A DNA stretch of 64,000 nucleotides from a virus (Duplodnaviria; Caudoviricetes). The notes below the pieces were generated by a model. That model searched no databases and was not told the DNA's origin. It worked only from the letters and a program-made list of their open reading frames with translations. The stretch is taken from IMG/VR virus record IMGVR_UViG_3300034062_006701; one strand, given 5' to 3'. A program made the position numbers and the translations under genes. Positions 1-64,000 of the stretch are shown here, piece after piece; within the stretch, counting starts at the first letter, position 1; each line of letters opens with the position of its first letter.

Positions 1-30
1 GTCCTTTACAGAGAAGAAATAATTTATTAC

Positions 31-504
31 ATGAACAAAGATTCTAATCTTATTTTTGAAGCATATAAGAAGGTTAATGAAGTTTCTCTCTCTTATGATA
101 GAGAAGGTAATGCGTATGATTCATTGCAGGATTATCACAATGCAAATGTAGCTAAAGAGCAGAAGACAGACATTGTACCCTCTGATGAAGAGATACAAGC
201 TGCATTAACCAGCTTTAAAAGCAAGTCTACAGTAGAGGAAGTAAAAGAAGCTATTAATGCAGTTGTTGAATACTACAAGCCAACTTCGGAGGAGGAGCTC
301 AAGGACTACATGTATGAAGATTATTGTGATATAAACAATCTCGGACTCGGAGTTGGTAAGCAACAATATCCATATAAAAAAGACGCAGTCGCCGAGGTTG
401 CTGTAAGACTTGCAGATACAAAGAGAATGTGGAGACAAAAGAAGGAGCGTAATGCACGTGGTGAGAACGCTGAAGAGGGCTCAAGAGAAGAAGATAATTC
501 TTAA
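31..504 (+). CDS. hypothetical acidic protein, possible virion-internal protein
   Basis: 157-aa ORF; N-terminus (LIFEAY) resembles that of the next ORF. Confidence 0.75.
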   Translation: MNKDSNLIFEAYKKVNEVSLSYDREGNAYDSLQDYHNANVAKEQKTDIVPSDEEIQAALTSFKSKSTVEEVKEAINAVVEYYKPTSEEELKDYMYEDYCDINNLGLGVGKQQYPYKKDAVAEVAVRLADTKRMWRQKKERNARGENAEEGSREEDNS

Positions 505-517
505 TGATTTAAGCTAA

Positions 518-523
518 TAAATA
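518..523 (+). promoter_or_regulatory. T4-type late promoter TAAATA
   Basis: TAAATA, 5 nt, then ATG at 529. Confidence 0.65.
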
Positions 524-528
524 TTTTT

Positions 529-1014
529 ATGCACAGAGACGACACTAACTTAACTAATGCTTATCGTAGGGTATATCTTACCGAAGACGCAGACTTCCGT
601 GATCAAGAACTCGGAGTAGATCCTGAGGAAGCTAAAGTCTATGATGATGCAAAGAAAGATATCAGCTATGAGAAGTATCCATTCTGGGATGCTTATCATG
701 CAGTAAAAGAAGGCGCTTGGACAGAGGACGATTTCGTTCAATGGGCACGCTCTGTTTGGGCTGATGGTGCAGACAATCAAGCTTCGCATTCTTATGGAGA
801 AGATGCAGAGGGTATAAAATCAAATAACGTTGATGTTAATACTTTTATTGATGCTTTGAAAGCGAGAGAAATTAAAAAAGGTAATAAAGACTTTGCAAAC
901 GCAGCAGTAATAGGGGTTCTAAGCGCTCTTGTAAAGGACGTACTTAACGGTGAATCGTCTAAAGACATACAACATTCTATTAATAGAATGTATGAGGTTT
1001 ATTCAGAAGAATAA
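529..1014 (+). CDS. hypothetical late protein
   Basis: 161-aa ORF behind TAAATA. Confidence 0.8.
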   Translation: MHRDDTNLTNAYRRVYLTEDADFRDQELGVDPEEAKVYDDAKKDISYEKYPFWDAYHAVKEGAWTEDDFVQWARSVWADGADNQASHSYGEDAEGIKSNNVDVNTFIDALKAREIKKGNKDFANAAVIGVLSALVKDVLNGESSKDIQHSINRMYEVYSEE

Positions 1015-1030
1015 TATACCTTAATGGTAT

Positions 1031-1312
1031 ATGCCTAAAGCAAAGCTCTCTCTCCTTAAAAAAGGAATTCTAGATGAATTTCTGTCTGACTTCCTTACCC
1101 TACCCTGGAAGGTAAGGAAAGAACTCCTAGACCCTATCTATGAGTTGTATGAGGATGATCCAGATATTACCCAGAGAGATATCTATTCAGCTCTCTTCTA
1201 TATGACCTATGGGTTTGATCCGTCTGTTAAGATTACCCCGATTGCTGAGGTATTTAAGATGTTTAAGATCTACAGGGATAAATGGATTATGATCGATCTA
1301 ACTGACGTTTAA
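1031..1312 (+). CDS. hypothetical protein
   Basis: 93-aa ORF. Confidence 0.65.
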   Translation: MPKAKLSLLKKGILDEFLSDFLTLPWKVRKELLDPIYELYEDDPDITQRDIYSALFYMTYGFDPSVKITPIAEVFKMFKIYRDKWIMIDLTDV

Positions 1313-1382
1313 CGTCTACCGATCCTGAACCATATCATCATCTGTGTTCCAACTATAGGAATATAAAAAAGAGGCTAAGCTT

Positions 1383-1562
1383 TTATATGAGCTCTTTCTC
1401 AAGTACTGCAATTTGATAATTGATCTGATCCTGCAAGTTAGCACCATACATCATATGCTGTTTAATCATAGATTCAAGCACAAACACAATGTGGTGTTGA
1501 TCCTTTTTAGCTTTAATCAAAAGGTTTACTAAATCGGATATACTCTTTCGTTCTTGGGACAT
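1383..1562 (-). CDS. small hypothetical protein (59 aa, MSQERKS...)
   Basis: hand-translated, below the ORF-track cutoff. Confidence 0.55.
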   Translation of the reverse strand: MSQERKSISDLVNLLIKAKKDQHHIVFVLESMIKQHMMYGANLQDQINYQIAVLEKELI

Positions 1563-1601
1563 ATTCTATCCCAAGTATTTATTCTATTAAAGATGAGATA
1601 A

Positions 1602-1856
1602 TCAGCTACTAACACTACGAGAGAAATTCTTGACCGCAGACCTTGCACCATTAGGCTCATAGTACATCTTAGTATTCTTAAAGGATTGCTGAGACATAAT
1701 TTGAATTTCAGCGCCTGTCTTATGAGAATATACCATTCTTCCAAGTCTTGGTGTACCGAGCTTATGTTTGTTAGCACAGGTAGAACATGCTACCGTTGTA
1801 GGTAAGATCTCTAATCTCTCCTGTTCAATAGCACCTGAACACAATCTACAGATCAT
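1602..1856 (-). CDS. TraR/DksA-family C4 zinc-finger protein
   Basis: CRLC...IEQERLEILPTT..CSTC matches the DksA/TraR C4 finger. Confidence 0.8.
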   Translation of the reverse strand: MICRLCSGAIEQERLEILPTTVACSTCANKHKLGTPRLGRMVYSHKTGAEIQIMSQQSFKNTKMYYEPNGARSAVKNFSRSVSS

Positions 1857-1861
1857 ATTAA

Positions 1862-2098
1862 CTAGGATGCGTTATCCGAACAATAACTATCAAAGTTAAG
1901 CTCTTCTTTAAGGTCATCTATAACACCGTCAAGCATCATAACTGCCTCACGTTCCTCGATTCCATCATACCAGAAATCATGTAGGTTGACAACATCAGGT
2001 AGATCAGAATAAGAGAGTCCGAACGTCTTATGACAACGGATGTTTAGAGCGCGTTTAAAGTCTCTAAAGCTTATAGTAGGTTCATTTAGTATGTTCAT
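1862..2098 (-). CDS. hypothetical protein
   Basis: 78-aa ORF, tightly packed. Confidence 0.7.
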   Translation of the reverse strand: MNILNEPTISFRDFKRALNIRCHKTFGLSYSDLPDVVNLHDFWYDGIEEREAVMMLDGVIDDLKEELNFDSYCSDNAS

Positions 2099-2110
2099 AT
2101 TTCTATTAAA

Positions 2111-2545
2111 TTAACTGCCCCATGAGAATTCAAATACTCTTGTACCGTCTGAACGAGGATCCAATTCGTAGAAACCTTCAAGGAAGAGACAAGCAGTGGA
2201 GCCATCATTTGGATCAATAAGCTGTCTACCCGCCTCATTGATCATTTCCTCCCAACGAGGGTTTGGCATGACTTCACTATTGACCTGCTCGTCGCTGATC
2301 CTCCAATAAGAAGAGAAGAAAATGCAATTACCTTCAAACACCGGCTCGTCTGACCAGATATCTGGATGCCTCACAATCCACTCTTCCGTACCTCCATTAG
2401 AAACTGAATCAAACATTGAGAACTCTAGACCCACTCTACCAAGCTTACTCTTATGCTTACACATTCCCTTTGTAGCCTTCTGCAGAGTATTATAAGAAGA
2501 AGTTGCGGTAAGCTCTAAAAGAGGCGATGTTGCTTTAATTGTCAT
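2111..2545 (-). CDS. hypothetical protein
   Basis: 144-aa ORF with its own sigma70 promoter. Confidence 0.75.
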   Translation of the reverse strand: MTIKATSPLLELTATSSYNTLQKATKGMCKHKSKLGRVGLEFSMFDSVSNGGTEEWIVRHPDIWSDEPVFEGNCIFFSSYWRISDEQVNSEVMPNPRWEEMINEAGRQLIDPNDGSTACLFLEGFYELDPRSDGTRVFEFSWGS

Positions 2546-2551
2546 ACGATG

Positions 2552-2580
2552 AGTATATTCGATTTATCAGGAAGCTTCAA
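2552..2580 (-). promoter_or_regulatory. sigma70-type promoter
   Basis: TTGAAG-17-TATACT, 6 nt, ATG at 2545. Confidence 0.75.
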
Positions 2581-2582
2581 GC

Positions 2583-2756
2583 TTATTTGATAGGAGACGG
2601 GTGGGAGAGCTTCTTCCATTCTACAAGACTATTAACAACAATAACGAGATCGTTAATAGTCTTCTGCTGCTTTTCAATCTCCATATACAGAGCTTGAATC
2701 TCTGCAACAACCGCTGGGTTAATAAGAGCTCCTTCGTGTGTATTTTTAATTTTCAT
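2583..2756 (-). CDS. small coiled-coil hypothetical protein
   Basis: start moved to MKIKNT (2756). Confidence 0.55.
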   Translation of the reverse strand: MKIKNTHEGALINPAVVAEIQALYMEIEKQQKTINDLVIVVNSLVEWKKLSHPSPIK

Positions 2757-2793
2757 ACACCTATTATGGCTAAGGTATATGGAACCTGCAAGC

Positions 2794-3219
2794 CTATACA
2801 GTATGATCGGGGTAGGTTGACCCACCCGGAAGACCTACATCATTATTAGTAAAATTCAGATCAACATCTGCTTTATATAGATAGTCCTTCTCAAGAAGGA
2901 GCTCCTTCTTAGCTTGATCGAGATCTTTATTAGTCGGGTATTGTTCCAAATGATCAAGAGACTTCTTAAGAAGATCTGAGATAACATCATTAACAGAGAT
3001 ATCCTTTTCACAAGAATCAGAAATAAGCATCTCGAGTACCTCTCTAGGCCATTCGGAGATCTCAATCTCCATCTTTACATAAGGACGAAGCTCGATTGAG
3101 CCATCATCATGATGTTTAACACTAAACTTAGTTCCAGGACCTGCTCCAATCTCCTGAAGTTCTTCTTCAGTGAACTGAATATAGGCATCGTTAGTTGGTT
3201 GTAGTACTTTCTTTGTCAT
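2794..3219 (-). CDS. AbrB/MazE-like DNA-binding domain protein
   Basis: DAYIQFTEEELQEIGAGPGTKFSV..DDGSIELRP fits the swapped-hairpin pattern. Confidence 0.55.
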   Translation of the reverse strand: MTKKVLQPTNDAYIQFTEEELQEIGAGPGTKFSVKHHDDGSIELRPYVKMEIEISEWPREVLEMLISDSCEKDISVNDVISDLLKKSLDHLEQYPTNKDLDQAKKELLLEKDYLYKADVDLNFTNNDVGLPGGSTYPDHTV

Positions 3220-3763
3220 AATTGTTTATAGAATTGTATATGATTTCAACAGCCTTATCAACTGTCAATTCGTTATAATAAGGACTTTTATATGGAAGCC
3301 AGACTTCTACATTTGCATCAGCTTCATAAGGAGAATCAATTCCTGACATATTTTCAACTACTCCATCTCTGAACATTCTATAAAGTCCTTTAGAATCTCT
3401 TTGTTCACAAATCTCAAGAGGGGTATCTACAAATACTTCAATAAAATTAGCATTTGAATAACTTGTAAGAATATGACGAGCTTGTTTTCTCATTTCTATA
3501 AGAGGGGAGATACTAGCAACAATGACAGCTTCTGTCTTTTGGCATTCAATCATATTCCTGACAGCATAGATCATTCTATTAACTGCCTTCCATCTTCCCT
3601 CTATATCAAAGCCAACAGGTGTCTTTGTATCAAGTCTTAGAGTGTCACCATCAGCAACACCTGATCTAATACCTTCTATTCTTAATTTAAAATTAAGAGC
3701 ATTAGCAATAGAAGTCTTACCAGCACCAGATAGACCTGTTAACCAAATTACTGTAGGTTTCAT
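3191..3763 (-). CDS. cysC: adenylyl-sulfate (APS) kinase
   Basis: GLSGAGKT P-loop, DGD.LR, SISP, EVFVDTPLEICEQRDSKGLY, GIDSPYE. Confidence 0.92.
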   Translation of the reverse strand: MKPTVIWLTGLSGAGKTSIANALNFKLRIEGIRSGVADGDTLRLDTKTPVGFDIEGRWKAVNRMIYAVRNMIECQKTEAVIVASISPLIEMRKQARHILTSYSNANFIEVFVDTPLEICEQRDSKGLYRMFRDGVVENMSGIDSPYEADANVEVWLPYKSPYYNELTVDKAVEIIYNSINNYDKESTTTN

Positions 3764-4116
3764 ACAGTCTTCTCTCTACCAAGCCACCTCTTATCCCATT
3801 CAGCTTGAGGTGTATATTCCTGAATAGTCTCCCAAAGAGAATCAATAGTGTGACAGATTTCTACCTTCTTCTTACCAACTGTCTTATAAGCTTTGTTAGG
3901 CTTTCCCTTCCCAGTTAGAGATGGTCTTTCATAAAGATACCAATCAATCCATCCAATCTGCTCATCATTGAAATGAGACTTCAAAAGGAGATCAACCATC
4001 CTTTCATAAGGTTCAGTGTAACTTAACAGATCAATACCAAGATCATAAGTCTTTCGACCCTTTTCATGCATTAGCTGAAGCTTTAAGATAATTTCTTCAA
4101 AGAGTTCTTTTGTCAT
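3760..4116 (-). CDS. hypothetical protein
   Basis: 118-aa ORF behind a cassette promoter. Confidence 0.75.
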   Translation of the reverse strand: MTKELFEEIILKLQLMHEKGRKTYDLGIDLLSYTEPYERMVDLLLKSHFNDEQIGWIDWYLYERPSLTGKGKPNKAYKTVGKKKVEICHTIDSLWETIQEYTPQAEWDKRWLGREKTV

Positions 4117-4122
4117 AATCTT

Positions 4123-4151
4123 ATTCTATATACTTTAGGAGGAGGTATCAA
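4123..4151 (-). promoter_or_regulatory. sigma70-type cassette promoter
   Basis: TTGATA-17-TAGAAT, 6 nt, ATG; the -35 contains the TGA stop of 4148..4372. Confidence 0.8.
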
Positions 4152-4372
4152 GGATCTTCTTTATATGCTACACAATTGATTCTGGAGTTAAGATCAGAGA
4201 TAAGACTAGCAGAAATTCTAGAGCCATCCTGAAGAGTTACACCTAGCCACCAATGACCATTATCCATTCTTTCTAGATGAAAGAACTGAACATCTTCTGC
4301 AATAATCTCATCAAGATTGCCTTCACTATTATATCGAAATTCCCATTCAGGTTTCATATTACCAATTATCAA
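4148..4372 (-). CDS. hypothetical protein
   Basis: 74-aa ORF. Confidence 0.7.
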   Translation of the reverse strand: MIIGNMKPEWEFRYNSEGNLDEIIAEDVQFFHLERMDNGHWWLGVTLQDGSRISASLISDLNSRINCVAYKEDP

Positions 4373-4607
4373 AGTCTAGACCTCTTTGTGTCATGATCTC
4401 CCAGAACTCTTTTCTAGCTTCTTCGAGAGCATCATAATAATCATCAGACTTTCCTTTATTGTCTCCAGTGTCTTCTGGATACTTGATCTTGTCTCTTAGG
4501 TATTGATCCATGTCCCAGGCAACCAAATACCAGCTAGTGGCATTGGATGCAAGTTTGAAGTCTGATTGTTCCTCTGGTAGATTAAAAGTTAATGTTCCTG
4601 TGGGCAT
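4359..4607 (-). CDS. hypothetical protein
   Basis: 82-aa ORF behind a promoter. Confidence 0.75.
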   Translation of the reverse strand: MPTGTLTFNLPEEQSDFKLASNATSWYLVAWDMDQYLRDKIKYPEDTGDNKGKSDDYYDALEEARKEFWEIMTQRGLDFDNW

Positions 4608-4613
4608 ATTCTT

Positions 4614-4641
4614 ATTATATATCTTTATGATGGAGTGTCAA
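4614..4641 (-). promoter_or_regulatory. sigma70-type promoter
   Basis: TTGACA-16-TATAAT, 6 nt, ATG; the -35 contains the stop of 4638..6122. Confidence 0.8.
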
Positions 4642-6122
4642 GAATTATTTTTCACATTGTGCCAAGGCCACTTACCATTCTTCATAAAGTAATCATAATT
4701 CGGATCCCTGTTTGCTTTCACTACTTTAAGTTCTTCTATCATTCTTTCAAGCTTTGCTACTTTCAGAGCTAAATCAGATGCTGCTTCTTCCCATGACTTC
4801 TCATCCTTTGATTCCTTACATTTATTACAAGGACACTTCCAAGGCTTTTCAAAATAATCTAAAACATCCTTACCTTCATCAAATCTCTCTTCAAGATTCT
4901 CAGCTGTTGTTTTATCATCTTCCCAATCATTAGGAACACCCTCATCAGCCATCCAATCAATTGTTTCGCCTTGGAACTCATTAGGAAATGACTTTGGTAA
5001 ATCATTTAGAGTATCTGCATACTCAGTAACTCTCTTCAAAAGCTCTTCAGCATTAAACTCTACCTCTTTTACAGGCTGTTCAAAGTCACTTGGATCATAA
5101 TCCTCAAATCCCTGGGTCTTCATATTCTTAAGTTCTTCAACAGCTTCTTTTACTTGTTCTCCTTCTAAAGGATCTTCATTGCTAAATTCAGACTCAACAA
5201 AATCAATGATATTTTTATTGTACTTTTCCTCGAATGCCTTATCTCTCTGCTCATTCAACCAATCAGAATAATGCTTCGGATAAGCTGATGCTGCACCATC
5301 ATAACCACCCCAATGGAGAGGGTACATAGGATGCTTTTGAGATTCCTTTTTTAGCTTTTCAACTTCTGCTTTTAACTCATCCCTCTCTTTAAGAAATCTC
5401 AAACAGGCATTTGCTACAACAACACCATGATTTTTTAACTCAGCATGGTTAATGATATATTCACGAACACCATTCCACTGATTTCGCTGATAAACATTAC
5501 TCTCCTTAAGTTTATCAATTTCTTTCTGCAACTTATTCATATCATCATAGCTAAAGCTTTGGGCATACTTGTCTTGATAATCTCTCAATTTACTCTTCAG
5601 TGCTTCAATCTCTTTATTAGCAGCATTAAGTTGGTGCTTATATTCATCCCTCTCTTCAGCACACTTCTTATAGTCATTCTGAATAATTTGAGTCTTAGCC
5701 TCATTAAAGGTTATACCATAGCTCTTCCCTTCTTTCTGAAGCAGTCTTTCAATCAACTCAACATTCTCAGTAATCTTCTTTACATACTTCTCATTAACTC
5801 TTTGAAGAGAATCTTTTAATTGCTTTTGATCTTCAATATCTTTTTTAAGCTTTGCATTCTCCTGTCTAAGCTCTACAGCAGCATTGTGCTCCTTAGTCCC
5901 ATCTTCTTCAATGGACTTGAGAAGAGCTTTATTGTTTTCATTCTCAGTCCAAAGTTCTTTATAAAGCTTTATAAATTCATCTGCTGTATATACTTTATCA
6001 TCAACAGTAAAAGTTGGTGTAGTTGTATAGGACCAAAAAGGCCAAGGTTGCTTACTCACAAGCTCTTCAGGTGTTGTAGAGTCACCAGCACTACCAAATT
6101 TTGGGAATAGATTAAAATTCAT
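4638..6122 (-). CDS. long coiled-coil hypothetical protein
   Basis: 494 aa, E/K-rich heptads. Confidence 0.8.
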   Translation of the reverse strand: MNFNLFPKFGSAGDSTTPEELVSKQPWPFWSYTTTPTFTVDDKVYTADEFIKLYKELWTENENNKALLKSIEEDGTKEHNAAVELRQENAKLKKDIEDQKQLKDSLQRVNEKYVKKITENVELIERLLQKEGKSYGITFNEAKTQIIQNDYKKCAEERDEYKHQLNAANKEIEALKSKLRDYQDKYAQSFSYDDMNKLQKEIDKLKESNVYQRNQWNGVREYIINHAELKNHGVVVANACLRFLKERDELKAEVEKLKKESQKHPMYPLHWGGYDGAASAYPKHYSDWLNEQRDKAFEEKYNKNIIDFVESEFSNEDPLEGEQVKEAVEELKNMKTQGFEDYDPSDFEQPVKEVEFNAEELLKRVTEYADTLNDLPKSFPNEFQGETIDWMADEGVPNDWEDDKTTAENLEERFDEGKDVLDYFEKPWKCPCNKCKESKDEKSWEEAASDLALKVAKLERMIEELKVVKANRDPNYDYFMKNGKWPWHNVKNNS

Positions 6123-6159
6123 TGTTTATATTATGATTCGAATAATCAAGATGTCAAGA

Positions 6160-6429
6160 TTAAAATCCAAACATTAATGCAGTTTGTGTGATAATAGGTT
6201 GGTTACCTCCATGAAACTTAAAGTCTCTACTAATAATTCCACCTAACTGACAATCTCTCTTCTTGGACACTCTAAGATGATACTTGGATTGTAACCTGTT
6301 AATATCTTCTATAAGATCTCTACTATCATGATATGAGCCAATATAGTCTATTACTTTAAATTCTCGTTCTTCATAAGCTCTCAATGTCATTGTAAAGAGC
6401 AACAGTATTAGAGCTGTAGTTTTGTACAT
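6160..6429 (-). CDS. hypothetical protein with signal-peptide-like N-terminus
   Basis: MYKTTALILLLFTMTLRA. Confidence 0.6.
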   Translation of the reverse strand: MYKTTALILLLFTMTLRAYEEREFKVIDYIGSYHDSRDLIEDINRLQSKYHLRVSKKRDCQLGGIISRDFKFHGGNQPIITQTALMFGF

Positions 6430-6472
6430 ATAATAAATATAAATGAAAGTTTAGAAAAATCAATAAGTATCA

Positions 6473-7150
6473 GTGATGACTGATAATATACTTGTAATCT
6501 CAGATGTTCATTTAGGCTCACCTGTCTCAAGGGTTAAGTCATTAGCCAAAGTTTTAAAGAGTGAAAAGTATGATCATTTGATTATAAATGGAGATTTATT
6601 TGACTCATCAGCCATACACAGATATAAAAAGCATCACTGGAAGATTCTAGCTCTCATTAGAAAGATAGCTAAGAAGAAAGAAGTCACCCTCATTAAAGGA
6701 AATCATGATATCAATTCAACATTCCTTATTAAAGTTCTTGGTTTAGAGTTTATTGACAAGTATGAATTGACACTTAATAATAAAAAGTTCTTATTCATTC
6801 ACTTCCATCAATTCGATTCATTCATAAAGAAGTACCCAATTGTAACTCATATTGCTGAAAGCATTTACTATTTCTTTCAGAGTATTGATAGATCAAAGAA
6901 GTTCTCTAGATGGTTAAAAAGAACATCTAAAGTATTCCTAAATGTAAAAGTAAAGATTAGGAATAAGGCTTTAGATTATATTAAAGACAAAGACTATGAT
7001 GCCATTGTTGGAGGACATATTCACTTTGCTGAAAGCTTTAAGTGTTCAGAATCAGGAAAAGAATATTACAACTCAGGATCTTTTTGTGACGAACCTTGTC
7101 ACTATCTTTTAATTGACAAAGAAGCTAATGTTACTTTGAAAGAGATTTAA
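6473..7150 (+). CDS. calcineurin-like metallophosphoesterase (LpxH/YbbF-like)
   Basis: ISDVHLG, NGDLFD, KGNHD, HFHQFD, GGHIH, NSGSF motifs. Confidence 0.85.
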   Translation: MMTDNILVISDVHLGSPVSRVKSLAKVLKSEKYDHLIINGDLFDSSAIHRYKKHHWKILALIRKIAKKKEVTLIKGNHDINSTFLIKVLGLEFIDKYELTLNNKKFLFIHFHQFDSFIKKYPIVTHIAESIYYFFQSIDRSKKFSRWLKRTSKVFLNVKVKIRNKALDYIKDKDYDAIVGGHIHFAESFKCSESGKEYYNSGSFCDEPCHYLLIDKEANVTLKEI

Positions 7151-7459
7151 TTACCAACCACCATAATACCTATTTTTAATAGCTCTTAATTTAGCATGCA
7201 ATTGCTTGAGAATTTTATCATGTGCTACTCTACCTTGAGGGTCTACTGTTTCAAAATAATCTTCTCTTCGCTTATCTGATTCAATCTGTTTAATTTTCTC
7301 TTTAAGTTCTTTTGATTGTGCTAATAGTTTAGCAGCTTCCTCATCTGTTATATTAGGGTTTCTCAATGAGAGTGTCTGACTATTTCCCATAATACTCTCA
7401 ACTAATTTATCAAATTTCATATAATATTATTTATCTATGTTACTTTGAAAGAGATTTAA
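7128..7459. repeat. 23-bp direct repeat ATGTTACTTTGAAAGAGATTTAA flanking gene 7151..7420
   Basis: copies at 7128-7150 and 7437-7459. Confidence 0.9.
7151..7420 (-). CDS. late protein with MKFDKLVESIM N-terminus
   Basis: TAAATA promoter; 5' end shared with 7456..7911. Confidence 0.8.
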   Translation of the reverse strand: MKFDKLVESIMGNSQTLSLRNPNITDEEAAKLLAQSKELKEKIKQIESDKRREDYFETVDPQGRVAHDKILKQLHAKLRAIKNRYYGGW

Positions 7460-7911
7460 AGAGCTTGTTCTAGGTTTGATCTAAAGAGCTTATTAAATTC
7501 AATCATTGGTGTCCATTCAGGGTTCAATGAATAAATTTGATACACTTGAAAGGAATCAGGTACTTTTAAATTAATTTTTACTGTACCTTTATCATGATAA
7601 TTTGTAAAGTCATTAGCATATTTGTTGAGAATAACTTCCTGTGCATTTTTAGCAGCTTGTATAGTTTTTTCCCTAATTTGTTGAATCTGTTCATCAGAAA
7701 GACCTAAACCTTTGAGTTCTTTGACAATAACCTGTGCATTATATCTAGGGGCACCAGTCTTTGGATCATAAGCAATGTGATCAAAAATCTTTTTACCAAT
7801 ACCTTTCAATCCTTTAGATGCTGGTCTGTCATAATCCCCAAAAACAGATTTAACAACATCTGATTTTTCAAAAGATTCCATAATACTCTCAACTAATTTA
7901 TCAAATTTCAT
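7456..7911 (-). CDS. late protein with MKFDKLVESIM N-terminus
   Basis: TAAATA at 7919-7924; shared 5' end. Confidence 0.8.
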   Translation of the reverse strand: MKFDKLVESIMESFEKSDVVKSVFGDYDRPASKGLKGIGKKIFDHIAYDPKTGAPRYNAQVIVKELKGLGLSDEQIQQIREKTIQAAKNAQEVILNKYANDFTNYHDKGTVKINLKVPDSFQVYQIYSLNPEWTPMIEFNKLFRSNLEQAL

Positions 7912-7943
7912 ATAATATTATTTAATCAATTTGTTTTTTTTAG

Positions 7944-8147
7944 TTAAATCTCATAAAACCAATTCTTCTTAAACTCTTCAAAACTCTTTAACCAGAGATT
8001 AAATTTCCTAAGTCTTTTAGCTCCTTTTCTACCCTTCTTCTTTACCTTCTTAACTCCCTTTGTAATCATCCAGAAGAACATCAGCATCCCAAATGCTAAT
8101 AGACCTACTGCTACATGACCAATAACATGAATATCATTATACTGCAT
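7944..8147 (-). CDS. small membrane protein
   Basis: one hydrophobic segment then a basic tail. Confidence 0.6.
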   Translation of the reverse strand: MQYNDIHVIGHVAVGLLAFGMLMFFWMITKGVKKVKKKGRKGAKRLRKFNLWLKSFEEFKKNWFYEI

Positions 8148-8969
8148 TTAGTGTTGTCCACCTTCCCATGTACTACCACAAGGGCCACCACTCTCATTAA
8201 CATCGATCACAATATCTTCTCCTTCAGGTGTTATCAAGGGTATATAATGTCTGCTGATGCGCTGAGTGGATTTTGGAACATAATGGCAGATAAAGGATCT
8301 ACGAAATCTGTCTTTGGATCTATTTGGCCCTGAGCCATGAATTGAACTACCATTAAAGAATAATGTATCACCTGATTTCATAATACAAGGAACAGCCTTT
8401 TTTCCTTTTGGAGTTGGTACAAAATGGTTTGTGAATGACTCTGCTGCATTGGCTTCTTTTGGACATATAATTTCCTCTTCTGCTGTATCTGCTACAAGAT
8501 ACATTCCACCATTCTCTGGATCTGCATCATCGATAGCAGTCCATGCTGCAACACATGTTTGTGGTTCAACTAAAAGATAGAAATTATCTTGATGCATTGC
8601 CTGTCCTCTAGAGCCTGGTGGTTTGTAGTAAAACATGCTTTGAGCAGCAAGTACATCTTCTTGCATAAGCTCTTTCAAGCAAAAAAGAACAGCTGGATGG
8701 ACAAGATTTTTGCGTGATACAGAGTCATAACGATGTGGTTGCAGCACTCTCGGAAATTCTTTTAAAGGGTCTCCATTTGATTCATCTTTAGAGACAGGGT
8801 AAAAATAATCTTCAATAGTACCACTCTTTGCAATTCGATCAAAGGTATTTTTAATTTCTTCAACTTCAGCTTCAGAAAAGAGACCTCTTGCTACAGCATA
8901 ACCATGTTGCTTAAAGGAGGCTTTCATCTCTTCAAGGTTAACAGATTCAGGGAGTGTATATGTACTCAT
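8148..8969 (-). CDS. phytanoyl-CoA dioxygenase family (Fe(II)/2OG) protein
   Basis: QSMFYYKPPG..GQAMHQDNFY, AWTAIDDADPENG, HGSGPNRS..FRR. Confidence 0.88.
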   Translation of the reverse strand: MSTYTLPESVNLEEMKASFKQHGYAVARGLFSEAEVEEIKNTFDRIAKSGTIEDYFYPVSKDESNGDPLKEFPRVLQPHRYDSVSRKNLVHPAVLFCLKELMQEDVLAAQSMFYYKPPGSRGQAMHQDNFYLLVEPQTCVAAWTAIDDADPENGGMYLVADTAEEEIICPKEANAAESFTNHFVPTPKGKKAVPCIMKSGDTLFFNGSSIHGSGPNRSKDRFRRSFICHYVPKSTQRISRHYIPLITPEGEDIVIDVNESGGPCGSTWEGGQH

Positions 8970-8977
8970 ATTATTAT

Positions 8978-9463
8978 TTATCTTCCTGCTATAAGCATTA
9001 CTCTAGTTATAATCTCTTCCAAATCATCCTTATCATATCTTGGATGCTGATCCCAGTCTGGATCTCCATAATGTTCCAAGTACCAATCGATTTCATTAAC
9101 TATGGATTTAGACAGAAGATTAATAAGTTCAGCTTCAGCTTCTTCTATAGTATCCCAATCTGTATCTTCATAATCATGGTTGATATAACCAGCATGTTGG
9201 ACTGTATAAACAACCTTCTCGCCATATTGATAATCAGTAATGATATAGAAATGACAATCTCGATCTTTATAATAGTCCACACAGACAGTGTTATACCACA
9301 ACTTATTCAGTTCTATAATTTTCTCATGATTGGTCATTTTATTAAACTTTATTATACCACTTCCTAAATTCTTTGCAATAGATTTTCTTACAGTCTTACA
9401 GAATCCTTCCCAAGAACCACAAGAGGATTTCCAATCAGATGTTTTAGGCATTGGTATTTTCAT
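8978..9463 (-). CDS. hypothetical protein
   Basis: 161-aa ORF. Confidence 0.7.
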   Translation of the reverse strand: MKIPMPKTSDWKSSCGSWEGFCKTVRKSIAKNLGSGIIKFNKMTNHEKIIELNKLWYNTVCVDYYKDRDCHFYIITDYQYGEKVVYTVQHAGYINHDYEDTDWDTIEEAEAELINLLSKSIVNEIDWYLEHYGDPDWDQHPRYDKDDLEEIITRVMLIAGR

Positions 9464-9725
9464 AACCCATATTAAGTTCTTGAGCCTGTGCAGTCAATTC
9501 ATTTAGAGCTTGTTCCCTCTTAGCAAAATTAATTATATTCCTTCTGAATCTCTGATAATCTCCTTCATAGATTCCCCAGTCTCCATTACTGAGCTTGGAG
9601 ACAGTTTGACCATTAATAAACTTTGTCCAGGCTGGAATCAGATCCTTAGGGATAGCATTTATAATATCAGCTTCTGGAATACATCCATCCTCTTTAGCCT
9701 TTAGATTTGGAATTACATCACTCAT
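9444..9725 (-). CDS. hypothetical protein
   Basis: start moved to MSDVIP. Confidence 0.7.
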   Translation of the reverse strand: MSDVIPNLKAKEDGCIPEADIINAIPKDLIPAWTKFINGQTVSKLSNGDWGIYEGDYQRFRRNIINFAKREQALNELTAQAQELNMGYENTNA

Positions 9726-10077
9726 TGTCTTTCTTCTCAAAGATGTGCCCAACAACCTCTAGGGTATCATTAAGGAAATTGGAATCATTCATAGCAAACA
9801 TCATAGTTCTTCCAAAGAGGAACATTCCATCATCCCAGTAAACCTCTTGAGTTGTCTCATGTTGATCATCTCCAGGTCCAGACAACCAAATAAAATTAAC
9901 AAGGTCACCCTCATAAATCTCTTTGCCATTCTTATCCAAGAGTCCAGTAAACTGTTGAGGGTAAGAGACTCCTCCAGCAATTCCCAGATTTGCTCCCTCA
10001 TAGATATCAAAGTCTACAAACTCTTTTGTAAGAAATGCCCAAACTCTGAATTTTAGTGCTCTATTTTCTGTATTCAT
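9718..10077 (-). CDS. YopX-family protein
   Basis: LKFRVW...QFTGLLDKNGKEIYEGD...LEVVGHIFE. Confidence 0.88.
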   Translation of the reverse strand: MNTENRALKFRVWAFLTKEFVDFDIYEGANLGIAGGVSYPQQFTGLLDKNGKEIYEGDLVNFIWLSGPGDDQHETTQEVYWDDGMFLFGRTMMFAMNDSNFLNDTLEVVGHIFEKKDNE

Positions 10078-10116
10078 TGTTCCTATATAGTATAGGTTTT
10101 AGGTGGACACTTCAAG

Positions 10117-10515
10117 CTACTTCTTAATCTTCAGACTCTTTACATCAACTCCAAACTTCTCAGCAATGTCCTTCAAAGTAACTTCAGTTACTAGGTTTGG
10201 ATTAGAGATTCTATTTCCTTTTGAATCAAACCAAGCTTCAGATCCAAAAGAGTCCTTGCGATGAATCAAATTATTATTCTCATCATATTCTTTCCAAAAT
10301 TCAAATCCATCTGAGTTCTTGTAATGAATCAGATTATTATTCTCATCATATTCATACCAAGATTCAGATCCATCTGAGTCCTTGTAATGAATCCGATTAC
10401 TATTCTCATCATATTCATTCCAATATTCATATCCATCTGAGTCCTTGATATGAATTTCATTTCCCTTTGAATCTTTGGTTACGAGTGGATAATTGATTAC
10501 AGGTTTGTTTTTCAT
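10117..10515 (-). CDS. protein with about four tandem 22-aa IHYKDSDGxExWxEYDENNN repeats
   Basis: 66-nt tandem repeats visible in DNA and protein. Confidence 0.8.
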   Translation of the reverse strand: MKNKPVINYPLVTKDSKGNEIHIKDSDGYEYWNEYDENSNRIHYKDSDGSESWYEYDENNNLIHYKNSDGFEFWKEYDENNNLIHRKDSFGSEAWFDSKGNRISNPNLVTEVTLKDIAEKFGVDVKSLKIKK

Positions 10516-10523
10516 GTTTTTAT

Positions 10524-10552
10524 ATTCTATATGCTTTAGGAGGAGGTGTCAA
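10524..10552 (-). promoter_or_regulatory. sigma70-type cassette promoter
   Basis: TTGACA-17-TAGAAT; 10517-10552 is identical to 22561-22596. Confidence 0.85.
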
Positions 10553-10560
10553 GATAATAA

Positions 10561-10833
10561 TCAGATCTTCTTATTCCAAACAATCTCAAAGAGATAACAC
10601 TCCCAAGCAATTCCTATCTTTGTATATGAAGAGCAATTAAAAAAAGTTGGACATACCTTCTTCTTATTAAGAACAGGAAACTCCCAAAGACCTATACTGA
10701 GCTTATTCCAGAGATAATTCTTACAGAAATACATCTTAGCAGGTTTTGCATTCTTTAGAATCCTCTTTGTCTTTTTGGTTAAAGGCTTGGAAACATCCAC
10801 ATAAGTTTCATTGTTCATTCTTATTTTCTTCAT
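10561..10833 (-). CDS. hypothetical protein, paralog of 22580..22828
   Basis: shared PAKxYFC...FNCSSYxKxGIxW..LFEIxWNK. Confidence 0.75.
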   Translation of the reverse strand: MKKIRMNNETYVDVSKPLTKKTKRILKNAKPAKMYFCKNYLWNKLSIGLWEFPVLNKKKVCPTFFNCSSYTKIGIAWECYLFEIVWNKKI

Positions 10834-11036
10834 ACTTCTATCCCTTCAATATATAGTATTTCTCTATCAAATTCAATAGTTATTTCTTCTCCATTCTTTG
10901 GAATAATCTTTAGATCACACTCTTTTGAATAAACTCTCTGAGCATTAAGAACATCAAACTCTTTGGTCAGAGGATTACAATCCTTATCAATTCCATTATC
11001 AATTGTTACTCTGATTCTTTTCATAACTTGGTGCAA
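10830..11036 (-). CDS. hypothetical protein
   Basis: 68-aa ORF; start may be MKRIRV. Confidence 0.6.
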   Translation of the reverse strand: MHQVMKRIRVTIDNGIDKDCNPLTKEFDVLNAQRVYSKECDLKIIPKNGEEITIEFDREILYIEGIEV

Positions 11037-11247
11037 TACTCAAAAATGCTCTTTCCTTAAATTCAACAATCATTTTTCTCAGTTCCTCAGACTTCCCTTC
11101 TCTAATAAGACTAATAGGAGTTCTATTTTCAAGAGCATTATTAGGAGTAGAAAGCCAAAGAACAACCTTATCAGCCTCTAAAAATGTCTTCAGCTTCATC
11201 ACCCAGATATAAAGATCAGTATGAAGATTTGCAGAGTCTAATTCCAT
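10999..11247 (-). CDS. MbcA/ParS/Xre-type antitoxin C-terminal (DUF2384-like) protein
   Basis: WLSTPNNALENRTPISLIREGKSEEL fits the family motif WL..PN.AL.g..P..L. Confidence 0.7.
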   Translation of the reverse strand: MELDSANLHTDLYIWVMKLKTFLEADKVVLWLSTPNNALENRTPISLIREGKSEELRKMIVEFKERAFLSIAPSYEKNQSNN

Positions 11248-11253
11248 AATCTT

Positions 11254-11281
11254 ATTCTATGTGTTTAAACAAAATTGTCAA
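11254..11281 (-). promoter_or_regulatory. sigma70-type promoter
   Basis: TTGACA-16-TAGAAT, 6 nt, ATG; the -35 contains the upstream stop. Confidence 0.75.
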
Positions 11282-11952
11282 TCCTCAATATCAGGCTTGT
11301 GATGATCAAATGTAACCTCATCATAATTTCTAAACTTAGCTCTTAGCTCAGCAAATGAAATAGGCTCAGGACAAATCTCCACACCTACATCCATTGTCTT
11401 TGCCTTATAGAGGATCTTTCCAAGCTCAGACTTATAGAGATTACCATGGGAATGACTATGAAGCTGCCAAGCTCCTTTATGCTGACCATTCCAAGTAGCC
11501 TGGGCATAATGATTCAGAACAATTGGCTGACCATTGATTACAATCTCTAGATAATTTGGAACAAAGTGAACCTTCTTATACTCAGTTGCTCCTGGTAGGA
11601 GAACATTATCCTGAACACTATCAAATAGCTGCTTATACCCTGCCTGATGATTACCAGGAAGAACATAAAGCTCTTTGAAGTCTAGTCTCCTAAAAAGACT
11701 TAGAAGCCTCTCATCAGCATTATGACCAAAGATTGTATCACCTAGAAGGAATCCAATAGTACTAGCATTAGCCTTCTTATTCCAATTCTGGATTAGACCC
11801 TCATCATGAAGCTCAACACTACTATAACCTCTGGACTTCCAAAGAGGTGTCTCCCATCTCTCACACTTGTGTCCTATGTGAAGACATCCCTGGAAAAGGA
11901 AATCATGATCCTTTCCAGAGAACTTTAGAGACTTATAAAAGAGATCCTTCAT
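11278..11952 (-). CDS. phage calcineurin-like phosphoesterase
   Basis: CLHIGH, LLGD, PGNH, LNHY, LHSHSHG, DVGV motifs. Confidence 0.85.
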   Translation of the reverse strand: MKDLFYKSLKFSGKDHDFLFQGCLHIGHKCERWETPLWKSRGYSSVELHDEGLIQNWNKKANASTIGFLLGDTIFGHNADERLLSLFRRLDFKELYVLPGNHQAGYKQLFDSVQDNVLLPGATEYKKVHFVPNYLEIVINGQPIVLNHYAQATWNGQHKGAWQLHSHSHGNLYKSELGKILYKAKTMDVGVEICPEPISFAELRAKFRNYDEVTFDHHKPDIED

Positions 11953-11990
11953 TATTCCTAAAGTATAAAGGAAATCTTAGGACAAGGCAA

Positions 11991-12527
11991 TTAAATTCTA
12001 CCTAGTACATCTTCTACTGGAATAATGTATCCAATAGTATGAGGTTTAGTGCAATCATCTCCCTTAATAGTCAATGTTGCCATCTCTGTGTTAATGCTTT
12101 TAACTTCACCACCTAGAGTTGAGCTATATACACTCTTCTTAAAGTGTACTCTCTGCCCTACTTCATAGGGAACAGTTACATTATAATCTTTAACCCATTT
12201 CTCTACAGCCTTACCAGTAGCTTTATGAACAATTGCCCAAACACCATCTAATGTATCAACTAAATCTGAATCAGCATCCCAACTCCATCGATCATCACAA
12301 AATCTTGCTAACTTATAGCCATCATAGTCACTATTATCAACAATCTCCTCAGCACACCATAGAGCTTCCTTATCATCAATTCCACCATCACTCTTCCAAT
12401 AATCTTTAAGCAATTCAGCCACCTTTACAGCTGCTACTTCCTGTACTTCTTTGCTCCATTTATCTGGTCTCTTTGGAACAGCAATATCTACATTAAAGCC
12501 TAATTCTGTTGTTTCTGTTGTAGTCAT
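11991..12527 (-). CDS. hypothetical protein
   Basis: start moved to MTTTET (TAATATG coupling). Confidence 0.75.
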   Translation of the reverse strand: MTTTETTELGFNVDIAVPKRPDKWSKEVQEVAAVKVAELLKDYWKSDGGIDDKEALWCAEEIVDNSDYDGYKLARFCDDRWSWDADSDLVDTLDGVWAIVHKATGKAVEKWVKDYNVTVPYEVGQRVHFKKSVYSSTLGGEVKSINTEMATLTIKGDDCTKPHTIGYIIPVEDVLGRI

Positions 12528-12528
12528 A

Positions 12529-12699
12529 TTATTCTGTTTCTGTAGAATCACAAAGATTAAACCACTTTGTATATGTATCAGGACATATTACATTACCATA
12601 CTCAAGAGCATTAATAACAATATACCAAGATTCCTCCTCTCCAACTGCTTTAGCTATAGTTTTTATTGCATTTACAATTTGTTGATCCTCAGCATTCAT
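12529..12699 (-). CDS. small hypothetical protein (56 aa, MNAEDQQ...)
   Basis: hand-translated; fills the gap exactly. Confidence 0.65.
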   Translation of the reverse strand: MNAEDQQIVNAIKTIAKAVGEEESWYIVINALEYGNVICPDTYTKWFNLCDSTETE

Positions 12700-12709
12700 T
12701 TTTTTTGGT

Positions 12710-12937
12710 CTACCTAGAAATTATTACAGCTTCACAATCTGCTTTTACTGTATCAGATATTCTATGAAGTTCATGTCTCCCATAATACCATTCATTTTCA
12801 TCAGTATGAACATTTAGCTTCATAGGTGTTTGAAAAGGCAATTGAGGTGTGTCATAACCCCCCTCGTAGCCATCCACAAATACAGGCAGTTCTGGATCAA
12901 ACTTCTGTAGCATTTCAATTAGTTGTTGTACCTTCAT
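12710..12937 (-). CDS. hypothetical protein (MKVxxLIExL..D..L.V type)
   Basis: 75-aa ORF. Confidence 0.75.
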   Translation of the reverse strand: MKVQQLIEMLQKFDPELPVFVDGYEGGYDTPQLPFQTPMKLNVHTDENEWYYGRHELHRISDTVKADCEAVIISR

Positions 12938-12940
12938 AAA

Positions 12941-13312
12941 TTAAATTCTCCAAGTTGTTCTTCCACCATGAGGGCCACATGTCTCACAATAACCATCACT
13001 TGATTCATAATCATCAGATTGGAAGCATTCTACAAGATCTTTAAAGGAACAAGTACCATCCTTGATTCCTTCTTTGAGTTTCAAAAGAAGATAATCTAAA
13101 AGCTCATCATCTTCTTCAGGTTGTTTAACACCTTCCTCTACTTCTCCACTCCTCCATACACCATTGATACTAAACCCCCAATTGTAACAAGAAGCTTCAT
13201 CATATACAATTGTATACTTTGGTTCATCCTCTTCTAAAGGCTTATCCAAATCAATCTCAACACCTTTAGTTAATTCTTTTGCTTTTTCTAAAACTTCTTT
13301 AAGGTCTTTCAT
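12941..13312 (-). CDS. hypothetical protein with C-terminal CxxC
   Basis: 123-aa ORF. Confidence 0.7.
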   Translation of the reverse strand: MKDLKEVLEKAKELTKGVEIDLDKPLEEDEPKYTIVYDEASCYNWGFSINGVWRSGEVEEGVKQPEEDDELLDYLLLKLKEGIKDGTCSFKDLVECFQSDDYESSDGYCETCGPHGGRTTWRI

Positions 13313-13551
13313 ATTTCTCCTTTGGAATATAAGTCCTTTGGAATATAAGATGAATATTTCTCCTTTGGAATATAAGATGAATATGTCAAAGATATGTGCT
13401 TATATACATTAAATTGTTTTTTACACTCATTACACTGAAGCCCTCTAAAGAAATCATCATTAGGGTTATAGAAGATTTCATGTGACATTTGAAACTCATA
13501 ACCACAATGAGGACAAACAATCTCCTCTGTAAATGAGCAATCAATTTCCAT
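13309..13551 (-). CDS. zinc-ribbon protein, paralog of 15987..16226
   Basis: EIVCPHCGYEF...CxxC; duplicated SSYIPK tail. Confidence 0.75.
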   Translation of the reverse strand: MEIDCSFTEEIVCPHCGYEFQMSHEIFYNPNDDFFRGLQCNECKKQFNVYKHISLTYSSYIPKEKYSSYIPKDLYSKGEI

Positions 13552-13753
13552 ATTTTTCTCCAGTATAGTATTTGTAAACTCTCTTCAATGCTTTAAGATC
13601 CTTTGTATTCTCTTCAATGTCTTCAATGATATAAGGCCTTGGATTCTTTATCTCTTCGAGACATTTAATATTCTTTGAAAGTATCTCAATAGTCTCAGCC
13701 AATGACTTAGCAAATGCCAAATCTAAATGTTCATCATTAAGTTCTATTTGCAT
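13541..13753 (-). CDS. hypothetical protein
   Basis: start moved to MQIELN. Confidence 0.7.
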   Translation of the reverse strand: MQIELNDEHLDLAFAKSLAETIEILSKNIKCLEEIKNPRPYIIEDIEENTKDLKALKRVYKYYTGEKYGN

Positions 13754-13754
13754 A

Positions 13755-13910
13755 TTAATCCTTCTTTGTGAATTTCCAGACAATATTAATATCCTTTAGG
13801 ATAAAAAGCAAGAAGATAGGAAGAGGGATCTGATTAGTGCAATAGAAGTAAATCAGCAGTCCAAGCCAAAATGGATAAAAGAGAGGAATAGAGAATGTTT
13901 TAAGTTTCAT
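13755..13910 (-). CDS. small membrane protein (51 aa, MKLKTFSIPL...)
   Basis: hand-translated; directly behind a cassette promoter. Confidence 0.7.
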   Translation of the reverse strand: MKLKTFSIPLFYPFWLGLLIYFYCTNQIPLPIFLLFILKDINIVWKFTKKD

Positions 13911-13916
13911 AATCTT

Positions 13917-13945
13917 ATTCTATATGCTCTATGAGGAGGTGTCAA
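13917..13945 (-). promoter_or_regulatory. sigma70-type cassette promoter
   Basis: TTGACA-17-TAGAAT, 6 nt, ATG; the -35 contains the upstream stop. Confidence 0.8.
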
Positions 13946-14166
13946 GAGTTATCTTCAGCTACTTCTGGTACAAAGTCTTTAGGAATCTTATCATCCAACC
14001 ACTCTTTTGGTCTCTCTGTATATTCGGATACACAATCTCCTAACAAACAATGGTAAGCACATTCTAAACCAATAAGCATACCATACATATACTCATTACA
14101 GTTATAGATGCCATTCTGCTTTTGGATATCAATTAGATCTTTTATCTTTTCTGCTGCTTCTTTCAT
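13942..14166 (-). CDS. hypothetical protein
   Basis: start moved to MKEAAEK. Confidence 0.7.
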   Translation of the reverse strand: MKEAAEKIKDLIDIQKQNGIYNCNEYMYGMLIGLECAYHCLLGDCVSEYTERPKEWLDDKIPKDFVPEVAEDNS

Positions 14167-14167
14167 A

Positions 14168-14779
14168 TTAAAAGTTGTGTCTATTTTTCCACATGAAGTC
14201 ATTTACCTGTGTGGCTGTCCATTTTTCAGGTACTGTAACAGGCAAAGTACTCTTTGTTCCATCATAGGATGTATGTGTTATTGGAGTTGTTTCTCTACTA
14301 TTATAAGCTTTGATATTTGGATCATATACAGAAGTATTTGAATTAGGAAGATTGTGAGAAACAGTTTGCCAAGGCATAGTGGGATTTGTGCCAGTATCTG
14401 CTGGTACAGCTTTTATTGAAAAAGGTTCCTGACAAGTTGGACTATTACTATAAACAGCAGTCCTTCCACAATGAGGACATTTTAATCCTTCTGGTGAAAT
14501 AACCATATGTAGTAACATTGGAATACCAGTGTTTTTACCACAATGAAGACAAGTAACATTATTATTGTAAGGTGTAGGATTTATATAAGGTTCTTTTGGC
14601 TTTATAGGGCCAGTAAACCTCTCATCCAAATAAGGACTATGACCTACAAGCTTCTCAATTAGCTTCTGAATAATAATAGACTGATCCATAATACAGTCAC
14701 TATTATGATTAACAAGCTTTTGAAGCTCATCAATTTTTTTGTTTAATTTTCTAATTTCTCTTTGCATATAATCTTTCAA
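14168..14779 (-). CDS. hypothetical protein with two CxxC pairs
   Basis: 203-aa ORF. Confidence 0.7.
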   Translation of the reverse strand: MKDYMQREIRKLNKKIDELQKLVNHNSDCIMDQSIIIQKLIEKLVGHSPYLDERFTGPIKPKEPYINPTPYNNNVTCLHCGKNTGIPMLLHMVISPEGLKCPHCGRTAVYSNSPTCQEPFSIKAVPADTGTNPTMPWQTVSHNLPNSNTSVYDPNIKAYNSRETTPITHTSYDGTKSTLPVTVPEKWTATQVNDFMWKNRHNF

Positions 14780-15038
14780 TTCTGTTCATATCTTGTTTAA
14801 TATTCTCAAAAGATGTACCATATTTTCTTTGAGTATGAAAAAAAAGAATCCAATCCTTCCATGATAATTTCCTACCAGTTGTTTCATGAACATGGAACAC
14901 ACCATTAAGCTTTCTGCCTAATTCAATTGCATCTTTTTTATTTTCAAACTGTCTTTGATCCATACCATGAAGAATTTGCCAACTACCATCCTCAAGTGGC
15001 ATTGGAATGCAGTATTCAACTTGGTACATGAGATTCAT
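14751..15038 (-). CDS. hypothetical protein
   Basis: 95-aa ORF. Confidence 0.65.
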   Translation of the reverse strand: MNLMYQVEYCIPMPLEDGSWQILHGMDQRQFENKKDAIELGRKLNGVFHVHETTGRKLSWKDWILFFHTQRKYGTSFENIKQDMNRIERLYAKRN

Positions 15039-15247
15039 AGATATTTAAATTTTCTCAAACACTCAAATTGTGCCATAGTTCCTTTAAAATTAATAGAAGA
15101 ATCATTTGTATTAATACTTTTAAGATTTTCAATATACTCTTCTAATCTTTCTACTCTATTTTTTAGAGAAAGTATTTCAACATCTCTTGCATCCATTTCT
15201 GCACTAAAGCAGATTGTTTCTTTATTATCACTCATAGTTTCTTCCAT
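15035..15247 (-). CDS. hypothetical protein
   Basis: 70-aa ORF. Confidence 0.6.
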   Translation of the reverse strand: MEETMSDNKETICFSAEMDARDVEILSLKNRVERLEEYIENLKSINTNDSSINFKGTMAQFECLRKFKYL

Positions 15248-15498
15248 TCCTCCAATGTTCTCTGAATATCAATCTTTTTCATCTCACTAGCATACTCTAA
15301 TGCCTTCTTATCAATCCAGCTAGGTTTACTTTTAAACTTACACCAAGCCAAATTTAGAAACCATACAAACTGAACAATATAATTCAGAGGAAATACTACA
15401 TACATTGCAGAGTTGATCCTATAATCAAAATAAGCAGACTTCATCCAATAAGGAGGAATAATATGCCATGAAACTCTTTGGTAAATTAAATTCTTCAT
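15232..15498 (-). CDS. hypothetical protein
   Basis: start moved to MKNLIY. Confidence 0.6.
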   Translation of the reverse strand: MKNLIYQRVSWHIIPPYWMKSAYFDYRINSAMYVVFPLNYIVQFVWFLNLAWCKFKSKPSWIDKKALEYASEMKKIDIQRTLEEWKKL

Positions 15499-15707
15499 TT
15501 CAAAAAGTATAGCACAGTAAAGTAAAGTGTCCAGACAAAAAAAGCACAGATGAGGCAAAAGATTCCAAGTAGTGCTAAACCAAAGTCTCCAAAAAGAGAA
15601 CCATCACTTGCATCATTTAAGTTTTTACCACCAAAAATGGTAAGAGCAATGGATAGGATAATAGGAATCCAAATGGATGAGAATGAGATTGTGAGTGCTA
15701 GGATCAT
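15495..15707 (-). CDS. two-TM membrane protein
   Basis: two hydrophobic segments. Confidence 0.65.
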   Translation of the reverse strand: MILALTISFSSIWIPIILSIALTIFGGKNLNDASDGSLFGDFGLALLGIFCLICAFFVWTLYFTVLYFLK

Positions 15708-15925
15708 AGATTAAATGCTTCCTCTACATCAGTTTCAAACTTCTTAATAGCTTTAACAAAGTCATGATGGTAATTTGATTGAATAGTTTTAATTACATCA
15801 TCCCCAAGTCCAATAGCTGCTAACATTACCTTCCTTTTAATATCAATAAGATCATCATGTTTTTCTAAACCAGTTAGAAGTTCTTTTAGAACATTTTTAA
15901 TTAAACTCTTATCACTTGTGCTCAT
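15704..15925 (-). CDS. hypothetical protein
   Basis: 73-aa ORF. Confidence 0.65.
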   Translation of the reverse strand: MSTSDKSLIKNVLKELLTGLEKHDDLIDIKRKVMLAAIGLGDDVIKTIQSNYHHDFVKAIKKFETDVEEAFNL

Positions 15926-15986
15926 AATATTATAAGTCCTTTAAAATTTCTTATGATATTTTCTATCAATCCAATTACTCATATTA

Positions 15987-16226
15987 TTAGACAGGGTAAC
16001 CTAAATCATCATATCTAGGTGGTAGTATATTCTCTTTTGGTATATATGAATTATAGCTTATTGAAATGTTTCTTTCAACATTAAATTCTTTTTCACATTT
16101 CTCACATTCAATTCCCTCAATATACTCATCATTATATTGAAAATTTTCCCAAGAATCAGTAAACTCATAACCACAATGAGGACAAACTATTTCATCTGTA
16201 TAAGAGCAATCAATTTCTTTTTTCAT
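15987..16226 (-). CDS. zinc-ribbon protein, paralog of 13309..13551
   Basis: EIVCPHCGYEF...CEKC. Confidence 0.75.
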   Translation of the reverse strand: MKKEIDCSYTDEIVCPHCGYEFTDSWENFQYNDEYIEGIECEKCEKEFNVERNISISYNSYIPKENILPPRYDDLGYPV

Positions 16227-16227
16227 A

Positions 16228-16512
16228 TTAATTAAAAATTACATCTCCATTATAAACAATTTTCCAAGGATCTAATTCAAAGTCTCTTTCTACTTGAATT
16301 ACACAACTAGCAATTTCAAGAAATGCTTCATCCATAGTTCTCATATGTTCAGGCATAACAAGAATCTGATCTAATGCTCTGAGTCCACATTTAATAGTAA
16401 TCTCTGCTTTCTTCTCTTGAATTAAAAGTTCTAAAAGAGCTTCTCTAATTGCTAATCTCTTTGATGCAGCAACTACTTCTGGTGATGGTTTGGGTTTATA
16501 AGGAGTCATCAT
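16228..16512 (-). CDS. hypothetical protein
   Basis: 94-aa ORF. Confidence 0.7.
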   Translation of the reverse strand: MMTPYKPKPSPEVVAASKRLAIREALLELLIQEKKAEITIKCGLRALDQILVMPEHMRTMDEAFLEIASCVIQVERDFELDPWKIVYNGDVIFN

Positions 16513-16513
16513 A

Positions 16514-16834
16514 TTATTTTAAAAGTTCTGGATTCTCAAAGATATTTCCTTCAACCTTCATAGAATTAAGATCCCAATAATTCCATTGATACCCTTTTTC
16601 ATTATCCCATTTGATAATCACTGATCTCTCATGAAAACCAGCTGGTCCAAAGTACATCATACCTCTAATAATATCACCCTCATAGATCTCAACTCCATTT
16701 TTATCTTCGAGACCAGTGAATTGCTGAACAATGTATTTGTCATCTAAGAACAATTCAGTATAGTTATAATCTTCTGGGTTCTTCCAGTTCAAATACATTG
16801 AATCCCAGACTCTAAATTTAAATTCTCTTTTCAT
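16514..16834 (-). CDS. YopX-family protein
   Basis: MKREFKFRVWD...QFTGLEDKNGVEIYEGDII...VEGNIFENPELL; start moved to 16834. Confidence 0.9.
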   Translation of the reverse strand: MKREFKFRVWDSMYLNWKNPEDYNYTELFLDDKYIVQQFTGLEDKNGVEIYEGDIIRGMMYFGPAGFHERSVIIKWDNEKGYQWNYWDLNSMKVEGNIFENPELLK

Positions 16835-16835
16835 A

Positions 16836-17005
16836 TTACTTCCCCCAAGTAAAAACAGGTGCTCCGTTTGTATCGGTTGCCCAATGAGCAGCATTGTTTG
16901 CAACAGCTTCTTTTTGTATTTGTTTTTCTTTTGAAATTACACCAAATAGAAATACAATCATTGAAAGTAAAAAAAAATTAAAATAAAGTATACTACAGGT
17001 TTCAT
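16836..17005 (-). pseudogene. small membrane-protein gene frameshifted in an A9 run
   Basis: one extra base in A9 (16969-16977) restores a 56-aa ORF, MKPVVYFILIFFLLSMIVF...FTWGK. Confidence 0.6.
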
Positions 17006-17006
17006 A

Positions 17007-18548
17007 TTAGAGATTATCGTTGATTCTGTTGCGAATGTCAACAAGATTCTGATCGATTAGAAGTTCTCCATCTTCAAACACTGGAAGAAGTTCAGAATCT
17101 GTTCCTGCTTCTACCTCATCATAGAGATGATACTGTCCATCAATTGGGTCTATTACAACAGTTAAGAATCCCTTTGCACTATTCTTCATACCATCATCAG
17201 TCTTAGGTTTCTTGAAGATCTCCTTGACCTCTCCGTTGACAATACCAGCAGTTGCCTTAACAGCAAAGCCAAGAGTATCACGAGTCTGATACTGATAGGT
17301 ATACGAACCAATACCAAAGACGATATTGTTGGAAGCAAATCCCTTGTTCTTCAAACGAGTAAGGATTTCATTTGCACGATCAAGTGTAATAGAATCACCA
17401 TAGATCAGCCCAATGTGCGAATCCAAAGACTTGAATCCCTTATCGGTTACAGTACCACCGAAGGTCTCCCATAGAACTTCTACAGCACCATTGATTTCAT
17501 TAAGATCAAGAATCTTATCAGTACCAACTTCCTTAAAGTATCCGTTATCAAGATATACTTCGTCTTCAGTGTAACCTGCAACGATCTTAACAGGATCTCC
17601 AGAGTCAGGACGAATGACAACCTTGCCATCACGAGCCATGATCTCAGCCTTCAGACTAGGAAGAATTTTGGTAAGAACTCCCCAAAAATCAAAGCTATCA
17701 GAGACAATAGAAACAATACCATTAGGATAAAGTTCGGTAATAAGACGCTTAAAGCTATCATACTCATCAGGCTCTCCCTCACCAAACTTGGCATTAAGAG
17801 TCATGACGCTATGCTCTGTAGCTGGAACAGAACAACCAACAAGCTCCTTGTCAGCATTAGCATTGTAGTAGTCTTCGAGGAAGTCGATAGCAGGAACAGT
17901 ATCGGTTCCTACAAAGCTAGTCAAGTGACCTGCACCTGTCATAGCCGCATCCTCTGCTCCACTCATACCACGGAAGCTGAAGTCATGTCCTTGGAATCCA
18001 ACAAAGGATGGATCAACTCCTGTTTCTTCTGCAAAGTTAAGAAGGAGCTTCTTATACTTTCGAGCAAGTGTAGCACTTGTGCAAGGCTTCCAAATAGTAG
18101 CTGAGAGAATAGTCTCAAGGAAGTTAGTAAGCCAGAAGAAATCAGGCAATGTATTCTCAATAGTAAATACTGGAATCTTGGCATCAACAGCAGCACCTTC
18201 AGGAAGAGCCTTGATAAGGATTGGTAGATAACCAAGATCATGCAGGGCTTCAATATGCGAAACATCAGCATCACCACCGAGGGAAGTATCGAGCCTTCTC
18301 TTGTAATAGGAAACAACCTCATTCTTTGGCTTACTAAAAAATTCCGTATTGAACTTCTCAATCAGAAAATCCTTGATAAAGTATTGAAGACCAAAGAATA
18401 CTACCTTATCATCGGTTCCTTCAATCTTAGGAAGATACTTCACCGAACGAGGAGTAAGATTGGAATAGACAAGAGTAGTACCTTCTGGATACATCTTATG
18501 ATGCTGGGTCTTGTAAAAATCGAGCTGCATTAATGGGCGTGTTTTCAT
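17007..18548 (-). CDS. nicotinamide phosphoribosyltransferase-like protein (Nampt / NARP1 Namat candidate)
   Basis: DFYKTQH, YSNLTPRS, HDFSFRGM, SVPATEHSVM, VSIVSDSFD, VIRPDSGDP, IYGDSIT, FGIGSYTYQ. Confidence 0.92.
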   Translation of the reverse strand: MKTRPLMQLDFYKTQHHKMYPEGTTLVYSNLTPRSVKYLPKIEGTDDKVVFFGLQYFIKDFLIEKFNTEFFSKPKNEVVSYYKRRLDTSLGGDADVSHIEALHDLGYLPILIKALPEGAAVDAKIPVFTIENTLPDFFWLTNFLETILSATIWKPCTSATLARKYKKLLLNFAEETGVDPSFVGFQGHDFSFRGMSGAEDAAMTGAGHLTSFVGTDTVPAIDFLEDYYNANADKELVGCSVPATEHSVMTLNAKFGEGEPDEYDSFKRLITELYPNGIVSIVSDSFDFWGVLTKILPSLKAEIMARDGKVVIRPDSGDPVKIVAGYTEDEVYLDNGYFKEVGTDKILDLNEINGAVEVLWETFGGTVTDKGFKSLDSHIGLIYGDSITLDRANEILTRLKNKGFASNNIVFGIGSYTYQYQTRDTLGFAVKATAGIVNGEVKEIFKKPKTDDGMKNSAKGFLTVVIDPIDGQYHLYDEVEAGTDSELLPVFEDGELLIDQNLVDIRNRINDNL

Positions 18549-18557
18549 TGCTTATAT

Positions 18558-18586
18558 ATTCTATACAATTTAATAGGAAGTGTCAA
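18558..18586 (-). promoter_or_regulatory. sigma70-type promoter
   Basis: TTGACA-17-TAGAAT, 9 nt, ATG at 18548. Confidence 0.8.
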
Positions 18587-18608
18587 GCTTTATTATGGCA
18601 TTCCAGTT

Positions 18609-18797
18609 CTAAATGGATCTTTTATAAGGCTTCTTAATCATTGCTTGGTTATAAACAACTTTTGCTTTATAAATCATACTAGGTGTTATAAAAAAAGAAG
18701 ACAGCCCTCCTAAACATTCCCAACCTTCTTCAAGTTTTTCATTAACAGCCTTTTCTAAATCTTCGATTGTGTTTCTTTCAACAATAATATATTTCAT
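18609..18797 (-). CDS. small DUF1737-like protein
   Basis: MKYIIVE...LEKAVNEKLEEGWECLGG...YNQAMIK. Confidence 0.65.
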   Translation of the reverse strand: MKYIIVERNTIEDLEKAVNEKLEEGWECLGGLSSFFITPSMIYKAKVVYNQAMIKKPYKRSI

Positions 18798-18798
18798 A

Positions 18799-19053
18799 TT
18801 ACCAATCTCCGCTTGCTCCACCGCCACCAGAATCTCCACCTCCACCAGAGAAGGAATCATAGGACGAATCATATGAAGAACTGGAACTGCTGTCATCAGA
18901 ACTCATAAGCTCTGAGATAATCATACCAGCAGCAAGTCCAGTAATAATATCATCGCTATCATCAGTAGTAGAACGATTACGATTAATTGATTCGCTTCTT
19001 GGTGCGACTTTCTTTTTGTTGTTTATTGGTTTTTTTGGTACGTTGTATCCCAT
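18799..19053 (-). CDS. low-complexity protein ending SGGGGDSGGGGASGDW
   Basis: 84-aa ORF with a common phage-type tail. Confidence 0.75.
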   Translation of the reverse strand: MGYNVPKKPINNKKKVAPRSESINRNRSTTDDSDDIITGLAAGMIISELMSSDDSSSSSSYDSSYDSFSGGGGDSGGGGASGDW

Positions 19054-19057
19054 ATGT

Positions 19058-19888
19058 TTAGATTTGTATAGTGTTTAGTTTAATGTTTTCCTGATTGTTT
19101 GTAAAGGAGTTTGTGCATCCCAATGTATCAAACCTTTCCAAAAGGATGTTAACTCCTTTAGAATAGATGCCATGAGTTGTCCAAAGATGTATATTATATT
19201 GTAAAGGATAAGCTTTACGAATAGCATCTGCTACTCCAAGGAATGTTCCTCCTCCATCACAAATATCATCAACAATAACAAGATCAGTAACACCTTCCTT
19301 GATAAGTCTTTCCTTGGAAACAGAAAAGTCACTATCAACAAAGAATCCCATAAGAGATCCATCAATAGGACTTCTAGTTTTTCCACATTGGATTGCCTTA
19401 TCGACACCAAGAGCACTACAATATCTTTGGGTCTTTTCATGTGCCCCCTTATCGGGTGCAATTAAGACAACTTTATCCAGTGTTATTATTCCAATTTTAT
19501 GAAGATACTTTTCAATATACTTTGCTGGAGATACAGATTCAAGATGAATACCTGCTTGTTTGAATATTTCAATACTAGCATGTGAGTGCAAATCAATGGT
19601 TTTTACATGGGTAATACCAGCGGCAGAAATAAGACTAGCAAGTACGGCAATAGCAAGAGGATCACCATGCGTTGCAATACGATCTTGTCTGGCATAAGGA
19701 AGATAAGGGATTGTAATAGATGTAATATCATTATCTGTATCATATTCATAGGCATTAATAGCCATGAACATTCCAATGAGGTCATCCGAGCTTTGAATCC
19801 TAAAGACAGTATCAAATGCTTCAGGGTTCTCTACACGAACTCCGACTTCACCACCAGAGTATTTCCATGTCTTGTATGCTTGTTTCAT
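19058..19888 (-). CDS. ribose-phosphate pyrophosphokinase-like protein (NARP1 Adps candidate)
   Basis: YSGGEVGV, PYLPYARQDR, DLHS, APDKGA, IVDDICDGGGTF, THGIYSKG. Confidence 0.9.
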   Translation of the reverse strand: MKQAYKTWKYSGGEVGVRVENPEAFDTVFRIQSSDDLIGMFMAINAYEYDTDNDITSITIPYLPYARQDRIATHGDPLAIAVLASLISAAGITHVKTIDLHSHASIEIFKQAGIHLESVSPAKYIEKYLHKIGIITLDKVVLIAPDKGAHEKTQRYCSALGVDKAIQCGKTRSPIDGSLMGFFVDSDFSVSKERLIKEGVTDLVIVDDICDGGGTFLGVADAIRKAYPLQYNIHLWTTHGIYSKGVNILLERFDTLGCTNSFTNNQENIKLNTIQI

Positions 19889-19927
19889 ATTTTTATAATC
19901 TATATCAAATTCTAGGAAAAGACAAGA

Positions 19928-20227
19928 TTAATCTTCTCTTGGATCAAATTGTTCTTTGTACTCTTTAATTGCTTCACTCTTAATCTCTTCAATCCTCTGA
20001 TTAAAAATATTCAAAAGGTAATTCATAAAGATTTTTGCTGAATCTTCCATATCACCTTCAAACTTCAGCTTATCTTCATTAAAATCTAAACAACCACTTA
20101 CTTTAGTTCCATTGTCGAAGATAAACTTAATAGTATAATCTGGTTTAAAAAAAGATACATCATCACCACAAGTAATTTTACTCCAATCTATTGTATCAAT
20201 TTTTAGTTCTTCGTTCATATTATTCAA
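19928..20227 (-). CDS. hypothetical protein
   Basis: 99-aa ORF. Confidence 0.7.
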   Translation of the reverse strand: MNNMNEELKIDTIDWSKITCGDDVSFFKPDYTIKFIFDNGTKVSGCLDFNEDKLKFEGDMEDSAKIFMNYLLNIFNQRIEEIKSEAIKEYKEQFDPRED

Positions 20228-20356
20228 CAGTTATAGTTTCATTAAGTTTACTTTTTAACTATTTTTACAACCAGAAAAGCTAATCCTAATATACCAAAGA
20301 ATGTACAGTTGTTAATTATTACCTTAATTAATAGTAAAGCATCTTCGTGTGTCATA

Positions 20357-20569
20357 TTATCCCACTTTAAAGAAGTGTAATCCAAGATTACCAATGTTGC
20401 ATTGTCTGGCAACAAATCTTGTAATCTTTTTAAGATCAGAATCATATGAGTTATTGAACTCATAGTTATGTGTACCAAAGAATCTAATAAAAGGTCTCCA
20501 TGAGACTCTAAATGTATACTTGGTATTGAATATAACTGTGCTATAATCTATTAAGAATGTTTCTTCCAT
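20357..20569 (-). CDS. hypothetical protein
   Basis: start moved to MEETFL. Confidence 0.6.
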   Translation of the reverse strand: MEETFLIDYSTVIFNTKYTFRVSWRPFIRFFGTHNYEFNNSYDSDLKKITRFVARQCNIGNLGLHFFKVG

Positions 20570-20570
20570 A

Positions 20571-21182
20571 TTATTTCCTAATATAACACCAAATTGTAGC
20601 CAAGTCAATTACAAAAAGCAGAATGACCATAAAGAACATAATCATAGATTCTCTTGTTAATTTCTTAATATGATTAAAGTGTCTCTCATTGATCATATTT
20701 TGAGCAGATTTGAATACATCTAAATCAAGTCTATTATTTTTAATAACTTGCTCAGTTACATTTTTGAATATATCAAACTCAAACTCCTTCTCTTCAATAT
20801 CATGCTCAATGTGCTTCTTAAATGCTTTGAATTCATCTTTATGTGAACTAAAATCTTGTTCCAAATCAATAATTCTCCTTCTGCTGTCATTAGCAAAGAT
20901 TGAAATATCTCCTAAAGCATCTTCTAATCCTTCTACATTCTTTTGAGGAATAGAAGCTGAAACAATATTTGCTCCAATAGCTCCAGTCACTGTAATATCA
21001 GGCTTCTTCATCTTTAAATTACAATCAGTGCAATACTTTGCTCTAAATGATACAGGAACTCCATTCTTATCATATTGAGCATTGATTCTAAATGTCTTAT
21101 TACAATCTCTGCATACAACATCTTCAACCTTAGTCACATTAGAAAATGGATCTGTAAAGTCATTCTCATTCATATTAGTCAA
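20571..21182 (-). CDS. zinc-finger / coiled-coil protein with C-terminal TM segment
   Basis: CRDC...CTDC; hydrophobic C-terminus. Confidence 0.7.
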   Translation of the reverse strand: MTNMNENDFTDPFSNVTKVEDVVCRDCNKTFRINAQYDKNGVPVSFRAKYCTDCNLKMKKPDITVTGAIGANIVSASIPQKNVEGLEDALGDISIFANDSRRRIIDLEQDFSSHKDEFKAFKKHIEHDIEEKEFEFDIFKNVTEQVIKNNRLDLDVFKSAQNMINERHFNHIKKLTRESMIMFFMVILLFVIDLATIWCYIRK

Positions 21183-21345
21183 TTAGATCTTCTCCAGAGG
21201 CCTCCCAAAAGGGCATTCCAGTGATTTTATTAATCCTAATGATATCTGCATCTATGCACTCTTCTAAAAGATCCATAAGAGCTAGTGGATGCTGCATTAG
21301 GAGATATGCTGCCCTTTCAATAGGTGTTGTTGGTTCAATGTTCAT
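21175..21345 (-). CDS. hypothetical protein
   Basis: start moved to MNIEPT. Confidence 0.6.
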   Translation of the reverse strand: MNIEPTTPIERAAYLLMQHPLALMDLLEECIDADIIRINKITGMPFWEASGEDLID

Positions 21346-21445
21346 ATTACTTTGAAAGTCTACCAAGTACAAAACCTATCGAATAAGTAAAGAAAGCTAA
21401 TAGTATAATTGCTATTCTAGGGTCTATTGTTATGTTCATATTATT

Positions 21446-21817
21446 TTAAAAACAAGCATCCAAATTGCTACTATCAGTAATTACTACTGGTTTTGGTTTG
21501 TCATATTTTTCCTTTACCTTCTCATAAGCTCTGTCATAGACATCACCAATTGGATCTTTTACAACATCTCCAGTTTCATCTCTCCCATGTCCAAGTTCCT
21601 CTAATAGATTATGAAACTCATCAATGATCATTTTGTTATAGTAAACTTCCCTTGCATAATACTCACCATATTTGCAATCATGGCCTAAAAGAGATTTCTC
21701 AATAGAACAGCATCCTTCCTCACCACAGCATCCACACTTCTTACAATAAGCACTATCAAAATAATCTCTTTTCCAATCTATAAATTTTTGCCAAAGATTT
21801 TTAAAATAATTTATCAT
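21446..21817 (-). CDS. Cys-cluster hypothetical protein
   Basis: CKKCGCCGEEGCC motif. Confidence 0.7.
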   Translation of the reverse strand: MINYFKNLWQKFIDWKRDYFDSAYCKKCGCCGEEGCCSIEKSLLGHDCKYGEYYAREVYYNKMIIDEFHNLLEELGHGRDETGDVVKDPIGDVYDRAYEKVKEKYDKPKPVVITDSSNLDACF

Positions 21818-21818
21818 A

Positions 21819-22166
21819 TTATTTCTTCCTTTCTCTATTATTAATAATCACATCACAGTCAATATCATAATCTTTATAATTCACAGGGTCTTTGATATAA
21901 TAAGCTCCTCCACAAGTTTGTGCAAGGAATAAGAAATTCCAATATACCTGAGTCTTTAGAGCATAAACAATAGATTCATTACCAGACCAGCCACCAGTAG
22001 CAATCTTTAGCCACCCATTCTGTCTATTCCACATCCCATATCCTTTTTGATATGCCTTTTCAGCAAAATTCAAACAGTTTACAAAGTCTTCCATAGGCCA
22101 TTTCTCAATAGCCTCAATAGTATCATCAGATGGATAACCATCAATATCAAAGGTTGGTTCTTTCAT
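21819..22166 (-). CDS. conserved phage hypothetical protein
   Basis: DGYP...ATGGWSGNESIV motif. Confidence 0.8.
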   Translation of the reverse strand: MKEPTFDIDGYPSDDTIEAIEKWPMEDFVNCLNFAEKAYQKGYGMWNRQNGWLKIATGGWSGNESIVYALKTQVYWNFLFLAQTCGGAYYIKDPVNYKDYDIDCDVIINNRERKK

Positions 22167-22172
22167 TTTTAT

Positions 22173-22201
22173 AGTCTATATGCTTTAGGAGGACTTGTCA
22201 A
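22173..22201 (-). promoter_or_regulatory. sigma70-type cassette promoter
   Basis: TTGACA-17-TAGACT, 6 nt, ATG. Confidence 0.8.
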
Positions 22202-22204
22202 GAA

Positions 22205-22561
22205 TTAAATCCAAAAAGACCAAAAGCTATGCCATAACTTTGTGATCCAGTTAAACTTAACACCATCATAATATCTCACAATGAAACCATTAGGTGTATC
22301 ATATATCTTATAAAGAACAATGCCTTTGTTTTCAATAAGCCAAATAAGCATATCATTAAAACTCTGAAATTGTCTGCAACAAGCAACATGTACACTCTGT
22401 TTTGTAGATGGAAACTTACAAAACAGATTTATAGGACCACCATCCTTACAATGATAGCTATTTGTCTTCTTTACAAGAACATCAAATTCTGAGCTTGAAA
22501 TCTCTAGTCTGTCCAATCCTTTTGATGGATGACCATCAGTATTAATATACAGTTCAGTCAT
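22205..22561 (-). CDS. hypothetical protein
   Basis: 118-aa ORF behind a promoter. Confidence 0.75.
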   Translation of the reverse strand: MTELYINTDGHPSKGLDRLEISSSEFDVLVKKTNSYHCKDGGPINLFCKFPSTKQSVHVACCRQFQSFNDMLIWLIENKGIVLYKIYDTPNGFIVRYYDGVKFNWITKLWHSFWSFWI

Positions 22562-22567
22562 TTTTAT

Positions 22568-22596
22568 ATTCTATATGCTTTAGGAGGAGGTGTCAA
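22568..22596 (-). promoter_or_regulatory. sigma70-type cassette promoter
   Basis: TTGACA-17-TAGAAT, 6 nt, ATG. Confidence 0.85.
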
Positions 22597-22828
22597 ATGA
22601 ATAATCTCTTTTGTTCCAAATAATCTCAAACAAAAGCCTCTTCCATCTGATTCCAAACTTTGAATAAGATGAGCAATTAAAAGTAGACAACCTGGGAAAC
22701 CTTGATTTATAAAGTTCAGCAGGGGTATCTGGAATACTCCAAAGACTAATAGTAATCTTATTGTTCAGCAGGTTAAAGCAGAAGTATTTCTTTGCTGGTA
22801 TAGCTGTGTTTGGTATAAAAATGCTCAT
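22580..22828 (-). CDS. hypothetical protein, paralog of 10561..10833
   Basis: start moved to MSIFIP; reads into the promoter spacer. Confidence 0.7.
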   Translation of the reverse strand: MSIFIPNTAIPAKKYFCFNLLNNKITISLWSIPDTPAELYKSRFPRLSTFNCSSYSKFGIRWKRLLFEIIWNKRDYSFDTSS

Positions 22829-22829
22829 A

Positions 22830-23495
22830 TTATTCTCCCCAAGTAATAGTAGCATTCTTTTCTGGCTTATCAACATAGAAGCCAACTACATCAAAGTTAC
22901 AGCCAATTCTATACTGTTCTCCTCTAGGAAGCTTTGGCAATGCTTTCTTACCCAACTTCCAAATGCTCTCATAATCTTCATTAGTAAAGAACTCAAAAGC
23001 CTTCTCTTGATACTTCTTAGGGAATGGAAAGAACTTCTCAGTACTAAAGTTCTTAATCACAGCATAAGGGACTTTAGAAGTAGGAACTACTCCAATGTTA
23101 CCATCAGCATCAACAGTCCATCCTTCCCTCCATCCATCAGTCCTCTTATAGTATTTGTACTGCTTAAAGGTTTTATAGAGCTCATAAGCTAAAGTAGCAT
23201 CTCCTACCTTCTCAGTATTATAAATGCCATAAGAAGCATTAGGACTAAGCTCAGGAAAAAGAATCTTTCTAGTAAAGTTCTCAATAGCCATTGCATCCTC
23301 ATAATCAATAGGAGTATCAAAAGCCTCATCAAGGGCATGTTTGATTTGACCAAGTTTTAATCGTTGGTATGTCTCGAGCGCCCGAACCACTACATCGAGG
23401 TGTTCCTCCTGGAGTTCAACAGTAACAGGCTGACGAACTTTCTTCTTATAATTCTTAGAGGCAGCTTTGAGAGTCTTTGCAGCTTTCTTATTCAT
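22830..23495 (-). CDS. hypothetical protein
   Basis: 221-aa ORF behind a promoter. Confidence 0.75.
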   Translation of the reverse strand: MNKKAAKTLKAASKNYKKKVRQPVTVELQEEHLDVVVRALETYQRLKLGQIKHALDEAFDTPIDYEDAMAIENFTRKILFPELSPNASYGIYNTEKVGDATLAYELYKTFKQYKYYKRTDGWREGWTVDADGNIGVVPTSKVPYAVIKNFSTEKFFPFPKKYQEKAFEFFTNEDYESIWKLGKKALPKLPRGEQYRIGCNFDVVGFYVDKPEKNATITWGE

Positions 23496-23501
23496 ACACC
23501 T

Positions 23502-23530
23502 ATAATAGATGAACTGTGCTGGACAGTCAA
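23502..23530 (-). promoter_or_regulatory. sigma70-type promoter
   Basis: TTGACT-17-TATTAT, 6 nt, ATG. Confidence 0.7.
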
Positions 23531-23537
23531 GAAAAAA

Positions 23538-23628
23538 CTCCTAGGTGTTGTGTTTTCTGCAATGAATAACAACTACCTCCACAGAAAGCTCATGTGGAAA
23601 TAACACCTAGGAGCATAAGTACTTATGC
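23538..23628 (+). repeat. inverted repeats upstream of the HNH gene
   Basis: 12-bp IR CTCCTAGGTGTT (23538-49) / AACACCTAGGAG (23602-13); 16-bp palindrome GCATAAGTACTTATGC (23613-28). Confidence 0.85.
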
Positions 23629-23629
23629 A

Positions 23630-24496
23630 ATGAATAACACTACTCAACAACTATCTATTGTAATAACCAGCTGTTCATGTTGTAATAAGGAATTTTCCTT
23701 TTATCCACCTTCTCGAAATAGAAAATACTGTTCAAGAAAATGCTCTAGAGTACATCATGCTAGCAAATTGCCTTCGTTATTGATTACCATCAATTGTAAA
23801 ATTTGTAACAAGGAGTTCAAATCACATTCAAAGAAAAAAAGAAAATACTGTTCGAGGGAGTGTTATACCAAAAGCATGGTTAAACCTGGAACTGCAGAAA
23901 GAAAGATACAGTATAGACTTGAACATAGAGAACAACATAGAATATACAGCAGGGAACATTATTTAAAGAATAAAGAAAAGAGAAAGAAACAAGATCAAGA
24001 AAGAAGGAAGGACCCAGAGCATAAAAAAAGAAGAGCTGAGTATATGGCAAACAGGTATAAGAATCCTATTAACAGAGAAAAGAGAAAAGCATACTATAAA
24101 GTTTATAATAAGAAAAATAAAGAGCATAATCTTAAATTAACAAGAGCTAGATATTACAAATACATTAAAGATCCTAAGCAGAAACTAAAGTTTAAATTAA
24201 GAAATAGGTTGTATATTGCTCTAAAAGCTAAAAATGCTGAAAAGCAATTAAGTGCTATAGCTCTTATTGGATGCTCTATAGAAGAGCTTAAAAAGCATAT
24301 AGAATCTCAATGGCTAGAAGGAATGACATGGGAGAATCATACTGTAAATGGTTGGCATATAGATCATATAATGCCATGTAATACATTTGACCTAACCAAT
24401 ATCGAAGAACAGAAGAAGTGCTTTCATTACACTAATCTAAGACCTCTTTGGGGACCTGATAATATCTCTAGGCCTCATGATGGCAGTGATCTTTAG
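23630..24496 (+). CDS. free-standing HNH-type endonuclease with N-terminal zinc-finger repeats
   Basis: two CxxC..KYCSRxC repeats, basic helix, GMTWEN..GWHIDHIMPC...CFHYTNLRPLW..DN; antisense to all neighbours. Confidence 0.85.
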   Translation: MNNTTQQLSIVITSCSCCNKEFSFYPPSRNRKYCSRKCSRVHHASKLPSLLITINCKICNKEFKSHSKKKRKYCSRECYTKSMVKPGTAERKIQYRLEHREQHRIYSREHYLKNKEKRKKQDQERRKDPEHKKRRAEYMANRYKNPINREKRKAYYKVYNKKNKEHNLKLTRARYYKYIKDPKQKLKFKLRNRLYIALKAKNAEKQLSAIALIGCSIEELKKHIESQWLEGMTWENHTVNGWHIDHIMPCNTFDLTNIEEQKKCFHYTNLRPLWGPDNISRPHDGSDL

Positions 24497-24512
24497 GACA
24501 CTTCAAGCCTTA

Positions 24513-24851
24513 TTAGCTTTCACCTAAAGTATTCTTCAATCTAAGAACAAAATCCTTTATGTTTAACATCTGATAATCATCATAAGTCATATAGCTGTCT
24601 CCAAATTCATCAACTCTAATAACAGCTAAAATATGCTTTTTACCATTTGTTGTTACAAATTCTTCAATTACAAATTCCTCATCATTAATCTCGAAAGAAT
24701 ATTCTACAGAGTGTTTAATAGCTCCTTTTGTATAATTTTTATCATTCTTCTCATACTTTACCCCATTCCTATCAAGTAAAGATAATACCATCTGTACAAT
24801 ATTGCCTTCAACATTCTCCATAATATTTTCAACCAGTTTATCGAATTTCAT
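24513..24851 (-). CDS. late protein with MKFDKLVENIM N-terminus
   Basis: TAAATA at 24857-62, 5 nt before ATG. Confidence 0.8.
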   Translation of the reverse strand: MKFDKLVENIMENVEGNIVQMVLSLLDRNGVKYEKNDKNYTKGAIKHSVEYSFEINDEEFVIEEFVTTNGKKHILAVIRVDEFGDSYMTYDDYQMLNIKDFVLRLKNTLGES

Positions 24852-24876
24852 ATTATTATTTAATATATATTAACTC

Positions 24877-25158
24877 TTAAATTGAATTCAAAATCTCATC
24901 AAGTTCAGCTTCCATATCCTCCTCATACCCTTCATACTTTATACTGTTGATTGTGATAGGTGCATCATAAACACAATCCTTAACAGCCTCTCTACAAGCC
25001 CTAAAGATATGCTTATTAAGTGCTGAACCCTTCAGATCATCTTCGACATTAATAATTGTATCGAAGTCAATAATCATCCTCCCCCTTACTTCAATATCTT
25101 TCATATAATTCTTTGCAGCCTTCTTCAGATTCTTTCTAGCTTGTGCTTTAGTAGTCAT
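24877..25158 (-). CDS. hypothetical protein
   Basis: 93 aa; promoter TTGAAA-17-TATTAT at 25168-96. Confidence 0.75.
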   Translation of the reverse strand: MTTKAQARKNLKKAAKNYMKDIEVRGRMIIDFDTIINVEDDLKGSALNKHIFRACREAVKDCVYDAPITINSIKYEGYEEDMEAELDEILNSI

Positions 25159-25192
25159 TATGCTTTTATAATATAGAAATTTTTAGGACTTT

Positions 25193-25498
25193 TCAAGCTT
25201 CTTCTTTTGGAACAGGTGTAATTTCACTCTGAACAATCTCTGGAAACTTTGTAGTAAGCTTTGGGATTACTGCCTTTGGTATAGATGTATGCTTTGCAAT
25301 TATATCTTCAAGCATTTTAACTCTATCCTTTAGTTCATTTCTTTCTTTTCTTACTCTATATAAATTAGTAGCAAACCCCTCACATCTTTCTTCTAAGTGT
25401 TTTACATAAATCATTACCTTTGTCTCAACATCCTTAGCAATGTTTTCTTGAACAGCTAAATGTAAACACTTCAAAGCCTTTAACATTTCTTCATTCAT
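25193..25498 (-). CDS. hypothetical protein
   Basis: start moved to MNEEML; stop lies in the next -35. Confidence 0.7.
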   Translation of the reverse strand: MNEEMLKALKCLHLAVQENIAKDVETKVMIYVKHLEERCEGFATNLYRVRKERNELKDRVKMLEDIIAKHTSIPKAVIPKLTTKFPEIVQSEITPVPKEEA

Positions 25499-25499
25499 A

Positions 25500-25766
25500 T
25501 TATCCAGCATTAAAGGATGATAGGACCAGACCAACTTCCTGACTTTCATCAGCTTTTCCAAGATATTTTACATATACATTATCAGGTGATGATGCCCAGG
25601 AGCCATAATTATTATTCCACCTATGTTCAGTCATAAAGGTACCCCACATAGTACTTGGATCAATCCTTTTAGCTGTCTCTTCATCTGGTGCTACAACAAC
25701 CATAGAGTCATAGGTGTCATAACCTTTGCTCTCTTCTTGATAAACAAGATAAATGTTATTCTTCAT
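25500..25766 (-). CDS. conserved phage hypothetical protein
   Basis: YDTYDSMVVVAPDEETAK...SSFNAG. Confidence 0.8.
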   Translation of the reverse strand: MKNNIYLVYQEESKGYDTYDSMVVVAPDEETAKRIDPSTMWGTFMTEHRWNNNYGSWASSPDNVYVKYLGKADESQEVGLVLSSFNAG

Positions 25767-25772
25767 GTCTTT

Positions 25773-25801
25773 ATACTATAGGAATTTTTAGGACACTTCA
25801 A
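25773..25801 (-). promoter_or_regulatory. sigma70-type cassette promoter (TTGAAGTGTCCTAA family)
   Basis: TTGAAG-17-TAGTAT, 6 nt, ATG. Confidence 0.8.
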
Positions 25802-26063
25802 GCTTCTTCTTCAGCTCATCCCTCTCCTTAAGATACTTCAAACAGATTTGTGGAACAAACCTACCAAGATCCTCTACTTCAGCATTATGGTTAATATAAT
25901 CAGAGACTTCATTCCACTGATTCATAACCTTTAGAGCTTCTTCTTTCCATTTTTGTAATGCATTTATCTCCCTCTCTAGCTCTCTAGCAAAATCTGCTTC
26001 TACAAAGCCTTCTTGTTCAAGGATGTTAATATCCTCTGCATCTGTTCTTGGTGTATCACTCAT
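25788..26063 (-). CDS. hypothetical protein (MSDTPRTDA type), ends KLEVS
   Basis: FARELERE motif; last codons come from the promoter cassette. Confidence 0.75.
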   Translation of the reverse strand: MSDTPRTDAEDINILEQEGFVEADFARELEREINALQKWKEEALKVMNQWNEVSDYINHNAEVEDLGRFVPQICLKYLKERDELKKKLEVS

Positions 26064-26455
26064 TGTTTAAAAACCTCAATATCCTTGTTAAACCTTACAA
26101 ATGCTTCAAGGTAATTTGTCAACCTTTCTCTTAACTGCTTATTAATATCCCTTAGGTCATTAATCTCCCTCTCATCCTCTTGAGTTTTGACCCACAGAGC
26201 ATCTCTCTCCAGCTTTACTTCTTCTAGCTCTTCAGCAGCATCCCTCAACTGATTGATTTCCCTCTCGTCCTCTTGAGTTTTGACCCACAGAGCATCTCTT
26301 TCTAGTTTAAGCTCTTCTAGCTTCTTTGTAAGATATTTTTCAAGGTCCCATGCTTTATGTTCCAGCATATCTCTTTCGAGCTTAACTGTCTCAAGCTTTT
26401 CTTCGAGCCATACAAACCTAGACTCTGGGTCATTATGATTATAAGGACAATTCAT
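26060..26455 (-). CDS. coiled-coil protein with a tandem KLERDALWVKTQEDEREIN duplication
   Basis: internal repeat visible. Confidence 0.75.
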   Translation of the reverse strand: MNCPYNHNDPESRFVWLEEKLETVKLERDMLEHKAWDLEKYLTKKLEELKLERDALWVKTQEDEREINQLRDAAEELEEVKLERDALWVKTQEDEREINDLRDINKQLRERLTNYLEAFVRFNKDIEVFKQ

Positions 26456-26456
26456 A

Positions 26457-26714
26457 TTAAAAAGGTGGTTGGTTGTTTTTGTACTTCATTCTCCAGTACC
26501 AATAAGGAAATGGTGTACTATACCAAAGACTAATCCACATCCTCCTAAAGCTCTTATGCCATCTCTCTTCTTTAGCAAAATGCATTCCACACTCAGTATG
26601 CCAACAGGCAAGATGGTGTAAAGCCTTCTTGGGATCTTTTGCCCACTCTTCTGTATAGATACCAGTAGTCATCAGCTCTTCAATAATTGCCTCTTTCCAG
26701 ATGTTCTTAGCCAT
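26457..26714 (-). CDS. hypothetical protein
   Basis: 85-aa ORF. Confidence 0.7.
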   Translation of the reverse strand: MAKNIWKEAIIEELMTTGIYTEEWAKDPKKALHHLACWHTECGMHFAKEERWHKSFRRMWISLWYSTPFPYWYWRMKYKNNQPPF

Positions 26715-26726
26715 ATATAAAGGAGT

Positions 26727-27119
26727 TTACTTCTTCCTATTAGCTTCAAGGATAGGAAGGTTAGCTTCTGTAGGAATATAGATTACCTGATTCTTTGTGT
26801 TCTCTAGATTATTAACAAAGAGGTAGCGAAGATATTCCTCATTGTTCTTCAGAGACTCACCAATGATCTTGTTAGCCTCTGCAACTCCCCTCGCCCTTTC
26901 AATCTCTGCCTTTGCTAGCAAAGATGCACTCTCCATCTTAGCCTTTGCCTCAGCTACAGCTACCTCTCGAGAGGATTGAGCATGTGCAAGGATTGCCTCT
27001 CCTTCCATCTTCTTTGAATATACATCATACTTTAGACATCCCCACATTCCAAGGGTAATAACTCCAATGAAGAGAATTGCTACAAGTGTTGTTACTGATA
27101 CTGCTGTTGTTGTTTTCAT
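26727..27119 (-). CDS. SPFH/band-7-related membrane protein (coiled-coil part)
   Basis: N-terminal TM, EIERARGVAEANKIIGESL, YLRYL, VIYIPTEANLPILEA. Confidence 0.75.
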   Translation of the reverse strand: MKTTTAVSVTTLVAILFIGVITLGMWGCLKYDVYSKKMEGEAILAHAQSSREVAVAEAKAKMESASLLAKAEIERARGVAEANKIIGESLKNNEEYLRYLFVNNLENTKNQVIYIPTEANLPILEANRKK

Positions 27120-27127
27120 ATTTTTAT

Positions 27128-27156
27128 AGTCTATAGAGATTTTTAGGACACTTCAA
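27128..27156 (-). promoter_or_regulatory. sigma70-type cassette promoter
   Basis: TTGAAG-17-TAGACT, 8 nt, ATG. Confidence 0.8.
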
Positions 27157-27493
27157 GCTTTTTCTTATCATAGAGTTCAGCATACTCTTGGACAAAGTAG
27201 AATTCAAGCACAACTGCAACAGCTGTCCAAATCCATCCAAACCAAATTAGAGTACAAAAGAATCCAACTGTCACTGGAATTGAAACCCAAAGTGATGTAC
27301 TTGGTCTTGACATTTTTACACTCTCAATCTTTTTAATCGAATTAAGAGCATATACATTAAAAGAAATAATCCATACCCCCAGCCAATTAAATCCAACATA
27401 GATGTATTGTGCTGTCTTATTACCTTCAATGCCCTTCCAAAGAAGAAGAGCTAAAAAGAAATTAAAAAGTAGATAACTAATATTTTTATTCAT
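27143..27493 (-). CDS. multi-TM membrane protein, ends KLEVS
   Basis: 3-4 hydrophobic segments. Confidence 0.7.
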   Translation of the reverse strand: MNKNISYLLFNFFLALLLWKGIEGNKTAQYIYVGFNWLGVWIISFNVYALNSIKKIESVKMSRPSTSLWVSIPVTVGFFCTLIWFGWIWTAVAVVLEFYFVQEYAELYDKKKLEVS

Positions 27494-27501
27494 ATTTTTA
27501 T

Positions 27502-27530
27502 ATACTATAGGGATTCTTAGGACACTTCAA
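27502..27530 (-). promoter_or_regulatory. sigma70-type cassette promoter
   Basis: TTGAAG-17-TAGTAT, 8 nt, ATG. Confidence 0.8.
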
Positions 27531-27532
27531 GT

Positions 27533-36965: not shown

Positions 36966-37780
36966 TATTCTTTAATTCATCAATGCCAAGGTCCATGTCG
37001 ACCTTGCTACAATGTATACTCAATCAGAACCCACAAGTATGTGCTACTCCAACAGACGGTGTATTAGAGTACCTATATGGTGCACGTGCTAACTATACTT
37101 CAACACCAGAGGTTAAAGCCATAGATAAGGAACTAGCTTTAAAGACTTGGCGAGGGTTTTGTTGGGGAGGTCTCGAGGGTTATGCAAAGGCATATACCAA
37201 TAAGGATCATATTTGTATTAAAACAAGAGGTGCTACAATTCACCATGATTGGTTTAATTCATTTATGCCATATGATATGAAGTGCATTGTAATGGTGAGG
37301 AATCTTAAGAGTATTGTCTCCTCTATGGAGAAGCTCTATAGGTCAAATCAAGAAAACCATCAAGAGATACAAAACCACGCAGCGATGACCGGTACGAGTA
37401 CCGCTAAGAGAGTCGATTCATGGTTTGCAAGTCCACCGGTTGGATTGGCGTTAGAACGTCTACAGCAGTGCTTCCTTGAAGGTACAAACAAAAACTTTTT
37501 ATACGTACGAGCTGAAGATCTTACTAGCTACCCTGATCGGGAGATGAATAAGATTTATAATTATCTTGGTCTTGACCCGTTTAAGCATGACTTTGATAAT
37601 GTAGAGCAAACAATAAAAGAAGATGATTCTGTATACGGTCTATCATCTACATTACACACAATTAGAAAATCTGTAAAACCCCTGACACCGGACTATACAC
37701 AGGTACTAGGACCACAGATATGTGATTGGATTGATAATACATTCCAGAACTATCAAAGAATGTTTGGCTATATTAAATAA
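36962..37780 (+). CDS. sulfotransferase family protein
   Basis: SMPRSMSTLL (5'-PSB loop), MVRNLKSIVSS (3'-PB), RAEDL...IYNYLG. Confidence 0.85.
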   Translation: MIFFNSSMPRSMSTLLQCILNQNPQVCATPTDGVLEYLYGARANYTSTPEVKAIDKELALKTWRGFCWGGLEGYAKAYTNKDHICIKTRGATIHHDWFNSFMPYDMKCIVMVRNLKSIVSSMEKLYRSNQENHQEIQNHAAMTGTSTAKRVDSWFASPPVGLALERLQQCFLEGTNKNFLYVRAEDLTSYPDREMNKIYNYLGLDPFKHDFDNVEQTIKEDDSVYGLSSTLHTIRKSVKPLTPDYTQVLGPQICDWIDNTFQNYQRMFGYIK

Positions 37781-37788
37781 TATAGCCA

Positions 37789-37962
37789 ATGACATTTAAA
37801 GAATACCTGAAGACACCAGAAGCAAAACGCAAAATTAAACAGATTATAAAGAAGAGACACGCTTTGCCTGTATGCACTAAATCACGTCATATGGATACAA
37901 GCAATATGGGATCAACTGCAGCATTACCTGCTGCATCACCTACACAGCCTTCTTTAAGTTGA
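37789..37962 (+). CDS. small late protein (57 aa, MTFKEYLK...)
   Basis: hand-translated; TAAATA at 37774-79. Confidence 0.55.
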   Translation: MTFKEYLKTPEAKRKIKQIIKKRHALPVCTKSRHMDTSNMGSTAALPAASPTQPSLS

Positions 37963-37995
37963 AAAATCAAATAAACAGAATAAATCTTATTATAT

Positions 37996-38190
37996 ATGTC
38001 AACAAACACATCCAACACACTAACAGAACTCGTAGCTTCTTTTGCTCTTGATGCAGAGAAATTTTACAGCGGAAATAACGCTGCTGGAGCTCGCGCAAGA
38101 AAGACTCTTCAGGAGATCATTAAGTATGGTCGCACGGAGAGAAAGACAATACAAGAGACAAAGAACGCACGTAAGGCAACTAAGGAGTAA
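37996..38190 (+). CDS. histone H1-like Hc1 family protein
   Basis: DAEKFYSGNNAAGARARKTLQEI matches the Hc1/HctA core GNKAAGxRARK. Confidence 0.8.
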   Translation: MSTNTSNTLTELVASFALDAEKFYSGNNAAGARARKTLQEIIKYGRTERKTIQETKNARKATKE

Positions 38191-38443
38191 TTTCTCTCCA
38201 TTTTGGCTGCGGTAGCGGGCATTCTGTTGTCACTAATGGTAATTTAGCAATAGTAGAACAACCGCAAACCTTACATAAGCCAGTATTAACAAAGCCTGTG
38301 GGATCCCAATGCTCACAGGCTTTGCACTGTTTAATGCGCTCCTCATACTGCTCGTCCGTTACAAGACCAAAGTCATTCTTTGACCACTTAATAACCTCTT
38401 CGGTTACACTTTTTATTTTCGATGTAATAGACGGCTTATTCAT
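38180..38443 (-). CDS. Cys-rich small protein
   Basis: YEERIKQCKACEH...CKVCGC...CP..KW. Confidence 0.75.
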   Translation of the reverse strand: MNKPSITSKIKSVTEEVIKWSKNDFGLVTDEQYEERIKQCKACEHWDPTGFVNTGLCKVCGCSTIAKLPLVTTECPLPQPKWREITP

Positions 38444-38627
38444 CGTATTCTACAAATCCCTCTTCAACGAGGTATTGGGTTAATTTTAGTAAATCTTCTT
38501 CAGCTATATCATCATCGATATCTGCATACTCCACATAAACAGACGTCCTACCGTTCCACTCCATGACATCAACAATATATTGTATGCCCTGAAAAGTTAT
38601 ACGAAAGGTAGTGCCGTCGTTGTTCAC
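38436..38627 (-). CDS. hypothetical protein
   Basis: 63 aa; similar to 50494..50700. Confidence 0.65.
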   Translation of the reverse strand: MNNDGTTFRITFQGIQYIVDVMEWNGRTSVYVEYADIDDDIAEEDLLKLTQYLVEEGFVEYDE

Positions 38628-38839
38628 ACAATTTTCTGAATAAACTGTAATGCTTTAGGTGCTGAATTAATATTCAAAAAGAACTGTCTACCATCCTTTT
38701 GGTAGATTGTCCCCCATGCATGTGTATTGCTCATTGGTTCACGCTGCACTGAACCAATATTTTCCCAGTTATTTGTTTCAAATGCTGTTTGAGCTGCAGC
38801 TAAAACCTGAAGATCTTTCTTGAGTGTTTCGTTTAACAT
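38624..38839 (-). CDS. hypothetical protein
   Basis: 71-aa ORF. Confidence 0.65.
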   Translation of the reverse strand: MLNETLKKDLQVLAAAQTAFETNNWENIGSVQREPMSNTHAWGTIYQKDGRQFFLNINSAPKALQFIQKIV

Positions 38840-38872
38840 ATATAATAATTTATGATATGCTCGTTTACAGAT

Positions 38873-39133
38873 CTACTTTTTTCTTAGTTGTATCTCTGTT
38901 TTTTCTAACTTATCACCCTTATCCCATGTCTTACCGTCCTGATCACATTTATACTCGATCTTATTGCCGATAATATTGTCTTTCTTACCCTTTATCTTAC
39001 TAACCTTTGTAACAACACCTTTACTTTTATAGTGTTTGCATTCTTTATTACAATCCTCGACATTATCTCCAACCTTTAATTCATTAGGTCGGAGATTTGT
39101 CTTTTCTATAAAGGTCTTAAACGTGATAGGCAC
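38873..39133 (-). CDS. late SH3-like hypothetical protein
   Basis: GTG start 5 nt after TAAATA; MPITFKTFIEK N-terminus. Confidence 0.7.
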   Translation of the reverse strand: MPITFKTFIEKTNLRPNELKVGDNVEDCNKECKHYKSKGVVTKVSKIKGKKDNIIGNKIEYKCDQDGKTWDKGDKLEKTEIQLRKK

Positions 39134-39144
39134 GTATATATTTA

Positions 39145-39639
39145 TTATTTACGCTTCTTTGCTTTAGTGAATCTCCCCTTCTTGTCGCGCGCTGGACCGG
39201 TCTTCTTCTTTACATTAGAGGGAACACGTTGAAACTTAACTGAATGAATAGCGTTCTGAATACGCTGGAGCCATTCCTGATGTGCTTGATCATATAGTGC
39301 ACTGAGTCCTTCATTTACGAGATAATCAATACGGCTAAAGGTAAACTCTTTGTTATCACTGTATCTACCACCGCGTACGAGTGATTGGATAGCTAGCAAA
39401 GCATTCTCTATATCCGTCTCACCTCCTTGATCGTATGGTGCCTTTACAAGGTCATCTGAGTGATATGCTAGCTTATAAGCTACAAATGCCTTACTATTAA
39501 TTTTCTTAAGGATGCTACTATTATGTAAATTGAGCTTACAAAAAATAGGGTGTGTCGATGCTTTAATAACAGTATCTGTAATACCGTTATAAACTGCTTT
39601 AGCGATTTTTGCCTTAATGGTTGGTGTTGTATTACTCAT
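39145..39639 (-). CDS. hypothetical protein with basic RDKKGRF tail
   Basis: 164-aa ORF. Confidence 0.7.
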   Translation of the reverse strand: MSNTTPTIKAKIAKAVYNGITDTVIKASTHPIFCKLNLHNSSILKKINSKAFVAYKLAYHSDDLVKAPYDQGGETDIENALLAIQSLVRGGRYSDNKEFTFSRIDYLVNEGLSALYDQAHQEWLQRIQNAIHSVKFQRVPSNVKKKTGPARDKKGRFTKAKKRK

Positions 39640-40088
39640 TCTGTATAGAGATTAGATTCTTTAGAGAGTGATGGCAACTCAATTCTTATACAATCTATAT
39701 TATAGAACTTAAAAATATCCAGAGCACTCATATCTTTAGTGTATATATCCCTATACACTACTCGCTTAATACCATGCGCTATGATTTGTCTTGCGCATGA
39801 TGAGCATGGTAGCAATGTACATGCAAGTAAACGCCCTTCCCCTCTCTTAAAGAGAGATAACAAATTAGTCTCCGAATGCAAAATAAATGGACGTCTACCA
39901 TCTCTATCTGCCCAGAAGTAGTCTGATGCTGCTGTACCAGGTGCTAATCCATTATAAGCTACACCAAGGACGCGATTGTTATGATCGAGAGCACATGAAC
40001 CAACTTGCACATATGGGTCTTCTGATCTCAGTGCAGCAACTTCCGCTAAGCGTAAAGCATAAACATCCCATGACAATCGTTCTTTCAT
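39636..40088 (-). CDS. dCMP deaminase
   Basis: RSED...VG, YNG, HSETN, PCSSCARQI. Confidence 0.9.
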   Translation of the reverse strand: MKERLSWDVYALRLAEVAALRSEDPYVQVGSCALDHNNRVLGVAYNGLAPGTAASDYFWADRDGRRPFILHSETNLLSLFKRGEGRLLACTLLPCSSCARQIIAHGIKRVVYRDIYTKDMSALDIFKFYNIDCIRIELPSLSKESNLYTE

Positions 40089-40092
40089 TATA

Positions 40093-40674
40093 TTATTTTA
40101 TATGGTCTAAGAAGAGATTCCATTCTGGAATTTGATGATAGTTCTTTATATAGAATGTTATTGGAAGACACTTCGGCTCTTTAGGTGGTCGAACCAGACG
40201 TAGATTAGCTTCCTCCGGTGTCATGTTAGCCTTCCGTGCGTTAACCTCTCTATGGGTAACAACACAGTTCGTCCATGATGTCTTACCTCCTCGACTCCTT
40301 GGGATAATATGATCGATATTAGCCTCGTTGGGTGTAAGTTTTTTATTTGTATACTGACAAATACCACCATCTCGTTGCCATAGGGCTTTAAACGAGAACT
40401 TAGGTCTCTTTTGCGGTACTCTATCGTATTTGCATAAGATGATGACCTTGGGAATTTTTATATCCCCTCTTACAGTTTTAATGTAATTAGAGTTTTCATC
40501 ATAAGGAAGCTTAATCCAATCTTGCCACTTATTTGGAATCATTGTTTCTGAACTTTGTATATCTAAACCTGTAGCAGAATCTGAATACATCATAGAAAGG
40601 GCATCTGCCACGGTCTTAGTACCAATAGCCTGCCAGCAACGATTCAACACAAGAACTATTTCTCCCTTTGTCAT
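40093..40674 (-). CDS. HNH endonuclease (McrA-like)
   Basis: VLVLNR.W, RDGGICQY, IDHIIPRSRGG..SW.N.V, N..K. Confidence 0.88.
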   Translation of the reverse strand: MTKGEIVLVLNRCWQAIGTKTVADALSMMYSDSATGLDIQSSETMIPNKWQDWIKLPYDENSNYIKTVRGDIKIPKVIILCKYDRVPQKRPKFSFKALWQRDGGICQYTNKKLTPNEANIDHIIPRSRGGKTSWTNCVVTHREVNARKANMTPEEANLRLVRPPKEPKCLPITFYIKNYHQIPEWNLFLDHIK

Positions 40675-40723
40675 AGAATTAATCCACCTATTGTAAAACT
40701 CTTAATTTAAGATAGCAATAAAA

Positions 40724-40879
40724 TTAATACCGCTTAAAGCTTTTTTTCTTTTTGTGGTTGAAAGTTCTATACGGAGTTAATGTTGTGTCGTAAACTTTGC
40801 ATTCCTTTCTACGTTGCTGATACCAGATAAAGTCTTCCTTAGAGAGGACTACTTTATCTGCATCTGGCTCCCAACGCAT
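40724..40879 (-). CDS. small basic protein
   Basis: start moved to MRWEPD to avoid overlap with nrdA. Confidence 0.5.
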   Translation of the reverse strand: MRWEPDADKVVLSKEDFIWYQQRRKECKVYDTTLTPYRTFNHKKKKSFKRY

Positions 40880-40889
40880 ATACGTATCC

Positions 40890-42539
40890 TTATGATTCGC
40901 AATTGGAGCAAGCCAAGATGGAGCGAGCAAGTTCTTGGGCAGGGTTAGCCGAACGCTGATAGTATAAAGCTTTGATTCCCTGCTCCCATGCAAATATAAT
41001 AAGTTCATTTACATCCTTAGGCTTTGTATTAGGAGGTATCATTACATTCAATGACTGACCTTGATCAATATACTTTTGACGACCTGCAGCTTGGATGATA
41101 ATCTCTTTTTGTGGAATTTCACCGAAAGTCTTGAAGACATCCTTTTCATGCTGCGTTAGAAAATCTAAATGCTGAACCGAACCGCCCTTCTTGAGAATAG
41201 ACATCCATGTCTCATCATCATGCTTACCCTTCTCCTTAAGAAGCGCTTTAAGATACGGATTCTTATAGGTAAATTTACCCTTAGCAAGATCCTTAACATA
41301 GTAGTTTGAATTTTGAGGTTCGATAGACGGGCTTACCTGACCGAGAATAAACGAACTCGATGTCGTTGGAGCTACAGCTAATGTCGTTGTGTTGCGACGA
41401 CCATAACCCTTAAGTAGAGGTGGTTCGCCAAATTCCTTAGCTAGAGATTCAGAAGCTCTATCTGCTTTCTCTCTAATAGTCTTCCAGATCTGAGTATTGA
41501 TAATCTTCGCCTGCATTGACTCGAACGCAACCATCTTTTGCTGAAGTAAGGAATGCCAACCTAGAACACCAACGCCAATAGCGCGCTGATTGATAGCAAA
41601 GTTTCTAGGATGATCCATAAACTTCATTCCTTCGGTCTTATTAATAAACTCTGTCATTACAGCATCAAGGAAGTATACAAGTGTTTCGACAGCATCTGTA
41701 TCCTTCCAATCTTCCCAACGCTCAAGATTAAGCGAAGAAAGATCACACACAAAAGACTCATCAATACCATTTGATAACATAATTTCGCTGCAAAGGTTGC
41801 TGTGGTGAATCTTTAATCCCTTATCCTTATAGACTTGCGGGGCCTGGTTATTAGCGTTATCGGTAAAGAAGATATAAGGATATCCAGATTCAAAACGCTT
41901 CTTAATAACAGAGGCCCAGATAGTACGCTTTTCCCTGTCACCTTCCTTCATGGACTTCATCCATTCATCCGATACACAGACACCAATTGAAAGATTCTGA
42001 ATATCATCACCTTCTCCTCTAATCTTCAGGAACTCTTCAATATCAGGGTGATCAATAGGAAGATAAGCTGCAAAAGAACCACGGCGGACATTACCCTGGG
42101 AGATATAATTTGTTAATGACTCAAACACTGTTAACTGATGATGGACACCGGTTGCTTCGCCCCCAGAAGAAATCTTAGCACCTCTCGGTCTAATTGCACC
42201 AAAATATCCAGATGTACCACCGCCAACCTTAGACATAACACCGACCTCTGACATCTTATAAAGAATATCATCCATGTCATCGTTAACATAAGAACCGAAG
42301 CAAGAAATTGGTAAGCCGCGATCACGGCCGAAATTACTCCAGATAGGACTTGAAAGTGAATAGTAACCTAATTTTAAATATTCTTCGAACTTGTCTGCAA
42401 AACCTTTAATCTTTAGAAGCTTTTCAGCAGTCTTTGCGATGTCAGTAATGCGTTGTTCGGCAGTTTCTCCTTCTAGAAGGTAACCACGTTCTAGAAACTT
42501 TCTAGAATCCTTATTAAGCCAATAGATATCCTTATGCAT
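40890..42539 (-). CDS. nrdA: class I ribonucleotide reductase alpha subunit
   Basis: PISCF, GGGT, RRGSFAAY, SNLCSE, APTTSSS, DQGQSLN, LYYQRS, C-terminal CSNC; uninterrupted. Confidence 0.96.
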   Translation of the reverse strand: MHKDIYWLNKDSRKFLERGYLLEGETAEQRITDIAKTAEKLLKIKGFADKFEEYLKLGYYSLSSPIWSNFGRDRGLPISCFGSYVNDDMDDILYKMSEVGVMSKVGGGTSGYFGAIRPRGAKISSGGEATGVHHQLTVFESLTNYISQGNVRRGSFAAYLPIDHPDIEEFLKIRGEGDDIQNLSIGVCVSDEWMKSMKEGDREKRTIWASVIKKRFESGYPYIFFTDNANNQAPQVYKDKGLKIHHSNLCSEIMLSNGIDESFVCDLSSLNLERWEDWKDTDAVETLVYFLDAVMTEFINKTEGMKFMDHPRNFAINQRAIGVGVLGWHSLLQQKMVAFESMQAKIINTQIWKTIREKADRASESLAKEFGEPPLLKGYGRRNTTTLAVAPTTSSSFILGQVSPSIEPQNSNYYVKDLAKGKFTYKNPYLKALLKEKGKHDDETWMSILKKGGSVQHLDFLTQHEKDVFKTFGEIPQKEIIIQAAGRQKYIDQGQSLNVMIPPNTKPKDVNELIIFAWEQGIKALYYQRSANPAQELARSILACSNCES

Positions 42540-42575
42540 ATAGTTTTATTTTAATACCTGGTTTCTAGATAACAA

Positions 42576-43547
42576 CTAGAATAGATCGTCTTCAGAAAAA
42601 GATTGATTTTTCTTTGAGTACTCAACTGGACGAGAGCTAAAAAAATCGGTCATGTTGTTGCCATGTAATTCCTCTTCGAACCAGGTCGAAGCTTTTAGTA
42701 ATTCAGTATCAACTTCAAAGGGCTTTTGAAAGCCAATGCCTTCTAATGAATGATTAATTCTGTTCTTGATAAACTCCTTGAGAAGAAGAGCATTGAGATT
42801 CTCCTCGTTGATATCATTTAACATCCAATCAACAATCTTAGCCTCTGCTTTAAAGGCTTCATGAGCTTCGTGAATAATCTTATCTTCAAGCTCTTGATCA
42901 AATAAATCAGGGTATTCTTCTCTAATTGTATTAATTATCTTTGTACCTACAAGCCCGTGAATGTTCTCTTCATTACGAGTGTACTTTACTTGCTGGTCGG
43001 TATCCTTGAGAACGTTCTTAAAACGTGCAAACCAATTAATAACATAGAACTGACTAAAGAGCGATACGTTCTCAATAAGAAGAGTAAAGAGAGCAATAGC
43101 ATAAAGGTACTGCTTCTTTGAATCTTTAAAACAACGTTTAGTATACTTCTTAAGATACTTTACTCGACCCTGGATCCAAGGGAGCTCTAAGTTCTTTTCG
43201 AAGATATCCTCTAATCCAAGAACGGAAAGCAAACGTTCGTAGGCATTATTATGAATGACTTCTGTATTAGCCATAACATAACCGAGATCATAGATAGATG
43301 GATGAGGTAGATTATCACCTAGACGTGCCCAGAATGTCTTAACTGAGACCTCTATCTGACCGATAGCTGAAAGAACCCTGATTACTGCTTCTCTTTCCTG
43401 TTCGGTTAAATTTACTTTAAATTGTTGGACATCAGCCTTAAAGCTAAATTCCTTATCTGTCCAGAAGCCATTGTGCATGGCCTCTATGAATTCTTCTGTC
43501 CAGGGATAGTTATTCGGTTTACGTGAGATTTGTTCGTTGAAAATCAT
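42576..43547 (-). CDS. nrdB: ribonucleotide reductase beta subunit
   Basis: FWTDKEF, IGQIE, EVIHNNAY, ENVSLFSQF, EENIH. Confidence 0.95.
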   Translation of the reverse strand: MIFNEQISRKPNNYPWTEEFIEAMHNGFWTDKEFSFKADVQQFKVNLTEQEREAVIRVLSAIGQIEVSVKTFWARLGDNLPHPSIYDLGYVMANTEVIHNNAYERLLSVLGLEDIFEKNLELPWIQGRVKYLKKYTKRCFKDSKKQYLYAIALFTLLIENVSLFSQFYVINWFARFKNVLKDTDQQVKYTRNEENIHGLVGTKIINTIREEYPDLFDQELEDKIIHEAHEAFKAEAKIVDWMLNDINEENLNALLLKEFIKNRINHSLEGIGFQKPFEVDTELLKASTWFEEELHGNNMTDFFSSRPVEYSKKNQSFSEDDLF

Positions 43548-43706
43548 GGCTTTGGTCGAGTTTATTTATTATTGTTTTACAAGGCATCTTACATCAAAAG
43601 AGAAACTTTTGTTGTAAAATCTACATCAATAATAGCCTAAATACCAGCTAAAGCAATTATTTTTTACGAATAAAAAAATAGCTATAACTAATTTATAATA
43701 ATGTAT

Positions 43707-43949
43707 TTAAACGAATCGAATATTCCCAGAATTAATAAGCTCTTTAGCTCTTTGAAGAGCTGATTCGTTTGTCCAGATTCCTGCTTCTTCGTATTCTACT
43801 GGTCCATACCAGAGGTAGATATCTCTTCCTAAAGCAGGTATTGTTGTCCAGATTGTCTGACTTGACGAGCTATCGATAACCTTCTCTAGCATAAGAGAAT
43901 TTGTATCTATATCGACTGTCTGTTCGGGTTGTAGTATAATTGTTGCCAT
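43707..43949 (-). CDS. small late protein, paralog of 48971..49210
   Basis: LW.G..EY..AG.WTNE..L..A.E..NSGN.RF. Confidence 0.8.
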   Translation of the reverse strand: MATIILQPEQTVDIDTNSLMLEKVIDSSSSQTIWTTIPALGRDIYLWYGPVEYEEAGIWTNESALQRAKELINSGNIRFV

Positions 43950-43957
43950 AATAGTAT

Positions 43958-46900
43958 TTAGTTAATCTTAAAGACTTCAACCTTTGTCCAAGCTCCATCA
44001 GATGTACCTATAATACTTTGAGCAGCATTGCTTGAATAGGCTATAAATTCAAGGTAATCAGTCGTACCATTAAGGAAGGCAATATCTGCTGTATTCTGTG
44101 TTGTGTTAACATTAGAGTCACTAATAGGTTGCTGAGCTAGAGCCACCGATGTATCATTTCTTCTAATTTGAATGTTATTTTGATTACCTGAACCTGAAGT
44201 GCCACCGACCCAGGCTACTTGATAATCAACATGATAATAACCAGGGATGGTTGGTGTAAGTCTGCGGGTGCTTCTATCAAACCAATTATTTGGATCATTT
44301 AAAGGATCGAGAGTTACAGTAGTATCAGAAGCGTTATTAGCTGTTTGATTTGCTGTTAAAGATAAAGTGACAACGTAGTTTGTATTTGATTCAATATTTC
44401 CTTGAACCGATAAGTTATTAACGTATGTGTAATTTGCTTTAGATGCACTTAAACTTGATCCTAAGATAAAGGTATTAGCAAATCCCTTTGTATTATTAGC
44501 AGACCCACCAGCAACGAATGAGTAGTTACCAGATGCTGTATTACAGAAACCACCAACGATAACGGAGAAACCACTAGATACAAGATTTCTACAACCTGCA
44601 CCTATGAAAATACATCCGCCAGAAGCTATATTATTTCTCCCGCCAATAACTGTTGAGGCACCACCACTTGTGATACAATTTGTATAACCTGAAACAGTAT
44701 TTCTGCTACCGCCACATATTGCATTACCACTTCCGCCTAAAATCGTATTAACATCATTTGCAGGCGAATTGACTGTGTTAAAAAGCCCTCCTAAAATAGA
44801 GTGATAACTGCCTGCACATATTCTATTTGTGAGACCACCGACAATGTTATTATAGTTGCCTGTACTTATTGTATTTGTGATACCACCGACAATGTTATTA
44901 TAACTTCCTGTACTTATTGTATTTGTGTCTCCACCTCCAACAAAGCTAAAGCTACCAAATGATGTATTTCTAAAACCACTTCCCACAAAATTATAACAAC
45001 CGGACGCTGTATTTAAAATACCTCCGCCAATAAAACTGTTTCGCCCGCCGATGTTTAAGCATCTATCATAAACAAAGATACTACAAGCACTCAATCCTGT
45101 TCTGCATGCACTATAGTCTTCATTAATAATAATGCAGTTCGCAGCATTCGTAACGACATTGGCTGTAGTAAAACATGCTGATGATAGGGTACTATTAGCT
45201 GTACCTGATGTCATCCACATTAAGGATACTGCTCCTGTTGTACCTGATGCACTAAAGCACGATCCGATGCCTGTAGCTATTAAAGCTGTATTAGTTCCAT
45301 TACCTGATAGGTTAGCACCAAAAGTGATATTAGCTGGAGTAAAGCCACCAGTATGGTTAAAAGAACCACCAACAATACTAGAATTAAAGAGAGGGTTATG
45401 ATTGAATTTACCACCGGCGATAGTTGAGAAAGCACCTAATACAGTATTACATAAACCACCTGCTATATTTGAATAGTTTCCAGAAGCCGTTTGTCTATAA
45501 CCCCCTGAAATCGTAGTACGAGCTCCGCATGTTGTATTTGCATGTCCGAGAACTACGTTAACACTTCCGCATGCTCTATTTGATGCTCCCATTGCAACAC
45601 CAATATTTCCAATGACCTGATTCAGATATCCTGATGCGGTTCCAGCAGCACCACCAGTGCAAATAATATTACCTCTCCCGCCTAGTATACTTGCACAGTT
45701 AGCAATAACAGTATTAGCACAACCGCCTACTATAACAGAACAGCTACCAGTTACTGTATTACTTGCACCTCCACCGATAAAACTATAGCGCCCTGAAGCT
45801 GTATTAAGTTTACCACCAGCTATAGTATTAACGTACCCTGTCTGGTTTATTGTTCTGTCATAAACATATACAGATGTAGCACTAAGACCAGATGAGGTAC
45901 AAGTACTATAATCATTATTAACTACAATAAAGTTAGTACCAGTTGCTGCAATTGTAGCTGTTGTAAATATACCAGAGCTTAGAGGTACAGTAGGTGTAGC
46001 ATAGTATAGAGAAACATTACCAGTAGTAAAAGGAAAAGAGAAACAGCTTTGGATACCAGTACCAGTTAATCTGGTCTGGGTACCATTACCTGAAATTGAT
46101 GCTGTTGTGATATTAAAAGGAGCAAATCCACCGGTATGATTAGCAACGCCTCCACCAATAATTGAGTCTCGAAGAGGGTTAAAGTTACCGAGACCGCCAA
46201 CGATAATAGAATAGGCTGAAGAAGCTGTAATAGCATTACAACTACCTCCAGCGATATTGCTAGGTGCGGCTAATGCACAATTCTGCAGACCTCCGCCTAC
46301 AGAGCTGCAATTACCAATAGCACAATTTGAATTACCAGCAGCTACAATTGATGCTCTACCTTGAGCTAAATTAGATAAACCACCAACAACATTAGCAAAT
46401 GTACCAACAGAAGCAGTGTTGTTTCTACCTCCTACAACTACATTATAAGCAGCTGAAGCTGTATTACAACATCCACCGTTTATAGAGCTATAATTACCCG
46501 AAGCTGTATTCTTATTACCACCAACAGCTACAGCATAGTTACCTGTAGCTCTATTTCCTGAACCAGCGCCTACAAATGTTGCATAGCCTGTTGCACGTGA
46601 ACTAAAACCGCCAACGATTGATGAATAGGTTCCAGATGCTATATTACAATCACCTCCTAAGACACCAGAGAATATACCAGAAGCTATATTATCACCTAAA
46701 ACTGTATCAATTGATGACGTTAAAGAAACAATTGTAAAGGGATTAGTTGAAACTGCTTGATACGCTGTATTCCATTGATCTGAATTTCCGTCTCCTTGTA
46801 TGTAAATCTTGCCACTCGTCGTGATATCCGACGTCGCTGATATTTCACCGACTACAGTTAATGTCTTATTAGGTGTACTCGTCTTAACACCTACATTAGG

Positions 46901-48877
46901 ATGCGAACCATTATTACCACCAACATGAAGTACTTCAATACCTTGATCCAAATCATAGAATGAAGCAATGTCACCATCTCCATTGTTACCAATATATAAT
47001 GCAGGACCACTCCCTATGTGAACAACGCTCAAAGCACTTGTAACAGAAAAGACAGTGTTTGCAAACGTTGTAGTGCCTGTCGCTGTCAAGTTACCAAAGA
47101 CAGTTAAATTATTATTGATTCTTACAGGACCTGAAACTAAGCCACCAGTGAGATTGAGAAAGTTACTATCTACATAGTTTGTTGTAGCATATAATGCAGA
47201 ATTGCTAGCGTATACAGTAGAGATATTATATGCAGTATCCCAATTAGCACTCGTACTAATAACAAGAGCATTAACGTTAGGGTTACCAGCACCGCCTCCG
47301 CTCCCAGATAGAATATTAAATAAACTAACGCCACCAGAGAGATATTGACCGGTAACGTTCAGATCGCCATTCATCGTACCGCCATTAGCGTATTGTACAG
47401 CATTTGAACCACCACCGCCTCCGAGGTCAAGAATGCGTCTAGCGTACGACATGACCTCTTCTGATACCTTAGCTACCTTAGCGTCTGTATATTTTCTTGC
47501 GTCATCAACTAGTAACTGGACGTTCTTCTTCTCAGTGACAAAAGATTGTATTCTCTTGTTTATATCTTTAATGGTGGTGTTGAGCTCGGGGAGCTTTCCG
47601 TCTACTTCGCTCTTAAATTTATCAATTGAATACCCGACAGTGTTGAGTTTATCTGTTATTGTATTGTTTAAATTCTGCTTATGTTCATCAAGTAATACAG
47701 TTACAGCCTTATTTAACTCCTCTGTCTTTTCGTTAAAGATCCTTGAGGCTGTCTCCGTAGAGGAGGTTTTAAACTCACGAGACAGGTTGTTTTTATATTC
47801 AGCTAAATCTGTAGCTACCTTTTCACTAAATTGATCCTGTAAAATACCAGCTCTATTTACAAGAAGCACATCAACATTATCATTGTTTAAAGTTATTTTT
47901 TCAGTAACAATAACATCAAGTGACTTAGTTATCGTATCAATCTCTGAACCGATATTACGCTTATGCTCTTCTAGTTCTGTAATGATTTTTTCTGTAAAAA
48001 CAGCTTCAAGCTCAGAAGCACGTTCAAGAAGTAGCTTATCATTCTCAACAGAGGCCTGCTCTAATCTCTCTGCTAGAAGAGAATTAATGCTACTCTTAAT
48101 CTCATTTACTTGATTATCCTGATATTTCTTAACTTCCTCCAGATTGGCAGAAGATAGTGTTTCAAGATATTTACCGACATTAATTTGCTGATCATCAAAC
48201 TGTCCTTGTATAGATGCAACAGCTTCGTTAATTGCTTGCTCAAGAAGCTCTTTCTGTTGTTCACTAATACGAAAGGTTTCATGTAATAACTCTGACTTAT
48301 AATCCTCAAGCGTTTTTTGTATTCTACGATCATCCTCTAACACTATACGCTCTCTATTCAATCGCTGTACTTCAGCCTTAATTCTTGCTTGCTCCTCAAT
48401 AAGATGTGCTTCATATGATTTAACCCTTTCTACATATTCGCTAACATCTTCTGATACAGGTATTATCTGAAGATCATCAATCGAGTCCTCTATATTCTTT
48501 TCGTTACCGATAGTTACATCATAACTCTCTTCGATGAAATTAGGTAGTGTTGTGTGTTCGCTTATTGACGAATAAGAACCGAGTAAAGAGAGATTAATGG
48601 TTGATTGAGGTAGCTCTTTACTGCCTTCAACAGTGACGAGCTTAAAGCGGACACTAGGGTAAACACGACCATCAGGGAGCTGGATATCAGTCTCTAAATA
48701 GTTGTTGGTTGATTCTTGTATGTAGCTATGAATAAACTCATTATCCTTTGTAGAGATAATAGATACATTATCGAGACTCTCTTCGAGAGGTCGACAGAAT
48801 ATAACATTTTCAATACTCGAACTCTCGATAAAGGAACACGATATTCGATTATCAATGACTATATCAATAAGCTGCAC
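43958..48877 (-). CDS. very long fibre protein: coiled coil, Cys-rich GGxxN repeats, C-terminal C1q/TNF-like domain
   Basis: GTG start 5 nt after TAAATA; C-terminal RLTPTIPGYYHVDYQVAW...LNGTTDYLEF. Confidence 0.8.
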   Translation of the reverse strand: MQLIDIVIDNRISCSFIESSSIENVIFCRPLEESLDNVSIISTKDNEFIHSYIQESTNNYLETDIQLPDGRVYPSVRFKLVTVEGSKELPQSTINLSLLGSYSSISEHTTLPNFIEESYDVTIGNEKNIEDSIDDLQIIPVSEDVSEYVERVKSYEAHLIEEQARIKAEVQRLNRERIVLEDDRRIQKTLEDYKSELLHETFRISEQQKELLEQAINEAVASIQGQFDDQQINVGKYLETLSSANLEEVKKYQDNQVNEIKSSINSLLAERLEQASVENDKLLLERASELEAVFTEKIITELEEHKRNIGSEIDTITKSLDVIVTEKITLNNDNVDVLLVNRAGILQDQFSEKVATDLAEYKNNLSREFKTSSTETASRIFNEKTEELNKAVTVLLDEHKQNLNNTITDKLNTVGYSIDKFKSEVDGKLPELNTTIKDINKRIQSFVTEKKNVQLLVDDARKYTDAKVAKVSEEVMSYARRILDLGGGGGSNAVQYANGGTMNGDLNVTGQYLSGGVSLFNILSGSGGGAGNPNVNALVISTSANWDTAYNISTVYASNSALYATTNYVDSNFLNLTGGLVSGPVRINNNLTVFGNLTATGTTTFANTVFSVTSALSVVHIGSGPALYIGNNGDGDIASFYDLDQGIEVLHVGGNNGSHPNVGVKTSTPNKTLTVVGEISATSDITTSGKIYIQGDGNSDQWNTAYQAVSTNPFTIVSLTSSIDTVLGDNIASGIFSGVLGGDCNIASGTYSSIVGGFSSRATGYATFVGAGSGNRATGNYAVAVGGNKNTASGNYSSINGGCCNTASAAYNVVVGGRNNTASVGTFANVVGGLSNLAQGRASIVAAGNSNCAIGNCSSVGGGLQNCALAAPSNIAGGSCNAITASSAYSIIVGGLGNFNPLRDSIIGGGVANHTGGFAPFNITTASISGNGTQTRLTGTGIQSCFSFPFTTGNVSLYYATPTVPLSSGIFTTATIAATGTNFIVVNNDYSTCTSSGLSATSVYVYDRTINQTGYVNTIAGGKLNTASGRYSFIGGGASNTVTGSCSVIVGGCANTVIANCASILGGRGNIICTGGAAGTASGYLNQVIGNIGVAMGASNRACGSVNVVLGHANTTCGARTTISGGYRQTASGNYSNIAGGLCNTVLGAFSTIAGGKFNHNPLFNSSIVGGSFNHTGGFTPANITFGANLSGNGTNTALIATGIGSCFSASGTTGAVSLMWMTSGTANSTLSSACFTTANVVTNAANCIIINEDYSACRTGLSACSIFVYDRCLNIGGRNSFIGGGILNTASGCYNFVGSGFRNTSFGSFSFVGGGDTNTISTGSYNNIVGGITNTISTGNYNNIVGGLTNRICAGSYHSILGGLFNTVNSPANDVNTILGGSGNAICGGSRNTVSGYTNCITSGGASTVIGGRNNIASGGCIFIGAGCRNLVSSGFSVIVGGFCNTASGNYSFVAGGSANNTKGFANTFILGSSLSASKANYTYVNNLSVQGNIESNTNYVVTLSLTANQTANNASDTTVTLDPLNDPNNWFDRSTRRLTPTIPGYYHVDYQVAWVGGTSGSGNQNNIQIRRNDTSVALAQQPISDSNVNTTQNTADIAFLNGTTDYLEFIAYSSNAAQSIIGTSDGAWTKVEVFKIN

Positions 48878-48921
48878 GTGAGTATTTATGCGTTATTAGA
48901 AGTATTCAATCTATAAAAATG

Positions 48922-48949
48922 GAGAGAGAGCATATATATGCTCTCTCTC
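48922..48949 (-). terminator. intrinsic terminator-like hairpin
   Basis: perfect palindrome GAGAGAGAGCATATATATGCTCTCTCTC with a T-run on the minus strand. Confidence 0.7.
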
Positions 48950-48970
48950 GTTGTAGACTCTTAAAGTTTA

Positions 48971-49210
48971 TTAGAGAAATCTAACGTTACCGGAATTTAA
49001 AATTTCAGTAGCTTTACTGAGGACTGTCTCGTTAGTCCAGTTTCCAGCTGCAGTATACTCCTCTTCACCATCCCAAAGGACGACCGGGGAAGGGAGACCC
49101 TTAACTCTTGCAACAATCTTCTTCTCGAGGAAGAGATCTCTTACTGCTAAAACTTCAACTTCATCAATGGTAACGGTTTCTGCCGGTCTAAGTGTAAATG
49201 TAATGCTCAT
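48971..49210 (-). CDS. small late protein, paralog of 43707..43949
   Basis: shared motif; TAAATA at 49217-22. Confidence 0.8.
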   Translation of the reverse strand: MSITFTLRPAETVTIDEVEVLAVRDLFLEKKIVARVKGLPSPVVLWDGEEEYTAAGNWTNETVLSKATEILNSGNVRFL

Positions 49211-49233
49211 ATTGAGTATTTATTGTTTAAAAA

Positions 49234-49581
49234 TTATAATACTACAGAAATCAATTGATTTCTATTGGATAATTTTGTATATCCTGCTTTATTGTAAAAC
49301 ACTACATCAACTATACCGGTACCTGAAAGAGCGAATCCTGGTATAGTTACGCGTAAATTGTTGTTATCGATTGCTGCAAAGTATTTTTGTGGTAGATTAT
49401 AACCAGAAAATGGTGGACAAAAGCTTGATACCACTCTGTTTGTGGTAAATGTATTTACCGCTGTTAGACTTGGAAATCTAACAGTTCCAGAGCTTAAAAA
49501 AACATTTAATGTATAATTATACTGATAACCTTGTACATTAAGATAAGCGGTAGTGAGAGGTGATAATGTTATGAATTCCAC
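49234..49581 (-). CDS. beta-rich late protein (Ig/IPT-like?)
   Basis: GTG start 5 nt after TAAATA; GTGIVDVVFYNKAGY. Confidence 0.65.
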   Translation of the reverse strand: MEFITLSPLTTAYLNVQGYQYNYTLNVFLSSGTVRFPSLTAVNTFTTNRVVSSFCPPFSGYNLPQKYFAAIDNNNLRVTIPGFALSGTGIVDVVFYNKAGYTKLSNRNQLISVVL

Positions 49582-49611
49582 GATATTATTTATTAATATC
49601 GAGTAGGTACA

Positions 49612-49845
49612 TTAAATCTTAACCACCATACCTTCATCTGAATTCCAGCGATGAAATGGGTTTGTGTATTTACTAGGTTTTTTCTTAGGCTTGGAATTTA
49701 CGACACGGTATGGGTTCTCTGCTGTATAGTGCCATGAATACGTTTTTAAATGCTTAGAGACTTCCGACATTGTTTTAAAGGACAAACCAGGAAAAGAATC
49801 CCACGCACGCCCTGTCCACCTCTCAACGACAAATCTCATCGACAT
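49612..49845 (-). CDS. hypothetical protein
   Basis: start moved to MSMRFV. Confidence 0.65.
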   Translation of the reverse strand: MSMRFVVERWTGRAWDSFPGLSFKTMSEVSKHLKTYSWHYTAENPYRVVNSKPKKKPSKYTNPFHRWNSDEGMVVKI

Positions 49846-49846
49846 T

Positions 49847-50050
49847 TTAATTATTCTTTTTATTTTGCCAATGCGTTGCACCTCTCCACGTGAAATACAA
49901 AAACGACATAGCTCCCCAGTTAGTAAGGCTGTAAGCAATATGTAGATTGAACAGTGTATTTAAAGACCAGATAACACAGAGTGGAATAAAAATTATAAGT
50001 GCGAGAGCAATTATACATACGGTGAGTAAGCTAATAATTTTACTAATCAT
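49847..50050 (-). CDS. small membrane protein
   Basis: PLCVIWSLNTLF...W motif; start at 50050 fits promoter spacing. Confidence 0.7.
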   Translation of the reverse strand: MISKIISLLTVCIIALALIIFIPLCVIWSLNTLFNLHIAYSLTNWGAMSFLYFTWRGATHWQNKKNN

Positions 50051-50094
50051 ATCCATATGATAATTTTAAGAAATTAAAATGCAAGCTTAAAAAA

Positions 50095-50170
50095 TGGTGG
50101 AGCATGTCGGGATCAAACCGACGACCTGAAGCTTGCAAAGCTACCGCTCTATCAACTGAGCTAATGCCCC
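50095..50170 (-). tRNA. tRNA-Ala(UGC)
   Basis: cloverleaf, loop TT-TGC-AA, CCA encoded. Confidence 0.93.
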
Positions 50171-50177
50171 ATTAAAA

Positions 50178-50251
50178 TGGTAGGAGATGACGGTAACGCT
50201 CCGCCGAATCCTGAGTGTAAATCAGGTGTTTTACTTTTAAACTAATCTCCC
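50178..50251 (-). tRNA. tRNA-Val(UAC), non-canonical T-loop AGCGTTA
   Basis: CCTGA-TT-TAC-AC-TCAGG; CCA encoded. Confidence 0.85.
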
Positions 50252-50313
50252 TTATTTGTCTTTAGTATATAGACAGAAAGATAGAAAATCAAGATTGTAA
50301 TAATTCGAACTTT

Positions 50314-50386
50314 TGCCTGTAGTAGGATTCGAACCTACCCTTGATGGCTTCTAAGACCATTGCCTCTTCCGCTGGGCTATACAGGC
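50314..50386 (-). tRNA. tRNA with UAG (Leu) anticodon and a short variable loop
   Basis: ATGGT-CT-TAG-AA-GCCAT; 5-nt variable region; no CCA. Confidence 0.85.
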
Positions 50387-50393
50387 TTAAAAA

Positions 50394-50470
50394 TGGTACA
50401 ACCGGAGGGACTTGAACCCCCATAAGCCGAGGTAGAAGCTCGGTACTTTATCCAGTTAAGTTACGGTTGC
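50394..50470 (-). tRNA. tRNA-Arg(UCU)
   Basis: CCGAG-CT-TCT-AC-CTCGG; CCA encoded. Confidence 0.92.
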
Positions 50471-50493
50471 ATAAAAACCTATTATATAACCCC

Positions 50494-50700
50494 CTACGAT
50501 TTAAACAAGTCAAAAATTCCTTTTCTTTTATCAATTTCTTGAATAAAACCTTCGTCTTCGAGATAGTTCCTCAATGAGGCATAATGCTGTTCATCTATAG
50601 GTCCCCAGCCTTCAATCGTAACGTTCGTACCTACAACGTCGCACTTATATGGCTTGCCAAGAAATTGAATGTAGACGGTGTAATCGTTGTGTTGCTTCAC
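50494..50700 (-). CDS. hypothetical protein
   Basis: 68 aa; YLEDEGFI, compare 38436..38627. Confidence 0.65.
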   Translation of the reverse strand: MKQHNDYTVYIQFLGKPYKCDVVGTNVTIEGWGPIDEQHYASLRNYLEDEGFIQEIDKRKGIFDLFKS

Positions 50701-50964
50701 TTATAGAGTTGTAGAATAAGAAACTATAGAATCATGTCTAAACGATCGCCAAGCAGCCTTTTCCAGGTCCCAGACTGCGATACTTTCATCGTTCTGCTTC
50801 TTTTCCTTCTTAACCTCATCATCTTCCTTCTTTTCAATAACAGGAAGAAGTGACGGATTAAGTGTACAGAGCATGGTACGCACTGTACCGTCCTTCTTAG
50901 TGAAACAGACAGTAAGTGTATTTTCGTGAAGAAGCTTCTTAAGATGTTCTTTATCGTGAATCAT
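50701..50964 (-). CDS. WYL_2/DUF2693-like SH3-fold protein
   Basis: V.FTKKDGTVRTM.CT...VWDLEKAAWRSFR. Confidence 0.8.
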   Translation of the reverse strand: MIHDKEHLKKLLHENTLTVCFTKKDGTVRTMLCTLNPSLLPVIEKKEDDEVKKEKKQNDESIAVWDLEKAAWRSFRHDSIVSYSTTL

Positions 50965-50968
50965 AAGG

Positions 50969-51307
50969 TTACTTCTTAGTCCAGGAACGAATACCAGCTG
51001 TCCATGCCTTACAGCCCTTTTCGTTATTAAATTTAGTTGCATTGCCCCACGTGCTATTAGGATCGAGAGCCTTAAGCTTGTAATTTACAATAGGCCAGAT
51101 TTTATTAAAACGTAGCTTTTGTCCAAAGTACTTGTAGCTATGACCGAGACCATACTCAGTATCGTTATAATAAGCAGGCGGTAGATAGTCTTCATTAGGG
51201 AAAAGAACCTTGAATGTCTTTTCAATAATATTATCGATCTCAAATTTATTATGAAGCTCAGATCGATTGTAGAACTTCTTCCAGGTTGTTGGTGTTCTTT
51301 TTTTCAT
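50969..51307 (-). CDS. hypothetical protein
   Basis: start moved to MKKRTP. Confidence 0.6.
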   Translation of the reverse strand: MKKRTPTTWKKFYNRSELHNKFEIDNIIEKTFKVLFPNEDYLPPAYYNDTEYGLGHSYKYFGQKLRFNKIWPIVNYKLKALDPNSTWGNATKFNNEKGCKAWTAGIRSWTKK

Positions 51308-51311
51308 ATTT

Positions 51312-51467
51312 TTATTTCCGCTTCCTACCGGCATCACTACGCTGGGCACGGCTCTTCTGTCCGAACATACGCTGACGAGCTGCGGTAGCTTTTTGTTCTT
51401 TAGCTGCAAAGCTGTTCTTTGAGGTTGTAGCACCCCACACCTTAATTATTTTGTTTTTTGTTGTCAT
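51312..51467 (-). CDS. small basic peptide (51 aa)
   Basis: hand-translated; ends RSDAGRKRK. Confidence 0.55.
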   Translation of the reverse strand: MTTKNKIIKVWGATTSKNSFAAKEQKATAARQRMFGQKSRAQRSDAGRKRK

Positions 51468-51479
51468 AGAATGTTAATA

Positions 51480-51567
51480 TGGTAGTGCGGGTGGGATTCG
51501 AACCCACAATGTTTCTAATGTAAGGGATTTTAAGTCCCTTGCGTTTCACCAATTTCGCCACCGCACC
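51480..51567 (-). tRNA. tRNA-Leu(UAA)
   Basis: AGGGA-CT-TAA-AA-TCCCT, long variable arm, CCA; no intron. Confidence 0.93.
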
Positions 51568-51641
51568 ATATTTTTAAAAGTTATTCATACCTCCAAATTA
51601 GATCTATATAATATATCTTATTATACTGGAACGCAAGCATT

Positions 51642-51818
51642 TTATAGAGCTTCCAAAGCCTTCTTATAGTCATCTCGTTCAATAAGAGCGTGTCCATAAG
51701 CTTCAGCAAGTTCTACCAACTGCTTATCTTTGTACTTGATCTGATCTTCAAGTACTTTAATATGAAGATTCTTCTCTTTTAGAATATATTCGTACTCAGC
51801 TTGAATAGGAGTTGTCAT
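51642..51818 (-). CDS. small coiled-coil protein (58 aa)
   Basis: hand-translated. Confidence 0.55.
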   Translation of the reverse strand: MTTPIQAEYEYILKEKNLHIKVLEDQIKYKDKQLVELAEAYGHALIERDDYKKALEAL

Positions 51819-51821
51819 AAG

Positions 51822-52076
51822 CTATTGTGGAAGAGGAGGGCTAATAACAAAGATCTGATTGGTTTCAGTATCCAAAGCCTTAGCAACCCAATCATTTGGA
51901 TCAGCTTTGAATTCTGAGAATTGAGATATAGCCGAAAGAAGAGGTTGATTCCAGCTTACAACACTATCATATTCTTCTTTTGACCACTTCTTAGCATCAT
52001 CCATCTTAATAGGAATCATCAATCCTTCTAGGATATCGATGACCTCTTGGTTGTCCCATCCATTACGCTTAAGCAT
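51822..52076 (-). CDS. hypothetical protein
   Basis: 84-aa ORF. Confidence 0.65.
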   Translation of the reverse strand: MLKRNGWDNQEVIDILEGLMIPIKMDDAKKWSKEEYDSVVSWNQPLLSAISQFSEFKADPNDWVAKALDTETNQIFVISPPLPQ

Positions 52077-52278
52077 TGATTGTCTCCTTAACTAGTTCAA
52101 TAATGTCTGGGTTATGAATATGAGGTCCAAGATGGTAATCGGAGAAGACAAAGTATTGGTCTCCAGCTGCCGATCGAATCCTATTAACCTTATACCTGCC
52201 TTCATAAGCTCCTTTAAGCTCAACCTTATAGGTAGTTACATCAGCCCTATAAGCATCTGTAATTGTGAATGTACTCAT
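52069..52278 (-). CDS. hypothetical protein
   Basis: 69-aa ORF. Confidence 0.65.
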   Translation of the reverse strand: MSTFTITDAYRADVTTYKVELKGAYEGRYKVNRIRSAAGDQYFVFSDYHLGPHIHNPDIIELVKETINA

Positions 52279-52283
52279 ATGTT

Positions 52284-52583
52284 TTATTTTGGTGGTTCTT
52301 GTCCTGGTGATCCGTCAGTTCTCCAATTAATATAGATGCCTTCATTAAAGGCGTCAAGATTAATATAGTTATGAATTAAACTATAATCATGTTTCATCTG
52401 AAGGAAGGCTCCAATAAGCATTATAATAATTGGAACAATAAAGAAGATAGGCCAAACTTTAAGCCACATTCTATTAGCCCATCTAATGAGTTTCATCTTA
52501 TTATAGATGACATGGGCCTGGAAGTAGATCTTAGCCTTCCTCCAATGACCATGGGATAGATAATATAGAAGTTCTTTAATCAT
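52284..52583 (-). CDS. membrane protein
   Basis: one TM segment. Confidence 0.65.
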   Translation of the reverse strand: MIKELLYYLSHGHWRKAKIYFQAHVIYNKMKLIRWANRMWLKVWPIFFIVPIIIMLIGAFLQMKHDYSLIHNYINLDAFNEGIYINWRTDGSPGQEPPK

Positions 52584-52995
52584 TTAGGTACTCCAAACCC
52601 TTCTTATACTTCTCAATCTGTTTCTGAGATGGTGTATCATTCAGGTTATAGGTCATATCGGCAATCTTTACTGCCCTGGCTATAGCATTCTCCTTTACCT
52701 TCTTTAGATACTCTTCATATGAAAGATGATCAAACTTTGTTAGAATCAAGACTGCGTCAACTACCATCTTAGGCATTCCAATCTTCTGAAGATCCATGGA
52801 GTTATAATTCGTATCTTCAATGACATCATGAAGGTAGGCGGTAGCAATGTACTCAGGCTTCTGCGGCTTAACTAGCCTGGCGACACCATCAACATGCTTA
52901 AAGTATGGAGTAGTACCATCTCTACGGAACTGACCCATATGGGCTATCTGGGCAAAGTTCCTGGCCGTTGCTATAAGATCTAATCCGTCTTTCAT
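52576..52995 (-). CDS. HD-domain (p)ppGpp-hydrolase-like protein (SpoT/Mesh1 type)
   Basis: AH.GQFRRDG.TPYFKH, LHDVIEDT, VKIADM..NL. Confidence 0.85.
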   Translation of the reverse strand: MKDGLDLIATARNFAQIAHMGQFRRDGTTPYFKHVDGVARLVKPQKPEYIATAYLHDVIEDTNYNSMDLQKIGMPKMVVDAVLILTKFDHLSYEEYLKKVKENAIARAVKIADMTYNLNDTPSQKQIEKYKKGLEYLND

Positions 52996-53001
52996 ATTAC
53001 C

Positions 53002-53030
53002 ATAATAGATTCCAGAAGAAGGAATGACAA
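53002..53030 (-). promoter_or_regulatory. sigma70-type promoter
   Basis: TTGTCA-17-TATTAT, 6 nt, ATG. Confidence 0.7.
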
Positions 53031-53033
53031 GCT

Positions 53034-53201
53034 TTATTTCTCTATCAAAGTAAGCTCAGAGGCCGATCGATACATCTTCGAAGGCTGAATAGGTATGAGC
53101 TGAATAAGCGGATCATCCGGTCGATCAGAATCATTAATTGTATCCAATACAATATAATCCCAACCATCATACTCTACCCTATCTCCTCTTTTGAATTTCA
53201 T
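53034..53201 (-). CDS. small protein (55 aa, MKFKRGDRV...)
   Basis: hand-translated; SH3-like start. Confidence 0.6.
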   Translation of the reverse strand: MKFKRGDRVEYDGWDYIVLDTINDSDRPDDPLIQLIPIQPSKMYRSASELTLIEK

Positions 53202-53205
53202 ATTA

Positions 53206-53532
53206 TTAATAGTATTTTAATTGTACAGGCTTATTTGTGCAATCTAAAAACTCATTATTTTTAAATTCTACACACTTATATGTCCCTATTTCTTCAAGAT
53301 AGAGTTTATCGCCCAATGTCATGGGGTTAACATATCTTTTACCGTCTTTTGTAATGGGTGAATGGTTACAGATAAATCCAAGCTCACATGCTGCTTTGAG
53401 CAAGGATTTATCTTTACCTGTTCTTGATACTTTCTTTTGAGCTCGCTCTATAATCTTATGCGCTTTTTTAAAAGACCGTTCCAGGTCCTTAGCTTTTACA
53501 GCAACGTCTTTAAGAATATATTGCTTGGCCAT
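53206..53532 (-). CDS. hypothetical protein
   Basis: 108-aa ORF. Confidence 0.65.
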   Translation of the reverse strand: MAKQYILKDVAVKAKDLERSFKKAHKIIERAQKKVSRTGKDKSLLKAACELGFICNHSPITKDGKRYVNPMTLGDKLYLEEIGTYKCVEFKNNEFLDCTNKPVQLKYY

Positions 53533-53540
53533 ATTAGATA

Positions 53541-53699
53541 TTAATCTTCTGGATCAATTAGCTCTTTAATCTCTTCGTTAATCCTCTTGATTTCTTCGTT
53601 AAATCCCTTTGCAGCTGCCTTTTTACGGAGCTTCATGTCCTCGAGCTCTGTACAGAGTTGAAAAACGCGTGCTTCTTTTGTTGTGTTTGTTTGTGTCAT
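53541..53699 (-). CDS. small coiled-coil protein (52 aa)
   Basis: hand-translated. Confidence 0.6.
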   Translation of the reverse strand: MTQTNTTKEARVFQLCTELEDMKLRKKAAAKGFNEEIKRINEEIKELIDPED

Positions 53700-53838
53700 A
53701 AATTCTTGAATATATTAATAGCTTAGCCACAGGCATTCAAGTATAAAAATTATAAAACATACACATATTGTAATCATGATTATACGGTCGTGGTTCCAAA
53801 AATTTAACCAAGCTCGGTATAATTGATTTTTGTTCATA

Positions 53839-54603
53839 TCATGTTAAAGTACCTATTGAGGCTTGAGACTGTCTCTCATTTAATATTCTTTTATAGATGG
53901 TTTTAAGCACCGGCGCCGTATTAAAATCTAACCAAAGCATCTTATACCCTTTATCGTCGCAGTATTTTTCTAACGCCAGTTGCTTATAAGGTATAGTTCT
54001 ATTATAAGGGTGCTCTGATTGTATATTCCACTTTTGCTTTACCTCGACAATGCACGTTTTACTATCTATCCTACAAATAAAATCAGGATTAAATGTTCGA
54101 TGTGACCCGTCTTCCCAATAATTTAAAATACTTATAAATCGCTCAATACGATTCGCACCTAATTCATCAATGAGATATACAATACCAGCTTTTTCTAAAT
54201 TTGAATCAACATCTATTACCACATCTTTATAATTAAATGTTTCTCTTAATGTAGAGAAATTACCGTGCTCTTTGAGATAATTTTGCCTATTAATAGAACG
54301 TAAATAGCTCGCACATACCTTACTACATGTCTTTTTTTCGTAACCAGCTTGTGCTATAAAAGTATCACCACACGTTACACAAACACAATCGATGTACGTC
54401 CTTGGCCTATATCCCGGTGATCCTGGAATATTTCGCTTTCTACCTTTGAGGGACCGAGAGATTTTTAATTTTGTTGCTTCTGAGCGCACTCCCCTGTTAT
54501 TAGCGCAATTGCGCGAACAATATAATAAAGGTTTTGTTTTACGAACAACCCTATCCTTACGCCAATCATCAACTATTTCTTCTTTACAAGTTATACATTT
54601 CAT
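53839..54603 (-). CDS. free-standing PD-(D/E)xK (TnsA-N-like) endonuclease with zinc fingers and a NUMOD3-like motif
   Basis: YCSRNC, RSEATKLKISRSLKG, CVTC/CSKVC, FNPDF...IVEVK. Confidence 0.8.
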   Translation of the reverse strand: MKCITCKEEIVDDWRKDRVVRKTKPLLYCSRNCANNRGVRSEATKLKISRSLKGRKRNIPGSPGYRPRTYIDCVCVTCGDTFIAQAGYEKKTCSKVCASYLRSINRQNYLKEHGNFSTLRETFNYKDVVIDVDSNLEKAGIVYLIDELGANRIERFISILNYWEDGSHRTFNPDFICRIDSKTCIVEVKQKWNIQSEHPYNRTIPYKQLALEKYCDDKGYKMLWLDFNTAPVLKTIYKRILNERQSQASIGTLT

Positions 54604-54652
54604 AAGATTTGAACCTATAATTATTTAGTCTCTAGGTTCGAGTCCTAAAGAG

Positions 54653-54907
54653 CTCCGGGGGCAGGATTTGAACCTGCGACCAATCGGTTACATCTACCCT
54701 TAAGTTTTAATTCCTTAAGGAATGGACTTTGTCTTCATCCTGTTAGGATGTGTCGTGTAAAGTCTCTACACTTGCCCGGTCTTTCGACCTGCTAGCTCGG
54801 CGTTAGCATTTCAGCTTTCACCGACTTAGCGACATTTTTCAATCAACATTACTGCTGAAAGCTGCAACTTAATACAGCCGACCGCTCTACCGCTGAGCTA
54901 CCCCGGA
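54653..54907 (-). tRNA. tRNA-Asn(GUU) split by a group I intron (exons 54907-54874 and 54690-54653)
   Basis: joined exons give a canonical cloverleaf with GTCGG-CT-GT/T-AA-CCGAT and G73. Confidence 0.92.
54691..54873 (-). ncRNA. 183-nt group I intron
   Basis: P1 with U.G at the 5' splice site, P10, P3, P7 core (AGAGACU / AAGACAAAGUCC), P8, P9, terminal G. Confidence 0.9.
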
Positions 54908-54959
54908 TCGGTAATTATATTAATCTCTAAAAGAAAATATGCAATAAAATTTTAAAAAA

Positions 54960-55054
54960 TGGAAGTGGGTATGGGAATCGAACCCATGCTCGTCCCTCAT
55001 CTAGGGAACACAGATTATAAGTCTGTCGGTGCTATCCAGTTACACTAACCCACC
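54960..55054 (-). tRNA. tRNA with UAU (Ile) anticodon and a long variable arm
   Basis: ACAGA-CT-TAT-AA-TCTGT; ~22-nt arm with TCCCT/AGGGA stem; U73; CCA. Confidence 0.82.
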
Positions 55055-55125
55055 GCAATTGTTTAGCATCCTCCTTTTGTTGAGTTAGTTGCATGAATCA
55101 TTATTCACGTAATATATATACAGTC

Positions 55126-55416
55126 TTATGAAGATGCAAGCATCTTAAGCGACTTAAATTCGTTTTTAAAAAACAACTGACCAACAATTGTCAGTCTTTG
55201 CTTAAGCAGAGGCATAAAGGTAATAACATCACCGTTCTCAAGTGCTTGAATAATATCGCGGATATAATCACGATCACTCTCGTAGTGCTGACGAATTTTC
55301 TCGTTATTGTCTAGCATAGAAGATAGCATTCGCTCGAGAGAAGCTTTCTTATATTGAATTAATCTCTGACCAAACGTAATTGAGAGATCAATTTCTGCTA
55401 TTTCTCTGTCAGTCAT
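55126..55416 (-). CDS. hypothetical protein
   Basis: 96 aa; promoter TTGCAT-17-TATTCT 6 nt upstream. Confidence 0.7.
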   Translation of the reverse strand: MTDREIAEIDLSITFGQRLIQYKKASLERMLSSMLDNNEKIRQHYESDRDYIRDIIQALENGDVITFMPLLKQRLTIVGQLFFKNEFKSLKMLASS

Positions 55417-55454
55417 AAAAAGAGAATATACTCCTTTAAAGGAAGATGCAAGAT

Positions 55455-56201
55455 TTATATCTCAACAATATTACCAGAAGCCGGTACACGATCAACTAGC
55501 ACGATCCTTCGACCGCTATCTCCCTTTGTCGGGCTTTTACCTAGAATCAACGGGTTACCGTCTTTATCTTTTAAATCCGGTTCATATGGTTGATCTTCTC
55601 TACGCTTTCTTAGTCTTAAAAAGATTGAATGTCCTTTCGCATATTGATCAATATCTGTAAACACACCGTTGAGATTTAATTGATTGCTCTTAAAGGATCC
55701 AACAACATCCATAGGACCAATATACATGTAATCAACCGGTCCACCCATAGCTGGTGTTCCTTTTAAAACAGTGAGAGTATCTTTTTCATTCAGACGACCA
55801 TATACATCTGGAATTAAATCACCTCTCTTAAACCCTTGCTTTTTATACCAAGCATTAGCGTTATTTAAAAATCTTTTAGTTATATCAGGTATTAAAGTCT
55901 GTAAGCCGACAAGACCACCTCCTCCTACGCTCGGTGCTGCAGATACACCGCTCTCGGTACCTCCTTTGAGGCTAACGTTAATACGCTTTTTACCCGAACC
56001 AATTGTAAGAATTACATCTGTGTATGGTTCAGTGCCTAGTTCATTAATGCCTTCCATCTTCTCTGCAGAAGATACGTTCTTTATTTGATTAACAGAAATA
56101 GGCCCTTTTTTAGCATATCTGTTAATAGCATCAATGACTCCACGTTCTTGACGCTCAGCTCCGACGCCGCCTTCAATGAGAAATGTTTTAAATGATACCA
56201 T
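55455..56201 (-). CDS. late protein, possible PD-(D/E)xK nuclease fold
   Basis: start moved to MVSFKTFLIE (TAAGTA 5 nt upstream); PYTDVIL...NVSLK. Confidence 0.65.
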   Translation of the reverse strand: MVSFKTFLIEGGVGAERQERGVIDAINRYAKKGPISVNQIKNVSSAEKMEGINELGTEPYTDVILTIGSGKKRINVSLKGGTESGVSAAPSVGGGGLVGLQTLIPDITKRFLNNANAWYKKQGFKRGDLIPDVYGRLNEKDTLTVLKGTPAMGGPVDYMYIGPMDVVGSFKSNQLNLNGVFTDIDQYAKGHSIFLRLRKRREDQPYEPDLKDKDGNPLILGKSPTKGDSGRRIVLVDRVPASGNIVEI

Positions 56202-56217
56202 AAATGTACTTATTGTT

Positions 56218-57057
56218 TTAAAACCCTTCTTCAGGAATTGCAACATCTTTTTGTGGTCGTTGGTTTAATTTTTGGTAATAGTGTTGAAGAGCTAACTTAA
56301 ATTTTCTATATTGTTTTCTGAATTCAGGCTTTTCTTTAATACGAAAGAGAGTACGAATAAAGTCTTCCTGATACTTCAAATAACTCGGGAGAGGGAAATC
56401 TTTAGGTAGATTAGATGACCTTATAAAGGTATCAAGTAATCGGAGAAAACCGATACGCTGCTTTTCCCAAAACTTCTTATTATCACCTCGTTTCAAATGC
56501 TGAAGAATGAGACTGTATTGACGCTGAAGTTCTTCAGTAATTGAAGCGAGTTGTATTGGAAATTCGTTCGGTGATGTATAATAACCCTGCTTACTTCTTA
56601 TAGAAACTTGACCGGTAGGGAGGGTTCTCTGATTAGTAGCACGTATGTCTTGAGGCCTTAGTTTCTTATAGTGCTGTCTGGCGTGAAGGACTTCATGTAA
56701 TATTGTATTACGCTGTTCGTTAGGTGATAAATTACTGAAATAGTTATAAAAGAGAATTACAGAATTCGTGCTCTCTCTATATCCCGCTGCAGCAGACGCC
56801 TTTTGACCGAAGCTTACCTCTACATGAAGCTTTTTTTCTTTTCTATCTACCTGGTCTATATAGGTAACCGTCCCGAGAAAGAAAGTACCATCTCCCTGTA
56901 GTTTTTTTCTATAAACAGCTTCAGGTGATTTACCTTGCAGCTTATCATCATTAAAATAAAGCTGATATCTATCGAAGATATCCTCGATTTGCTTTCTTTC
57001 TTTTGATGTAACGCTGTAAGTCTTCTCCGTTACAAATTTTTTAAACGGAACAAGCAT
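56218..57057 (-). CDS. HExxH zincin-like protein
   Basis: TILHEVLHARQH; MLVPFKKFVTE N-terminus. Confidence 0.65.
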   Translation of the reverse strand: MLVPFKKFVTEKTYSVTSKERKQIEDIFDRYQLYFNDDKLQGKSPEAVYRKKLQGDGTFFLGTVTYIDQVDRKEKKLHVEVSFGQKASAAAGYRESTNSVILFYNYFSNLSPNEQRNTILHEVLHARQHYKKLRPQDIRATNQRTLPTGQVSIRSKQGYYTSPNEFPIQLASITEELQRQYSLILQHLKRGDNKKFWEKQRIGFLRLLDTFIRSSNLPKDFPLPSYLKYQEDFIRTLFRIKEKPEFRKQYRKFKLALQHYYQKLNQRPQKDVAIPEEGF

Positions 57058-57062
57058 ACGTA

Positions 57063-57263
57063 TTATCTCCTACGCTTATATTTACGGTCCTGAGCCTTTT
57101 GTTTACGTTTCTTCTTTTGGGCCTTTGTCTCAAAGGAACGACGATTTTTTACCTCTTCGAGGATATTACCAGCGTCGAGCTTTGTTTTAAGTCTCTTAAG
57201 AGCACGATCTATATCCTCTCCTTGATAAACCTTTATAGAGTAAAGCCCGCCTCGTCTAATCAC
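57063..57263 (-). CDS. rpsU: ribosomal protein bS21
   Basis: IKVYQGEDIDRALKRLKTKLD...EEVKNRRSFET; GTG start assumed. Confidence 0.85.
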   Translation of the reverse strand: MIRRGGLYSIKVYQGEDIDRALKRLKTKLDAGNILEEVKNRRSFETKAQKKKRKQKAQDRKYKRRR

Positions 57264-57386
57264 AGGAAAAATATTATGTTGCAAGCAGTTAGAAATATTT
57301 CTAAACCGCTAATTTGGTTAATAAAAGAGTGAACACCGTTCATATGTTCGAATATTTATATAATAAATACCTTCTATTTACAATAA

Positions 57387-57584
57387 TTATTCTATTGGCT
57401 TTTTCCAAAGAAGGTAACCTGCTCTTTCGTCATAATCAAGAGATAACGACATGAACTTTTGATAAAGAGACCAGGAAGGCATAGCAATAAGATGACGAGT
57501 CACTGTATTCCAATCTGTCCAACAGACTATTCGCCAACAAAAATCACCAAGATAGTAAAATATATACGCTAAAAGTCTATTCAT
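57387..57584 (-). CDS. hypothetical protein
   Basis: 65-aa ORF. Confidence 0.6.
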   Translation of the reverse strand: MNRLLAYIFYYLGDFCWRIVCWTDWNTVTRHLIAMPSWSLYQKFMSLSLDYDERAGYLLWKKPIE

Positions 57585-57602
57585 ACAGATATATAATCAT
57601 TT

Positions 57603-57833
57603 CTACCTCTTCTTTTTACGAACAAAGATATTAACTTTCGCAGACTTCATATCCTTCTCTGCAATAATAAAGCGAAACGGTCTACCTTCATACTTGTTAT
57701 TCTCTCTGATGAGAGCACGACGTAGAATACCTTCACGCTCTTCATACGTACACTCCTTAATAAAAGGAACAGTAATAGTATACATTTCTTCGTTTTTTGG
57801 CTTAGACTTTGCTTTGATAGGTGCTTTAGGCAT
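57603..57833 (-). CDS. basic hypothetical protein
   Basis: 76-aa ORF behind a promoter. Confidence 0.65.
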   Translation of the reverse strand: MPKAPIKAKSKPKNEEMYTITVPFIKECTYEEREGILRRALIRENNKYEGRPFRFIIAEKDMKSAKVNIFVRKKKR

Positions 57834-57850
57834 TCCTATAGTATAAAGAG

Positions 57851-57991
57851 CTATTTAAATTTAACAAGAATAAACTTCCATAATTTCTGTACTGCGAGAA
57901 ATGTAAAGAAGATCGTCCAGTATAAAGCACCAGTCGCTAGAAAAGGCAAAAGAATTAATGCAAAAAAAATACCTTCTTCAGCGGTAAGCAT
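57851..57991 (-). CDS. small membrane protein (46 aa)
   Basis: hand-translated; TAAATA 5 nt upstream. Confidence 0.6.
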   Translation of the reverse strand: MLTAEEGIFFALILLPFLATGALYWTIFFTFLAVQKLWKFILVKFK

Positions 57992-58008
57992 AAAGATATT
58001 TAATATTT

Positions 58009-58767
58009 TTATATCTCTACTTTAAATACTTTCTCAAAAACTTTAGGATCCTGCTTGTATCCTTCTTTTGATTCATCGTATGCATCTGTAGTATACTGCC
58101 AGTTAAAGAAAAGCTGATTCGGTGTCTTGAATCCAAAGAACTTTAAAACTTGTTGTTGCGTCTCCACGACGACCTTACCATTCCAGTTATGACCAAGACC
58201 GATAAAGCCTACATCAATATCCTTCACGACGTTTGCTTCACTGAGAGTTGTATGCCTATTCTCTATCCAGTTTAGTCTTTCGATTAGTTTTTGATATATA
58301 GCGTTTGTCTGGCCCCAGCGAATACTAGAGAAAAACACAACACAGTCTGACTTAAAAAGTTCTTTTGATATCTTCCAAAGCTCATCATCTTTATTACCAT
58401 ACGATACCCAGCAACGATGATAACCGGAAGGGTTTTTATCCTTATCTTCTAAAAGCGCACCTTTGAGACCACACGAATTCCCGTCTTTTGTCGATACATT
58501 ACCAACACAGGGTAGAATATTGAGATCCGGTACTTCAATAATTCTAATATTTTTGCTCGGAAATTCATCTTTTAAGTGATAAGCGAAAAGAGTACTCTTA
58601 GGTCTTTCTTCATCCTGACCAGGCCTTCTGTTTGAGGTAGTTAAGAATAAAATGTTTTCTTTTGTATTGAGGTATTCTTTGAGGTCAGAGATTTTCTTCT
58701 GAATAGGCGCAGGAGATGAGTTAATTCTCTCAAGAATTATTTGATTGTATGCTTGTTCTAGACTCAT
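58009..58767 (-). CDS. flavodoxin-fold NAD(P)H-dependent FMN reductase family protein
   Basis: LTTSNR, PCVGNVS...C, DCVVFFSSIRWGQTNA.YQKLIERL. Confidence 0.8.
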   Translation of the reverse strand: MSLEQAYNQIILERINSSPAPIQKKISDLKEYLNTKENILFLTTSNRRPGQDEERPKSTLFAYHLKDEFPSKNIRIIEVPDLNILPCVGNVSTKDGNSCGLKGALLEDKDKNPSGYHRCWVSYGNKDDELWKISKELFKSDCVVFFSSIRWGQTNAIYQKLIERLNWIENRHTTLSEANVVKDIDVGFIGLGHNWNGKVVVETQQQVLKFFGFKTPNQLFFNWQYTTDAYDESKEGYKQDPKVFEKVFKVEI

Positions 58768-58768
58768 A

Positions 58769-59503
58769 TTAGCAATGATAATTTATAAATCTTTGAGCTC
58801 CCTTTGCTGTAGCGTTAGATTTATTCTTTTGTTTTGATTTTAAGGCTCGAGCCTTAGCACAGGTTACTTTACCCTTTATTTGACGCTTGAGAATACCAGG
58901 ACGAACTGGATCATGTATATTCTTCTTCTCTGTAACTTCTGCAAGACCTGGTTGGGTATTAAAACGGTTTGAAGCTCGTACACCTCTACCAACTTTCTTG
59001 ATTTGCCGTGCACCTGCTACTACAGCCCGAGCTATCGGCTTTGCTTTTCGTAATTTAAGAACTTTGATGATATCAGCAAACGGAATCAAAGATATAGCAC
59101 TGATCCCTGCATTGATTATATGTTTCTTTCGTTCGTCAGTTGTCTTGGATAATCCAGCTCGTAGCCCTGATATTAAGACATTTGCAGCATCGGCAAACGT
59201 ACCGAAAGTAGGTTCAAAGCCTATTACATCTAAGGCGGCTTGAAGTGTGTTTATTGCTTGCTGTGTGCCTTCTACAACATTAGAAAGCTTTGTATAATAG
59301 TCGGGGTCTTCAAACAAGTGATCCATAGCAATCTTTCTTGCAACACTATCATCCTTTGTATGTTCGTGCTCTATTTTAATACCCTTCTTTAACTGACTGC
59401 TAATATGCTCTATAGAAACCTTGTGCTTCTTAGCGAGATCATCAATGCTTTTACCTTTAGCTAGACCACTAAATGTCTGTTCGTAAAAAGTCTTGAAAGT
59501 CAT
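58769..59503 (-). CDS. late protein with a DUF5661-like N-domain
   Basis: QLKKGIKIEHEHT...IAMDHL.EDPDYYTKL. Confidence 0.7.
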   Translation of the reverse strand: MTFKTFYEQTFSGLAKGKSIDDLAKKHKVSIEHISSQLKKGIKIEHEHTKDDSVARKIAMDHLFEDPDYYTKLSNVVEGTQQAINTLQAALDVIGFEPTFGTFADAANVLISGLRAGLSKTTDERKKHIINAGISAISLIPFADIIKVLKLRKAKPIARAVVAGARQIKKVGRGVRASNRFNTQPGLAEVTEKKNIHDPVRPGILKRQIKGKVTCAKARALKSKQKNKSNATAKGAQRFINYHC

Positions 59504-59515
59504 AAAAGTATTTAT

Positions 59516-59598
59516 GCTAGATAGGTCTTCGTTGGCTACCGGGTCTTTAACCCGCTGGACGAAGCGCTCTAGTTGCCCCCTGCCTACTCGGGTCTAGC
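59516..59598 (-). ncRNA. unassigned 83-nt structured RNA
   Basis: terminal GCUAGA/UCUAGC, UAGG/CCUA, CUUCGU/ACGAAG and GGGU/ACCC stems; starts 5 nt after TAAATA (59604-09). Confidence 0.65.
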
Positions 59599-59622
59599 AA
59601 AATTATTTAATGAGCTGCGTGC

Positions 59623-59700
59623 TGGAGCGTAGAGCCAGATTTGAACTGGCGATTTTATCCTTTTGCAGAGGATTGCCTTTGACCACTCAGCCATCTACGC
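59623..59700 (-). tRNA. tRNA-Cys(GCA)
   Basis: ATCCT-CT-GCA-AA-AGGAT; U73; CCA. Confidence 0.92.
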
Positions 59701-59709
59701 ATTAAAAAT

Positions 59710-59798
59710 TGGCGGGCAGCTGAGGTGTCGATCCCCATACCTTTAACAGTATCACCCGATTTCAAGTCGGAGCCCAGGGCCGCCTGGGGTAACTGCCC
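59710..59798 (-). tRNA. tRNA-Ser(UGA)
   Basis: TCCGA-CT-TGA-AA-TCGGG; long arm; G73; CCA; atypical D and T loops. Confidence 0.85.
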
Positions 59799-59816
59799 GT
59801 ATAAATCTATATTAAT

Positions 59817-60563
59817 TTATTTAAGAGACATTATATCTTCTTTTTTCCACACAATCAAGCTTTCCTTAAATTGATTCCATTTACATCGATCAAGCTCTGT
59901 TTCAAATCCTTTTACTTCCAAATAACCACCAAGTTCTTCTACCCAAAAATCAGGTGTATAATAAGCATCTCTACCGTTCAAGTGAACATATTTAAACCGT
60001 TGCGTATTTCTCTTCCAATTATAATTTTTACTATCTAACCATTTTGCAACTCTAAGCTCCCACGTGCCATCCACAGTTATATCACCAGCGATTGGACTCA
60101 AATACGTGTATTTTTTGCATCTACCGGCTTTATTGTCCCACCCTTCAGCGTGTCTACGTAATGCGCTTTGTCTAATAAGTTCTTTAGATTTTTCTGTATG
60201 TTTACGACCAGTATATACCGTCCTACCGGTAATATAGTTTTCACGCTTAGTATTTAAAAGTTTTTGAACGCGTGGATCTTCAGCTGTTAAACCCTTGTTC
60301 CACGCCGTGCTTCCTTTTTGTCTGCCTGCATTAGGTGACCGCTTTCCAGGTATTCTATTGGGATTTAATTTACATCTTTTAATATGTACGATAAGCGATC
60401 CCTTGTTAAGAATTTCCTTATTACAGAAATTACACTTTGTATCATTATATTGTGCATATAGCCTTTTACCGCACTGTTTACCATTTAAATGACGCTGTAT
60501 CGTTGATAAAGATATTTTTTTATTGCAACCAGGGCAATCTGTGTAGTTTCTTTTAATTTTCAC
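59817..60563 (-). CDS. free-standing PD-(D/E)xK endonuclease with zinc fingers and a NUMOD3-like motif
   Basis: CPGC, CNFC, GRKHTEKSKELIR, DGTWE, YTPDF...YLEVKG; GTG start 6 nt after TAAATA. Confidence 0.85.
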   Translation of the reverse strand: MKIKRNYTDCPGCNKKISLSTIQRHLNGKQCGKRLYAQYNDTKCNFCNKEILNKGSLIVHIKRCKLNPNRIPGKRSPNAGRQKGSTAWNKGLTAEDPRVQKLLNTKRENYITGRTVYTGRKHTEKSKELIRQSALRRHAEGWDNKAGRCKKYTYLSPIAGDITVDGTWELRVAKWLDSKNYNWKRNTQRFKYVHLNGRDAYYTPDFWVEELGGYLEVKGFETELDRCKWNQFKESLIVWKKEDIMSLK

Positions 60564-60609
60564 CAAAGATATTTAGTCTAGACGGTCACTTTTAACCACT
60601 CTTACAAAC

Positions 60610-60696
60610 AAGAGGTGGAGGGATTCGAACCCCCGAGACCGGTTATGGTCTGGCGATTTAGTAAATCGCTCTCGTCGACCGCTTGAGTACACCTCC
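60610..60696 (-). tRNA. tRNA-Ser(ACU)
   Basis: GCGAT-TT-ACT-AA-ATCGC; AGACC/GGTCT variable arm; no CCA. Confidence 0.88.
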
Positions 60697-60725
60697 GTGT
60701 TATATAAGAAAATTTTATTATAAGT

Positions 60726-60749
60726 GCTCCTGGTCGCTCAATCCAGAGC
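60726..60749 (-). other. hairpin in the hsp20 3' UTR, complementary to the 5' UTR
   Basis: minus strand GCUCUGG-AUUGAGCGA-CCAGGAGC. Confidence 0.7.
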
Positions 60750-60763
60750 TAAATTAAACTTTT

Positions 60764-61243
60764 TTAATTAACCTTCACGTCGATAGAAACGACCTCCGGT
60801 TTTACGACAGGGACCTTAACTCGAAGAAGGCCGTCTGTGTATGTTGATGAGATGTTCTTAATGTCCGTATTGTCATTGAGGGTGAAGGACAATTGTCCCT
60901 TCCTCCTACTAATGCCCTTACGGTGGAAGTGGACGGTCTCATCATGTTCCTCTTCCTCTTTATTAACATTAATGTGGAGTCGACCCTCCTTAACATTAAC
61001 GGTAATATTGTCTTTACCGACCCCTGCCAACGCTACTTCAATATAGTATGCGTATGGATTCCCATCAGGATCGGTTTCCGATACGATGTTATAAGGATAT
61101 GTAGCATTTGGAATATCAAATGCTTTATCAAAATCCTTGATAACGCTGCTTAGCCAACTTTCGTTAAACAGGCCTGGAAGATGGCTATAACCAGTACCTG
61201 CTGCCGGGATTACCCGACCTAGTGTGTATGTGTGTGTTGTCAT
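60764..61243 (-). CDS. small heat-shock protein Hsp20
   Basis: YPYNIV, IEVALAG, HRKGISRR, ISSTYTDGLLRV.VP. Confidence 0.92.
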   Translation of the reverse strand: MTTHTYTLGRVIPAAGTGYSHLPGLFNESWLSSVIKDFDKAFDIPNATYPYNIVSETDPDGNPYAYYIEVALAGVGKDNITVNVKEGRLHINVNKEEEEHDETVHFHRKGISRRKGQLSFTLNDNTDIKNISSTYTDGLLRVKVPVVKPEVVSIDVKVN

Positions 61244-61248
61244 ATATG

Positions 61249-61319
61249 TTCTCCTTTGTTAAGCGAGTTAATATGTTTACTTTAGTCCTGTTTGAGCGAC
61301 CAGAGCAAATATATTTATA
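61249..61319 (-). promoter_or_regulatory. hsp20 late promoter TATAAATA plus leader with SD AAAGGAGAA
   Basis: promoter 61312-19; the only clear canonical SD I noticed on a protein gene. Confidence 0.75.
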
Positions 61320-61343
61320 TACGACTATTCTTATTTGGCAATA

Positions 61344-62021
61344 CTAGAATTTAATTTTTTTCTTAAAATCTTTAAAATTACTCTTAAGCTCAAGAACAAC
61401 ATCGGTAATATTCTCGAGTTCCTTTTTATTGAGTTTTGTTTTACTCTTCAGAGATAAGAATTCGGTAGAAAAGTACGCCTGTAACTCATCATTGATAACA
61501 GACTTATCGTATCCCAATTCAAATAAAACACCGACTGCTTTCTTTTTAGCGGAAGGTATAAGCTTTTTTAGAATTGAATTTGCCTTCTTTTTATACTCTT
61601 CATCTAAGAAATATAAAGCATGACATACTTCGTGCTCCACAGTCTTCTTATTATCATCTGAACCTATTAGGTAGTAGTGATTAGGTATGGGTATCTCTTT
61701 ATTAATCTTCTTGTGTATATTCTCAATAATCTCATCATATACATTATAATCTTCAATACCGAGCTTAAAGAGATTGGCTATAACCGGGCCAGGAACATTG
61801 AAACCACCCCAATCCTCAGGGTACGTAAAAACACCTCCGTTCTTTTTAGAATACAGTGACATGAGCTCAACAAGCGTGAATTTCTGTCCCTTTATCTGCT
61901 TAATAGGCGATTCATAGAACTCCTGAACCCTACAGAACGTCATCGCTAAATCATACATATCCTTAATTGAACAGAGATAGATACCGGGATAGAGGTTTTT
62001 AAGTGTGTAGTTGACGTTCAT
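61344..62021 (-). CDS. HExxH-containing hypothetical protein
   Basis: RVQEFYES, HEVCHALY. Confidence 0.65.
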   Translation of the reverse strand: MNVNYTLKNLYPGIYLCSIKDMYDLAMTFCRVQEFYESPIKQIKGQKFTLVELMSLYSKKNGGVFTYPEDWGGFNVPGPVIANLFKLGIEDYNVYDEIIENIHKKINKEIPIPNHYYLIGSDDNKKTVEHEVCHALYFLDEEYKKKANSILKKLIPSAKKKAVGVLFELGYDKSVINDELQAYFSTEFLSLKSKTKLNKKELENITDVVLELKSNFKDFKKKIKF

Positions 62022-62037
62022 TTTGTATTTATTAAGA

Positions 62038-62112
62038 TGGCAGTCTCACGGAGACTCGAACTCCGATTCTGCGGATGAAAACCGCATGTCCTAGCCGTTA
62101 GACGATGAGACC
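62038..62112 (-). tRNA. tRNA-Glu(UUC)
   Basis: TGCGG-TT-TTC-AT-CCGCA; CCA. Confidence 0.92.
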
Positions 62113-62124
62113 GTTATTAGTTTG

Positions 62125-62201
62125 TGGTCGGCGAGACAGGAATTGAACCTGCAACCACGTGCTCCCAAAGCACGTGCTCTACCAAGTTGAGCTACTCGCC
62201 G
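62125..62201 (-). tRNA. tRNA-Pro(UGG)
   Basis: CGTGC-TT-TGG-GA-GCACG; CCA. Confidence 0.94.
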
Positions 62202-62216
62202 TTGATCACGATAAAT

Positions 62217-62291
62217 TGGTGCGCTATGACAGAGTCGAACTGTCCTCTCAGCCTTGGCAAGGCCACGTATTAGCCGATATACGAATAACGC
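62217..62291 (-). tRNA. tRNA-Gly(GCC)
   Basis: loop TT-GCC-AA; A73; CCA. Confidence 0.88.
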
Positions 62292-62334
62292 GCTTATTAT
62301 ACTTACATCATAGAATGGCTCAAGCAAATACTTT

Positions 62335-62982
62335 CTACCAATTTAAGGCCTGAAATGTACATGGAAAGTGTTCTTTAAAGATATCTCTAATAGCGTACGC
62401 GATTTCACGATGCTCCTTCTGCGTATCCTCTTTTGCTCTAATATCAATATAATGAATCCATGAACGGATTGTACCTGACATATAGATTGTAGTAGAAGTA
62501 TTGAGAGGAAGAACCATTCTCGCACACTCTTTAGCAATTCCACCATCTACCAATTTACTATATGCATACGTCGCCCACTTTTGAGCACAATTAATAGCTT
62601 CTCTTTGCTCGTTTGTTAATGACTCAAGAGGTATGACATCGTCACCGACCTGTCTATTAGTTTTTCCCTGCATTCTCCATTCAATATCTTCAAGCTCCGT
62701 TGTTGATGAATACCTCTGACTAAATTCCTGAAAAGAAAAACTACGATGGCGGAGAATTTGTGCTGCAATTGCCCGAGAGGTTTTGATCTCTACAGTCATG
62801 CTTACCATCTCATAAGGTGACCAATGTTTATGTTTAATCAAATAAGCAAGAAGCCTTGGTGCTGTCTCGGTATTAAGCTGGTTTGTAGGATTTGAGACTC
62901 TAGCACAATAGCTAATAAGCTCTTCAGCCGTTGTAATACCTTCAATCTTTGGTTCAGTAATTGATATGAGTTTAACGTTCAT
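62335..62982 (-). CDS. thyX: flavin-dependent thymidylate synthase
   Basis: ARVS, HWSPYE, QILRHRSFSFQEFSQRY, ECARMVLP, R....TQKEHR. Confidence 0.96.
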   Translation of the reverse strand: MNVKLISITEPKIEGITTAEELISYCARVSNPTNQLNTETAPRLLAYLIKHKHWSPYEMVSMTVEIKTSRAIAAQILRHRSFSFQEFSQRYSSTTELEDIEWRMQGKTNRQVGDDVIPLESLTNEQREAINCAQKWATYAYSKLVDGGIAKECARMVLPLNTSTTIYMSGTIRSWIHYIDIRAKEDTQKEHREIAYAIRDIFKEHFPCTFQALNW

Positions 62983-62997
62983 TATATAAAAAGAACA

Positions 62998-63020
62998 ACC
63001 CCGGTGCTACACACCGGGGT
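62998..63020 (-). terminator. intrinsic terminator
   Basis: ACCCCGGTG/CACCGGGGT 9-bp stem followed by a T-rich tract on the minus strand. Confidence 0.75.
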
Positions 63021-63034
63021 GTTACTTTGATTGT

Positions 63035-64000
63035 TTAGGCTTCCAGGTTAGCTGGAGCAACTGACCGGAAAGGGTCTGGTGCAACTGCTGCGAAGTCAGG
63101 TCCGGTGAAGAACATGTCTGAAGCCAGACGATTAAGTTCCATTCGGAGAGCGATATCCTGATCAGTAGTCCTATGGGTAGCGACGTTGGTCAGGTTATTG
63201 AACAAGTCGTAAGCGTTGACGTTTGAATTAGCAGTCGCCATCCAACGATTACCCTTACCCTTGAGAGCGATACCAGCGTCAGTGTAGCGGCGCTTGATCT
63301 CCTGATCGTTGAACATAGTAGCACCGAGCTCCTTATCAACCCTCATAGCGATTGCACGTGCTGTATTGAACTCACGGAGTGAGGCGTTATGGTTGCGGAG
63401 GCGGTTACCAGCCATCTGTACCTCTTCCTTGATAATGTCACCGGATAGGAACTTACGGACCTGGGTATCGAAGGTCTTCTGGGTGAAGTCTGCGCTATCA
63501 ACAAAACGCTGAGCCATACGATGTACAGCAGTCATTCCGTTAGAGCAGACAAGACGGAGAAGATAAGGATAGAACTGTGACTTGTTAAGCGAGAAGTTCA
63601 TACCAAACCCGCTCTTCCAGACATCCTTTCCATCACCAAATACATCGATGTCAGCGTCAGGGTTCTTGAAGTTGATGGCGATACTGATGTTCGTGGGATC
63701 GAAGTAGAAATCCCTCAGCTCGAGGTTGTTGTTGTTCTCACGGAGATACTCCTCCGTATAGCGTAGACCATTGGAGAGATCTACCGCACGCTCTTCCTTA
63801 ATAGAACGATCGAAGATATTGTTAATCTCATTACTCTGACTATTTAGAACAGCGGTCACGCGCTTGTTCTTCCTAATGTTCGAGAGAGCATTGTGAAGAG
63901 GTGCCCACTGAGAGCTATCATCGCTAATCTCATTAACAAGCTGCTCCTTAACTCCAAGAACATTGATAAGGCTCTTAAGAGACTCCTGACGGAGCTGGTT
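63035..64000 (-). CDS. DUF932-like protein, 5' end outside the window
   Basis: LLRLVCSNGM motif, YDLFNNLT..ATH; frame stays open to position 64000. Confidence 0.7.
   Translation of the reverse strand, partial: NQLRQESLKSLINVLGVKEQLVNEISDDSSQWAPLHNALSNIRKNKRVTAVLNSQSNEINNIFDRSIKEERAVDLSNGLRYTEEYLRENNNNLELRDFYFDPTNISIAINFKNPDADIDVFGDGKDVWKSGFGMNFSLNKSQFYPYLLRLVCSNGMTAVHRMAQRFVDSADFTQKTFDTQVRKFLSGDIIKEEVQMAGNRLRNHNASLREFNTARAIAMRVDKELGATMFNDQEIKRRYTDAGIALKGKGNRWMATANSNVNAYDLFNNLTNVATHRTTDQDIALRMELNRLASDMFFTGPDFAAVAPDPFRSVAPANLEA

Follow-up and report, generated by a model that had tools for sequence, protein, structure and literature searches.

The small heat-shock gene considered here lies in a 64,000-nt stretch of DNA from a virus of the Caudoviricetes (IMG/VR record IMGVR_UViG_3300034062_006701), which is called the window in what follows; all features of the locus are on its minus strand. 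The gene, hsp20, occupies positions 60764..61243 in the list of open reading frames (159 amino acids, stop codon included in the coordinates) and codes for an Hsp20/alpha-crystallin protein (Pfam PF00011, E 5e-17), whose relatives are 72-94% identical in IMG/VR and 43-94% identical in metagenomes. Upstream of it a T4-type late-promoter motif, the octamer TATAAATA, is read directly at 61312..61319; this octamer is found three times in the 64-kb window against 8.2 copies expected, a T4-type Gp23 is encoded by the relatives, and in some of these a sigma-70-like -35/-10 pair stands in the octamer's place. The gene is placed between same-strand tRNA genes, the nearest of which downstream, a tRNA-Ser(ACU) identified by ARAGORN and by the Rfam tRNA model (60610..60696), lies 28 nt past the 3' arm of the structure described below; in most core relatives a same-strand tRNA-Ser or tRNA-Cys likewise follows hsp20 closely. 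A TATAAT at 60717..60722, a few nt past the same arm and present in many relatives but not all, is a putative -10 element for the downstream tRNA, although a consensus promoter scan passed over it in favour of a -35 in the 3' arm (TTGAGC) and an overlapping TAAAAT, the two being spaced by 18 nt. The order orf274, a 225-aa ORF, hsp20 and tRNA/DUF5661 is largely conserved among the relatives, while the tRNAs and an endonuclease come and go. A DNA search of a phage collection with the 1.3-kb region returned only tRNA-Ser matches, in Bacillus phages, and therefore no close cultured relative.

The two UTRs of the hsp20 mRNA are far more complementary than expected by chance. The leader (61307-61275) and the entire 3' UTR (60759-60725) form a helix of ~30 bp, with a duplex energy of -42.7 kcal/mol (RNAduplex), whereas dinucleotide-shuffled 3' UTRs reach -13.5 +/- 3.1 kcal/mol, so that the cognate pair has a z of -9.4 and none of 100 shuffles is as strong; the helix is moreover contained in both the MFE and the centroid structure of the whole 591-nt hsp20 mRNA. 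The initial annotation had proposed that the two UTRs pair end to end, and in this it is borne out by duplex energy, MFE, swap tests and covariation (see below); the sequences on which it relied are all present on the minus strand, namely TATAAATA at 61319-61312, GCUCUGGUCGCUCAA at 61306-61292, UUGAGCGACCAGGAGC at 60741-60726 and UCGCUUAA at 61266-61259. Its description of 12 complementary bases plus a bulged extension is real but understated: the 12-nt perfect inverted repeat (60730-60741 / 61292-61303) is part of the ~30 bp.

Both arms, 61275..61307 on the 5' side and 60725..60759 on the 3' side, are supported by the full-length MFE and centroid folds, by RNAduplex and by covariation. The outer 16 bp of the 5' arm (61307-61292) contain GCUCUGGUCGCUCAA, and in the predicted fold they are followed by inner segments of 4, 5 and 5 bp which extend as far as 61275; the 3' arm holds UUGAGCGACCAGGAGC, with a single bulged G at 60729 or 60730. 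A further 6-bp pairing, between a leader UUAACU and the last sense codons, is kept in 99-100% of the alignment. In the window the outer end of the helix lies ~5 nt past TATAAATA and the inner edge of the 3' arm 4 nt past the stop codon. The relatives are organised in the same way: 4-6 nt lie between the first paired base of the 5' arm and the end of the octamer or of an ATAATTA-type -10, and in the core loci the end of that arm is 31-32 nt from the AUG and the 3' arm begins, in most of them, 0-2 nt after the stop codon. With the +1 and the 3' end placed from such motifs, the 5' arm would start at the predicted +1 or 1-2 bases from it.

When the complementarity of upstream and downstream regions is compared over the 118 genes of the window, hsp20 ranks first (-44.8 against a mean of -19.8, sd 6.3), and it again ranks first among the 304 ORFs of a complete 218-kb relative. 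Four high-complementarity runner-ups inspected in that relative are artefacts of flanking tRNAs (tRNA-tRNA pairing) or of spurious ORFs, and the runner-up in the window (1862-2098), read by eye, contains nothing obviously related to the hsp20 element. Neither is the element a dispersed repeat of the window: the sole other match of the exact 15-mer is its own inverted partner. The motif ACUCGCUUA, considered as a dispersed element, has 11 near-matches against 11.9 expected.

Conservation was scored in 40 distinct loci belonging to two clades, a z being obtained for 24 core and 15 of 16 far loci. All 39 values lie between -4.4 and -10.3, with 0/100 shuffles matching the cognate energy in each case, and the full-length MFE of each of the 16 diverse relatives that were folded contains the helix (15-34 bp, P>0.5). 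Cognate 5'/3' pairs are better than swapped ones in 242/276 core comparisons (mean ddG +10.9 kcal/mol) and in 734/780 comparisons over all loci. In a plain MAFFT alignment the fraction of paired cells is 90% and drops to 25-52% once the partners are slid out of register, and 29 cells carry double changes, a result equalled by 0/500 shuffles; since the window has an extra base pair, inserted on both strands (GGU[C]GCUCA / UGAGC[G]ACC), MAFFT shifts its 5' arm by one column, and these counts are therefore conservative. The pair 16:614 is AU in 9 loci, UA in 9, GU in 2, GC in 1 and CG in 1, with G.U as an intermediate, and on the tree of the coding sequences this takes no fewer than 7 changes of state; at columns 19:611 (UA 18, CG 4) the 5' arm follows the change of its 3' partner. 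In the far loci the arm sequences are unrelated to those of the core yet complementary (for example UUUGACUUCUAGUGCC / GGCACUAGAAGUCAAA), and complementarity persists to ~44% protein identity. The exact 15-mer of the window, searched in IMG/VR, occurs in 63 unrelated contigs and in zero hsp20 relatives; what is conserved is the pairing, not the sequence. The check for compensatory changes in related phages that the initial annotation had suggested was thus strongly positive, and the aligned loci show that, across a freshwater clade of T4-like phages, compensatory changes have preserved the end-to-end complementarity.

Complementarity of this kind may reflect a helix in RNA or a repeat in DNA. 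In a count restricted to the helix, 47 internal G.U pairs face 10 A.C mismatches (p 7.5e-7, a value which ignores kinship and comes from an energy model that rewards G.U); when the DNA is aligned without regard to strand and with its AT-rich flanks, the excess of G.U is not significant (43 against 32, p 0.25). The inverted repeat also seems to run on into the TATA of the promoter. Covariation and the G.U excess within the helix would be consistent with a pairing that forms in the RNA and may there affect stability or translation.

A function at the DNA level, as ends of a mobile cassette (the alternative offered by the initial annotation), as borders of an invertible segment or as paired protein-binding sites, is extremely unlikely. 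That an inverted repeat brackets a single gene, with a free-standing endonuclease gene nearby in a region of plastic tRNA and endonuclease content, would suit such a function; on the other hand, the neighbourhood is largely syntenic and the endonuclease occurs in three loci only, zero loci have hsp20 inverted relative to the flanking same-strand tRNAs, no transposase or recombinase was seen and no target-site duplication is visible at the locus, where the bases flanking the two arms differ. The varied contexts, with a duplication or a transposase, that mark a cassette with terminal inverted repeats (MITE or IS-like) were not found among the loci. Unlike protein sites, the arm sequences vary freely while remaining complementary, and the boundaries of the repeat coincide with the predicted +1 and with the stop codon. 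In T4-type phages, PeSL cassettes consist of direct repeats of an early promoter plus a stem-loop flanking genes; a cassette of this type was ruled out, the hsp20 repeats being inverted and not direct.

A hairpin remains a hairpin when it is reverse-complemented, and it is conceivable that two independent end hairpins exist in vivo with no long-range helix, the 3' UTR being an inverted copy of the leader hairpin I. The former would act as a hairpin or terminator stem and the latter as a 5' stabiliser, their complementarity being kept by gene conversion in a recombination-active T4-like phage. The 5' arm alone can form a modest 5'-terminal hairpin (-9.3 kcal/mol in the window; mean of -7.9 kcal/mol and z of -2.2 across loci; 75.7% of cells paired), and in marine relatives a 5' hairpin I is present without long-range pairing. 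On the 3' side, the repeat of GCUCUGG noticed in the initial annotation is confirmed by a second copy at 60749-60743, which can pair with CCAgGAGC (60733-60726) around the loop AUUGAGCGA in an alternative local hairpin (60726..60749). The claim that the 3' UTR folds on itself holds in that this hairpin has a five-pair consensus with 88.7% of cells paired and two covarying pairs; it fails in that the 3' UTR alone folds no better than shuffles (mean z -0.8) and that RNAalifold gives no consensus local fold in the 3' UTR, nor in the 5' arm. Double changes in both local folds, and a DNA-level repeat which seems to reach the AT-rich flanks, speak for the two hairpins; against them, the local folds fall short of the duplex by ~20-25 kcal/mol, the sense strand has more G.U than A.C, and complementarity is retained down to ~44% protein identity. 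The arms also differ from each other in ways that are maintained in different lineages: the 3' arm has an extra G, and its upstream segment is an inexact complement of the 5' partner. Frequent gene conversion would have erased such asymmetries. Two hairpins in place of the helix are accordingly judged decidedly unlikely, although, since some covariation is seen in the local hairpins at both ends as well, a two-hairpin state may matter in vivo.

Right beside the long-range helix a second, weaker structure hides the start of translation. A ROSE-like hairpin (61241..61275), supported by its fold, by RNAalifold and by conservation of the motif, consists of a stem I (CAUAU/AUAUG) that includes the AUG (61243-61241), of a stem II in which the anti-SD strand CUCgCUU (61267-61261, bulged G) is paired with the SD AAGGAG (61256-61251), and of the loop AACA; the invariant anti-SD strand corresponds to UCGCUUAA. 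The hairpin folds with -5.0 kcal/mol at 37 C (z -4.5 to -5.8), its pairs being recovered by RNAalifold, and the motif is found in 47 of the distinct leaders tabulated, cyanophages included, with the variants CUUgCUU and CUUgCC/GGGAG; the full motif occurs once in the window and once in the 218-kb relative. Its predicted dG goes from -12.6 kcal/mol at 5 C to -1.9 kcal/mol at 50 C, whereas the predicted pairing probability of the long-range helix is steady at 0.86-0.89 from 5 to 50 C. The small SD hairpin is thus the likely thermosensor, as modelled; of the "thermosensor or stability switch" first imagined for the end-to-end pairing, mRNA stability is the likeliest role, and the thermosensor part is not upheld.

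The hairpin resembles the ROSE-like thermometers defined by the U(U/C)GCU motif (Krajewski et al. 2013, PMC3669281), and in particular the short two-hairpin type of Pseudomonas ibpA (PMC3669281): it too lies in the leader of a gene for an alpha-crystallin-type sHSP, in the predicted fold the motif (UCGCU in the phage) is imperfectly paired with the SD around a bulged G, the energy falls inside the ROSE-like range of -4.1 to -7.6 kcal/mol (PMC3669281), and a stable, temperature-insensitive 5' structure precedes it. It differs from the ibpA type in that its pairing extends to the AUG, a feature known from Synechocystis hsp17 (PMC4477652), and in that the position of hairpin I is occupied by the helix with the 3' UTR. 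It differs from the ROSE family as a whole in that no Rfam ROSE model matches, whether 2.9 kb are searched at E<=1 or 151 nt at E<=10, and in that its temperature response is a computed one. No Rfam family was found over either UTR, and a search of the available library of papers found none on ROSE-like leaders of phage hsp20 genes.

In the switch of the initial annotation, the 3' element would have three alternative partners (the 5' arm, the local 3' arm and the anti-SD strand UCGCUUAA), and the end-to-end pairing itself would be what responds to temperature or releases the SD. The window does allow 8 bp between UUGAGCGA and UCGCUUAA, and such a pairing, by occupying the anti-SD strand, would unmask the SD; the conserved UUAACU pairing with the last sense codons is also compatible with such a switch. 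Most core relatives, however, have UUGAGCAC, which leaves 6 bp with the anti-SD; where the 3' arm varies, the matching change is in the 5' arm (columns 19:611) and not in the invariant anti-SD, far loci with other arm sequences lack anti-SD complementarity, the SD hairpin is retained in the MFE, and the helix is predicted to be temperature-insensitive. The pairing of UUGAGCGA with UCGCUUAA is thus not supported, and the switch as a whole is very improbable.

With a chance somewhat better than even, the hsp20 transcript is a self-clamped closed-loop mRNA, its helix a temperature-insensitive clamp or processing stalk that would protect both ends. The loop closed by the helix would hold the weak ROSE-like hairpin, with SD and AUG hidden, and then the ORF. 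Probably the 5' arm first forms the local hairpin at the 5' terminus, which would correspond to hairpin I of the two-hairpin ROSE-like leaders; this hairpin would give way to the far stabler long-range helix after synthesis of the 3' UTR. The buried 5' terminus would then block removal of pyrophosphate and 5'-end-dependent entry of RNase E/J; 5'-terminal base pairing is known to shield RNA from RNase E, and RppH requires unpaired 5' nucleotides (review PMC3997798). At the other end, cleavage by RNase P at the tRNA-Ser may generate the 3' end of the hsp20 RNA, freeing it from the neighbouring tRNAs, and the helix would halt 3' exonucleases on the released transcript. An mRNA kept ribosome-free by the thermometer hairpin could in this way survive until the hairpin opens. 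It counts against the clamp that a U-rich tract past the 3' arm is present in 7/40 loci only. A further point against it is that ribosomes halting at the stop codon would be expected to open the innermost third of the helix, and another that 30 bp of duplex might just as well attract RNase III and destabilise the mRNA.

The opening of the helix by ribosomes is turned to use in a speculative and quite improbable reading, in which the stop and start codons meet at one three-way junction of a prokaryotic closed loop, providing a translation-coupled, hysteretic switch or local recycling of ribosomes. The 3' arm lies 0-4 nt past the stop codon, and the 5' arm would continue into the stem I that holds the AUG; the complete helix might stabilise the SD hairpin by stacking on it, which would fix the OFF state and shield the RNA, while a terminating ribosome would melt the inner third, loosen the hairpin and favour the next initiation. 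On this reading the 5' leader might even act, in the loci with a U-tract past the 3' arm, as the upstream half of a long-range terminator.

The possible attraction of RNase III corresponds to an unlikely reading, namely that the helix is mainly an RNase III substrate, either a stalk excising the hsp20 mRNA from a tRNA-cluster transcript or a degradative site keeping Hsp20 low. The ~30 bp of near-continuous dsRNA, with a 16-bp segment interrupted by a single bulge, are accommodated by the size range of RNase III substrates; they also reach the ~20 bp or more to be expected of a long-range stalk that flanks a mature RNA, and hsp20 is embedded among same-strand tRNAs on both sides, with which it is presumably co-transcribed. 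The conserved bulged G could direct single-strand cleavage, and the 5'/3' duplex of icaR is cleaved by RNase III (PMC3868564, as cited in the review PMC7821165). The SD is nevertheless outside the phage helix and inside the icaR duplex. The clades without the helix also bear on this choice. In a nested clade of eight loci, long-range pairing is absent (z about 0) and a strong 5'-terminal hairpin plus an ordinary terminator are found instead; the marine/cyanophage leaders also lack long-range pairing, three of four having a 5' hairpin (P-HM1 is without one), and a clear intrinsic terminator was read among them only in AG-345-O18. Two changes suffice to explain presence and absence of the helix on the Hsp20 tree. 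That helix-less clades carry stabilising elements in its place suits protection better than degradation; processing by RNase III and protection are in any case compatible with each other.

In bacterial rRNA operons, whose transcript also holds tRNAs, long stalks flank the 16S and 23S sequences and define and protect their ends. The phage helix is alike in that flanking sequences several hundred nt or more apart pair into a long helix; it differs in that the enclosed RNA, of ~500 nt, is a translated mRNA, and its role as a stalk is proposed by analogy. The cyclisation elements of flavivirus genomes bring the RNA ends together as well and serve replication. In the closed-loop mRNA of eukaryotes the bridge is made of proteins, PABP-eIF4G-eIF4E (summarised in PMC7821165); the likeness to both is that the ends of a translated RNA are joined, here by a direct RNA helix that would operate in the mRNA of a DNA phage.

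Functional 5'/3'-UTR pairing in prokaryotes is limited to a handful of cases (RNAIII, icaR and hbs), with short pairings and 3' UTRs poorly conserved between species (PMC7821165); the hsp20 mRNA shares with this class a complementarity beyond chance. In the hbs mRNA of B. subtilis a 14-bp pairing of the 5' and 3' UTRs is protective (Braun, Durand and Condon 2017, PMC5737220): as in the phage, the leader is paired with its own 3' UTR outside the SD, which in hbs shields it from ribonuclease, and a strong SD is also important. The phage helix has ~30 bp instead of 14, and its arms start right at the predicted 5' terminus and next to the stop codon; it covaries across its clade, whereas the hbs 3' UTR is reported not to be conserved in close relatives (review PMC7821165); it is combined with a thermometer-type hairpin, and it is known from sequence alone. 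In icaR of S. aureus (Ruiz de los Mozos et al. 2013, PMC3868564), the 3' UTR similarly pairs with the 5' UTR of the same mRNA to give dsRNA, a UCCCC anti-SD motif of the 3' UTR masks the ribosome-binding site, RNase III cuts the duplex and the gene is repressed. An anti-SD 3' UTR of this type is not what is found in the phage, where the helix ends 31-32 nt ahead of the AUG and the SD is masked by its local hairpin.

On comparative grounds, phage hsp20 is a rare, evolution-backed prokaryotic case of a putative "closed-loop" messenger RNA. The clade of uncultured T4-like lake phages, with ~40 distinct relatives, offers dozens of natural "compensatory mutants", and the helix-less sub-clade, with a 5' hairpin and a terminator in place of the helix, is a natural control. 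The architecture is tied to ROSE-like leaders, which seem to be widespread on phage hsp20 genes. If the helix does protect the mRNA, a leader arm of 33 nt and a tail of 35 nt would make a compact, portable module for stabilising bacterial mRNAs, and the locus would show how a phage can keep a stress mRNA, silenced in translation, in store within a tRNA cluster that undergoes heavy processing.

The hsp20 ORF (60764-61243, minus strand), which encodes a 159-aa Hsp20/alpha-crystallin protein (Pfam E-value 5e-17), is embedded in a cluster of tRNA genes all carried by the same strand: tRNA-Gly, Pro and Glu (62038-62291) upstream, tRNA-Ser(ACU) (60610-60696, minus) just downstream, and tRNA-Cys at 59623-59700. 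A T4-type Gp23 capsid protein (E-value 1e-90) is encoded on two large related contigs that also have this hsp20, which places the phage in a T4-like group from fresh water that is uncultured. The tRNA-Ser anticodon ACU (A34), an unusual one, is kept in many related phages (loci L001, L006, L007, L008, L012, L013, L086, L089, L100, L102 and L112) and is therefore not a one-off mutation. Between tRNA-Ser and tRNA-Cys lies a 249-aa endonuclease-like ORF (59817-60566, minus; PHROG endonuclease, E-value 4e-14) with a Cys/His-rich N-terminal segment; no more than two related contigs share it (L007, L092; three loci; 87% identity), and it has the look of a free-standing insertion of the homing type. 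In three loci (L002:2985-3010, L083 and L084) the start of hsp20 and the remainder of the gene are in different frames; the shift falls in the AC-rich tract for residues 2-8 (ACAACACACAC...) and may reflect slippage, assembly error or phase variation.

The end-to-end complementarity of the hsp20 UTRs reported in the initial annotation was confirmed and extended to 30 bp; all the strings quoted there were found where they had been placed, and its 12-nt perfect inverted repeat was recovered. According to both RNAduplex and the fold of the whole 591-nt mRNA, RNA bases 2-34 (61307-61275; 5' arm) pair with 60759-60725 in the 3' UTR (3' arm), forming segments of 16+4+5+5 bp with one bulged G on the 3' strand and a stability of about -43 kcal/mol; MFE and centroid structures alike contain this helix, and with the dinucleotide-shuffled 3' UTR as control the duplex has a z score of -9.4. 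The upstream/downstream complementarity of hsp20 is the best among the 118 genes of the window. It also ranks first in a complete 218-kb relative with 304 ORFs; four runner-ups were inspected there, and all are artefacts of tRNAs or spurious ORFs.

Protein-guided scans yielded 16 loci from IMG/VR and 69 from metagenomes (mostly lakes), at 43-94% identity, reduced after duplicate removal to a comparison set of 24 core and 16 far loci. The cognate duplex is far better than shuffles in all 39 scorable loci (z -4.4 to -10.3; 0/100 shuffles), the remaining one, far locus L124, having been left out of the scoring with its pairing visible in a separate duplex prediction; the helix is also present in the full-length MFE structure of 16/16 loci folded. 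The arm sequences vary and complementarity is retained, as in the 5'/3' variants GCUCAGGUGCUCAA / UUGAGCACCUGGAGC, AGCUCUGACGCUCAA / UUGAGCGUCAGAGGCU and GCUCGGGUGCUCA / UGAGCACCCGGAGC (the last with a G.U intermediate in L006); in far loci, arms of unrelated sequence are still complementary (UUUGACUUCUAGUGCC / GGCACUAGAAGUCAAA), and the window helix has gained one extra base pair by insertion on both strands. Swapping partners between core loci costs +10.9 kcal/mol on average, the cognate pair being better in 242/276 core comparisons and 734/780 overall. When the loci are aligned with plain MAFFT, 90% of cells are paired, compared with 25-52% when the partners are slid; double-change cells number 29, a level reached by 0/500 shuffles, and single pairs require at least 6-7 state changes on the coding-sequence tree. 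Compensatory change between the UTRs of related phages is thus found, and the helix is very probably real at the RNA level.

Within the helix, 47 internal G.U pairs are counted against 10 A.C mismatches, counts that are not phylogenetically independent; such an excess is the mark that would be expected of selection on sense-strand RNA, and in a strand-neutral alignment including the AT-rich flanks the difference is not significant. Asymmetries between the arms, chiefly an extra G in the 3' arm, persist across lineages, as would not be expected if a DNA repeat were simply being homogenised. The limits of the repeat match RNA landmarks: one lies 4-6 nt after the promoter octamer, either TATAAATA or a sigma-70-like -10, another 0-2 nt after the stop (4 nt in the window), and the distance between arm and AUG is a constant 31-32 nt. 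The other proposal of the initial annotation, that the repeats bound a mobile cassette, was rejected together with an invertible segment, because hsp20 is inverted in none of the loci examined and its neighbourhood is mostly syntenic.

The octamer TATAAATA occurs in the window at 31935-31942 (+), 57353-57360 (-) and 61312-61319 (-), that is 3 copies in 64 kb where chance would give about 8; a 1341-aa ORF has its ATG 6 nt beyond the end of the copy at 31935. This pattern is consistent with use as a T4-type late-promoter motif and avoidance elsewhere. TTGAGC is the -35-like hexamer of two promoter-like matches, one (60712-60741, minus) using the 3' arm's own hexamer ahead of tRNA-Ser, the other (62296-62323, minus) ahead of tRNA-Gly; the invariant TTGAGC/GCTCAA helix core may thus be doubly constrained.

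Taken alone, the 5' arm folds into a 5'-terminal hairpin of modest stability (mean -7.9 kcal/mol, z -2.2), and the 3' UTR folds no better than shuffles (z -0.8). Both local folds nonetheless covary to some extent, as follows when a hairpin-like sequence is repeated in inverted form; this covariation suggests a folding path that leads from the two hairpins to the long helix, the more stable by about 20-25 kcal/mol. The third pairing once proposed, between UUGAGCGA and UCGCUUAA, makes use of the anti-SD strand and is not maintained in relatives. Leader UUAACU (61266-61271), overlapping the first two anti-SD bases, can pair with GGUUAA (60768-60773, minus), the last sense codons of hsp20; these 6 bp are kept at 99-100% in 24 loci, could lengthen the helix in competition with the SD hairpin, and are inseparable from coding constraint, since the C-terminal Val also limits the codons.

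Applied to the leaders by themselves, RNAalifold gave no conserved fold of the 5' arm; it revealed an invariant hairpin between arm and AUG (CAUAU...CUCgCUU-AACA-AAGGAG...AUAUG), with an energy of -5.0 kcal/mol at 37 C and z -4.5 to -5.8, predicted to hide both SD and AUG and leaving a bulged G. Its UCGCU corresponds to U(U/C)GCU, the signature motif of the ROSE-like thermometers that small heat-shock genes carry, its energy falls within the published Pseudomonas ibpA range (PMC3669281), and the paired AUG resembles Synechocystis hsp17 (PMC4477652); Rfam ROSE models gave no match, and our literature search found no paper tying cyanophage hsp20 to an RNA thermometer. Of the distinct leaders tabulated, 47 have the motif, among them those of P-SSM2, S-CAM9 and, with protein identity down at about 32%, a marine single-cell virus; one relative has a compensated CUUgCC/GGGAG variant, and the window and the 218-kb relative genome contain the motif only once each. 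In Prochlorococcus phage P-HM1 (L149; locus positions 1-258 and 326-796), hsp20 directly follows regA, annotated as a translational repressor/endoribonuclease, and its leader lacks the CUCgCUU/AAGGAG hairpin found in other cyanophages. In computed ensembles from 5 to 50 C the pairing probability of the long helix stays at 0.86-0.89, and the SD hairpin weakens from -12.6 to -1.9 kcal/mol; the end-to-end helix would thus be a poor thermosensor, and the SD hairpin is the candidate. The earlier interpretation is supported in part, for the end-to-end pairing, and not supported for the helix as thermosensor, the third pairing or the cassette.

Long-range pairing is absent in the four marine cyanophage loci examined; a stable local hairpin opens the leader in three of them (none in P-HM1), and AG-345-O18 is the only one in which a clear intrinsic terminator was read. 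Eight freshwater loci, forming one well-supported sub-clade, have lost both the pairing and the SD hairpin, and carry a strong 5'-terminal hairpin and an intrinsic terminator; only two changes of the trait are needed on the Hsp20 tree. Helix-less loci thus mostly have classical end-protecting structures in place of the helix. Taken with the position of the helix at the predicted +1 and the embedding between tRNAs, which RNase P and other nucleases cut out, this suggests that the helix protects or defines the two ends of the mRNA. 5'-terminal pairing blocks decay dependent on RppH and RNase E (PMC3997798), and the hbs 5'/3' pairing guards against RNase Y (PMC5737220). The main rival, that RNase III acts on the helix for processing or decay, is compatible with protection. 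A putative protective or processing function is the best-supported reading of these comparisons, and the explanation as a whole, helix function included, seems to us somewhat more probable than otherwise; such a role would make sense for an hsp20 mRNA held ribosome-free by its own thermometer.
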